DNA from: Heterodontus francisci
Taxonomy: Eukaryota
DNA: 64,000 bases
NCBI RefSeq assembly: GCF_036365525.1
Contig: NC_090393.1
Span: forward strand, 54,824,488 to 54,888,487
Direction of reading: 5' to 3'
Shown here in pieces: positions 1 through 64,000 of the stretch (position 1 is the stretch's first letter; every line of letters starts with the position of its first letter). The notes beneath the pieces are model-generated. The model did not search any database. It was not told the origin of the DNA and worked only from the letters and a program-made list of their open reading frames with translations. A program made the position numbers and the translations under genes.

Positions 1-1256
1 TTGGTGGAAGTAGCTCCAGGGGTTCAATCGCATTCTCCTGCTTCTAGTTCCGATGTAACTCCTGGGAAAAGGGCTTAAACCCAAAGTTTTCTGATCCAGA
101 CATGAGAAAGTTACCGCCTGAGGCAAACCAAGGACAGACTTGTAAATTACTCGTTTAAAATTGTTTTTGAAATTTACCTCATAGCAGAGAAATCTTGAAT
201 GGCAGAATTTATCATTGTTACAGTATGTAGCTAAATATTCCAATTACAATACCCTTCGAGTCTTTCGGGTTATTTAAATGGTTTTACCTTCTCTACTGAC
301 ATAAATAAATACATTTTAGAAGCAGGAACAATTATTCTATTGCTGATCCCGTGGTAGTATTGATACACAATGAAGCAGATTCGAAGGTACTGAATCTACC
401 AGACCATCCATAATGTCGGCGTGGGATCAAACACCGATGATTATTGCAATAAGCATTCAAAAATAAAGTTGGAAAAGGAGCGTCAGGTCTTTGTTTTCAT
501 GCACATTCAGGTACATTCAGCTAACTTGGGTAGACAAAACAGCAAAAAACGTGTGGCTAAATCCGGGAAACCTCTGGAAAATTTATCCGGAACTCTTGAA
601 GGCATTCAGGCAAGTCCCCAGAGATCAGTTACCCAGGACGCATCATTTGACCTAATGAAGTTCATCTCTGTCCAACCAATATTTCCCATTTCCAGTAAAA
701 ACATAGAACTGTACAAGAGAAAAAAACGTCCGTCTCCACCCATAAGATCTTTCCAAAGGCAACAAATCACTCATCCCATTTTTTATCCCTGGTAACATCA
801 ATATCCCTGTAATTCGGGGATTACAAAATATTTCATGATAACGTCTTCACTTAATGTGTTTTTTTTACAACTCTGCACGGGTCATTAAGCGCAGCTGAAC
901 CAGTCACAAGTATGAACTATTTTTAATACCGTCTGATACAGATTGACCAATGCTTTATGAAATACATTTCGAACCAGCAAGGCATTGTGATTGAATTGGT
1001 GCAGGCTCAATTGCACCCAGGACAAAATAATTATTCAGAAGCTTTCGGAACTTCACCCATATTATTGTAAATATTATACGACAGTTTCTTGAGCATTTGG
1101 CAAACAGAATAGAAGCGCGCATTCCTCTAAATACCAGGAGAGAATGGGAGAATTATCAATATATGTTCGAACTCATTTCACTACAAGTGGATTAAGCTGA
1201 AACGTGAAAACTCGTACTTCAAGAATCCCCGTTGTACATAGCAAAACATTACTTAC

Positions 1257-1607
1257 TGCCCAGATTCAGTTTAGTTCCTTTCCCGAAAGTGAATTCCCCA
1301 GCACTGGAATCCCAGGCAACACAATAATAGTCAGCGGTATCCCCGGATTGTACATCGGTGATGGTTAAATGCATAACGTTGCTCGACGTGTTCCTGGATC
1401 CAGTGAATCGATCAGGAATCCCCGAACCCCTGGTGGAATCATAGTCCCGCCAAACAAAGACAGGGGCACTGCCGGGTTTCTGCCAGTACCAGCTCGTGTA
1501 GTAGGTGCCCATGCTGCCTCCGGATATGGTGCAAGTGATTTTAACGGTTTTTCCCTGTGAAGTTGACATAGACGCTGGCTGAGTTAGTACAGTACCCGCG
1601 TTGGTAC
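1257..1607 (-). CDS. IGL: Ig light chain (lambda/type II) germline-joined V-J exon, cluster 1
   Basis: 351-nt exon between acceptor ttttcactag|GTACC and donor GGCA|gtaagt. Encodes TNA-GTVLTQP...ITC...WYWQKPG...DYYC-VAWDSSAGEFT-FGKGTKLNLG: both Ig cysteines, the Trp, and the J motif FGxG in one frame with no RSS or intervening DNA. Confidence 0.97.
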
Positions 1608-1739
1608 CTAGTGAAAAGATAAGTGACTTCAGTAAAACCCTGGAAAGTAATTGTAATTCAGATCCGTCCAACTCAAGTACCGCACCCGATCAGCGTAAAT
1701 ACAAAGAGATGTAAAAGACGTTTACAGTTCCATACTTAC

Positions 1740-1788
1740 ATTGCAAACAGAGCATCAGGGCGGTAAGAACACGAAGCCACTCACTCAT
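1740..1788 (-). CDS. IGL: Leader (signal peptide) exon of IgL cluster 1
   Basis: ATG at 1788, 49 nt encoding MSEWLRVLTALMLCLQ + T, then gtaagt donor. Phase 1 joins the V-J exon in frame (C-T-N-A-G-T-V-L-T-Q). Confidence 0.95.
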
Positions 1789-1877
1789 TTTGGGGATTTT
1801 TTTTATCAAGGTCAGAACAAAGTGTTTCCCTACTCGAACCTAATGATCGGCACCTTCTAAATCTCTCCTTAAGAACA

Positions 1878-1983
1878 TTTAAACAGGAGAATATCAGGTC
1901 ACCTTTATTATTTATGCAAATTTATACACGTTGCGGCAGTTCATTGGATCCTTGGAATTGGTCTGATTGACGTTTTCATACAG
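1878..1983 (-). promoter_or_regulatory. IgL promoter, cluster 1: octamer ATTTGCAT (1914-1921), TATA-like TTTAAA (1878-1883), CCAAT (1943-1947), TGACGT
   Basis: Octamer in light-chain orientation about 126 nt upstream of the ATG and about 30 nt upstream of TTTAAA. Same motifs and spacing occur upstream of cluster 2. Confidence 0.9.
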
Positions 1984-2924
1984 CGAATTTTAGCCAACAT
2001 TTTTTAAATGCTAGACTTATTCATTACATGGGGACGTTGAACGAGTTCGTATGAAACTCCACTGGCTGCTATTTAACAGAAATATTACACTACTTAAAAT
2101 GACGGTAAATTGAATTTCATTCAAACCTGAAAGGGAGATATAGCAAAACCATACAGTGCAATTTGACCCAATGCGTCTTTGAAGAATTGACTATTGTTCA
2201 TTTGAGAGGTCAAACTGCAGTGATTCAGCCACTGCACTAAAGCAACACTACGTTGTCAGCAGAGTGTGAATATCGCACATCTCCTTATTCTTCTATGAAC
2301 ATAAGCTTTAGTGATTTCAAATTTCTTCTATTTTCAAAATTCATTGTCTCAAACAACTCCTTTTGAAATTCCAATAAAGTCAACAAACGATACTCGATAA
2401 TATTACGTAAAATAGTTCACCCAAAGTAGTTGTTAATACTGCAGCTTTTTATTTCATGTTTTAATGACCAGAATTTTGTTTTAGAGAAATAACGGCATCA
2501 TCGCTCAGCGGGTAAATTCTGTTACCCGTGCACCCAGCAGGCGACTGAAAGTGCTGATGTCACATTTTCTCAGCGGCAGGACCAGAAGCGGAGAGGCTGC
2601 CCGCTTCAAGGAGATGGGCAGCCGATTAACATCGTTGAAGACCCAAGAAGGGGCCATTTTAATGTGCCGTTGGTGACCACCCACCAGGTGGGGAGGCCAC
2701 CAGCGAAGTGGAGGCGGCCTCCCAGTGGCATCTTGCGGGGACGAGGGAGTGGTAGCAGGCTTCACGAGTATCTTTTACCATCCGAGCAAGCAGACAGTTT
2801 AATATCTCATCCGAAAGACGGTACCTCTGAGCTGAGACTTCAGAGCTGCCGGCCCTCTGATTTGGTTGGTAGCATCAGGAGCCTGCCCAGGCTGAACAGA
2901 TCCCACTACCTGCGAAGTGGGGCG

Positions 2925-3890
2925 TAGGTGGTGGCATAGTGGTAATGTCACTGGACTAGTAATGCAGAGGTACACTACAGCCTGCCGGACTGAACATTGA
3001 GTTCAATAATTTCAGAGCATCACAGCCCCCCATTTTACTTTTATCTTTAGTCATTTTTTCTTTTTTGCATTTTTTACAATTTTTTTTTGTTTATTTCATT
3101 TCATCTTAGTTTGTTCAGTTTGCTTACTCACTGTTTTTTTTCATGTTTGAACTTGCTGCTGTTCAATCTTCAGTCCGTTAACACCCGATCTGTTCCGAAG
3201 AAGGGTCACTGACCGGAAACGTTAACTCTGCTTCTCTTTTCACAGATGCTGCCAGACCTGCTGAGTAGTTCCAGCATTTCTTGTTTTTATTCCCGATCTG
3301 TACTAATGCTTTGTCTTTCAACACACCATTAACATATTGTTTGCCTTTGCTCCATGACCTATTGGTCAGCTATGTGGCCTTGTCCAATCTACACCTTGTT
3401 ATCTCTTGCCCCCCCCCTCCCCCACCCCCGCCTCACTTGCTTATAACCTTTGACATTTCTAATATTTGCTACTTCCGAAGAAGGGTCACTGACCCGAAAC
3501 GTTAACTCAGCTTTTCTTTCCACAGATGCTGCCAGACCTGCTGAGTGGTTCCAGCATTTCTTGTTTTTATTTCATATTTCCAGCATCCGCAGTATTTTGC
3601 TTTTATTATAGTAATCCAGAGGCCCTGGCTAATGCTCTGGGTTCAAATCCCACCATGGCAGATGGTGAAATCTGAATTCAATTGATTAAAAATCTGGAAT
3701 TAAAAGCGTGTCTATTGGTGATCATGAAACCATTGTCAGTTGTTGTAAAAATTCACTTTAGGGAAGGAAATCTGCCATCCTTACCTCATCTGGCTTACAT
3801 GTGACTCTTAAATGCCCTCTGAAATGGCCTAGCAAGCTATTCAGTAGAAGGGCAGTTAGGGATGGGTAATAAATGCTGGCCAAGCCAGCA
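2925..3890 (+). mobile_element. tRNA-derived SINE, split by the Penelope insertion
   Basis: A-box TGGCATAGTGG (about 2932), B-box GGTTCAAATCC (about 3640), tail AGGGATGGGTAATAAATGCTGGCC shared with LINE fragments. Related pieces at about 6325-6510, 23950-24095 and 35295-35530 (minus strand). Confidence 0.7.
2971..3608 (+). mobile_element. Penelope-like 3' fragment with tandemly duplicated pLTR end, inserted in a tRNA-derived SINE
   Basis: Two copies of an about 100-nt block (3191-3290, 3471-3570). TSD TAGTAAT[G/C]CAGAGG at 2957-2970 and 3609-3622. Confidence 0.8.
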
Positions 3891-4099
3891 AACAAATAAC
3901 CTGATTTTAAATAAATAAAAAGTAACAAAAAAATTATGCAAACGCTTTTATTAATAGTGGTGTACACTTGTCAGTTTCTTCGTAAATTAAATACTTTTAA
4001 CGTTTAAAACTTTTAATAAGTGCCCATTAGTGCCTTTGTGCTTAATTGTAAGAGCTATATCAAAAGGCCACAATCAGGTGCAATTAGCATTAACTTGCC

Positions 4100-4467
4100 A
4101 TTCTCCTTATACAATAGGCTGAAACCTCCCGTGCCAGTCTAGGCCCCACAAACTGTGCTGTTTCTCAGAAATCCCCTATGTGCTCTGCGCAGAGGAGTTT
4201 CCTATACAGGCTGCTCTTGTACACCCTCCACTTCCTCACCCACATCAGCCATCAGGACACGCTGTGGCATTGCACCCTGCCATCCGGAGGAGGTGGGGGA
4301 CCTTTGTGGGTGGCTCTCCACTTGGTTATCCTCCCTTTGTACATCGGGGATTTGGCATGGAGGGTGTTGCATGTGGCGGTCCCGTGCACTAGAATGTTAA
4401 GTCGTATCACAGCCTCCCAGGCCGCCAATAATTTGTGAGGCCTGGAGGAGTCCTTGTTTCATATATG

Positions 4468-4507
<40 letters not shown>

Positions 4508-4930
4508 TGTTGCAGTGTCTCTCGCTATTTGAGGGGGCTGCTCCTCAATTTCTGGCTGCACTTCTGTCCCACACCCAATGCAGAAGGGAGTGGGCACATT
4601 GGAGGACCTCCTCATTGGACTGCACCTGGGCCTGGCCGCAGTGGCCATCAAACGGTCCAGGCAATGGGGGATTGAGGGGGTTGTTCAGCCTCACTGCTTG
4701 TCTCTCTTCCTTGGCTATTTTCGTGCCCAGGTGTCCTTGGAGAGGGACCACATGGTGTCCGCCGCTATATTTGAGGCCTTCTGTGACCAGTGGGCACTGG
4801 GGAGACTGGAGTGCATCATCACACCTGGTTTGGTCACTGATTAGCTAAGTTTCCTTTAAGGTTTTTGGATTTTTTTACAATGTATTAGTGGTGCCAGTTT
4901 CAGAGGGGGCACTTAATTCCTTTTTATTAA
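4100..4930 (+). mobile_element. Tx1/L1-clade LINE 3' remnant
   Basis: GDLAWRVLHVAVPC, LRGLLLNFWLHF, LGLAAVAIKRSR and FEAFCDQWA resemble the Tx1 ORF2 C-terminus. (TA)n(GA)n expansion inside at 4461-4507. Confidence 0.65.
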
Positions 4931-6588
4931 CAACCTCTCGGTTGGTCCAAAAGAGGTATGTAATGAGCTGAATCCTTGTGGCAAGGGCCGTAGTCCCAGT
5001 GCAGGAGCGGCTACCGCTTGGGTTGGGAGCTGACTTGTGATCGCAATTCGGTGGTGGCCGGCCAATTAACTGCCGGGAGACGCAGGGGCCATCCACACAG
5101 GCCGCGGTGATGGCGTGAGGTCACGCTGCTGGAAGTGCTGGTATCTCATTTTCTCAGCGGCAGGACCGGAAGCGGAGAGGCTATCTTCTTCAAGCAGCTG
5201 GGCAGCCGATTAACAGAATTGAAGACCCAAGTAGGGGCCATTTTAATGTGCCTTTGGTGATCACCCACCACGTGGGGAGGCCACCAGCGAAATGGAGGCG
5301 GCCTGTCAGTGAATTCTTGCGGGGGCGGGGGAGTGGTGGTAGGCTGCATGGGGATCTATTCCCTTCCGAGCGAGCAGTCAGTGCCTCGGTTTAATGTCTC
5401 ATCTGAACGACAGCACCTCTGAGCTGAGGCTTCAGAGCTGCCGGCCCTTTGATTTGGCTGGTAGCATCAGGAGCCTGCCAGGTTGTAGTAAAATTGCTGA
5501 ACAGGTTCTGCTGCCGGCAAGTGCGGGCTGAGAACCTACTTTTTAACTGCTATGTTGCGGTCCCGATGCCTGTGGTGAAACTCAGGGATTAGTCCTCCGC
5601 ATTACAGGATGGCATCCCATCCTCTAGTCTCCATGAACTTCAGCTCCTCCAAAACATTTTCTGCAAATATCCTAATAGTACTAAGTCCTGCTCAGTCAGC
5701 CTAATCCTCACTGACCTATTTTGTCTCCCAGTTCCCTTACGCATCTGATTTAAAGTTATGATTCTTGTGGTTAAATGCATCCAGGCTTCTGCCTTATTCA
5801 TCCCTGTAACCCCTTCGAGGCTTACAGCTCCACTTTAGCTCCCTATTCCTCTGATGCCAGTGTTTTGTGCATCTCATATTCCCATTACCCTTGGGCGAGC
5901 TTTTAGCCATCGAAGTTCCACTCACTGGAACTCCTCCTTTTACCCTTCATCCTCGCAACTCCTCTTTCTCGTCTTGAAACGCACCTCTTTGACCAAGCTT
6001 CTTAATCATCTCTCCTCTTTGGCTCTGTATCCAATTTCTCATCATGTCTTGAAAATTGTACCATTTTAAAGATGCTGCATAAATGCAAGTTATTGTTGTT
6101 TTATATTGCAGTCCAGAGATTCGATCTGTATCACTCGGAAGTGACTTACATGTTGTTTGATTCAATTGGGCCAATCTGACACTCTGACTGGTGAAGGTGG
6201 ACAGATGAAAGAACTTCTCTGAAACTTCCTGTATAGCAGAGAATTTGGTGTAGAAAAACATCCTACCTACTGATAACCTGTGAAAGATGTCAGTAAAATA
6301 TAATATGATATATATATATTTTTTTTTAAAATGATATTTCATGGGATGTGGGCATCGCTGGCAAAGCCAGCATATGTTGCCCATCCCACTGAATGGCTTG
6401 CTAAGCCATTTCAGAGGGCAGTTAAGGTTCGACTGCATTGCTGTGGTTTTGGAGACATATGTAGGTCAGACCAGGTAAGGGCAGCATATTGCCTTCCCTA
6501 AAAGACATATTTGTTCCCGTATATTTTCAAAGGATGTTAAATGTCAGAGGTTTAAAGCCAGCATTCAGACAGCTAAGGCTTGCTCTAC

Positions 6589-7678
6589 TGTGATGTTTCA
6601 CCACTTAAGAAGTCTAGTCCATTGTATTGTCAAGAAAACACGATATGCCAAATGAGAAATATTAATTCGTCAGTCGGAAACTTACATTAGACTTTTAGTG
6701 GAGAAAATCTTACAGTTAATTTTTTTTAAAACTGGCAGCCAAGATGGCCACCGCAATTTGCATCTGAAACACCTTTGTACATTCCAACACGCAACTGGAG
6801 ACAGAAGTCTGAGAAGCCCTGGACCCAGAACAATGGCTTGCTCTAAGTAATTGTATTAGCTGGAATTGCTTCATTATCACGACATTCAAGGCAATTCTAA
6901 CACATTGACTTTGAAAGAGAAACTATTCCAAGTGTAAATATTGGCTTCCTGGGGCCTGTGGCACCAATCCTGAATAAACTGAATATCTAGGAATACACTG
7001 AAGGGTCATGTGACCGTCTGCCCGTCTCTGAAAAAAATGGGAGATTTGTTAAAAACAAGGGACAAACAGTAACTGAGTGTGCAGCAGCAGAAAAGGCTGT
7101 GTGCTCCCTTTCTCTCTCTCCTGAAAACATCAAGTTTAAAAACTGTCTACGACTGTGGACCCTCCAAGCCTACAGACTGCTACAGACAGAGACCAGGGGA
7201 AGAGAGCCACTTACAAGACCACCTCCAAGAAAACCCTGAGCCAAACGGGCCAGTGCACTTTTAACAGCCAAAGACTTCAATAATACAACTCCAGCTGGAA
7301 GGCCACCGAATCATCCAACCTCAGACTATGTATTTAACTTTTATTTATTCCAGACTTTAATGCAACCACAAAATCTACTTTTCCCTCTGTATTCTACTTG
7401 TATATGGTTCTCCTGTGAATGTGCCGCGAATGTGTAGCGTATTTTTTTTAGATCAGGTTTAGATGGTTAAGTATAATGAACTCGCGTCTTTCTTGTTTAA
7501 ACTCAAGAAACCCTGTTCGATTGGTTCTTTCATGATCACATTAAAGGTAGAAGGTAAAAAGAAACTCACTGAGGTGGTAAGCACAACCACTGTTTAAAAA
7601 AGGAATAACCCTGTTGCGGTCAAATAAAAGGAAGAGCAAGTTAGGCGACTGTCACCTCCTCCTCACCTGGCTGTAACG
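6589..7678. mobile_element. Possible solo LTR
   Basis: Starts TGTGATG, ends TGTAACG, LTR-like composition. No TSD confirmed. Confidence 0.3.
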
Positions 7679-9073
7679 GTATGTTTAGATGTCGCAGAGG
7701 CGAAGACCTGGGGGAGGATAGGAATGTATGTCAACTGCTACGTGTATTCATGTTGAGTAGTGTTCAATTATTTATTTAACATTAAATAAATGTGTAGGTT
7801 GGTTTACCCTTTGAGCTTATCCAGGTAAACCTATTTTCATCGGCCTACAAGAAGATTAGGATATCACGCCAGTAGTAGTGCAAGGAAGCAATGCTCAATC
7901 CTTGGGCCACATTTCATTTTCCTCGATACTGAGCAAGGAAAGACACATAGTTTACTGGAGGAAGGCTGATCCGTACATGGGTGTTGTCATTGGCATTGAT
8001 TGCAACTGGTATGTGTAATGTGTAAAAAAAAAGCAAAAGGCAACAAGCAACAGGCCGAACATTGCAGATCGCCGTGCGACAATCCATCATACCCTCCAAG
8101 TGACCAATCAACAGCGCCATAAAAAGTCACTGAGTGACTTCTCCCCTCCCGGGATACCACGCAATGTGAAGATATGCAAGCGGGCTGAATTTGATACGTA
8201 AATATATGTTTAAAAAGAATAAAAATACAAAAAAGAACAAATTCAGAAAAAAATACCAAGTACAGCACAATTCACATCTTCACCTACAAAATGTTTGGTG
8301 CAAAATGCCGATTCGCGTGTTTTTTTTCCCCCCAATTGATTTCTTCAGTCGTTTACACACTGTAAAAACAAGTGGCGGAAAAAGATGGTAATTATAGAAG
8401 GATGCAAGTCGAGGCCCAGTGTAGAGTGCGATGGAGATATTGAATAACGTCAGTGAGATTCGACGATTATCTCTACACCAATGAGATCACCCGCAATCAA
8501 CCTCGATTTATCTGTGTTGAACATGATCCATTATTGCCACGTCGGAGTTACCATATTTCACCGAATGCGGCTCTGTGAAGTGTGGCAGTGATTGTCCCAG
8601 GTTTCGCTCTTGTGAACGCTGGGCGTCGCTCAGTCAACCTAATGGCACTATGGTGAAATCTTGTACTGATAACATATTTTCAGGAGTCCGGACCATGTCA
8701 GGGTCCCGAACCTGCTCAAGTCTGCAGTGTGCACTCCAGCCCGATCTCCCAGGATACGGCTTCCTAATTGGCCGCCCCGGACCCGCTGTCCAATTAAGGG
8801 TGGCGGGAGAGTTGGTGGCGGGACCGTTCCTGAGACCGCAGGTCCAATCAGAGGGCTTGAACCTGGGGACGGCCAGCAGCCCCAATGGGAGAGTTGGGAG
8901 TTGCTAAGGCCGAAATGTGAGCGTCAGGCCACCTTAAAATGGAAGAATCTTCGGAAGCTTAAATAAATTCCAAAAAAAGTCCCAATGCCGGTCGGGCATT
9001 GGAGTAGAGAAGAAACCTCTTCGGAGAATTTATTTCGGCCATAGGTGTGGCCTTTTAACCCCGGGGCCCTGAC

Positions 9074-11230
9074 AAAAAGAACAAAGAACAAAGAACAGTA
9101 CAGCACAGGAACAGGCCATTCGGCCCTCCAAGCCTGCGCCGATCTTGATGCCTGCCTAAACTAACACCTTCTGCACTTCCGGGGCTTATATCCCTCTATT
9201 CCCTTCCTATTCATGTATTTGTCAAGATGTCTCTTAAACGTCGCTGTCGTATCTGCTTCCACCACCTCCCCTGGCAGCAAGTTCCAGGCACTCACCACCC
9301 TCTGTGTAAGGAACGTGCCTCGCACGTCCCCTCTAAACATTGCCCCTCGCACCTTAAACCTATGTCCCCTAGTAACTGACTCTTCCACCCTGGGAAAAAG
9401 CTTCTGACTATCCACTCTGTCCATGCCGCTCATAACTGTGTAAACCTCTATCATGTCGCCCCTCCACCTCCGTCGTTCGAGTGAAAACAATCCGAGTTTT
9501 TCCAACCTCTCCTCATAGCTAATGCCCTCCAGACCAGGCAACATCCTGGTAAACCTCCTCTGTACCCTCTCCAAAGCCTCCACGTCCTTCTGGTAGTGTG
9601 GTGACCAGAATTGCACGCAATATTCTAAGTGTGGCCTAACGAAGGTTCTGTACAGCTGCAACATGACTTGCCAATTTTTATACTCTATGCCCCGACCGAT
9701 GAAGGCAAGCATGCTGTATGCCTTCTTGACTACTTTATCCACCTGCATTGCCACTTTCAGTGACCTGTGGACCTGTACGCCCAGATCTCTCTGCCTGTCA
9801 ATACTCCTAAGGGTTCTGCCATTTACTGCATACCTCCCACCTGCATTAGACCTCCCAAAATGCATTACCTCACATTTGTCTGGATTAAACTCCATCTGCC
9901 ATTTCTCCACCCAAGTCGCCAACCGATCTATATCCTGCTGTATCCTCTGACAATCCTCATCATTATCCGCAACTCCACCAACCTTTGTGTTGTCCGCAAA
10001 CTTACTAATCAGAAAAGCTACATTTTCCTCCAAATCATTTATATTTACTGCAAACAGCAAAGGTCCCAGCACTGATCCCTGCGGAACACCACTAGTCACA
10101 TTCCTCAATTCAGAAAAACACCCATCCACTGATACCCTCTGTCTTCTATGACCGAGCCAGTTCTGTATCCATCTTGCCAGCTCACCTCTGATCCTATGTG
10201 ACTTCACCTTTTGTACCAGTCTGCCATGCGGGACCTTGTCAAAGGCTTTACTAAAGTCCATATAGATAACATCCACTGCCCTTCTTTCATCAATCATCTT
10301 CGTCACTTCATCAAAAAACTATATCAAATTAGTAAGACACGACCTCCCCTTCACAAAACCATGCTGTCTCTCGCTAATAAGTTCGTTTGTTTCCAAATGG
10401 GAGTAAATCCTGTCCCGAATAATCCTCTCTAATAGTTTCCCTATCACTGACGTAAGGCTCACCAGCCTATAATTTCCTGGATTATCCTTGCCACCCTTCT
10501 TAAACAAAGGAACAACATTGGCTATTCGCCAGTCCTCTGACACCTCACCTGTAACCAATGAGGATGCAAAGATTTCTGTCAAGGCCCCAGCAATTTCCTC
10601 CCTTGGCTCCCTCAGTATTCTAGGGTAGATCCCATCAGGTCCTGGGGACTTGTCTACCTTAATGCTTTGCAAGACACCCAACCCCTCCTCCTTTTTGATA
10701 ATGAGATGACTGAGACTATCTGCACTCCCTTCCCTAGGCTCATCATCCACCAAGTCATTCTCTTTTGTGAATACTGATGCAAAGTACTCATTTAGCACCT
10801 CGCCCATTTCCTCTGGCTCCACACATAGATTCCCTTCTCTGTCCTTGAGTGGGCCAACCCTTTCCCTGGTTACCCTCTTGCTCTTTATATACGTATAAAA
10901 AGCCTTGGGATTTTCCTTAATCCTGTTTGCCAATAACGTTTCATGACCTCTTTTAGCCGTCCTAACTCCTTGCTTAAGTTCCTTCCCACTGTCTTTATAT
11001 TCCTCAAGTGCTTCGTCTGTTCCTAGCCTTCCAGCCCTTACAAATGCTTCCTTTTTCTTTTTGACTAGGCTCACAATATCCTGCGTTATCCAAGCTTCCC
11101 GAAACTTGCCAAACTTGTCTTTCTTCCTCACAGGAACATGCTGGTCCTGGATTCTAATCAGCTGACGTTTGAAAGACTCCCACATGTCAGATGTTGATTT
11201 ACCCTCAAACAGCCGCCCCCAATCTAAATT
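9074..11230 (-). mobile_element. CR1 LINE (HER1-like), 5'-truncated, young copy A
   Basis: KSPGPDGIYPR, YMDFSKAFDKVPH, GVPQGSVLGP, KFADN, RPHLEYCVQFWSP. One frameshift near 10315. (TTCTTTG)n tail. Confidence 0.93.
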
Positions 11231-12929
11231 CCTGTCTATGAGGCATGTAGCCTCCAGCTCCGATGGCCCCTCCACCCGGCCCAAACTACTGCCAAGAGAG
11301 CGCTTCCACGGAGCTTCCAGGCTCTGTAGTCAGCAGGAGTGCACTCTGACGGTGGATGATCCCAGTGGAGTCCTCCCCGTCCTCCCCATTAGTTACTTAA
11401 TTGATCATTATTGACTAGCTGCAGCTGCCAGGTGAGGAGCTGCTGCCGATGTTCACCTGCTTCCGACATGATTGCTGGGACGTGGGAATGTTTTGGAGTG
11501 CAACTCGACTCCGCTATCTCTGATCATTCTCCCAGTCCCGCCTAAAAACCCGCCTCAACCTCGGACCGGGAAAATTCCACCTGATAGCTTGGTTTCTCCC
11601 TCCACGATTGCTGCCGGACCTGCTGAGTATCTTTATTTAAGATTTCCAACATTTGCAACTTGTTGGATGGGGTTGAGCGGCCGACTTACGGTGCTATGTT
11701 TCTCTTGGGAGAAATTTATTTACACAGGGAGTAGTGAGAATGTGGAACTCACTGTCACATGGAATAGCTGAAACAGATAGCACTGTTGCAGTAAAGGGGA
11801 GGTTTTTTGCATGCATGAGGGAGGAAGGGATAGAGACATATAAGGGCAAGGTGATTAAAAAGTAATGAGTTGGGGGAGGCTCTTGTGGACTATGAACATG
11901 GCACTGACCATTTGGGTCGAATGGCTTGTTTCTGTGCTACGTATTCCAGGTAATTTTATGTAATGATAAGCCATTTAAAATGCCACGCATTCATGCCAAG
12001 TTTGAGCATCTTTATCAAACCTAACCTTCTTCGCTCGAAGGCGAGCAACCCCAACTTTTCGTATCTCTCCACATATTTGAAGGCGCTCATCTCTGGTATC
12101 ATTCTTGTACATCTCTTCTGTGCCCTTTTCATGGCCTTGACATCCTCTGTAAAGTGTTCTTCCCAGAATTGAACACAATACTTCATCTGAGGCCTAACCG
12201 GTGATTTCTTACAACAAGACTGATACTAACCCTACATGTTTCTGCGCGTTGACGGAGGCATTAAGATTTCCCCAGTCATGTCTAATAAAATATGTAGCAG
12301 TAAGCAGTGTTTCCTGCCATTCTTTTTCCAAACCTGCCTAAATGGGTATACTTCCATTTAGTTCCGATTCCTGAAAACCAGTTGAACAAAACTCTGACGA
12401 GAATCAAGGGTTGGGCCCTTCTGGTGTACAGTGAATGGGTGGCAAGGTTGAATTGCGAGTGCTTGCCGAAAGTGTGAGGAATATGAAGCCCGATTTGTGA
12501 GGTTCATTGATTCCGTTATAAATGTTTCAGGTTTCCATTGGAAATCTCCCTCGTTGTTTCCTTGTTGTTACACAGAATGAGTACTGCTGTAAAGTGCAAA
12601 AGGTAAATTCTCCTCTTTAACTAATCGTCATGAATTACAACTTGTCAGTGCTGTTCTGCGTGAACAAAGACAAGGGATTCCTCATAGTCTCACGATACCA
12701 CTTCCTATGGACATATCGCTGCATGCAATGATCATGCAGGAGGAGAGAATCAGCGCAGAGTTCAGCAAGGCAGCTTCAGGCAGCATTTAAGAAGGATGCA
12801 TGCAACCAGATCTTACTCTATATGAGAAACTTTACGAGGAGCTCTGCATAAGTAAAGCTCTGCATACTTAAAGAGGTAATAGGGCAACTCTGTAAATGGG
12901 CCTACAGCCATGTTCATCTACTCACTTTG

Positions 12930-13175
12930 ATCGCTCAGGAGCTATGGAGGTAATTACCGCCCTCAATTTTTATATCATAAAATATTTCTGACATGCTTGA
13001 GGAATCTCTGTAATGTCACCCAGGTATTATTATGGGCCTTTTATTCGTTGAGTTGTTGGCAAATACATTACTTTAGGAATCATAGCAAGGCAGAAGCAAG
13101 TTAGGGCCATGTACTTTTCTAGGGCTGTTGTTTCCCTAAATACTGCAATCGATGGCATGTATGATGCTTTATAAA
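12930..13175 (+). mobile_element. PIF/Harbinger transposase remnant
   Basis: Decayed VITALNFY…GIS…FP…AIDG motifs with frameshifts. Confidence 0.5.
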
Positions 13176-13349
13176 CTCTCACAAAAAGCCCCTTCAACTA
13201 CATCAGCAGGAGGCGCTCCATACCCCATGTAGTAATTTCAATCTTTCCAATTTCCTAATGTCGTCAATTATCAAATCAATAAGGATCGACTGCAACCAAT
13301 ATGGTGGGTATGTTGAGTTTACTCGGGACAATTTCATATCTAACATTAT

Positions 13350-15500
13350 TGTACAGACTCCCATGGGTCTGAGTAACCACTGAACCATTCTTGGGACCTT
13401 CCGTTATCACGGGGTAAGATCTTATTCCCTCATCCCACGTCTCATTTTGTTCTTTACTACTCCTTCTTTCTCTAGCCCATGAGTGGGATGATCTGCACAG
13501 AATCTACTTAACCTAATTTTCAGAGCTTGGTTTCCTCTTTTGACAACCCCAGATGACTGTGGGTGGTGAGAAATATGGAATTCGTGTTAAGTCCCATAAT
13601 CTGTTGTAGTTTGGTTTTAAAAAAACATTAAAATGTGGTCCCTGATCGCTATTGACTTGAATTGGCTCTCCCACCTGCAGATCACTTCACACAATAATAT
13701 GCCTTATTCTTTTGCATGAGTGCTGCTAATTCTAAGTAACTGGTATGTTGTAAGTATATATGTTTCAAGCAACAGATCGTGCATGGACGTAAAGCATTCT
13801 CCAGCTCTTCCTTTAATTGTATCCATCTTGAGGATCATTCTTGCTAAGTATTATTTCCCTCTAGCCCTCCATTGTCCCAATCCAAATTCTGTGTCCCTCC
13901 GAACTTTCATTTTACTCCCTCTAACTAATAGCAGTGTGTTTTATTCTATTCTGATTATCTTAAAGTCAGTTTCTCTAGAGAGTGTGTCAATCCCTTGATG
14001 ATTTAAAATTTGTCTCACTCTACTAGCCACATTAACCATTTCATTTCATGCTGTTGTCAAGTAACTGAGCATGTCTGAGACCCGTTCTTCAGTGCAAAAT
14101 TACCATGAATTTCTGCGTGTTAGTTGCTTCACAGTTAATAAATTACGTCTGCACACTTCCACCAGTATCCCAATACCATGCCACACATGCCATCTAATGC
14201 AAGCCATTTGTGGACTTTGAGGTGATCTTTATCAAGGGATCAGGGGTAGACTGTCTGAAGATCTTTGCTTTTCTACCCCTGCATGGTCCCAATGCCTCGG
14301 ATTGTGGCCAGACTGTCAAATGAGGTTTTCGTAAACAGGTCACCGGCAAGGATGCAATTATTTCCAAGAGACAGTTGTCATTTTACAATTCCTAACTATA
14401 CTTTCCTGAATATCACTAAAATATACATTGATACCCGACTGATCTATTGCATTGAATTATACCCAGGGTGATTTATTTCAATTCCCATTCGGTTCTGTGC
14501 TTTTCCTGTCTATCTTCTATCCATTGGTTACCATTCTATCTCATTCATGAGCCTTGGAGGAACTTTACTGTATAATACAATAATCTCATAATATTTTTAA
14601 AACAGAAATTAAACCTTTCCACGTGCCCCAACAGATTTTCTTTATTTGCTCATTATTTTAGATGACATTAATTTCCCAAACATAACCAGTTTTATTGTAC
14701 CAGACATTCTTTTCATTTGAAAATTTTCCCAAAATCAAATAGCAGTGTGATTAGACTGACAGCTTTTGTCAATGATCAATTTTATTTTCCCCCCAAACAA
14801 AACTTTATTTCTTGATACTCAGGAACTACCCTAGATTTTTTATTAGTTTCTTTTTTTTTTAATGAAAATTTGATTATCCCATTAAACATCAGGTAACTTT
14901 TCCGTTCTCAACTGCTTGAAACACAAACTCATATCAATTTATATTAGCAATTCCAATCTCAGAAACAATGATGCCCAGGCTTGTTGGTTTTACATGGTAT
15001 TTTTCCATTAGCGACAAAGTTTCTTGTTCGTTTGGAGGTGGCTTCCATATCTCCCCTTCTCGAGCACTTTGCCTGGAAAAATAACAGATGGCCTTAGTGG
15101 GTTACGGTCAAGTCTTTGAAAGGCAAACCCTTAGTCCAAATCATCACTCTGTTGTGACATTTGATGCCTGCAGATAAGTTCTTAAATTCTTAAAACTGTT
15201 GGATCTTTTGCTGTGGTATCAGGTATTCATGTGAACCTGGAAATCATGGTCACCTGTTTAAAAAGAAAGCAAAGAATCTATTGTGGTTCTGCTTAAGAGC
15301 CCAGTGCGTTCATGTATCCAACCATATCTACCAATTTAGAAACTTAACATTTAATGATGCCTAATATATAAACTTGCATTGAGCAATACATAAGTGGCTG
15401 TGTGGTGAATTTAAAAACAAACGGCTGTCAACGAAAAAGGTTAATTTATCCGCTTATTTGCAAGAGGGCAGAGCAGAACATTCTCAGATGCACACAATTG
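13350..15500 (-). mobile_element. Highly decayed LTR-retroelement / retrovirus-like pol (RT-RNase H-integrase)
   Basis: Integrase: WIQLKEELENALRPCTIC (about 13770-13825), ILLCEVICRW/GEPIQVNSDQGPHF (13630-13700), FHISHHPQSSGVVKRGNQALK (13518-13586). Weaker RT traces (KLT..VDSR..LN, FFAF, FT*..PQ, SDDL) at 15060-15450. Confidence 0.65.
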
Positions 15501-16339
15501 CATCAGTTTACGTATTTTTAAAACAACTTTCCCAATTGAAAAGAAATAAACTCAATTTTGATTAAAAAGACGTTAAAACAGCAGAAATCATTAATAACAT
15601 TATTAAGTTTAAAACGTTGTCATCAGGGAAGACAGCATTTTAGATTAAATTCCAATTGTTTTAAGCTCTTGTAAAATAATTTTTAAAGGGAATTCCAACC
15701 CATAATTTTTCATTACAACCAGGACGATTAAGCAAGCAGAATATCCCGAAATGAACCAAATTCCAATTCAAATCATTAGAAGTTTAAGAAATTCAAAACT
15801 GCCAATTTTATATGTGGAAATATCATGGCAAGAGCTAAAGACTCCCACATAATTTGAAATAATAAACAGAATGTCACCGTGGTCGCATTGTAAGTTAGTT
15901 GTTCATATTTAACAAGGTAGATAACCTCAGTAATCCCAATTTAATTCATATCAATTTTTTTTATCAAACCCAGAACTGATAAAGCAAAACAAAATAGCAT
16001 TTGCTTATAAAAAAGATAAATCGTGTAATTTTTTAAAAATTCTAACTCTTAAATTGAAATGCAATTTTTCTCAGTGTAGAAGCTTGCAGCATTTACCATC
16101 AGCCTAAGTAACAGTTTATCTTCTTTCTCTTTTTGAATTGTCGTCCCAGCAGCTCGTTTTGATTCATCAACTCCCTGCTATTTTTCCTCAACTGGTGAGA
16201 GATTTTGCTGCAGCGAACAGTAGACAGCTTAAAGCACCTTCTCTGGTTTCCAGCTTCTGGTGTTCTTTTGCCATCTCTATTCCATCTCTCCAACAGTTGT
16301 TAACCCTTATATCACCACATAAGATCCTGAGGGGACCTA

Positions 16340-18077
16340 AAATGGGCGAGGTGCTAAATGAGTACTTTGCATCAGTATTCACAAAAGAGAAGGACTTGGT
16401 GGATGATGAGCCTAGGGAAGGGAGTGTAGATAGTCTCAGTCATCTCATTATCAAAAAGGAGGAGGTGTTGGGTGTCTTGCAAAGTATTAAGGTAGATAGG
16501 TCCCCAGGGCCTGATGGGATCTACCCTAGAATACTGAGGGAGCCAAGGGAAGAAATTGCTGGGGGCTTGACAGAAATCTTTGCATCCTCATTGGCTACTG
16601 GTGAGGTCCCAGAGGACTGGAGAATAGTCAAAGTTGTTCCTTTGTTTAAGAAGGGTGGCAAGGATAATCCAGGAAATTATAGGCCGGTGAGCCTTACGGC
16701 AGAGGTAGGGAAACTATTAGAGAGGATTATTCGGGACAGGATTTACTTCCATTTGGAAACAAACGAACTTATTAGCGAGTGACAGCATGGTTTTGTGAAG
16801 GGGAGATCGTGTCTTACTAATTTGATTGAGTTTTTTGAGGAAGTGACGAAGATGATTGATGAAGGAAGGGCAGTGGATGTTATCTATATGGACTTTAGTA
16901 AAGCCTTTGACAAGGTCCCGCATGGCAGACTGGTACAAAAGGTGAAGTCACACGGGATCAGAGGTGAGCTGGCAGAGGGTGGTGATACAGAACTAGCTCA
17001 GTCACAGAAGACAGAGGGTATCAGTGGATGGGTGTTTTTCTGAATGGAGGGCTGTGACTAGTGGTGTTCCGCAGGGATCAGTGCTGGGACCTTTGCTGTT
17101 TGTAGTATATATAAATGATTTGGAGGAAAATGTAGCTGGTCTGATTAGTAAGTTTGCGGACAACACAAAGGTTGGTGGAGTTGCGGATAATGATGAGGAT
17201 TGTCAAAGGATACAGCAGGATATAGATCGATTGGATACTTGGGCGGAGAAATGGCAGATGGAGTTTAATCCAGACAAATGTGAAGTAATGCATTTTGGAA
17301 GGTCTAATGCAGGTGGGAGGTATACAGTAAATGGCAGAACCCTTAGGAGTATTGACAGGCAGAGAGATCTGGGCATACAGGTCCACAGGTCACTGAAAGT
17401 GGCAACACAAGTGGATAAGGTAGTCAAGAAGGCATACGGCATGCTTGCCTTCATCAGTCGGGGCATAGAGTATAAAAATTGGCAAGTCATGTTGCAGCTG
17501 TACAGAACCTTAGTTAGGCCACACTTACAATATTGCGTGCAATTCTGGTCGCCACACTACCAGAAGGACATGGAGGCTTTGGAGAGGGTACAGAGGAGGT
17601 TTACCAGGATGTTGCCTGGTCTGGAGGGCATTAGCTATGAGGAAAGGTTGGAAAAACTCGGATTGTTTTCGCTGGAACAACGGAGGTGAAGGGGCGACAT
17701 GATAGAGGTTTACAAAGTTATGAGAGGCATGGACAGAGTGGATAGTCAGAAGCTTTTTCCCAGGGTGGAAGAGTCAGTTACTAGGGGACATAGGTTTAAG
17801 GTGCGAGGGGCAATGTTTAGAGGGGACGTGCGAGGCAAGTTTTTTTCACAGAGGGTGGTGAGTGCCTGGAACTTGCTGCCAGGGGAGGTGCTGGAAGCAG
17901 ATACGATAGCGACGTTTAAGAGACATCTTGACAAATACATGAAGAGAAAAGGAATAGACGGATATGGGCCCCGGAAGTGCAGAAGGTGTTAGTTTAGGCA
18001 GGCATCAAGATCGGCGCAGGCTTGGAGGGCCGAATGGCCTGTTCCTGTGCTGTACTGTTCTTTGTTCTTTGTTCTTT
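16340..18077 (+). mobile_element. CR1 LINE, 5'-truncated, young copy B
   Basis: Same family as copy A in inverted orientation. Stops at 16780 and 17687, frameshift near 16980, same tail. Confidence 0.93.
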
Positions 18078-21009
18078 GACAGGGTGAATGTGGAAAGGAT
18101 ATTCCCCTTGGGATGAATCTAGAACTAGGGGTCACTGTTTAAAAATAAGGGGTCGCCCATTTAAGACAGAGATGAGGTTCGTGAGTCTTTGGAATTCTCT
18201 TGCTCAAAAGGCGGTGGAAGCAGAGTCTTTGAATATTTTAAGGCAGAGGTAGATAGATTCGTAATAAGCAATGGGATCGAAGGTTATCGGGGGTAGGTGG
18301 AAATGTGGAGTAATCAGTTCAGTCATGAACTTATTGAATGATGGAGCAGGCTCGAAGGGGCGAGTGGCCTATTCCTGCTCCTAATTCGTATGTTCGTATG
18401 TAATAGTCGATTGCGTAAACCAGCTTATATCCGGATCGCTTAAGTGTAATTTTTCACGTGTACCTGGGAAGCTACATCATCCCAGATTTCAGAGTAATTT
18501 TCCCTGTCACTCTGTATCAATCCCATCATCTATTGGGCCCCCTATATCCCTATCTTCTCTCCAAGACTGTTCGTAAGTTCTTCCCTAAAGACAATGCACC
18601 TGCCATTTGTTTCTAGTTTCAGTGACGAAGCGCTCTCACCATAACCCATAAGCCTCGAGGTTTCCTACCCGATCATAATAGCTGGTGCCTTTTAATGTAT
18701 GTAGACTGAGTCGGCCTTAACACTTATGAAATACAATAACCCGTTTGCAGCTCCTGACTGACTTGCCAATTAATAATAATTTTAATCTTTGCAATGTGTT
18801 GATGTTATCAATTATCCAATCAATGAGGATCGATTGCAACCAATATGGTGGGTATATTGAGTTTAATCAGAGTTTATGACAACATCGAACACACTAGTAA
18901 TACAGCAAAAACATACGACCATGAAAAGTAACGTGTACCAGGGTTGGGCAGGATGGCTGGCATGCATGAACAACTCTTTCTTTCTCTTCTCTTCTGGATG
19001 CCTTACATCTTCATGACTTCTCAGACAACCCAAAAGTGGATCTACCCGTAGAAGTTTCTCTCCACCGTTAAATGAAAAGCCTAAGTTTTATAATATGAGT
19101 GTTTATTGTAAATATATACCCAGTTGCTCCCTCATTATTGTAGAGTCCTCGGCTGACCATGGTCCCTATTCGAGCTAGCTACAGCTGTTATCACGTAAGA
19201 ATAATCATTCCACTGCTTTGTTTCTGGAGAAACAAAATGTTAAGCAGTTTCCAGTAAAAAGAAACATACAGCACAAACCTATCGCTTACCTATTTCAAGC
19301 TGATTATACGTAATCTATGTGTTTATTCTATGCATATTCCTAATTTCTAACCTGCATAGTTTACAGATTGTATGCAACAAGAGCAAAGAATCCTTCACAT
19401 CAACACCCTACATGATGGAAGCTGTCATAAACCATTTCTGATGCATGATTCACAATTAGCCCACCCTCACCCTCGGAAGCATGTGCACACCGCCCCCTGC
19501 CCCCACCATCTCTTCAGGCTTTTAGTTGACAAATCTTACCTCCTGAACCTATGAGTTATTCTCCCAGGAGGACTGGTGTAAAAACAGCACAGAGGCGCTG
19601 TATGGTGGCAAGTGCCTCTACTAGCTTGGTCATTGGGAGGACCATCAATTCTTTAAAGGCACACTTTCGCTACCTGGGCAGATTGGCTTTGCAGGATTGA
19701 ACAGATTCAAAAAATCCAGAACTACATGACGCAGAACATCATGATAACCAATATTCAGGAGATACTTGAATTTCAAGAAGCTCAACGTCATCCAGGACAA
19801 CACAGCTCTGTTTGACTGGCACCCCATCCAACACTTAAAATATCCACTCACTCCACCACCAATCTACAGTAGCAGCAATGTGCAACATCTACAAGATGCA
19901 TTGCATCAACTCACCGAGGCTCCTTTGACAGCACATCCCAAACCTCCGACCTCTTCTACCTAGAAGTATGAAGATAGCTGGTGAATGGGAACACATCGAC
20001 CTGCTATTTCCCCTCCAAGTCTCCTGACTCAGAAATATATCACCATTTGTTCACTGTTACTGGATCAAAATTATGCAACTCCCTCCCTACATCCACCGCA
20101 TAGACTGCAACAGTTCAAGAAGGCAGCTCACCACCACCTTCTCAATGGCAGTTATGGATGGACAAAAATGCTGGCCTTATCATAGATGCCCACATCCCAT
20201 GAATGAATAAAGAAATGCTAGTTGACCAAGAATTACTTTAAAGAAGCCAAAGGTGTTGTGTTGCCCATCGCCCGATGTGTCACCTTATTTCCACTGGTAA
20301 GGTTTCCACTGGCATTCTTAGGCAGTCCAGTGCGTGACAGACTAGGGATCCATTGGCAGTGCCACCTCCTTTCAGTCTACCAGGGCTGAATATTCTTGAT
20401 AGGCTTATTGGCACAGATATCCACCTGCCTCTGCCTCCTTAATTCAGTGCCCCTGAGATGGGCGTGGAGACTGCAGTCAGAAATTCTGTCTCAATTTTCT
20501 GTTTCTGAGTGCTATCTCCTGCTGTCTTCTCTTGCTACATGATGCAGATGCTGCACCTGCTGTCATAATTCTTCAAATATATGGTATCAAGATTGATAAG
20601 ACGTGTACTGATGCTATGGGAGAATCAATTGACTAAGCCACGCACAGTCCTCTCTTTATCTGGCTGTTTTTCAGTATAATTCTGAAGTATATGGTTTTAA
20701 CTTTATTTGTTAAACGCTGCACTCTACTTTCCATACACTGAAGCATACTGCACGTGGCTTGTACTGGATTCACACTAATGACTACTCCAATATATATGAA
20801 AATGATCTGACCTAGAAAACCTTTGTGCACTTACCACCAGGAATTTCCTCCAGCTCCTCCTACTCCACAGTGACAACTTTGGCAAATGTTCAAAATAAAT
20901 CCCTTGTGTAATCAGTGGGTTTAAATTGGTCGTGGGTCATAGCACAGAGCAGGTAACAGCCCGCTGAAGCCAGCTGCAGATTCACAGGTCTGTTCAATTT
21001 TGTTTTAAT

Positions 21010-23930
21010 TCATTCATAGAATGTGGGCGTTGCTGGCATTTATTGCACATCTCAAATTGCCCTAGCGAAGCTTGTGGTGAGCCGCTTTCTTGAACCGCTA
21101 CAGTCCATCTCGTGTACGAACACCCACGGTGCTGTAAGAGTGGGAGTTCCAGGATTTTGACCCAGAATCAGTGAAGGAACGATTATATAGTTCCAAATTA
21201 GGATGGGGTGTGCCTTGGAGAGGAACTTGCAGGTAGTGGTGTTCCCATGCATCTGTTGCCCTTGTCCTTCTTCGTGGTAGAGATCGTGGTTTTAAGGGAA
21301 GATGCTGTTGAAAGAGCCTTGTCAAGTTTGTATATTGCATCTTGTATATGATACACACTGCTGCCACTGCCCACTGGTGGTGGGGGGAGTGAATATTTAA
21401 GGTCTGGATGGGGTGCCAATCAAGCGGGTTGCTTTGTCTTGATAGTGTCAAGCTTTTTGAGTGTTGTTGGAGCTGCACTCATCAAAGCAAGTGGAGAGAA
21501 TTCCATCAAAACTCCAAACTTGTGCCTTGTAGATGGTGGACAGGCTTTGAGAAGACCAGAAGTGAGTTATTCGCTGCAGAATCCCCAGCCTCTGACCTGG
21601 TCTTGTAGTCACAGTACGTGTATGGCTGGTCCAGTTATTTTTCTGGTCAATGGTCACCCCCAGGATGTTGATAGTAATATCGTTGAATGTCAAGGGGAGA
21701 TGGTTAGATTCTATCTTGTTAGAGATGGTCATTGCCTGGCACTTACATGGCGTTTTTATCATATACTTGCCATTTATCAGCCCAAGCCTGAATGCTGTCT
21801 TAAACAAAAACAGATAGTCCTGAAAATACTCAGCAGGTCTGGCAGCATCTATGGAGAGAAAAGCAGAGTTAACGTTTTAACATTTCAGGTCTGTGACCTT
21901 TCATCAGAACGGGCAAAGGTTAGAAATGTAATAATTTTTAAGCAAGTGAAGGGGGTGGGCGGAGGGGAAGAGAAAAAAAGGAAAGGTTTATGATAGGGCA
22001 GAGGGAATGAGCGAGTAAATGACAAAAGTGTCATAGGACAAAGGCAACGGGAGTGCTAATGTTTGTGGTGAAAGAGAAAGCATCAGTCCAGCGAGAGTGT
22101 TAATGGCAGAATAATGAACAGCTCTGTCCAAAGGCACAAATATTAAAAATCAAGTTTAAGGCAGGCACATGGTTAAAAAATAATAAAATAAAATAAAATA
22201 AAATAATTTTTTAAAATTAAAAAGGCCAGTCATGCTCTGAAATTGAAGAACTCGATGTTGAGTCTGGAAGTCTTTAAAGTGCCTAATCGGAAAATGAGGT
22301 GCTGTTCCTCGAGCTTGCATTGATATTCACTGGAACACTGCAGGACTGAAATGTGGGCATAGGAGCGAATGGTGAATTGAAATGGAAAGCAAATGTTGTT
22401 TTACTGCATGCAGGCATCAATTGTTTCGATATCTGAGGAATTGCAATCATCAGTGAACATCCCCACTTCTTATCTTATATTAGAGGGAAAGTCATTGCTG
22501 AAACGGCTGAAGATGGTTAGGCAGGGCACTATCCTGAGGTACTCCTTCAGTGATGACTTGGTGCTGAGATGATTGGCTTCTAATAACCATAGGCATTTTC
22601 CTTTGTGCTAGGTATTACACTAAAGCGGAGAGCTTTTCTCCTGATTCCAATTGACTTTAATTTTGCTGAGGCGCCTTGATGCTAAACACTGTCAAATGCT
22701 GCATTGACGTCAAGAGCAATCACTCTCACCTCACCTCTTGAATTCAGCTCTTTTATCCATCTTTGACCAGGGCTGTAATCAGGTCTGGAGCTAACTGGCC
22801 ATGAAGGATCCCAAATGAAGAATCGCTGAGCGGGTTGTTGCTGAGTAAGGTTCATTTGATAGCACTGTTGACAACACCTTCCATCACTTGGTTGATAGTT
22901 GACAGTAGACTGATGGGATGGTAATTGGCTGGAGTGGATTTGTTCTGCTTTTGTGGACAGGACGTACCTGGGTAATTTTCCATATTTTCGGCTTAGATGC
23001 CAGTGCTGTAGCTGCACGGGAACAGCTTGGGTAAAGGTGTGGCTAGTTCTGGAGCACAAGTCTTCAGTACTACAGCCGGGATGTTGTCAGGGCCCATAGC
23101 TGTTGCTGTATCCAATGCCTTCAGCCGTTTCTTGATAGTTCGTGGAGTGAAGACTGGCATCTACAATGCTGGGACCTCAGGAGGAGGCCAAGATGAATCA
23201 TCCACTCGGCACTTTTGGCTGAAGATGATTGCAAATACTTCAGCCTTGCCTTTTGCATTGACGTGCTGGCCTCTCCATCATTGAGGATGGGGATGTTTTT
23301 TGAGCCACCTCCTCGGGTTACTTGTTTAATTGTCCACAACCATTCACAACTGGATGTGGCAAGACTGCAGAGCTTTGATTTGATCCTTTGGTTGTGGGAT
23401 CATTTAGCTCTATCTATAGCATACTGCTTCTGCTGATGAGCATGCATGTAGTCCTATGTTGCAGCTTCATCAGGTTGGAACTACATTTTTAGGTATGCCT
23501 GATGCTGTTCCTGACATGCTGTCCTGCATCCCTCATTGAACATGGGTTGGCCCCTGGCTTGACGATAATGGTAGAGTGAGGCAAATTACAGGCCATGAGA
23601 TTGTGGTTGCATACAATTCTGCTGCTGCTGATGGCCCACAGTGCCTCATGATTGCCTAGTTTTGAGCTGCTGAATCTGTTCTAAGTCTATCTCATTTAGC
23701 ACGTTGATACCACTGTGCCTCCACCTCTGGTGGTTCTGTCCTGATGATGGAGGAATCTGGGACATTGACAGTAAAGTATGATTCGGTGAGTATCATTATA
23801 TCAAGTTGTTGTTTATCTAGTCTGTGGGATAGCTCTTCCAATTTTGACACAAGGCCCCAGATGTTGAGGAGGGGGCTTTGCAGGTTTTACTGGGCAGGGT
23901 GTCCCTTTGTCGTTTCTGGTGCCTAGGTTG
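21010..23930 (-). mobile_element. Older CR1/L2-group LINE of a second family, degenerate
   Basis: EVRVIALDVNAAFDSV, INILGVTIDQK…IYKAQV. Further 3' fragments of the same family at about 19765-20212, 28140-28770, 30805-30925 and 54985-55445 (plus strand). Confidence 0.7.
21800..22390 (-). mobile_element. Penelope-like 3' fragment nested in an older LINE
   Basis: Same pLTR sequence and hammerhead motif (21867-21910). Confidence 0.72.
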
Positions 23931-24216
23931 TTGCCGGGTTGTCATTACTCTAGCATGGCTAAGTGGCTTGCTGGGTCATTTCAGAGGGCAGTTAAGACTC
24001 AACCTCATTGCTGTTGACTTGGAGTAACATGTAGGCTAGACCGGTTAAGGACAGCTGATTTCTTCCCCTGAAGGACATTAGTGAACCAGATGGACCAAAA
24101 ACAAATTTCATCTTCCAGGTTTCCACCACAACACAACAAAAGTTGTGGTGCAGTGGTAGAAGCCCAGAGGAAATTCCCAATATACGCCCCTGGTGATCTT
24201 AATATCGCGTCAGGAT

Positions 24217-24734
24217 TGTTACTCTAGCTCCTGTGTCCTTTATTTTATTTAATAAAGCGATCCAAGAAACTATCAGACAGTGGTATATCTTACAAATGTT
24301 TATTAATTAATGTAAGATAATACACTAAGTAGTACAAGCAAGCAATACGTTTCCACACTCACAAATATAATATCCATTAGACAGGTATGAGCTTAAACCT
24401 CATCAGACAGCTCGTAGTCTTGTTTGTCCACCCGGTCTCAAGTTCACTGATATCCATCTGATGGACGATTTCAAAGCAGTAGCAACTTGCTTCGCACCTG
24501 TCAGCTCTCTGCGTTATATACTACTGCGCCACTAGGTGACAATGTTGCACCACGTATATTTGGTACACAAGGGAATGTGAAAGACATTTCATTCCTCGTC
24601 AGTAAAGAAAGGAACATTCTGCGGTTAAATATATCACATTTTATATAAAAAAGCAACTTACTCAGCATATGTGGATCCAAATTAACTATAATTATTTACA
24701 AAAACCCCTTGATGTGCCCTAATTGTTATTAACA
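24217..24734 (-). mobile_element. Candidate LTR (518 bp)
   Basis: TGTTA…TAACA termini. On the minus strand it is preceded by a purine tract (AAGAAACAGGGAG) and contains TATATAA (24514-24520) then AATAAA (24299-24304). Confidence 0.5.
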
Positions 24735-25038
24735 CTCCCTGTTTCTTAAGTGTGTCCTGCAAAATCCGAACAACATAATCTAAACCATGTGTTGTTAGAC
24801 GGCATCCATAATAGTAAGAGATATTAGCATTTCTGTATTAAGAATTTCATTATTTCACATCGCAGGTTCTCAGCTTCCTATCAACTAACTCCCAATATGA
24901 TCCTGTAATATCTACATTTCCTTTTTTTACTGTAGCCTCTATATTAATGAGCGCATAATACCCTTTAACCATACCAAGCTGTGAATATATTATATTAAAC
25001 AATGTTTAATATGTACTGTCCAGACCACCAGCAGGCGT

Positions 25039-26621
25039 CACAAAGGTGACCGCGGTGACTGCAACAACTACCATGGAATCTCCCTGCTCAGCATAGTGGG
25101 GAAAGTCTTTGCTCGAGTCGCTCTGAACAGGCTCCAGAAGCTGGCCGAGCGCGTCTACCCTGAGGCACAGTGTGGCTTTCGTGCAGAGAGATCGACCGTT
25201 GACATGCTGTTCTCCCTTCGTCAGATACAGGAGAAATGCCGTGAACAACAGATGCCCCTCTACATTGCTTTCATTGATCTCACCAAAGCCTTTGACCTCG
25301 TCAGCAGACGTGGTCTCTTCAGACTACTAGAAAAGATTGGATGCCCACCAAAGCTACTAAGTATCATCACCTCATTCCATGATAATATGAAAGGCAGAAT
25401 TCAACATGGTGGCTCCTCCTCAGAGCCCTTTCCTATCCTTAGCGGCGTGAAACAGGGCTGTGTTCTCGCACCCACACTTATTGGGATTTTCTTCTCCCTG
25501 CTGCTTTCACATGCGTTCAAGTCCTCTGAAGAAGGAATTTTCCTCCACAAAAGATCAGGGGGCAGGTTGTTCAACCTTGCCCGTCTAAGAGCGAAGTCCA
25601 AAGTACGGAAAGTCCTCATCAGGGAACTCCTCTTTGCTGACGATGCTGCTTTAACATCTCACACTGAAGAGTGCCTGCAGAGTCTCATCGACAGGTTTGC
25701 GGCTGCCTGCAATGAATTTGGCCTAACCATCAGCCTCAAGAAAACAAACATCATGGGGCAGGATGTCAGAAATGCTCCATCCATCAATATTGGTGACCAC
25801 GCTCTGGAAGTGGTTCAAGAGTTCACCGACCCAGGCTCAACAATCACCAGTAACCTGTCTCCAGATGCAGAAATCAACAAGCGCATGGGAAAGGCTTCCA
25901 CTGCTATGTCCAGACTGGCCAAGAGAGTGTGGGAAAATGGCGCACTGACACGGAACACAAAAGTCCGAGTGTATCAGGCCTGTGTCCTCAGTACCTTGCT
26001 CTATGGCAGCGAGGTCTGGACAACGTATGTCAGCCAAGAGCGACGTCTCAATTCATTCCATCTTCGCTGCCTCCGGTGAATATTTGGCATCAGGTGGCAG
26101 GACCGTATCTCCAACACAGAAGTCCTCAAGGCGGCCAACATCCCCAGCTTGTACACACTACTGAGTCAGCGGCGCTTGAGATGGCTTGGCCATGTGAGCC
26201 GCATGGAAGATGGCAGGATCCCCAAAGACACATTGTACAGCGAGCTCGCCATTGGTATCAGACCCACCAGCCGTCCATGTCTCCGCTATAAAGACGTCTG
26301 CAAACGCGACATGAAATCCTGTGACATTGATCACAAGTCGTGGGAGTCAGCTGCCAGCGTTCACCAGAGCTGGCGGGCAGCCATAAAGACGGGGCTAAAA
26401 TGTGGCGAGTCGAAGAGACTTAGTAGTTGGCAGGAAAAAACAGAGGCGCAAGGGGAGAGCCAGCTGTCCAACAGCCCCGACAAACAAATTTCTCTGCAGC
26501 ACCTGTGGAAAAGCCTGTCACTCTGGAATTGGCCTTTATAGCCACTCCAGGCGCTGCTTCACAAACCACTGACCACCTCCAGGCGCGTATCCATTGTCTC
26601 TCGAGATAAGGAGGCCCAAAG
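25039..26621 (+). mobile_element. 5'-truncated RTE copy (same family) with 31-bp TSD
   Basis: Near-identical to the 3' 1.6 kb of the intact copy; premature TGA at 26077-26079 and small frameshifts. AATATGTACTGTCCAGACCACCAGCAGGCGT at 25008-25038 and 26622-26652. Confidence 0.95.
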
Positions 26622-26738
26622 AATATGTACTGTCCAGACCACCAGCAGGCGTTAGTCCAATTTCCACTGGATAAAAGCACGCAAAACATCGCAAGGAAAT
26701 TTTATGCCAAAATGTGCGTTTCAAACAATTTTTATATC

Positions 26739-27535
26739 AAATAAAAACAGAAAGTGCTGGAAATACTTCACAGGTCCGGCAGCATCTGTGGAGAGAAAAA
26801 CAAAGTTAACGTTTCAGGTCGATGACCCTTCATCAGAGCTGGGAAAAGTTATAACGTTAATAGGTTTTAAGTAGGTCAAAATGGGGGAGGATGGAAAAGT
26901 AACAAAAGGAAAGATCTCTGATAGGGCGAAAGATTCAATGACAAAACAGTGGGTGGGGCAGAACCAAAGGGACTAAAAATGGGACAAGTAAAGAGACATA
27001 AGATGTGTCCAGATCAGGTGTGAAAGACAGAATAATGAACAGCTGCCGTTCGAAAGAAAAAGAACAGAAAACAAGATTAAGAACGAAACATGTAAAGAAA
27101 AGGAAACAAAACGAGGGGCAGGGATTGCAGTCTGAAATTGTTGAACTCAATGTTGAGTCCAGAAGGCGGTTAAGTGCCTAACAGAAAGATGAGGTGCTGT
27201 TTCTCGAGCTTGCATTGAGCTTTATTGGAACATTGCAGTGGGCCGAGGACAGAGCTGTCAACGTGAGAGCAAGGTGCAGAATTGAAATGGCAAGTCATCG
27301 GGAGCTCTGGGTCATACTGGAGAACTGAACGGAGGAGTTCCACAGAGAGGTCACCCAATCTGCGTTTGATCGCCCCAGTCTATAGCAGACCCTATTCTGA
27401 ACAGTGAATACCGTGTGCTAAATTGAGAGACGTGCACGTAAATCAATGTTTTACTTGGAAGGAGTGTTGGGGACTTGGAAAGTGAAGACAGCTGGTGAAA
27501 GAGCAGGTGTTGCATCTCCTGCCTTACATGGAAAG
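26739..27535 (-). mobile_element. Penelope-like fragment
   Basis: GDLSVELLRSVLQYDPELPMTCHFNS plus pLTR and hammerhead motif on the minus strand. Confidence 0.78.
26804..26840 (-). ncRNA. Minimal hammerhead ribozyme motif
   Basis: AGCT-CTGATGA-A-GGGTC atc GACCT-GAAACGTT-AACT; one stem I mismatch. Confidence 0.68.
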
Positions 27536-28929
27536 GTTTTACATAATATCCTCGTAAGGTATTGGCAATCGACTTGGCAACTTGTAATGATTCACTCCTC
27601 TTCAGTGGTGAGGGGAGAGAATAGCAGAAAGTATGCAGAAAGTAGCCAACTGCGGCACAGTACCAGAAAAAGATTTACTACCTCCTCCTTTCCTGCAACA
27701 TTTTCTAATGAAGAGGTGCTGCCAATGCCAAAGTAAAGGAGCGGGTAGTGGAGAAATTGGAGAGGTTAGAAAGAAGAGGTATATAAAGCTTGGCAGTGCT
27801 CAACTGAAAATGTCACCCGTGAAGGAAGAAAGGGTGAAAATTGCGAAACCTCTGGCCACAATCTTCCAATCCTCCTTAGATATGGAAATTTTGCAAAAGT
27901 TCACCCATGATCATCAAGTCTCTGTGCACTGATTGAATTGGTACTTTTTGCTCCCTTCTGTGCTGTTCAGCTAGACAATTAAAATTTTGCTTCTTTCAAT
28001 TTTTCAAAGACACATAATAATGAAGTCGTGTGTTAAAGTTAATTGTTACCAAATTTTAAACTATCTACACTATATTTTGGCTGCTACTTTTAAAATAGGA
28101 AGCAATAGAATTTCTCAATGATATTTCCTCCAACAAAGTTCAGAAGTGGGGATGTTCACTGATGATTGTACATTGTTCATTATAAGTCACGATTCCACAG
28201 ATACCGGAGTGTCTGTGCCCCCAGGCAGCAAAACCTTGACAGCATTCAGGCTTGATCTGACAAGTGGCAAATAACATTTGTGCCACTTGCCCAGGTGTGT
28301 ACAGCTCCAACTCAAGAAGTTCAACACTATCCAGGCAAAGCAGCCCACATGATTGGCACCCCATCCAGCACCTTAAACATTCACTCCCTCCACCACTGCT
28401 TCACATTGGCAGCCATGCATCCCACATGCAAGATGCACTGCAGCAACTCGCCAAGCCTCCTTCGGCAGCACCTTCCAAACCCATGACCTCCATCACCAAG
28501 AAGGACAAAGGCTGAAGACACATGAGAATGCCACCACTTGCAAGTTCCCTCCAAGCCACACACTCCAAGTCTTTCGTGGAACTTTATCGCAGTTCTTTCA
28601 CTGTTTCTGGGTCTAAAACCTGGAACTCCTTCGCTAACAGCACCGTGGGTGTACCCAGACCAGATGAATGCAGTGGGTCAAGAAGTCAGCTCACCACCAC
28701 CTGATCAATGGCAATTAGGGATATGCAACAAATGATGGCCGATGCTCACATCCCATGAAAGCATAAATAAAGAACAACAGTTCCCACTATAACATTGTTC
28801 AAGGGGATTCTGCCTTGCAGTTTCCAAATTTTGACGTCTGATAAACGGCTGCTTCATTTGATTCATTCAATCTTAGTCCTTCAATCCATTGACATTCTAA
28901 ACCTTATTCTTTCCTGTGACCACAAATAT

Positions 28930-29680
28930 CTCTCCCAGATTCATTATTACATTTACTAACGACATTTTGTATGATTATGACAAATGTAAACTAGCCCGAC
29001 TTGCCCTTCTCGACGTGTCTGCAGACCTTGACACAGTTGACCACGCCATCTTCCTCCAACACCTCTACTCTGCTGCCCAGCTGGTAGAGCTGCTCTCAGC
29101 TCGTTCCTTTCTTATCTATCTATTAGTTGCCAATTATAGTCACTTGCATTTGCTTCTCTTTCCACTCCTGCGCCAATACCTCTGGTGCCGCCACCACCAG
29201 CCCCCCCCCCCACCCCCCCCCCCCAAGGATTTACCCTTGTCCCCCTTCTATTTCTCATATACATGCATCCCCTTAGTGACATAACCCAAAAACAGTGTTA
29301 GTTTTCACATGTGCGTTGACAATACTCACCTTTACCTCACCAGCTCCTCACTTGACTGTTTCTAAATTGTCATACTCCACTGTTGGAAAAAAAACTGCTT
29401 GACTGATATCCAGTACTGTATGATCAGAAATTTCCTCCAATTAAACATTAGGAAGGCTGAAGCCATTATCCTCAGTTCTCACCACAAATTCTATTCCCCA
29501 GCTACTGACTCCACCCTTCTCGCCGCAACTGTCTGAGGCTGAATCTGACTTTCGCAGCCTCTGTGTCATATTTGACCACCAAGATGAGCTTCTGACTACA
29601 CAACCACGCCATCACCAAGACCGCCTATTTCCAACTGCATAATATCCTTGCTTGGCCCCTGTCTTAGTTCATCTGATTTA
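28930..29680 (+). mobile_element. L2-like LINE remnant
   Basis: LALLDVSADLDTVDHAIFLQHL. Related L2 3' pieces at about 5600-6100 and 36660-37250. Confidence 0.6.
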
Positions 29681-30175
29681 AAGTGAATTGATTGGAATCG
29701 AATGTTTGAGTTAAATATTGCCAAATATTGCCTGTCAGCATTGATTTCAACTTTTATCCCAAATTTTGATTTATTTGTTTTTACGTTTCGTTTAAATGTT
29801 CAGTTCCTGGAGTACTGTCTGCGATAGATTGCGTCAGAGCAGTACATTTAAACATAATTCTGTGTCTCCGTATTATTTTTAAGCTTTAGTATTTTCTGAC
29901 CCCATTATTTTGCAAAGATTGAATTTCATTTTAAGAATTTTCATCTGTTCCCTTTCATGTAGCAAAAGTAGAAATATTTCTCTGATTATATGTTCTCTAG
30001 AGCTGTGGGCCCCTATCATTGTACAACTTACACGAATGAGGTTCCCTTCTAATAAATTCCTCACAGCTTTGTAGAGTGGCACCGATTTTTAAAAGACTTA
30101 AAGAAAGTAAAATGTTGATTCTAACTTTTATGTTAAATAAGATTAAATTTTCTTTCATTGCTTTCCACTTTTCAG

Positions 30176-30503
30176 ACCCCCGAAGTCCCTCTGTGTCTGT
30201 ACTTCCACTTTCAGCGGATCAAATCGCAACAAAGAACACGGCGACCCTGGTGTGTTTTAGTGAGCGGTTTTAACTGTAGCTGTAGCTGTAGCGATTGAGT
30301 GGACTGTAGATGACAGTGTTAGAGGGAATGGTGTTGAGACCAGTCGGATCCAGCAGGAGACAGACAACACGTTCAGTATGAGCAGTTATCTGACTATGTC
30401 AGCCTCAGAGTGGAACTCACACGAGCTTTCCTCCTGTGTAGTTAAACACGACACTCAGGCAAACCCGCTTAAAACAAGCATTGCTAGGTCCAACTGTATG
30501 TGA
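30176..30503 (+). pseudogene. IGLC: Orphan Ig light chain C exon, frameshifted
   Basis: Acceptor ccacttttcag|AC CCC CGA. 328 nt versus 323 for the intact C: +1 T after the first Cys codon gives TAA at 30271-30273, and (TGTAGC)x3+G replaces 15 nt (+4). Downstream reads IEWTVDDSVRG...KTSIARSNCM*. No leader or V-J seen upstream on this strand. Confidence 0.95.
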
Positions 30504-33500
30504 TTCAAGAAGAGTTTCTTTAAAAATAAAATCCATAATCAGCTATTACATGTTTGATTTTAAATGGAGCATTTCAAATCACGATAATTGCGCAGTTTGT
30601 CAGTTGTATCCCGCTGTCTATATTTTACATTGTGGTACTCTGAAATCATCAAAGTTTCATTGTAATGTTACAAATATCGCAGAGTAATTGAACGTCTATT
30701 CCATTATTTCAGGCGTGGTTACTCTTTTCTGTCCGATATTCCTGAAGGTATTTATAGCAGCTTCCTAATTTTGACTAAATAGTGAGGTTTAATTCTCTAT
30801 AATATGTACCTACACCCCACATGGACTGCAGCGGTTCAAGAAGGCAGCTCACCACCACCTTCTCAAAGGCAATTAGGGATGGGCAATAAATGCTGGCCTC
30901 GCCAGCGTTGCCCACATTCCATAAATATATATTCTACACATTTTATATAAAGTCATTGGCATTAGTTGGAATGGAGAGATTACATATAGGATGGATGCCT
31001 TTAATTTTACATTTCATGTACGTTATCTTACAATACATTTTTGAAAATCGACCTAGCTGATTGTGTCCGTTCAGGGAAGGAGCTGACCGCTATGTCTATG
31101 TTTTTTGACAAGAATTCAAAACACATAGCGGAATTCCTTTCAAATTATCGGGTACACAAATTCAGGGCAAACCATATGACTGCCACCCCTTTGAATAACT
31201 CGGACCTAACGCGGTGCCGTTTCTATCTTTGCATGACTTTTTTTTTCAAAACTACCCAAATACTTTAATCATTATTCAATGATGGTTTTAGTGAAACAGC
31301 TGCTGTGTATAGCAAGTCAGTCATAACTACAAATTGTGTGGGGCCTTTGACTGGAACGAGCTCAGACCAGAGTATGTTTTTGTTTAAGCTTAGCTTCAAA
31401 CAAATCACAAACTCGGTACGGTATCCCTTTAGTACATCGTCTTCTTTGAAAGGATTTAGGACAATACATACCGTGCTAAAAGATAGCAACACAAGCTGTT
31501 CAGGCCATAAAAAATGCAATAAATTGCTGGCTAATTTCTAGTACGATAGCGTACAAAAGCAGGTTTTTGTGATATATATAAGGAGTTTTTTCAGTTTTGG
31601 TCTCCATACTAAAAAATGACAATAAAAGGACTGGAGAAGGTGTAGAAAACATTTGCAAGGTTGTTACTAAAATTGGGGTGATGTAATCGTCAAGAAAAAT
31701 GAACAGGTTGAACTCTTCTCCGGAAAAAAGAAGACTGGGGAGCTTTGAGAGAGGGCTTTAAAATTGAGAAACTGCGATGGACGTGGATAGTAAACTATTC
31801 CCACTGTGGGTGAGTCCAGAACAGCGAGGCATAAGTATAAGATAACCACCTACATAAGAAATAAATCGTTTATTTGAAGATATGGGTTTGTAATTGGGTG
31901 GGTGCCAGGAGAGGGAGAGTAGGGATTAAGGTTTCGTTCTCTGATTGGCTGGATGTGACAAGTGGATTTCCAAAGCTCCATGACCTCCGCTTTTCATCAC
32001 ATATATTAATAACTTGGATAAAGAGATAGAGCGTTGTATATACATGTTTGCAGATCGCACTCATATAGGAGGCCCTGCAAGTTGCGTGACTTTGCGATGG
32101 AAATCCCATAGATAGACTAAATACATGGGCAAAAATTATGGCGGATGTAGTTCAACGGTGGGGTGGGGTGGGGGACGGGTGGTGGATAGGGTACGCAGAC
32201 GCATGAACTCATCCACATTGAATCTGAGAATGACAAATCCGAATATTTTTATAATGCTAAGAGACTAGGAGCTGTGGATGAGCGAACGGATTTAGGTTTC
32301 CGCGTACGTAAATCACTAAATGCTAGTGTACAGACGCAAAACGTGATAAAAAAAAAGTTGAATGGATGTTGGTCTTTATCACAAAGAGATTGGAATTAAA
32401 ATGTGAGGGAGTAATGCTTTCCTGCACAGAGCCTTGATAGACCACATCTGGAGTTCCGCATTCAATTTTCGGCAGCAAAAGTCATGGAAAGTGCATTGGC
32501 CTTAGAAGGGGTATAGTGCATAATCATCAGGATGCTGTCATTTTTTAATATTCAATTATGAGGCCCGATTGTATCACCGTGATTTGTATTCCCTTGAGTT
32601 TTAAGCTGGAGGAGTGATCTAGTCGAAGTATTGAAAATAATTAACAAATGTTAGAATGGGTATAGAGAAGCTATTTCCACTTTGAAGAAATCCAGCGAAA
32701 GAGGAAGCAATCTTAAAATTAGAGTTAGGGAGTCCAATGGCGGTGATTCAAAGTAAATTCAAAGTCCAATTGAAAGAGACCTCCCTTCTCTGTCAAGTAG
32801 TGGCGCTATGGAGCAGACATAACGAAACTGCAGGGAGTCTCAACTATCTATGGAACGGAGCAAGGTAACATTGGCTAAAATAAACTCAACGTACAAATGG
32901 GAAAATAAACTAATCGTATTAATATAATTTGAAGTTTAAAAGGATAAAAATAATGAAAATTCTCCCCCTATTCTGCTATTCCCTGAGCAATTTAAAGTGG
33001 GGGGTTGCATTTTATAGTAAGGGATTCATGAGCCATGAGAAAACTGCCCTCTAGAAAAGATTCAAGTCACAATTCCAATATGCATTCATTTCAGCTGGAG
33101 AGACTCGGACGGGCTTCGCTGTTTGCCGCTATGTAAGGAATGAATCAGGATTTATCTTGACTTTCAAGTGTAATGAATAGTTTAGCCAGATTTGGATTGT
33201 CTTACAAGATGGCTCATTCAATACCAATGATTCATCGCAATATCAAAAGGCTGGACACCATAAGCATACATATCACTAACTAATTAATTTTCTCACACTA
33301 CGGTGGTTGCTATCGCATATTTCCCAATCAATGATTCCAATGATATAGCTGCTACGAAATCAATATTTAGCATTGCTCAACAGAATCTATATTAGTAAAA
33401 GCATAATATCCAGATTTATTTATTACAATAGCAGAGCTTATGCTGAGTTAAACAACATGGCAGAAAGTAATCGTTGTCAAAGATTACAGTGTTTATTTTG

Positions 33501-34579
33501 GAAAGTTAACTTTAATATCCATGCTTAAAATAACACTAGGAAGCTTTCAATATAAAGCGTGTTTTGGCCGATATTAACAGACAGACAACCTCGGTCGCAA
33601 GAAACTTTTTTATCTGCTTTATCAAAGATCTACATTCCTGCAGTGCAGGTTCCAGCTTTGGATTCATTTTTTGTGAGTCAACATCAGTTGCCTCCTTTTC
33701 TGGTACGTTACCTATGATCTCTAACCAGCATCGTGACGTACTTGTGCCAGTTATACGAAGCGTAGTCCCAGTTTCCATTAAACCCTCCAAACGCTCAATG
33801 AAACGAAGTTTGACCTGAAACAATGGGTTGGATCTTATTCTGGCGACGGGACTCCGGCGGCAGGTCAGAGAACGGGGGAGAACCCACCGAGGCCCTCCGT
33901 CGGAACCCGGTTGCTATTTATTGGCGGGCAGCCAATTAACTGCCCGCCGTCGGGAACGTGGTCTATTTAAGGTCAAAGACAAGAGCAGCCAACTGCAGAG
34001 ACCAGGGGTGTAGCTGTCCACCTCTGAGAGGGAGGAGAGAACCTCAGCGGGTGCACCGTCACATCATTCCCCCACACCCTCCACCAGCACAGTATCCTTT
34101 CAAGTGTAGATTCAGGGTCACAACCTGGTAAGCACACCACAAACATGCCCAAGCAGCTCATAGAGGTGGTAACAACTAAGGCCATTCACTCTCAAAGGAC
34201 TGTAGCAGGCCAGGGTGATACTAAGTTTCAGGTTGATGACATGACTCTGGAGTGAACAATAAGGAGTAGATGCTGGATCTGCCGCATGAGGTGCGGGAAC
34301 ATCTGGTGGAGTCTGCAGAGGCCACGCACACCCAAGTGCAGATGATGGAGGAGCCCACCCAGGCCGTTAGTGCCACCATGTTTCTTTGCTGTGCACACTT
34401 GGCTTCCTCCATAGAGAGAGTGCCAAAACTATTGGAGAGCCAGCAAACCACTCAGTGAATGCTGGAGATGTGTGCAGATTGGCAAGCCATTGCCAACTCC
34501 ATGAGCTCTATGGAGCATTGGCAAGGTGAGAGGGCGGTCCGTAAGAGCATTGATGGCCATATGCATGCAGTCACTAACA

Positions 34580-35960
34580 CTCTGCATCTGGGGGAATCCA
34601 GTGGTATCATAAATACAAAGTTAACTGAGTAACAGGAAACAGACAGTTGTGGTGAACGGTTCTTTTTCGGACTAGAGGCCGGTATACAGTGGGGTTCCCC
34701 TGGGGTCGGTACTAGGATCACTGCTTTTCTTGATCTAAATGAATGACCTAGACTTGAGTGTGCAGAACACAACTGCAAAATTTGCAGATAACACAAATCT
34801 TGGAAATATTGTGAACTGTGAGGAGGATGGTGATAGACTTCAAGAGAACATAGACATGCTGGTGCAATGGGTGGACATGTGACAGATGAAAGTTGATGTG
34901 AAGAAGTGTGAAGTGATGCATTTTGGTGGGTAAATGAGGGGAGGCAATACAAAATAAAGGCTACAATCCTAAAATAGATGCAGGATCAGGCAGACCTGGA
35001 GGTATATGTGCACAAATCATGGAAGGTTTCAGGGCAGGGAGAGAAAGTGGTTCATAAAAGCATACGGGATCCTGGGCTTTATAAATAGAGGCATAGATTA
35101 CAAAAGCAAGGAAGTTATGAAGAACCTTTATAAGACACTTGTTTGGCCCCAACTGGAGTATTGTGTCCAATTCTGGGCACCACACTTTAAGAAGGATGTG
35201 AAGGCATTCGAGAGGGTGCAAAAAGTATTTGTGAGAATGCCTCCTGGGATGTGGGATTTCAGTTACGTGGATAGATTGGAGCTGGACCTGTTCTTTTAAA
35301 TTCGTTCATGGGATGTGGGCGTCGCTGTCTAGGCCAGCATTTATTGCCCATCCCTAATTGCCCTTGAACTGAGTGGTCATTTCAGAGGGCATTTTAAGAG
35401 TCAACCACATTGCTGTGGGTCTGGAGTCACATGTAGGCCAGACCAGGTAAGGACGGCAGATTTCCTTACCTAAAGGACATTAGCGAACCAGATGGGTGTT
35501 TACAACAATCGACAATGGCTTCATGGTCACACTAGACTAACTTCTCTTCTTAGAGAAGTGAAGATTGACAGGAGATTTCATAGAGGTATTCAAAATCATG
35601 AGGGATCTGGACAGAATAGATAGAGAGAATCTGTTCCCATTGTGTTCCAATTGGCAGAAGGGTTGAGAACCAAAGGGCACTGATTCAAGGCGAATGGCTA
35701 AAGAACCAAAGGCAACATGAGGAAAAACGTTTTACACTACGTGTCATTTGCATTTGGAATGCACTGTCTGAGAATGTGCTGGAGGTAGATTCAATTGCAG
35801 CTTTCAAAACGGAATTGGATAATTATTTGAAGGGACAACATTTACAGGACAACAGGGAAAGAGTAGGGTAGTAGAAAAAGCTGAGTTGCTCTTGGAGGGA
35901 CCTTGCATGAATACGATGGGCCAAATGGGCTTCTCCAGTACTATAACTACTCTATGATTC
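34580..35960 (+). mobile_element. Old CR1 remnant with nested SINE
   Basis: LYKTLVWPQLEYCVQFWAP. Similar old CR1 pieces at about 11960-12200, 31900-32700, 37850-38669 continuing at 43373-43720, and 62860-63340. Confidence 0.7.
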
Positions 35961-38248
35961 TATAACGTCGCCAGCTTTCATCAGAACTGGCAAAAATTAC
36001 AGGTTTTAAGCAGGTACAGAGGCAGGGAAAAATGGAGGGGAGGAAAGAACAATAGGAAAGACCCGTGATTGGATGGAAGGCAGGATAGATTATATAACAG
36101 GGATGATGGTGTGATCAAAAGAGAGTGGACCAAGAAAAGAAACAAAACAAGGGTGTAAGGGAGCTGTAAATGACAACACAATCATTACTCGGACCTGCTG
36201 TCTGAAAAAATGGGAGCAGTGTTTTTTATGTGAAATTGTTGTACATAATTTTCTGTCTTTTAAGTTGCAGGGACAGGAGGGCATTTCCAAACATAGAAGT
36301 TAGACGAGAGTGGTTCAAATTAATGATAACTATAAATACTGTAGTCTGCCACAACTTTCTTGGTTACCTTCAGGAGTCAGAGACAAATCAGCCTGAGTTT
36401 TTCCCTAAATTTGCCTAACTTTTGCCCAGTTTTTTCTTTTTGCTTCTCTCAGTAGTTTGCTTGACAGATTGCAGATGGTGGTGATGGTGTTCGTGGGCTG
36501 CATCTTGTCTGGATCGGATGGGCATGCTGGACTTACACAGCTGCTTTTACAGTTGTTTTTATGACGAGAAAGAATAGAAGGAGACAATAAGAATGTAATT
36601 GTAACTAAATGAATTGATACCTCTGGGTGTTGGTATAGTTTGATTAATGCGAGAAAGAGCAACAAGAACACTTTATTACTTTATGTCGCCTTTAAGATCG
36701 TACAAAGTCACAAGGGACTTCTCAGGAGCATTATCAAAAAAAAATTGACAACGAGCCACAGAAGGAGGTGACCAAAAGCTTCATTAAAAAGGAATGTTTA
36801 AAGAGCATCTTAAAGGAGTAGAGAGAAGCAAAGCGGAGAGAGTTTCTGGAAGGGAATTTCAGAGCTGAGGGCTAAGGCAGCAGAAGGTATGGAAGCCAAT
36901 GATGGAAGACTTAAAATAGGGAAGACACAAGAGGCCAGAATTGGAAGTGTGCAGGCATCTCAGAGGTTTTAGCCTGAGAGGATTATAGAGATATGGAGGG
37001 GCTCGGCCTTGAAGGGATTTGGAACAAGGGGAACCATTTCAAAATCAAGGCATTGCCGGATCCGGACCCAATGTAGGTCAGTGAACGCAGGGTTAAAAGA
37101 TGAACAGGATGCATGCGAGTTAGACGGTGCAAGGTGAGAATGCGGAAAGGGGAGTATTAGAATAGTGCAGTGTAGAAGTAACAAAGGCATGCATGAGAGT
37201 TTCAGCAACAGATGAGCTGAGACTGGGGTGGAGACAAACAATAAATGCTGAGTTATTGGGAAAACAGGGCTGCTGTTGTGTGGTTTTCACAAGCTTTGTT
37301 GAAATGTGTTGTTTCTAATGGAGAAGGTTTGAAAGTGATTTTCACAGAGGAGTTCACCGCTGAGTTCACTTTTCTTCTCGGTATTTATAGAAAAACATGA
37401 ACACAAATAGAATTTAAACTTATATAGCAACTTTACTGTAGGAAACGACCCGAGGTGCTTCAGAAGAAGTGCACAGACTGCAATAGACATTGAGTCAAAG
37501 AAGGAGACATTAGGACAAGGACACAAACACTTAGTCAAAGAGGTACGTTAAAAGCAGCGTGTTAAAGTAGGAGAGAGAAGTGGAGCCGCAAAGAGTTTGG
37601 GGAGAGAATTCCAGGGCTTAGGATCTAGATGTGGTGAGATGAAGGAAGTGGGAGATGCACAACTGCCCAGAGTTGAAGAAGCGTGCATTGTCAGAGGGTT
37701 ATATAAATCGAGGAGATTGCAGCAATAGGGAAGAGAGAGGTTTCAACATCAGCATAAGAATTTTAATTTTGAGGCATTGGTGAATCAGCAGTTATGTTAG
37801 GTTGGTGAGCAGAAGAGTGATTTGACAAGCTTCTGCTTCAGAGATTGTTAACAAAAAGGAGAGCAAATTGAATTGGAAGCAACTTCTTCGATTCGATAAG
37901 GAAGTAGTTAGGAGATAGGAAACAGGGAATGTGAATAATGGGTCTGTACTGAAATTGGGAGAATGAGACCATTGTTGTCCCACAGGTATCTGTATGGGGT
38001 CTGCAACTTTTCACTATATGTATTAATGACTTGGATGAAGGAATACAGAGCTGTATATTTAAGTTTGCTGACCACACTATGTTTTGTGGTACAGTACACT
38101 GTACAGATGGAAGACAAGTGTTGCAAAGGGCCATTAATGGACGTGAGTAGGAAAAACTGTGGATGGTGGAGTTCAATGTGGGAAAGTTTGAGGTCATTAC
38201 TTCAATCTAAGAAAGATTGATCAGAATATTTTCTAAATGGGGTTCAGT

Positions 38249-38249
<1 letters not shown>

Positions 38250-38299
<50 letters not shown>
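38250..38299. repeat. (GT)n microsatellite
   Basis: Pure GT run. Confidence 0.95.
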
Positions 38300-38302
<3 letters not shown>

Positions 38303-38730
38303 GTGGTTGGGTTGGGGGGGGGGGCACTGTCGTTGGTGATGGCGAGCTACGAACTGTGCATGGGTAGAATGATTTAGGCGTCCAAGTGCAGAAACCCTGA
38401 AAAGCTGGTGCGTGGGTACAAAAATAATTGTAATGGCTAATGAAATGTTGGCCTTTATCTCAAAAGAATTGGAATCCAGATAGTTAGTCGTCATGACACA
38501 GCTGTACAAAGCTCTGGTTCTATCCAATATGGAGTACTGTGTTCCATTCTGGCCACTGCACTTTAGGAAGGATATAATGAACTTGAATGTGGTGCTGCGA
38601 AGATTCACCATAATGATATCATGGTTTAGATGTTACATAATGAGGACAGGCTGCATAGCCTACACTTGTTCTTTCTTTTTCTTTTGGGCCTCCTTATCTC
38701 GAGAGACAATGGATACGCGCCTGGAGGTGG

Positions 38731-41700
38731 TCAGTGGTTTGTGAAGCAGCGCCTGGAGTGGCTATAAAGGCCAATTCTGGAGTGACAGGCTCTTCCACAG
38801 GTGCTGCAGAGAAATTTGTTTGTTGGGGCTGTTGCACAGTTGGCTCTCCCCTTGCGCCTCTGTCTTTTTTCCTGCCAACTACTAAGTCTCTTCGACTCGC
38901 CACAATTTAGCCCTGTCTTTATGGCTGCCCGCCAGCTCTGGCGAATGCTGGCAACTGACTCCCACGACTTGTGATCAATGTCACACGATTTCATGTCGCG
39001 TTTGCAGACGTCTTTATAACGGAGACATGGACGGCCGGTGGGTCTGATACCAGTGGCGAGCTCGCTGTACAATGTGTCTTTGGGGATCCTGCCATCTTCC
39101 ATGCGGCTCACATGGCCAAGCCATCTCAAGCGCCGCTGACTCAGTAGTGTGTATAAGCTGGGGATGTTGGCCGCTTCAAGGACTTCTGTGTTGGAGATAT
39201 AGTCCTGCCACCTGATGCCAAGTATTCTCCGAAGGCAGCGAAGATGGAATGAATTGAGACGTCGCTCTTGGCTGGCATACGTTGTCCAGGCCTCGCTGCC
39301 GTAGAGCAAGGTACTGAGGACACAGGCCTGATACACTCGGACTTTTGTGTTCCGTGTCAGTGCGCCATTTTCCCACACTCTCTTGGCCAGTCTGAACATA
39401 GCAGTGGAAACCTTACCCATGTGCTTGTTGATTTCTGCATCTAGAGACAGGTTACTGGTGATAGTTGAGCCTAGGTAGGTGAACTCTTGAACCACTTCCA
39501 GAGCGTGGTCGCCAATATTGATGGATGGAGCATTTCTGACATCCTGCCCCATGATGTTCGTTTTCTTGAGGCTGATGGTTAGGCCAAATTCATTGCAGGC
39601 AGACGCAAACCTGTCGATGAGACTCTGCAGGCATTCTTCAGTGTGAGATGTTAAAGCAGCATCGTCAGCAAAGAGGAGTTCTCTGATGAGGACTTTCCGT
39701 ACTTTGGACTTCGCTCTTAGACGGGCAAGGTTGAACAACCTGCCCCCTGATCTTGTGTGGAGGAAAATTCCTTCTTCAGAGGATTTGAACGCATGTGAAA
39801 GCAGCAGGGAGAAGAAAATCCCAAAAAGTGTGGGTGCGAGAACACAGCCCTGTTTCACACCACTCAGGATAGGAAAGGGCTCTGATGAGGAGCCACCATG
39901 TTGAATTGTGCCTTTCATATTGTCATGGAATGAGGTGATGATACTTAGTAGCTTTGGTGGACATCCGATCTTTTCTAGTAGTCTGAAGAGACCACGTCTG
40001 CTGACGAGGTCAAAGGCTTTGGTGAGATCAATGAAAGCAATGTAGAGGGGCATCTGTTGTTCACGGCATTTCTCCTGTATCTGACGAAGGGAGAACAGCA
40101 TGTCAATAGTCGATCTCTCTGCACGAAAGCCACACTGTGCCTCAGGGTAGACGCGCTCGGCCAGCTTCTGGAGCCTGTTCAGAGCGACTCGAGCAAAGAC
40201 TTTCCCCACTATGCTGAGCAGGGAGATTCCACGGTAGTTGTTGCAGTCACCGCGGTCACCTTTGTTTTTATAGAGGGTGATGATGTTGGCATCGCGCATG
40301 TCCTGGGGTACTGCTCCCTCGTCCCAGCACAGGCATAGCAGTTCATGTAGTGCTGAGAGTATAGCAGGCTTGGCACTCTTGATTATTTCAGGGGTAATGC
40401 TGTCCTTCCCAGGGGCTTTTCCGCTGGCTAGGGAATCAATGGCATCACTGAGTTCCGATTTGGTTGGCTGTATGTCCAGCTCATCCATGACTGGTAGAGG
40501 CTGGGCTGCATTGAGGGCAGTCTCAGTGACAGCATTCTCCCTGGAGTACAGTTCTAGGTAGTGCTCAACCCAGCGGTCCATCTGTTTGCGTTGGTCAGTG
40601 ATTATGTCCCCCGATTTAGATTTGAGGGGGGGGATCTTCTTGATGGTTGGCCCAAGAGCTCTCTTCATGCCATCATACATTCCTCTGATGTTTCCGGTGT
40701 CTGAGGCCAGCTGAATATGACTGCATAGGTGTTGCCAGTAGTCGTTTGCGCAACGCCTAGCTGTTCTTTGTGCAGTACTTCTGGCTGCTTTAAGTGCTGC
40801 GGATGTTAAATCGCTGGGGGCTTTCTTGTAGTTCAAAAGTGCAATGCGCTTAGCGGCTATGACAGGTTCCAGCTCTTCATTATGAGATTGAAACCAGTCT
40901 GCATTTCTCTTCGCACTTTTGCCGTAGGTGGTCAAAGCTGACTCATAGATGGCGTCTCTGATGTGGGCCCACTTGGTCTCAGCATCCCCTGTGGGAGTGT
41001 TTTGAAGGGCTGTTACAAGTGAATTTAGAAATTTTTGTAACAGCTGTGGGTGAGAAATTCTGCTCGTGTTGATGCGCGGGTGGCCCTTCTGCTTGGAATG
41101 ATGCAACTTCTTTGGTCTGAGTCTAACCTTGCTGCACACCAGGGAGTGGTCGGTGTCGCAGTCCGCACTGTGGAAGCTGCGTGTGATTTGAACACTGTTT
41201 AAGGCGGCTCGCCTTGTGACAATGAGGTCTAGCTGGTGCCAACGACGTGATCTTGGGTGCCTCCATGAAACCTGGTGACAGGGTTTAGTGTGAAAGAACG
41301 AGTTGGTGATGCAGAGGTTATGATAGGTACACAACTCAAGCAGTCTCTGCCCGTTCTCATTCATCCTTCCAACGCCATAGCGCCCAAGGGAGGAGGGCCA
41401 TGAGTCATGGTCGGCCCCAACCCTGGCATTAAAGTCCCCCAGCAGGAATAGGTGTTCGGTGTTGGGGATGCTGCTAATGATGTTATGGAGTTGTTCATAG
41501 AACTGGTCTTTAGCTTCAGGTGCGGAACAGAGTGTTGGAGCATAGATGCTGAGTAGGTGTACTGGACCAGAGGTGGTGAGCAGTCGGATGGACAGTATGC
41601 GTTCCGAGCCATTTGAGGGAGGCTCTATCATGCTGAGCAAGGAGTTTCTGATGGCGAAGCCCACTCCATGCTGTCTTGGTTCTTCAGGATCCCTGCCCTG

Positions 41701-41922
41701 CCAGAAGAAGGTGTAGTCTTGCTCTGCTAGAGAGCCACTCGCGGGGAGGCGAGTCTCCTGAAGTGCTGCAATGTCCACATTGAGTCTACTGAGCTCGTTG
41801 TTAATGATGGCGGTCTTCCGAGAATCGTTGATTTGTGTAAGGTCTTCCGACAGGCCAGGACACATAGTTCTGACGTTCCAGCTTGCAAAGCGAAGGGCTG
41901 GTACCTTCTTTCCTTTTTTCAT
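38731..41922 (-). CDS. RTE-clade non-LTR retrotransposon ORF (APE endonuclease + reverse transcriptase + C-terminal Cys/His finger), intact, 1063 aa
   Basis: ASWNVRT, ALQETR, GDFNARVG, DTDHSLV (APE); QCGFR, FIDLTKAFD, GVKQGCVLAP, LLFADD (RT); RLRWLGHVSRM and CSTCGRACHSRIGLYSH at the C-terminus. No stops. Confidence 0.96.
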   Translation of the reverse strand: MKKGKKVPALRFASWNVRTMCPGLSEDLTQINDSRKTAIINNELSRLNVDIAALQETRLPASGSLAEQDYTFFWQGRDPEEPRQHGVGFAIRNSLLSMIEPPSNGSERILSIRLLTTSGPVHLLSIYAPTLCSAPEAKDQFYEQLHNIISSIPNTEHLFLLGDFNARVGADHDSWPSSLGRYGVGRMNENGQRLLELCTYHNLCITNSFFHTKPCHQVSWRHPRSRRWHQLDLIVTRRAALNSVQITRSFHSADCDTDHSLVCSKVRLRPKKLHHSKQKGHPRINTSRISHPQLLQKFLNSLVTALQNTPTGDAETKWAHIRDAIYESALTTYGKSAKRNADWFQSHNEELEPVIAAKRIALLNYKKAPSDLTSAALKAARSTAQRTARRCANDYWQHLCSHIQLASDTGNIRGMYDGMKRALGPTIKKIPPLKSKSGDIITDQRKQMDRWVEHYLELYSRENAVTETALNAAQPLPVMDELDIQPTKSELSDAIDSLASGKAPGKDSITPEIIKSAKPAILSALHELLCLCWDEGAVPQDMRDANIITLYKNKGDRGDCNNYRGISLLSIVGKVFARVALNRLQKLAERVYPEAQCGFRAERSTIDMLFSLRQIQEKCREQQMPLYIAFIDLTKAFDLVSRRGLFRLLEKIGCPPKLLSIITSFHDNMKGTIQHGGSSSEPFPILSGVKQGCVLAPTLFGIFFSLLLSHAFKSSEEGIFLHTRSGGRLFNLARLRAKSKVRKVLIRELLFADDAALTSHTEECLQSLIDRFASACNEFGLTISLKKTNIMGQDVRNAPSINIGDHALEVVQEFTYLGSTITSNLSLDAEINKHMGKVSTAMFRLAKRVWENGALTRNTKVRVYQACVLSTLLYGSEAWTTYASQERRLNSFHLRCLRRILGIRWQDYISNTEVLEAANIPSLYTLLSQRRLRWLGHVSRMEDGRIPKDTLYSELATGIRPTGRPCLRYKDVCKRDMKSCDIDHKSWESVASIRQSWRAAIKTGLNCGESKRLSSWQEKRQRRKGRANCATAPTNKFLCSTCGRACHSRIGLYSHSRRCFTNH

Positions 41923-42479
41923 GTTGTTTGGTGCGGTGTATCAGTCCACCTTTCGGGCAATGACCCTGAGCTCCAAGCACCCATTGAAGCAGGCAGACTG
42001 TGGCGGGACAGAACCTTATTGACCGGGGGCTGCCCGGTTTGAGGCGGGCGGTAGCTGTCCAGTGAGGTGCAATGACCTCTCCCACCGACAAAGGCAACCC
42101 GTGGCGCCCAGTTTCTACGCCAATTTATCTGGACTTATAACCCGTAACTGCTGCCTTCCGTGTTGTTTCAGTCGCTGTGAGGCAACTATGGAGTGACCTC
42201 TCCATGGCGCATGCCTGGGCAAATTTATGGAGGTTGAGAGTTGCCCAGTCGTCAAAACCCCCCTCTCGGCCTTTCTGGTGGGGTCCAAAGGAGTGCAGGA
42301 CACGACGTTTGGCACCAGTATGGCTGCAGGAACTGCCGGAAAGATGCCAAAGGTGACACATGACCGCCTACGGGGTTCCGCTCCGGATTTTCTGTTAGGG
42401 TTTACTCCCTTAGCCTTGGTCTCTCCCGAGACGCCCACAAGGCAGTGGGGTTGTTGGGGCCCCTACACAGGTGTAGGAT

Positions 42480-42700
42480 GGTGCCGGTGGGAGGAGGGGA
42501 TGCAAGGGAGAGGGGTAGAGGGAGGGGGTGGGGGGGGGTGCAGGGGAAGGGGGTGCGGGGTGAAGATGGTGCGAGGGGGGGGCGGGCTGGGACGGGGTTG
42601 TGAGGGGGTGAGCTGAGAGGGTGGAGCAGGGAAGGGGACGGGGGTGGGGGGGGGGTGGTGGAAGGGGGGGTAAAGGGGGGGGGGGGAGGGGGGGTGGAAT
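42480..42700. repeat. G-rich tract (G-quadruplex-prone)
   Basis: Dense G runs on the plus strand. Confidence 0.85.
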
Positions 42701-44387
42701 CTGGTGCAGGTAATAAGCCATTTCCTCAGTGCCCACCATCGACGTCCGGAAAGCTCATCCACGTCCTTCGGGAGGTGAAGCATCATTTGGCAGACTTAGA
42801 GGTGATTACATTTGCTAAGGGTTTTTTTTTTGCAGTGGTTTAAATAAAGGCATGCAGCATTGCCGACAGTGCGCTGCAGATGCTCTCCGAGCCATCTCCC
42901 GCGGGCGCTTTGAAGTTGCGGCCGGGGGGGGGGGCCGTTCGTGGATGTTTTGGGTGTTCGGGGCACCTTTTCACAGGACTTCTCTCGGGTCCCGCAGCTC
43001 CTTCTTCACCTCAATGGACTTACCGCATGCCGTGGCTGCAGACACTCTGGACTGTGAAGACAGCAGGATCGGAGATTAAAGTATCGGCAGCTGTTCTCGT
43101 CAGTTTCATCCGGATCAATTTCATTGAGAAAACAAAGAGCAGGTGTGGCTGGGGGAGGGCAGTGGGCCCAGGTAACATACACTAAACTAACTGTTAACTT
43201 TTAGATAGGGCTAAAATGAACTGATTTAAAGAGCCAGGGGAATTTAAACAGTTTAAGAGGGCAGATTGGGGGAGAAAACGTTAGGGATGGGAGCAGATGG
43301 CCATGGATAGAGTTGAACAGCAAGGGAGCTTCCTAGGGAGCTTCCAGCCCAGGAGCCATCTTGAAAGCACAACCTACACTTGTAGTCCCATGAATATAGA
43401 ATACTACAGGATGTAATGGAGGTGTTTAAGATGATTTAAAGGAGTTCTAAAGAAGGGAGCAAAATTTTAAAATTAGATCTAGGACATACAGGAGTGATGG
43501 TCAGTAACATTTCTTCACCCAAAACGTAGTGAAAATCTGGAACTCTCTGCCCCAAAATACTATCGAAGCTAGGCCAATTGTTTTTTTTTAAATGGAGATC
43601 AATAGACTTTTGTGCGGCAAGGGTATTAAGGATAATGGAACAAAAGCAGCTCGATGGAGTTAAGATACAAATCAGCCATGATCCAATTAACTGGTGGCCT
43701 ACTACTGTCCTTTGTTCCTATTATGGGTGACGGGGACCTGGTGAAGCTGGAAACAGGTAGAGAATTTGGATGTGTTTTTGATTATGGGGTGGTGAGATGG
43801 TGGAAGATGGAAAACCAGCAAGGGGAGTACTGGAATAATCGATGAAAGGTCACAAACCTGAAATGTTAACTCTGTTTCTCTCTCCACCGATGCTGCTGTG
43901 TATTTCTAGCACTTTCTGTTTTTATTTCAGATTTGTATAAAAATTAACAGATTCTAAGACCCATCTGTAGTTGATGCATTGACAGATGTTCATTGATATT
44001 TGAGAGTGCAATAAGACTACAAGCAGGTACTATACGTTTATAAACTCACACGTAGAATATCTATTTGAGGTGCACAATCATCGAGTCATAGAGTCATTTA
44101 CCACACAGAAGGACGTCATTCGGCCCATCGAGTCTATCCTGGCTCTCCACAGAGCTTTTCAGTCAGTCCCACTCTCCCACTCAAGCCTATAGCATTGCAA
44201 GTCTATTTCCTTCAAGTGACGATTCAATTTCTTTTTGAAGTCATTGATTGTCTCCGCTTCCCTCACCCTTGTGGGCAGCGAATTCCAGGTCATTACCACC
44301 CACTGTGTAAAAAAAGTTCTTCATCATATTTCTCCTTCATCTCTTGCCCAAAATCATCAATCTGCGTCCCCTTGTCCTTGTACCATT

Positions 44388-46619
44388 AAGTTTTAGGGTA
44401 CTTGTGGATAAGGATAAGAGTAGTCCTCAGGTGAAGGTGCAAAATTGGGGGAAGGCTAATTATAACAATATTAGGCAGGAACTGGAGAAATTAGATTAGG
44501 GGCGGCTGTTTGAGGGTAATCCAACATCTGACATGTGGGAGTCTTTCAAACGTCATTTGATTAGAATCCAGGACCGGAATGTTCCTGTGAGGAAGAAGGA
44601 TAAGTTTGGCAAGTTTCGGGAACCTTGGATAAGGAGGGATATTGTGAGCCTAGTCAAAAAGAAAAAGTAAGCATTCATAAGGGCTAGAAGGCTGGGAACA
44701 GACGAAGCCCTTGTGGAATTTAAGGAAAGTAGGAAGGAACTTAAGCAAGGAGTCAGGAGGGCGAAGAGGGGTCATGAAAATTCGTTGGCAAACAGGATTA
44801 AGGAGCATCCCAAGGCTTTTTATATGTATATAAAGAGCAAGAGGGTAACCAGAGAAAGGGTTGGCCCACTCAAGGACAGAGGAGGGAATCTATGTGTGGA
44901 GCCAGAGGAAGTGGGCGAGGTACTAAATGAGTACTTTGCATCAGTATTCACCAAAGAGAAGGACTTGGTGGATGATGAGTTGGGGGAAGGGATTGTAGAT
45001 AGTCTGGGCCGTGTCGTTATCAAAAAGGAGGAGGTGTTGGGCGTCTTGCAAAGCATTAAGGTAGATAAGTCCCCAGGGCCTGATGAGATCTACCCTTGAA
45101 TACTGAGGGAGATAAGGGAAGAAATTGCTGGGGCCTTGACAGAAATCCTTGTATCCTCATTGGCTACAGGTGAGGTCCCAGAGGACTGGAGAATAGCCAG
45201 TGTTGTTCCTTTGTTTAATAAGGGTAGCAAGGATAATCCAGGAAATTATAGGCTGGTGAGCCTTATGTCAGTGGTAGGGAAATTATTAGAGAGGATTCTT
45301 CGGGACCGGATTTACTCCCATTTGGAAACAAATGAACTTATTAGCGAGAGACAGCATGGTTTTGTGAAGGGGAGGTCGTATCTCACTAACTTGATCGAGT
45401 TTTTTGAGGAAGTGACAAAGATGATTGATGAAGGAAGGGCGGTGGATGTTGTCTATATGGACTTCAGTAATGCCTTTGACAAGGTCCCTCATGGCAGACT
45501 GGTACAAAAGGTGAAGTCACACGGGATCAGAGGTAAGCTGGCAAGATGGATACAGAACTGGCTCGGTCATAGAAGACAGAGGGTAGCAGTGGAAGGGTGC
45601 TTTTCTGAATGGAGGGCTGTGACTAGTGGTGTTCCACAAGGATCAGTTCTGGGACCTTTGCTGTTTGTATTATATATAAATGATTTGGAGGAAAATGTAG
45701 CTGATCTGATTAGTAAGTTTGCGGATGACACAAAGGTTGGTGAAGTTGTGAATAGTGATGAGGATTGTCAGAGGATACAGCATGATATAGATCGGTTGGA
45801 GACATGGGCGGAGTTTAATCTGGACAAATCGGAGGTAATGCATTTTGGAAGATCTAATACAGCTGGGAAGTATACAGTAAATGGCAGAACCCTTAGGAGT
45901 ATTGACTGGCAGAGAGGTCTGGGCGTACAGGTCCACAGGTCACTGAAAGTGGCAACACAGGTGGATAAGGTAGTCAAGAAGGCATACGGCATGCTTGCCT
46001 TCATCGGTCGGGCATAGAGTATAAAAATTGGCAAGTCATGCTGCAGCTGTACAGAACCTTAGTTAGGCCACACTTAGAATATCGTGTGCAATTCTGGTCG
46101 CCACACTACCAGAAGGACGTAGAGGCTTTGGAGAGGGTACAGAAGAGGTTTACCAGGATGCTGCCTGGTCTGGAAGGCATTATCTATGAGGAGAGGTTGG
46201 ATAAACTCGGGTTGTTTTCACTGGAATGACGGAGGTGGAGGGGTGACATGATAGAGGTTTACAAAGTTATGAGTGGCATGGACAGAGTGGATAGTCAGAA
46301 GCTTTTTCCCAGGGTGGAAGAATCAGTTACTAGGGGACATAGGTTTAAGATGCGAGGGGCAAAGTTTAGAGGGGACGTGCGAGGCAAGTTCTTTACACAG
46401 AGTGTGGTGAGTGCCTGGAACTTGCTGTCGAGGGAGGTGGTGGAAGCAAGTACGATAGCGACGTTTAAGAGGCAACTTGACAAATACATTTTTAGGATGG
46501 GAATAGAGGGATACGGTCCCCAGAAGTGCAGAAGGTTTTAGTTTAGACAGGCATCAAGATCGGCGCAGTCTTGGAGGGCCGAATGGCCTGTTTCTGTGCT
46601 GTACTGTTCTTTGTTCTTT
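44388..46619 (+). mobile_element. CR1 LINE, 5'-truncated, copy C
   Basis: Same RT motifs (KFADD), several stops and a frameshift, same 3' end. Confidence 0.93.
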
Positions 46620-46736
46620 ATATGTACCCGATGGTCCCAGTTATTTCATTTCAGGATTTTTTAAAGCCTGCCTTTTAAAACATGCTTCGATGAGTTCATT
46701 CATGTGCTTTTCAATTACCCCTAAACTAGCTTGTTG

Positions 46737-46930
46737 GGGGCTTGGTTAGCTTAGTTGGCTAGACGGCTTGAATATGATGCAGGAAAACGCCAACAGCGCG
46801 GGTTCAATCCTGTACTGACTTTGATAGTTCATGGAGGTTTGCCTCCTCACCTTGCTATCAACTGTACAACCGTCTCTACCGGAGAGAGAGATGCCTATGG
46901 CCTTTTGGGACTACGGCTATACCAACAGCA
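46737..46930 (+). mobile_element. tRNA-derived SINE head
   Basis: GGTTAGCTTAGTTGGCTAGA…GCGGGTTCAATCC A/B boxes, no complete cloverleaf. Confidence 0.5.
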
Positions 46931-47729
46931 AGCTGTTTTTTCCCCACAGTAATATTTGTAATCCTAGAGGCATCCACCCATGATAGATTCTGCTCATGTC
47001 AAATTACCCGAATTTAGCAGTTATTATTTTACACCTAACACTCCACAGCATTGCTTTTGTTCACCAAGCTTTTTGCGCAAAAAAGGATATTATTATCGTT
47101 CGTGTTTTTATGCCTCTGGACAATGCAATTAAAATGAATTCAAAATAAACTCTAAGGTCTTTCGTCTCTACATGGATTAGGTGTTTTAACTACTTGGAGC
47201 ATGACTTCTGAGACGGTCTTTCAATAAATGAATGGAAGAAAATTGCAGGACTGTAGCAAAGAACAGGGAGTTGGGACTATTTGGAAAGCTCTTTCAAAGA
47301 GTGGGTCCAAACCATTCTATTAGTGCGTTCGATTTTCATTCCAGGTTATATTCTTCTTCAAGTGGAACTCTGATTAAGATTTATCTTTTCCAACGAGTAT
47401 GCTAGACGTTATTTGGCACTTATATAGTTTTTCGTCGAGGGCACATAAAACAAGGGAAAATGTTAAACACAATCACAGACGCAATGTAGTCCAATCAATA
47501 TACAAGCCAAATTTAGCCAAATTAACATTTGATACGTTATATTGATCCGACCTGATCACCCATTCGTTCTATAAAATCGTTGTTTCTACCGAGAGTTTGA
47601 TGGTTTTATGTAAATTTGCAAAAGGTTACAAAGAATAATACCTCGCGATTTGGACGCTTAAAATGGCATAAACTCGAAGAGAATTAAAACAAGAAAAAAA
47701 AGCATCATCTGAAACATTGGAAGAATAAT

Positions 47730-47735
47730 TTTATT
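47730..47735 (-). terminator. Probable polyadenylation signal AATAAA of IgL cluster 2
   Basis: AATAAA about 195 nt after the C stop codon, followed by T-rich sequence. Confidence 0.6.
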
Positions 47736-47928
47736 ACACTGCAATGACACAGAGAAGGTGTCACGACTGCTGATTCAACACACTCTTCCGTTACACGCAG
47801 TGAAATCAAACTAACGGCGCACTTATTGTTTAGATGCAGCAATTAAAATTTTAAAAACTAAACTTTAAGTTTGAATTTTTCTTCATGAAAGATTATTAAT
47901 GGTATCATAGACGAATGCATAAGATTCA

Positions 47929-48251
47929 TCAGAAACAACTTGACCGCGCGATACTTGTTTTAAGCGGGTTTGCCTGAGTCTCGTGTTTAACCACACAGGA
48001 GTAAAGCTCATGTGAGTTCCACTCTGAGGCTGGCAGAGTCAGATAACTGCTCACACTGAACGTGTTGTCCGTCTCCTGCTGGATCCGACTGGTCTCAACA
48101 CCATTCCCTCTCACACTGTCATCTACAGTCCACTCAATCTCCACAGCTCCCGGGTTAAAACCGCTCACCAAACACACCAGGGTCGCCGTGTTCTTTGTTG
48201 TGATTTGATCCGATGAAGGCGGAAGGACGGACACCGAAGGCCCTCGCGGAT
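47929..48251 (-). CDS. IGLC: Ig light chain constant (C) exon, cluster 2, intact
   Basis: Acceptor tttcctttctag|AT CCG CGA GGG; phase matches the J donor (…LG-N-PRGPSVSVLPPS). C1-set motifs ATLVCLVSGF-P, W, YSCVVKHE, penultimate Cys (SSCF*). J-C intron is 48252-51984. Confidence 0.97.
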
Positions 48252-49616
48252 CTAGAAAGGAAAATAAAAACAACCTCTGAAGATCCACTCTGGCTGGGAT
48301 GCAAAAAGTCGAAATTCAACGTTTTTCTTTTTCAAATTTAGTTTTTGTTAATTTTTAACTTTGCAAGTTATGAATTTTACAATGAGAGATTATTGACGTT
48401 CTTTAACTATTCACATAGGAACCGTAGATCTAGAAAACTATGCAATCCTAGGTCTGTGCATTTCTAAGTAAACTGAATGATTATTTGGATTAAATTCTGA
48501 AGATCGTAGTTTTGCTTTCATTCATGTTTTAATAGGTTGTTCAGACTAAGTGGGAATATTATGCCACAAGTTTAATGGCTCGCAAGGGCGCCAACTTTTC
48601 TTGAATTATTACATAGAATTTACAGCACAGAAATAGGCCATTCGTCCCAGCTCGGCTATGCCTATGTTTATAGTCTACAGGTGCCACTCTCTGGATAAAT
48701 AATTTGTCCTGGATTCTTTATTAGATTTATTAATGACTGTAATATTTATAAACTCTATATTTGGACTACCAAGCAAGTGGAAACAACTTTTCTATGTCTA
48801 CACCATCAAACTCTTTCATAATTTTAAAGACATAATTTAAGTCATCTCTAAGCCTTCCTTTTTCAGAGAAAAGAGCCCCAGCCTGTTCAACCATTCAGAG
48901 CCCCAGCCTGGTTAGTTTCTTCGGTAGGTTATAATTTGAACGCTGGGAATACTATTGCACGCGGGTAGAGCCACGCTCTGTCCACAGTTTGATGTAAATA
49001 CGACCCAATATTTCGGTTTTTAGCTGCCTAGTCACACGAGGAGTCATCCGCTACCGAAAATTCAGCTGTTTCGATTTGATTATATTACTATAAAGGAACT
49101 TTGAAGGGCGATGACTGTAGAGAAAGCAAGAAACTACAAATACCAATTCATTTCCTTTGAGGCAATGATCGAGGCGGGGTGGGATTATGGACTTTTTTTT
49201 TTGCTCTTCCTCGAAAAATAGTCTTTGGAAGATTTTTAAGGCAGATGTAGATAGATCCTTGATAAGCAAGGGGGTGGAAGGTTATCGGGGATAGGTGGAA
49301 ATGTGGAGGAATCAGTTCAACCATAAACTTATTGAATGGCGGAACAGGTTCGAAGGGCCAAGTGGCCCTACTCCTGCTCCTAATTCGTATGTTCGTATGT
49401 AATGCAACAGATCGTGAACATCCACTTGAACAGTAATCTGGGACCGTTATGTCTGGTGTCATCCAAAAGAAGGCACTTAAAACAATGCTGTACTCCTTCC
49501 ATATCACTATTTCCTCTACTGGGACAATTTAGAACAAGTACGAATGATCTTAAAATTACAGCGAGGCCATGAAGGAGCGAAATCAGAAGCAGGTTTTCAT
49601 ACCAAGCGTGATGGAA

Positions 49617-50344
49617 GTGACCGCTTTGCAAAATGCCTCTGCTCAGTCAGCAAGCGTGATCGTGAGCTTCCGGTTTCTTGCTATTTTAATTCGCCACCTT
49701 ATTCCCATGCCCATATTTCTGTCCTCAGCCTGCTGCAGTGTTCCAGTGAACATCAACGCTAGCTCGAGAACAGCACCTCATCTTCAGATTAGGCACTCTA
49801 CAGCCTTCTGGACTCAATATTGAGTTCAATAATTTCAGACCATGAGCCCCATTTTTTTGTTTATTTATTATTTCAATTTTATATTGTATATATTTTTCTC
49901 TTTATATTTATTTATTTTAACCATGTGCTAGTTAAACTTATTTTTCATGTTCTTGCTTTCGTGCAGAGCTGTTCATTATTCTGCCAACACCACTCCCTCT
50001 GGACTCCCTCTGCTGCAACTAGTTGGCACTCCATTTTCATTCTATTCCATGACATCTATCATTTAATCTCTCCCCCTCCATCCTATCACAGTCCTTCCTT
50101 CTTGTTCTTCTTCCCCACTTCCCCACTCCCCACTTCCCCACCCCCCACCTCCCACCCCCTCACCCCCGCCTTTCTCTTGTTCAAAGACTTACATTTCTAG
50201 CTTTTGCCAGTTCTGATGAAGGGTCACAGACCTGAAACGTTAACTCTGTTTCTCACTTCACAGATGCTGCCAGACCTGCTGAGTATTTCCGGCACTTTCT
50301 GTTCTCATTTCAGAGTTCCAGCGTCCGCAGTGTTTTGCCCTTAT
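49617..50344 (+). mobile_element. Penelope-like 3' fragment in the J-C intron, antisense to IgL
   Basis: DRFAKCLCSVSKRDRELPVSCYFNS (end of GIY-YIG) followed by pLTR with hammerhead motif. Confidence 0.8.
50209..50245 (+). ncRNA. Minimal type I hammerhead ribozyme motif (Penelope pLTR)
   Basis: AGTT-CTGATGA-A-GGGTC aca GACCT-GAA-ACGT-T-AACT: intact core, stem I AGTT/AACT, stem II, palindromic ACGT in place of stem III. Confidence 0.75.
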
Positions 50345-51984
50345 TCCCTAAAAATGTTGTGGCTGTTCGGTAAATTTAAGTTTTGAGAAATGAAATCGAT
50401 AGATTTTTGTAGCGTAAATATATCAAGAGTTAGGGAGCAGAAAGTGGCGCAATGGAATCTCGGGACATATTCGGAATGATCCAATAGAAAGATGGAACAG
50501 GCTCAATGGGTTCTTGTTCCAATGTTTCAATGTAACTTCTGGAAAGGAGCTTAAATCCGAAATGTTCTGATCCAAGCCTAAGAAAGAAACTAACTGAGAC
50601 AAACCAACAGCCAGACGTGTAAATATTTTGAAGGTGTAATCTCTTATTCTGTTAAAATGGTTTTTGAAATTTAACTTGCAACAGAGGTGATTTGAATGGA
50701 GCAATTTATAATACAGGCTTCGCCCTTTCTGTAGCATGTAACTAAGTGTTCGAGGAAAAGTGCCGTTTGAGTCTGATTATTTGAAGGTTTCTGGGGGGGT
50801 TTCTGACAGAAATAAATAATTTTTTTCAAACAGGAGCAAAAATTCGAATACTGATCCCGGGTAGTATTCATGCAAAATGAATCTGATTCGAAGGTCCCTC
50901 CACGCGGGATCTACCACTGATGTTTATTACAATGCGATAAGCATGCCAAACGAAAGATGGGAAAAGTGCGTCAGTCCCATAGTTGCTGAGGAGATCCACC
51001 CCTGCACCCTTCTGTACTGTTGTCTTCTTGATAGATAAAAAAAAAACGAAATACATGTGGCAAATTCCAGAAAAGTTCTGGGATTTTTTTTCCGGAGCCC
51101 TTGAAGGCGATCAATCAAGCTCCCGGAGCTCATAGTCACCCAGGACGCATCATTTGATCGAATCAAACTAATCTCTCTCCAGCCAGTATGTCCTAGTTTA
51201 TTTAAAAACATAGAGCTATACAAGACAGGAAATGACCGTCTTCATCCATAAAGTCTTTCCAAAGACAACAAACCAGTAATCCCAGTTTCCCTCTGGTAAC
51301 CTCAATATCCCTGTCCGCAAAACGAACATCAACTTCTTAAAATGTGTAACTTATCTTAACATTTCTAAGCTAATCACTATGCAATATAGTTATTCGTTAC
51401 ATATTAGTGAAGTTATGAATTGATGACTACCATGAAGCGCAAAATTGAGAATGTCACACTATCTAAATCATTTCCACAGAGTGTAAAGATCCTCCTGGAA
51501 AGCACACCCGCTCCAACTCTCTGATTCGGAATCTTTAATAGCATCGTGTCGAGGAATTATAAAAGATTTCATGTTAAAGTTTTCTCTTAATGTTTGCTTT
51601 TTTAAACATCTACACGAGGCGCTAATCACAGTGGGAATACAATAAAAGCCGATCACAAGTATCCACCTGTTTATCAACGCCGTTTCAGACAGATCAACTA
51701 ATGCTTTACGAATACGCTTCAAAACATCAAGGCATAACAATTAGATTGCTGCAGGCTCAATTGCCCTTACCAAAAATATTCGGAAGATTTTGGAACATCA
51801 TCCATAATCTTGCTATTTGAGGGTGGCAGTTTCATGAGCATTTGGCAAAAGCAAAATAGAAATGCACTTTCCTCCAAGCACCAGGAGAGAATGGGGAATT
51901 ATCAATGTATGTTCTGTATATCACTACAATTGGCTTAAGCTAAAACTTGAAATCTCAGATCTGCATAGCGAAAATTGTACTTAC

Positions 51985-52335
51985 TGCCCAGATTCAGTTT
52001 CGTTCCTTCCCCGAAAATGAATCCACCAGCCCTGGAATCCCAGCCACCACAATAATAATCAGCGGCATCCTCAGATTGTACATCGGTGACGGTTAAATGC
52101 ATAACGTTCCTCGACGTGTCCCTGGACCCAGTGAATCGATCAGGAATCCCCGAACCCCTGGTAGAATCATAGTCTCGCCAAACAAAGACAGGGGCACTGC
52201 CGGGTTTCTGCCAGTACCAGCTCGTATGGTAGATGCCCATGCTGCCTCCGGACATAGTGCAAGTGATTTTGACGGTTTTTCCCTGTGAAGTTGAGATGGA
52301 CTCTGGCTGAGTTAGCACAGTACCCGCAATGGTAC
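51985..52335 (-). CDS. IGL: Ig light chain (lambda/type II) germline-joined V-J exon, cluster 2
   Basis: 351-nt exon, acceptor tttcaccag|GTACC, donor GGCA|gtaagt. Encodes TIA-GTVLTQP...DYYC-GGWDSRAGGFI-FGEGTKLNLG, open frame, about 30 substitutions and no indels versus cluster 1. Confidence 0.97.
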
Positions 52336-52478
52336 CTGGTGAAATAAAAGAGTGATTAAAATGAGAGATTAGTGACACTTCAGTAAAACCATGTAAGGTA
52401 GTTGCAATCCATATTCGCCCAACTCAAATACTGCACCCGATCAGCGTAAATACAAAAATAAGTGAGTTCCATACTTAC

Positions 52479-52527
52479 ATTGCAAACAGAGCGTCAGGGC
52501 TGCGAGAACATGAAGCCACTCATTCAT
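52479..52527 (-). CDS. IGL: Leader exon of IgL cluster 2
   Basis: ATG at 52527, 49 nt encoding MNEWLHVLAALTLCLQ + T, gtaagt donor, phase 1. Confidence 0.95.
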
Positions 52528-52615
52528 TTTGTAGATTTTTTATCAAGATCGGGGCCAAATGTTTCCCTACACGAGCCTAATGATTCGACACCTTCGAACC
52601 CGCTTCTTAACAACA

Positions 52616-52712
52616 TTTAAACTGGAGGATACACGTCACATTTATTATTTATGCAAATTTCTATCACGTGCTGGCCGTTTATTGGATCCTTGGAATTGTT
52701 CTGATTGACGTT
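52616..52712 (-). promoter_or_regulatory. IgL promoter, cluster 2: octamer ATTTGCAT (52651-52658), TTTAAA (52616-52621), CACGTG, CCAAT, TGACGT
   Basis: Perfect octamer 124 nt upstream of the ATG; homologous to the cluster 1 promoter. Confidence 0.9.
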
Positions 52713-53749
52713 TGTTAAAGCGACTTTTAGCCATTTTCTAATGCTAGACTCATCCACGACATACAAAAACAGTTGAACTGAAATTGCGTATCCGTCTTCC
52801 CATGAGGACGCTAAATGAGTTCATATGAAATTCGATTGGTTTCTATTTAACTGAGATATTGCATTATTTAAATTCTGTAAAATGGCTGTCAATTGAAATT
52901 CGTTCAAATTTGAAAGGAAAAACTATACAGTGAAATTTGGCCCAACTTGTCTTTGAAGAATTGAACACTGTTCAAACGAAAGAAAGACCAAGCGACAATG
53001 TTCAGCCACTGCAGCAAGACAATTGGAGGCTGCCAGCAGAGCGTTGCACGTCGCTTATCTCCTTATTCTTCCACCAAAACGAGCCGATTTTCCGATTTCC
53101 TTCAATTTTAGGATTCATCGCCACGAAGAAGCAACATTTTTTTTTAATCTGCAAAGTCGATGGCAATTTCCGGTAAATTGGTTCTCCCAAAAAAGCTTTA
53201 AAACTGCAGATTTGTGTTTTATAGGGGAGTTTTTCTTTAGAGCTAGAATGACGTCAATTTCAGTCAAAACAAAGGGGGTGATGCTTTGTTCATTAACGAG
53301 ATCTTGGAATCGTCAGAGTGCAGATTGTGCTACTCGTGCTCCCGGCAGGCGATCATCTGGGACTGCGAACTGGTACATGCTGTAGAGGTGCATTGCGAAT
53401 TCATTTGTGTCATTGCGTGGAAGAGCGTGAACTGTGTGAGCCGACACATTTCGTTTACTTTGGTCACAAGGAATGATGTTGAACTAAGGCACTGCTAATT
53501 AGGGCAGTTACGCAGAGATGAACATTCCATTCTGACTTTTAAGCTGCACAGCAAACAGAATGGTAAGATCTCCAAATGAGAGCGACTCTTTCAAACAGGA
53601 AATAATTTCATCAACGAACTGCACAAACAGTTCACGGCAACATTTCTCAATCATGTGTCAAGTGTTAAATATTTCATTTCCTCTCCCTTTGGCTGTCCAC
53701 ACAAGAGTTTCCAGTGTTTGATACTCAGGACAATTGCATCCAATGAACA

Positions 53750-54470
53750 TTCCGTCATCCACCATATCCAACCAGACAACCACCCCCACCACATCCCCAC
53801 CATACCGTACGCTCCCCCACGCACCCCACATACCACACACACCCCGCGCACACGTACACAAATCCCACACCACCTCACACACACATTCCCGTCCACACAC
53901 ACACACTGTCCCACACAAGCAACACTCCTCTCACATACACACCCACCCACCATCCCTCCACCCACACTTTCCCCACACACATCAGCACACACACACACAC
54001 TGCACACCCCGAGACACACTGTCGCCCACGCATATCAAGTCCCATACAAAGTCTCCCCACACACACCACACGACCGCACACTCCATAGACCACGCCCCCA
54101 TCCGCGCACATATGCCACTCTTTCCATACACACTTCACCCGGACACACTCCACTCCCCACACGCATACATACCCGGCTCGCACCACCATCGCTACTCGAT
54201 TCCGCACCGCCCCCACCAAATCATCTCACACACATACAGACACACATATACACCATCCCACATACGCACTCACCCACACAAGCTACTCCCCCCAAATACA
54301 CCATGCACACCACCCATTTCTCACCCCCCCCCCCACACATATACATACACCACCACACACAGAGAAACCACCCCTCCCCCACACTCATGTACCCCGCCCC
54401 CACACACAAATACCCCGCACCTACCTAAAACACTGACACCTCCCCAACCTCCCAACACACAGCTGTACAC
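53750..54470. repeat. CA-rich low-complexity tract
   Basis: Degenerate (CA)n / C-rich sequence. Confidence 0.9.
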
Positions 54471-57400
54471 ATGTTCGGTGTCTTGACGCTTTATTCTATT
54501 CTTTTTGCCTTGTAGAACTCATTAAAATATTTTATGTGTCAACAAATTTCAACGAACAGTAGCCTGAATATGTAGATACCCTGAAATAATGAAAAGAATC
54601 GTGAACTTTTCCTAACCGTCTGATTTCTGTAGTGTGCAGAAGTTATTGATCTCACGAACGTGGTCATGCAGGCAACCCCATTAATAACACCTTCAGAAAC
54701 AGAAATGGTGACCATAGGTACAGAATCTAGTACGTTCATGTCCAATATCCTTGTCAAAAATGCAATTTCATTATTTTTCACGGCTTTATATGAGTGCCCA
54801 CGAATAGCAGAGATGCATTTACAGGTGAGCTAAGTAAGCATCTGAGATAGCAGGGAATAGAAGAATGTGCAGAGAGATAGATGAAGTAGGGTTGATGGAG
54901 GCTGATGGGAGTAAAAACGGCGGCAGAGACCATTTAAGCTAAATGCTCTGTTTTGCACTGTACACTCAAAGTAACTGCCTGATTGACTGCAGCTCCAACA
55001 ATACTCAAAAAGCTCGACAGCATACAGGACAAAGCAGCCCGCTTGATCGGCACCCCCTCTGCCACCTCAAACATTCACTCGTTCCGCCACCGGCACACAG
55101 TGGCAGCAGTGTGTACGATATGCAAGATGCACTGCAGCATCTCGCCAAGCCTCCTTCGACAGCACCTTCCAAACCGGCAAACACTTTCACCGAGAAAGAC
55201 CAGGGCAGGAGACGCGTGGGAACGCCGCCACCTCCAAGATACGCATCATCCTGACTTGGAACTATATCGCCGTTCCTCACTGCCGATGGGTCAAAATCCG
55301 GAACTCGCTTCCAAACAGTGCCTACCACACACAGACTGCAGCAGTTCAAGAAGGTGGGTCTCCATCACATTTTCAAAGGCAATTAGGAATGGGCTACAAA
55401 GGCTGGCCTTGCCAGTGACACTCACATCGCTTGAAAGAACTTAAAAAACAACTTCTGATGAGATTATTGGAGCACAATCGAGCAAAGTTTTAGAACACAA
55501 ATGCTCATTTTCTTCCCTTTTTCTCTTGCATTAAAAAATATTCCTTGATACATTTAATGGTGGTACTCCTGTACACATTTATTAATGCAGCTGAAAATGG
55601 GTGCATTAAAGTAAGCATTATTAATAAGAATGGCTACTCCATTCCTGTGAGTAACCTGATTTTAAATAAAAATAACTTAAAAATATACAGTATTATGTGT
55701 TAGTTCCATTGATGTATACTAGTCAGTTTCTTCGTAAATAAAACGTTTTCAATATTTAAAAGCTTGTTAAATGTGTCTATAGCGCCCTTGTGCCTAAAAA
55801 AGCTGAATTTTAAGAGCCTGGTTAAACGGGGTGAATCAGTGCTAATTAGCGGTAACGAGCCATGAAGTTTCTACAATGTTTCCATTTGGTATAATTGACC
55901 AATACTCGAGATTCCTAAATCATTAGACATCTGGATTCATGATAGAGTATTTGTTTAAATGTCGTTGTTTCTGAGCATCCGCTTTAACCATACAAGTGTA
56001 AAGATCGTATGAACTCCACTCTGGGGCTGGAAGATTCACATAAGAGTCGCCTACTGACTTGGTTTTGATAAACCCTAATATCTAAACGATTCCATGTTCA
56101 CTCGTATTGGTTTTGTAACTGACATTTAATCAGCACAAGTGAGACGTGATGCATTAGAACATCTGAGCAGCAGTTTTCAGAAACCGAATTATATTCCTCC
56201 GTTGTGATCGAGGTAGAAATTTTAATGACAAAGGTCTTCGTCCTCTGGACCAGGACCCCGCTCTGTCCTCTGAGCTTCTCCTGACTGCACCCTTTGGCCA
56301 ATGCCCCTGCTCCGTCTTTCTGAAGTCTTGGACATCTAAGGTTCATCCGAACCCCATCTTAAATATCTTCCTACAATTCAGAACCACTGAATCAATCATT
56401 GGTTTACGCCCAGAATCTCATTGTCTAATTAAAGAAATGCAAGTACAAACTATCTCTGCTTGTTCAAATTTCGATCGCTTATTTTCCCTGCTGGGACTGT
56501 TATCAGTACAGCTGTTGTAGAAGAAGAAACCTGCCTCTACAATGGAGAGTTCTATACTGGAGAATTTGGATTGTTCTGATCATATCCGAATTGATCAGAT
56601 CAGTTTTTAGATGAGTACAACTATTGTCATACAGAGAACGTGTCGCTCACGTTGAGGAATTTGGCTCTTTTGATCACACACAAAATTGATTAATTAACCC
56701 GCCTATTCGATCATAGTTGCCTCTGCTTACTGTCCTATTCTCTCTTTCTTACTTTGATAGCAGACTTTTTCACGTAATTCTAGCCAGATTTCTTACACGT
56801 GTCTTTTAATTGTCTTGTTTCTCCTTCTATTTTTGTCAGCTTGCATCACGCCCTATAACTGTCATCTGCTGGTCTGAGATGGCAGTTATATATTGAAACG
56901 GTGGAATATGCATACTTCAATGAAACATTTATTCTTATTAAGCCATTAATAAACCTGGAGGATTCTCAAGTAATACCACCAACTGTTATCCACAATCCGC
57001 TCAATGGTCACATCACCTGGGTTAAAATCATTCACAAAATGCTAAATTCATCCGATGAAGGCTGACAAACAAACATCGATTGACCACCGGGATATGGAAA
57101 CAGAAATGTGGAAAACTGAAGGAATATGACTCGAGATACAAAAAAATATATAAGTTTACAGCGAAATAGTTTGCAAATCGTAATAGCACGAGCTAGAATT
57201 TCCATCTGATTTACGTACAAATAAATGGTTGATTTGGATGCAAACCCACTCAGAGAATAGCGTGGAAATTTGGGCGGAAGTTAGTTACGCTTGTAATTGT
57301 ATTTCACCTAAGTATGGGCTGCTGTATATATGCGTTCATTGAACCCAGCTTGCGAATGAATCCCTGCCCATAAAATTGGTGCCGCCGCCATAAACTAATT

Positions 57401-57859
57401 GTTCCTTTTTTACTTGGACGGGGGTGGGGGGGGGGGGGGAGGAGGCGACGGCGGTTGTTCATTGAATTGCGGCCAGATTCTCAGGCATAATGTACTCATG
57501 GTCACATGAATGTAGTGTTACTCAGCTGATCAGCAGTGATTTGAAACCACAAACATGCCCTGTTATTGCAGAAACTAACCATTCGTAAAAAACAATTGAA
57601 GAATGGTTCATTTCCTGCCCATGTTACTGGGTTTTGCAATACTGCAAGAGAAGGTAGAGCAGTGAGTTCCAGAGACCAGAGGTCCAGAGACTTAAGCACA
57701 AAGAATAAGGAACTACAGGCAAAGCTTGCTCCTCACTCACAGGTACCCACGGAGTGTACACGCACCCCACGAGATACGATAAAACGGCGGCACACTATCT
57801 AAGACTCACTAAGGATACAATTGGTTGAATGTGCGAATTACTGCAGAGCGATCTGAAGC

Positions 57860-58100
57860 CTTGGGCCATTATGGTTCAGATAAAGGTCATCACAGCTCTG
57901 TATGCAGTTCGTTCCAGGCATTCACTGGAGACCTGCAGTGTATCAGTCAAGGGGCACTGAAAGTCAACATCTGGAAAGTGACAGGTGCACCATTCCGCAG
58001 GACTAGCAAGTTCGTTGCATTTGATATATCACCGTCGGAGCAAAGTGGAGGCCATTGGCCTTCTACAGAGTTGCTGCCTTCCCAACTTTGCATCTGCAGA
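57860..58100 (+). mobile_element. PIF/Harbinger (HARBI1-like) transposase remnant
   Basis: SSFQAFTGDLQCISQGALKVNIWKVTGAPFRRTSKFVAF, then FYRVAAFP in a shifted frame. Confidence 0.65.
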
Positions 58101-58206
58101 AGGTCGCGACTTTGACAGCCTGGTAAAGGAGCCGATCGAGACGGCAAATGTACTATCACGAGATCCCGACAGAGCCCGTTTACAAGAGGCAGCGCTGTCA
58201 GACAAA

Positions 58207-58429
58207 GCCAAAAGACTTGCAGATTGGTAGGTAAATTGGCCATTATAAATTGCCCCTAGTATAGGTAGGTGGTAGGGAAATATAGGGACAGGTGGGGATG
58301 TGGTATGAATATGGGATTAGTGTAGGATCAGTATAAATGGGTGGTTGATGGTCGGCACAGACTCGGTGGGCCGAAGGGCCTGTTTCAGTGCTGTATCTCT
58401 AAAACCAAACTAAAACTAAACTAAACTAA
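58207..58429 (+). mobile_element. 5'-truncated HE1-like SINE
   Basis: Closely matches the 3' half of the 61230-61593 element, with (CTAAA)n tail. Confidence 0.85.
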
Positions 58430-58663
58430 TGGCTTGTGAAGCAATTTTGCCTTGGATTTTTCGGAGGCGGCACAGGTGCCAGTGGGGGCGGGGCTGCCAC
58501 GTGGCCTGCCGTCCAATTAAGGATTAAGATTGCCCAAACAGGAGAGCTCCCTCCCTGGAGCCGGCTCGGAGGCTGCCTGTTGCTCTTCCCGTGCCAGAGG
58601 GGCCTCCCCACTCCTGGTACAAAGCAAGCGGAGGCGGGAAGAGGCCCTTAATTGGCCACGCCT

Positions 58664-58824
58664 TCCCATGCCATTTTGCCAGCATTGCCACCTCTGACCC
58701 AGTCCTCGAAGGGTCCGGGAACAGGGATGTTGCTGCCTGCATCCCATGCCATTTTGCCAGCATTCCCGCCTCCGACGCAGTCCTCGAAGGGTCCGGGAAC
58801 AGGGATGTTGCTGCCTGCATCCCA
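58664..58824. repeat. 78-bp tandem duplication (2 copies, 4 mismatches)
   Basis: TCCCATGCCATTTTGCCAGCATT… starts at 58664 and 58742; TCCCA recurs at 58820. Confidence 0.92.
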
Positions 58825-59579
58825 GGACTGAGATCCTGGGCTGCCTAGTGCATCCTCCACCCCTCCAGCCACTCTCCCAAAGACTGAAGGGGAGAAATCT
58901 GAGGCTGCATTAAGTTTGGGTTACTGGTTTCTTCTTTGTCGATCCCTTGCAGATGATATGTCAGATATGTCAAAGTAGCAATTAACTGCTGCATGAATTC
59001 CTGACGTTGTACCGTCGCCTGTGTGATGCTGCTGCAGATCTCCACTGCAGAATGTGACAGCAGGCCGACAAGCACGCTGATGTTCTCGTTGATGTCGATC
59101 AGTCTCCTCATTCCCCTTTACTACACCATCAACAGCCACCTTTACATGCCTGCAGCTGGGGATGCCACGCGCAAATATTTTAGATCGAATAATTGATTTT
59201 TCCCTCGATTAGGTGTGACCTTCAGGACAAATATTATATCTTAAAATGCAAAGGCCACCATCCACCAATGATTCTTTGAGTCCTCGAGGGTGTAAGATCA
59301 TGTGGTTTGTTTGGGACCTTAGGTTTATTTGTGGAAAATGCTGTAACACTGTACAAGATGGAATAGTTTATTAAAATTCCTTATAATTGTTTGTGTTACC
59401 TGAGAAGAATTAGTTTTCATCCAGGAAAACCTTAATTCCACATGTCGTTGCTTCCTTTTCTCTTTCTCCAATTTCTCATTTCAAATGCTTAAATATTCCT
59501 GCAGCCTTTGATATACGTGGAAGACACAGCAAACTCGAGGCAAGAGTTCAAGTTTCAGGTGACTTTACCTCTAAAGGTT

Positions 59580-59750
59580 ATGGATTCGAGGGCCGCTCCA
59601 TGATTTTGACCATATAACACAGGCTGACACTTCCGTGCAGTACTGAGGGGGTGGTGCAAAGTCAGAGGTGCCCCTTTTGGTTGAGAGGTTAAACCACGGC
59701 CGCTTTAACTGTTCAGATCAACTTAAAAATCCCACAGCAATGTTTCTTAG
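59580..59750 (+). mobile_element. DeuSINE (SacSINE1-like) fragment
   Basis: GGCTGACAC…GTGCAGTACTGAGGG…GAGGTGCC…GTTAAACC resembles the Deu-domain SINE body as recalled; not database-checked. Confidence 0.45.
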
Positions 59751-61229
59751 ATTTCAATGGAATTGAAAATGGAGCCAATTTGATACCGGTCGGCCCATCC
59801 GCAACGCCAATTTGTCTTTCCACAGATGCTGCCTGACCTGCTGAGTATTTCCAGCCATTACTGTTTTTTTTTCCATCTGCTCCTAAGTGCCCTGACCTAT
59901 TCCAACTGTCGAAGGAGAGGACGTGGCATTCAAATTTGATTCTATCCTCATAGACTATCAGTACGGGGGAACTTCCAACAAAGCACAGCGACCGGAAGCT
60001 GGCACTTTGACCGATTATTCCCTACCTATTAAAAAAAAATCCGGTGGTTCAAGCGATCCTTCTGCGGCCTTGACTGTGTTTAACTTAACGTACAAAACTG
60101 GGAACCGATTTTGGCATTTGCAAAGGACAGGTTTTTTTCCCCTCCCGTCTTGTGGGGGTTTCTTCTGTTATGTTACATGATAGACTGTGGTCTGTTACAG
60201 CTTGTAAATATTTTAGGCTCGAGTTTCACCTGTTTCTGCTAGATGTATCAGCACCATCTAGGCGGAATTGCTCAAATCAGCACAAAATATTGTGAAATGT
60301 AAAACTCATGTGAGTTTCGCACAAACCACTTGCGCTGCTGTTTTCTGCGGTCTTACACATGGGCTCAGAAATCAGAAATCAAGCCCGGCCCACAAAACTG
60401 GCCACGGCACCAGTTCCAAATTTAATGATCTGTGTCTTACCTCTTCTGTTTGGGTGATTGGGTTTTTCAAAATGTGGAATTCACAAAACTGAGGAAGAAT
60501 AAATAAACCTAGTTATAAAGAGTAAACAAATATCTTCATCTTATTAGAAGGTAGGGGGCAAAAACAAGAACTACACAGACTTCAAAGGAAAGAAAAAGCA
60601 AAATATTGCGGATGCTGGAAATCTGAAATAGAAACAGAAAGTGCTGGAATGCACAGCAAGTCTGGCAGCATCTGTGGAGAGAGAAACAGGCTTAACGTTT
60701 CAGATCTGTGAGGCTGTAAGGGGAGGAACGTGCCACCCCAAGACATCGGATGCACAGCCCAAGAGTCAACTGCTTACAAAAAACAGAGCACCAGTGCCTT
60801 AGGAGGCATGTGCCTATCCAGGCAGATGGTCTCAGTCGACAGTGTCTGACCCATTTCCCACACTTCTGCCCTCAGCCCTTCCCTTCCCTCCCAGAACCGT
60901 GACAAGATTTCCCTTGCCCTCACTTTACACCTCGCCAGCCTCCACATCCAAAGGATCATCCTCTGCCATTTCCACCATCTCCAGCGTGAAGTCACCACCA
61001 AACACATCGTCCCCTCCCCTCTCCTATCAGCATTCTGAAGCGACTGTTCCCTCCACGACATTCTGGTCCACTCCTCCAACACCCCCGACACCTCGTCCCC
61101 TTCCAGTAGTGCCTTCCCATGCATTTGCAGGATGTGCAACACCTGCCCTTTTACATCCTCTCTCCTCACCATTCAAGGCTCCAAACACTCCTTCTAGGTG
61201 AAGCAGCGATTTACTTGTACTTAGTTCAA

Positions 61230-61593
61230 TTTAGTTTAGTTTAGTTTAGTTTAGAGATACAGCACTGAAACAGGCCCTTCGGCCCACCGAGTCTGTGCCG
61301 ACCATTAACCACCCATTTATACGAATCCTACACTAATCCCATATTCCTGTCACATCCCCAACTGTCCCTATATATTTCCCTACCACCTACCTGTACTAGG
61401 GGCAATTTATAATGGCCAATTAACCTATCAACCTGCAAGTCTTTGGCATGTGGGAGGAAACCGGAGCACCCGGAGGAAACCCACGCAGACACAGGGAGAA
61501 CTTGCAAACTCCACACAGGCAGCACCCAGAATCGAACCCGGGTCCCTGGAGCTGTGAGGCTGCGGTGCTAACCACTGCGCCACTGTGCCGCCC
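61230..61593 (-). mobile_element. Full-length HE1-like V-SINE
   Basis: tRNA-like head (GTGGCGCAGTGGTTAGC…GGTTCGATTC), V-domain-like GTGGAGTTTGCA…GGGTTTCCTCCGGGTGCTCCGGTTTCCTCCCAC, CR1-like 3' end GGGCCGAAGGGCCTGT and (CTAAA)n tail. Interrupts a Penelope GIY-YIG region. Confidence 0.88.
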
Positions 61594-62161
61594 ATAATTA
61601 ATAATAAATAATAAATAGTAAATTTAGTACACTTTCGTCGCTGCTCACAATGTGGTCTCCTCTACATTGTGGAGACCAAACGCAGATTGGGTGACCACTT
61701 TGGAGAACACCTCTGCTCAGCCGCAAGCATGACCCTGTGCTTCTTCTAGTTGTTTGCCACTTTAATTCAACCCCCTGCTCTCACGCCCACATTTCTGTCG
61801 TCAGCCTGCCGCAGTGTTCCAGCGAAGCTCAACGTAAGCTGGATGAACAGCACCTCATCATAGGCACTTTAGAGCCTTCTTGAGTCAACATTGAATTGAA
61901 CAATTTCAGACCAGAACTGGAACTTAAACTTGTTTTTCATGTTTTTACTTTCGGCCAGAGCAATTTACTATTTTGCCATTAACACTCTCTCTGGACAAAT
62001 GCTTTGTATTTTACTACAATTACCACTCTCTGCTTTTTATTCTATGACATCTTTGTCATAACCTCTCCCGCCCTCTGCCCCATCACAGAACTTCCCTTTT
62101 GTTCTTCCCCCTCCTCCCTCCTTTCACTTGCTCAAAGCCTATTACATTTCGAACCTTAGTC

Positions 62162-62198
62162 AGTTCTGATGAAAGGTCATTGATCTGAAATGTTAACT
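62162..62198 (+). ncRNA. Minimal hammerhead ribozyme motif, partly decayed
   Basis: AGTT-CTGATGA-A-AGGTC att GATCT-GAAATGTT-AACT; CpG decay in the palindrome. Confidence 0.6.
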
Positions 62199-64000
62199 CT
62201 GTTTCTCTAGCCACAGATGCTGCCTGACCTGCTGAGTATTTCCAGCACTTTCAGTTTTAATTTCAGATTTCTAACATCTGCAATATTTTGCTTTTATCCC
62301 TATTTTTTTTTATTTTCTGGCCATAGTTGGTCAAAAGTTTGTCCTCTGTGTATTAATATAAAGATCAATCCTTTTCTATCTATAGTATATAGTGAAGGAT
62401 CTGGCATCATTGAGACTTGGAACATACAGAGTAAAGAACTTAATTTCTCATGTTAAATACTTTAAAAGACTTCTTTTCCATGCTCATCTTTAATAGAACG
62501 ACATCTACATAAATGCAGACAGTGGACAATAAAGTCATTAACGGCCATTAAAACCACATCAAGAAAACCAGAAAACTGCTGGATCAATTTTTAAAAATAC
62601 ATTTACCAAGCTGTTTAGACTCTGAAGAGATGTTATCTCCAAATTGAGTAAATTGGACAACTAAATCCGTTTTTCCCCTATAGCCTGATGATTATTGTTA
62701 TTGCATTTGGTTTTCATAGAGCTTTTCTTGAGGTCATTGACATATTTATGACAATCTTGACCATTCTGTTGAATTTATGAAACTGTTGAAATTAAGTACT
62801 GTCACGATCCAAGCTTTCTTGTGCCTTTTATGATGGATAAGTTAGATTTTCTGACAAAGAGAGCATAGAAGTAAGGAAACTTTATGACACAGAAGGAGTC
62901 CATTCAGCCCATTGCGTCTTAGCCTGCCGTAAAAAAGCTATTCATCCTAATATCACTTTCTAGCTCTTGTTCTGTAACCCTGTAGGTTATAACATTTCAA
63001 GATCATATCCAAATTTTTGTTAATATGATGGTTTCTGTCCCTACCACCCTTTCAGTCTGTGAGTCCCAGACCACCACCCTCTGGGTGAAAAAATTCTCCT
63101 CAACTCCCCCCTCAACCTTCTGCCAATTAATTTTAATCCAAGCCCCCTAGTTATTGACCTCTCAGCGAAGGAAAATAGGTCCTTCCTATCCACTCTATCT
63201 AGGCCCCTCTATTTTATACATGTCAATTACATTTCCCCTCTGCCTCCTCCGTTCCAAGGAAAACAATCCCAGTCTATCCAATCTTTTCTCATAGCTAAAT
63301 TTCTTAATTCCTGGCAACATCCTCATAAATTTCCTCTGTAGCTTACCACTTGATTACTGTTTGACAAGCATATGTAGTTGATTTTCAGACTTATACTTTG
63401 ACCTATATTTTCTGCCTTTTACACTCCTGTGCATTGACGTGATAAATCTGAACAATTCAAAGTAACATATGATTAATTAAACACCGTCGGTGAAATGCTG
63501 TATTTCAGAATATGCAGTGTTGATGGTTGGACATTAGTTATGAATTTATGTGTTATGTAACTATCAAAATGCCGAAATGTCCAATTGTCAGTAGGCTGAA
63601 GAGGACATTCCTAAGTGAGACGGTGATGAGCAAGTGACTGAGAGTATTGGCCCGTATTTTGCGGTCCCAATAGCACCGAACGCTGGGATGTCCATCGCTA
63701 TTGAGAATCAGAAGGAAACTGCAACTGCCTCCTGGGCTAGGTCTGAGTGCAGGGGCTGAAGATGTGTCCTTCTCTCAGTCTCCGAGTCAGTCTCGCCTCC
63801 TGTTCTAACAGCAGCAACAGTTGGTTCTTCCGCTCGTGTCTGGTGGCTTTACCCCAACCCTGAACACGCAATACCTGACTTTTGGGGCTGATCCTCATGG
63901 CGTTGGTCCTCTTCAAGCCCGAGGAGAGGTAGACTGGCTTGCTGCTGCTGTGTCTCAGGACCCCACTTGACCGCCTGTCATCTCTCAGACCCCGCAGCTC

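Follow-up and report, generated by a model that had tools for sequence, protein, structure and literature searches.

The lambda light chain of cartilaginous fishes, known as type II in the horned shark and NS3 in the nurse shark, is encoded in V-J-C miniclusters (PMC5192425; PMC2193156; PMC5985310). According to these sources, every lambda (type II) gene of the cartilaginous fishes studied so far is joined in the germline (PMC5192425), and a 23/12 order of the recombination signals is of the lambda type (PMC5985310). The passages on type II and NS3 in the same papers make no mention of a C exon undergoing conversion, and we found no report of such conversion in shark lambda clusters, in a literature search that covered subscription journals poorly. 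Comparable processes are described elsewhere. Exon-restricted gene correction has been reported for the T-cell receptor (TCR) genes C-beta 1 and C-beta 2 (PMC2188480; also cited in PMC2685407, referring to Rudikoff, 1992), and the C domains of shark UrIg2 undergo gene conversion (PMC12227049). Yeast whole-genome duplicates show a concerted evolution that is restricted to the coding part, and that comes to an end when the copies diverge or acquire indels (Fawcett and Innan, 2011; PMC3924837).

The window analysed here, a stretch of 64,000 nucleotides (G000:C23:54824488-54888487) in the 6-Gb genome of a horn shark, contains a lambda (type II) IgL C exon on the plus strand at 30176..30503 (L011). 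This exon has an AG acceptor (30174-30175), a terminal TGA (30501-30503) and an AATAAA signal at 30525. Its reading frame runs into a stop after codon 31, owing to one additional T in a T run (30255..30258) and to a slippage patch of three TGTAGC units with a net gain of four nucleotides (30275..30292). Upstream lies a remnant of the J-C intron of ~500 nt (29674..30175), which is 71–72% like that of the tandem, L002-type clusters. Homology stops at about 29674, and V and J are absent there. The 3' flank of ~1.4 kb (30504..31961) resembles the L002-type clusters at about 70–77%, in several pieces; the tandem clusters concerned are located further upstream. A V on the L011 strand was sought by blastn of the genome (10 V matches, none of them there), by tblastn, and by nhmmer in the window, and none was found. 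L011 has neither an open C frame nor an upstream VJ on the same strand, and is an orphan pseudo-exon rather than a working cluster.

The comparison partner of L011 is an intact lambda C exon of 106 codons on the minus strand (47929..48251; L001), to which it is 88% identical at the DNA level. An alignment of L011 with the plus strand of 47929-48251 gave only noise and was discarded. L001 encodes an intact Ig C1 domain of 106 residues (P0001), which matches the C part of a named horn-shark lambda-like light chain at 100% identity and the lambda chains of most other sharks listed at 82–92%. With named shark lambda chains nearest to this C1-set domain, L001 is itself lambda; a PDB search returned generic Ig matches only. 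The L001 cluster further comprises a germline-joined VJ exon with an open frame (51987..52323, minus strand) and a leader exon (52477..52527, minus strand), the latter located by tblastn with residues 1-17 of P0002. The same arrangement, a V-J-C minicluster with a germline-joined VJ, was found in eight further clusters. The neighbouring cluster L010 has its germline-joined VJ at 1259..1595 on the minus strand, while its C exon lies just beyond the window edge.

Several other features of the window and its surroundings deserve mention. The V exons of L001 and L010 differ at 10 of 54 four-fold sites. Around the C exons of the two clusters, the flanks share about 74% identity, and the promoter-V homology amounts to 75% over 1.5 kb; on this comparison, the V exons of these two clusters may also have been partly converted. 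The window also carries an inverted pair of 1.58-kb repeats that are 96% identical (25040-26620 and 38683-40265), and a 94% copy of this repeat sits in the insertion that splits another C pseudo-exon of the set (L013/L016). An interspersed repeat of 1.7–2.1 kb is present in three copies that are 91–95% identical (9076-11231, 16340-18077 and 44487-46619).

The divergence between L011 and L001 is very unevenly distributed along the exon. The first-pass annotation had counted 11 differences in the first 41 nt, 9 in the last 27 nt, and only 11 in the long core between them, and our alignment returned the same counts: 11/41 in the 5' edge (30176..30216), 9/27 in the 3' edge (30477..30503), and 11/238 in the core (30217..30476) after the indel patch, exon positions 96-112, had been left out. 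Its further observation that silent sites are alike only in the middle of the exon also holds, since third positions differ at 10/16 codons in the edges and 5/70 in the core (Fisher p=5e-6, for boundaries taken from the annotation and picked after looking). A scan of silent divergence with two rates and free boundaries placed the core at codons 12-98, and none of 400 permutations within classes of degeneracy and CpG context matched this result. The flanks of the two exons are barely alignable, as had been stated; over 300 nt on each side the alignment is weak, with z=4 and 7 relative to shuffles. The 5' edge of L011 has diverged to the level of the flanking intron, with an identity of 0.72 to L002 over the first 50 nt compared to 0.6–0.8 in the flanks, and the identity of its core to the paralogs is 0.89–0.96.

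This pattern is shared by the whole family. A DNA search gave 19 matches on the chromosome: 10 full-length copies of 93–100% identity to the query, L011 with 88%, three divergent copies with ~70%, and five pieces in decay. We compared one copy from each of six lineages defined by their flanks, and all 15 pairs proved U-shaped, with a pS of 0.05–0.14 in the core, 0.24–0.69 in the 5' edge and 0.18–1.03 in the 3' edge. In the five ancient lineages that remain when the pseudo-exon is excluded, 9 of 14 silent sites were variable in the edges against 8 of 72 in the core, a contrast reached by 0/400 CpG-stratified permutations. The outcome was 0/400 in each of the three sets to which such stratified permutations were applied.

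The clusters themselves are old, although ten sister exons of L011 are 93–96% identical. Flanks of 300 nt are 59–76% identical between lineages over aligned columns, and over the same length those of one cluster (L009) aligned with other lineages no better than shuffles. V and C exons were compared in the seven clusters with a joined V, omitting L009, whose V is split, and the sister pair L001-L010. Across the resulting 11 between-lineage pairs, four-fold sites differed by 31–45% in V (13/42 to 17/38) and by only 0–12% in the C core (0/37 to 4/34), while the C-edge sites of the same pairs differed by 33–50% (4/12 to 7/14). Because the edges have diverged about as far as V, they behave as ordinary neutral DNA, and it is the core that is anomalous. 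L009, located 1.07 Mb away, illustrates the contrast: its V protein is ~40–45% identical to the others, whereas its C DNA is 93% identical. In the same pairs, silent sites of the core have diverged far less than the flanks and the linked exons, as is expected after conversion.

The genealogies of core and flanks also conflict. Scored by parsimony steps, none of the 10 informative core sites fits the tree of the 3' flank without an extra step. L009 and L010 have changes in common at exon positions 92, 106 and 107 of the core, those at 92 and 107 being silent, and yet their flanks do not align. An AU test on the core rejected the clade formed by the six tandem copies in the flank tree (p-AU 0.047); for the grouping of L001 with L010 the same test was not significant (p 0.073). 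The edges, strongly diverged as they are, cannot simply be called unconverted: only 3/9 and 1/7 of their informative sites fit the flank tree, which points to older mosaics or homoplasy. For instance, the last 27 nt of L011 show one difference from L009, with which its flanks are unalignable, but seven from its flank relatives. GC-biased gene conversion found no support, since the GC content of four-fold sites in the core (21–23 of 38–40) is like that of the edges and V.

Reads of other organisms are in line with these results. Runs were found by exact 31-mers of the exon, and four of the 24 listed, all from other organisms, were compared with it. In the DNA runs of organism D (X18) and organism F (X17), the core assembled into a single contig of 215 nt at depth 207 and of 162 nt at depth 108, respectively, while the edge pieces had depths mostly of 5–25, with single ones at 68 and 75. 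A deep core with split edges is to be expected if the copies have the same core but differ in their edges, although depth is not copy number here. At exon positions 88 (S29N) and 104 (silent), runs X10, X18 and X17 each carry a uniform letter other than that of all 12 horn-shark copies; for position 128, and likewise for 140, such fixation was seen in a single DNA run. Core substitutions are therefore lineage-wide and common to old paralogs, as judged from collapsed contigs and protein trees with orthology unmapped.

The protein trees were built from 118 of 120 listed proteins, one teleost protein and one unnamed protein having been dropped. The V tree keeps two families apart with a single change, and both families are present in sharks and rays, whose split is dated at about 306 Ma (PMC3692497). 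In the C-core tree, the same families are mixed (15 changes). Changes at the level of orders number 8 for the C core and 22 for V, so that the C core follows the taxon. The nearest neighbour came from the same species for 70/114 C cores but for only 45/114 V domains, in a count without shuffled labels. Homogenisation is weaker in rays than in sharks (0.15–0.27 versus 0.05–0.21 between V families). Together, the family-wide U-shape, the contrast between V and C, the conflict of trees, the data from other organisms and the protein trees bear out the proposal of the first-pass annotation that the C core evolves in concert, by ectopic conversion across clusters.

L011 itself appears no longer to take part in this process. 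The annotation had taken it for an old homogenised cluster, and what stands of this is a core that was probably homogenised at one time; the exon is a V-less, frameshifted pseudo-exon and, of the 11 full-length copies, the one least recently homogenised. Private core substitutions number 0–3 in the nine intact copies, 5 in L010, 9 in L011 (outside the indel patch) and 15 in L012. Similarly, the longest run that L011 has identical to any other copy is 41 nt, compared to 86–282 nt in intact copies. Nine of the 11 core differences between L011 and L001 are L011's own. When two private changes beside the patch are included (n=11), 8 replace G/C by A/T and 5 are silent, as expected for a drifting pseudogene; that pseudo-exons drift in this manner argues against a cold spot of mutation in the core. 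We estimate at roughly 85% the probability that gene conversion in the germline, involving the other lambda C exons of the array, once homogenised the core of L011, and that this core has since escaped. The conversion would follow from the comparison of sequences, no event having been observed directly.

Other decayed C exons in the array form a graded series. L010 has a TAG at codon 83, L012 a deletion with stops, and L013/L016 and L014/L015 are two exons that are each split by an insertion and are 83–91% identical to the intact ones. Three divergent lambda-like C exons from the same region (L017, L018 and L019), at about 70% DNA identity to the main set, have escaped from it. L018 and L019 form a pair of their own (95%), and L017 is without the terminal cysteine. 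No V remnant was found in the stretches examined around L012, L013/L016 or L017.

The best reading of the family as a whole is likely a homology-limited interlocus gene conversion, with selection on the protein as its seed. Purifying selection on the C domain would preserve the likeness of the coding part, whereas V, the introns and the 3' UTR would drift apart. The exon would then be the sole stretch with sufficient homology for strand exchange between loci. If conversion tracts need homology where they end, they would rarely reach the outer 30–40 nt, and the edges would drift neutrally. In L011, once V and frame were lost, mutations and the two indels likely cut the homology that further conversion needs.

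In a toy simulation run with 15 parameter sets, the U-shape was clear in only two and faint in a third, and both clear cases needed homology at the two tract ends. Models with a one-ended requirement gave either a flat homogenisation of the whole exon or none. However, the simulated U is shallower than the observed one, with edges at 0.09–0.15 and flanks at 0.32–0.34. Other light-chain sets of this genome (L041/L046/L047, L042/L043/L049/L050 and L018/L019) also show homogenisation bounded by the exon, but without a U-shape. A type I pair has 2 differences in about 320 nt while its upstream flank is unalignable, and a sigma-like pair differs at 2/57 four-fold sites. As other isotypes are homogenised up to the 5' edge of the exon, the rule that spares the edges is not general, and is only partly understood.

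An alternative explanation might be that purifying selection acts on the nucleotides of the core, through a regulatory or RNA element or codon choice, without any conversion. The apparently slow change of the core between species (2/48 silent sites against 12–19% in edge-plus-intron pieces, organism D) would suit this explanation, as would the fact that functional copies alone stay alike. Nevertheless, we consider it improbable. Selection cannot yield silent differences that are fixed across a lineage in old paralogs (positions 104, 128 and 140), nor silent changes common to clusters with unrelated flanks (positions 92 and 107), and the choice of runs by exact 31-mers biases the between-species comparison towards low divergence. 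Possibly, purifying selection acts on top of conversion.

More improbable still is a template of reverse-transcribed light-chain mRNA, or a duplication of the exon alone, in place of chromosome-to-chromosome conversion. Either would explain why the similarity is bounded by the exon, why it extends as far as the 5' splice edge, next to an unalignable intron, in three other sets (sigma-like, type I and divergent lambda), and why non-expressed copies drop out. Yet the 3' UTR, which belongs to the same transcript, is not homogenised between lineages (60–76%), and germline transcripts of B-cell genes would be required. Boundaries at the coding limits are equally expected if selection supplies the homology.

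That the edges are merely rich in CpG and mutate faster is hardly credible. The 5' edge does exceed the core in CpG observed/expected (1.3–1.4 versus 0.57–0.62) and in GC (0.61–0.66 versus 0.51), but the contrast in variable sites persists in each class: 6/9 in the edges versus 7/35 in the core for CpG-prone silent sites of the five lineages, 3/5 versus 1/37 for non-CpG silent sites, and 3/11 versus 1/32 for four-fold transversions. Non-CpG four-fold sites (2/3 versus 1/11, p 0.09) are too few. Moreover, the edges match the four-fold divergence of V, and it is the core that is abnormally low. The stratified permutations thus rule out CpG hypermutation as sole cause; the CpG richness of the 5' edge adds to the contrast and does not explain it. 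Just as implausible is a chimera of assembly or polishing in which reads from paralogs overwrote the cores: although the array is repetitive, the 9 private substitutions, 2 indels and paralog matches of at most 41 nt in the core of L011 are the reverse of what overwriting would leave. A collapsed core with split edges also recurs in independent runs from other organisms, and 307 nt of the exon are covered by a single contig of organism B, with 12 differences.

One aspect of the data may go beyond gene conversion alone. Relative to organism D, the core (window 47996-48210) has 2 fixed silent changes at 48 sites, or 3 with one that is private to L001, whereas the edge-plus-intron pieces differ at 11/91, 17/91, 21/140 and 11/70 sites (12–19%). 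At neutral rates of 0.20–0.12 the binomial p is 0.002–0.06, and 0.002–0.16 across rates and counts, figures that are biased by the selection of runs through exact exon words and of pieces through 80% likeness, and that lack a single-copy control. Organisms C, D and F carry N29/G44/Q97, a combination present in 12/21 named squalomorph proteins, 0/35 galeomorph proteins and 1 skate protein, which suggests that these organisms are probably distant from the horn shark. There is weak evidence, a lead, that silent sites of the core are slow between shark lineages. According to the review PMC3924837, conversion leaves the rate at which neutral sites diverge between species at its normal value, and in all 15 of our simulations with unbiased conversion the divergence of the core from its ancestor was at the neutral level. 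Since unbiased conversion does not slow the divergence between species, a slow core is not explained by conversion alone; it would require that conversion amplifies a weak selection (the Mano-Innan effect) or that repair is biased.

The cluster L009/L029 (G000:C23:55946925-55950500, minus strand) stands apart, as its V and J are not germline-joined. Its V is open and ends in the heptamer CACAGCG, a 23-nt spacer and a nonamer (ACAAAACTA). After ~300 nt follows a signal with a 12-nt spacer (CACGGTG / ACAAAAACT) and then an open J. We take these motifs to be recombination signals, on the strength of their likeness to the consensus. The C exon is intact and 93% identical to that of the joined clusters. 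By its sequence, L009 is an unjoined lambda gene, whose rearrangement is predicted. We found no report of a split shark lambda gene in the literature, with subscription journals poorly covered. L009 would alter the rule that shark lambda genes are all joined, and is a candidate ancestor of the joined genes. A light-chain cluster elsewhere (L036; G000:C34:15399196-15399498) is apparently single-copy, has a V of its own and is 47–48% like lambda C, which makes it a candidate control free of conversion.

A wider picture, which we regard as doubtful, would be that of a conversion club extending over more than 1 Mb, with V families that predate the split of sharks and rays, a lambda gene with 23/12 signals that still rearranges, against the rule stated for sharks, and silent sites that are near-frozen across shark superorders. 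If true, the club would be a natural test of whether conversion multiplies weak selection at silent sites, or of a biased copy-correction, and its pseudo-exons, once dated, would record the threshold of escape.

The consequences for dating are more immediate. Light-chain isotypes of cartilaginous fishes and the ages of their clusters are often read from trees of the C region. If C cores are overwritten in each lineage, then the identity of two C regions tells when they were last converted rather than how old their clusters are, and V families that predate the separation of sharks and rays look like recent duplicates.

Compared with the systems described so far, the present clusters are like type II/NS3 lambda in that one germline-joined VJ is combined with one C. 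L011, without V, J and frame, departs from this plan, and so does L009, a member of the homogenised set that is split with 23/12 signals, contrary to the rule stated in PMC5192425. As in the account of TCR C-beta, constant exons of an antigen receptor have been homogenised within species while the duplicates are old. However, the TCR case concerns two tandem genes, whereas shark lambda comprises at least 10 miniclusters in both orientations over 1.3 Mb and, unlike what is reported for TCR C-beta, shows a silent-site U-shape within the exon and pseudo-exons at several stages of escape. Shark UrIg2, as described, is similar in that C1 exons of a shark Ig are homogenised within species and trees cluster by species; its exons are repeated inside one gene, while those of lambda belong to separate V-J-C clusters. 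As in the yeast duplicates, selection appears to keep the coding likeness that sustains conversion, non-coding DNA escapes, and indels end the process, although the lambda core looks slower between species than the normal neutral rate given in the yeast review. Shark lambda adds to a known process a new example of unusual clarity, observed here in a dead copy, and an array with intact, stop-codon, frameshifted and insertion-split copies shows how conversion ends.
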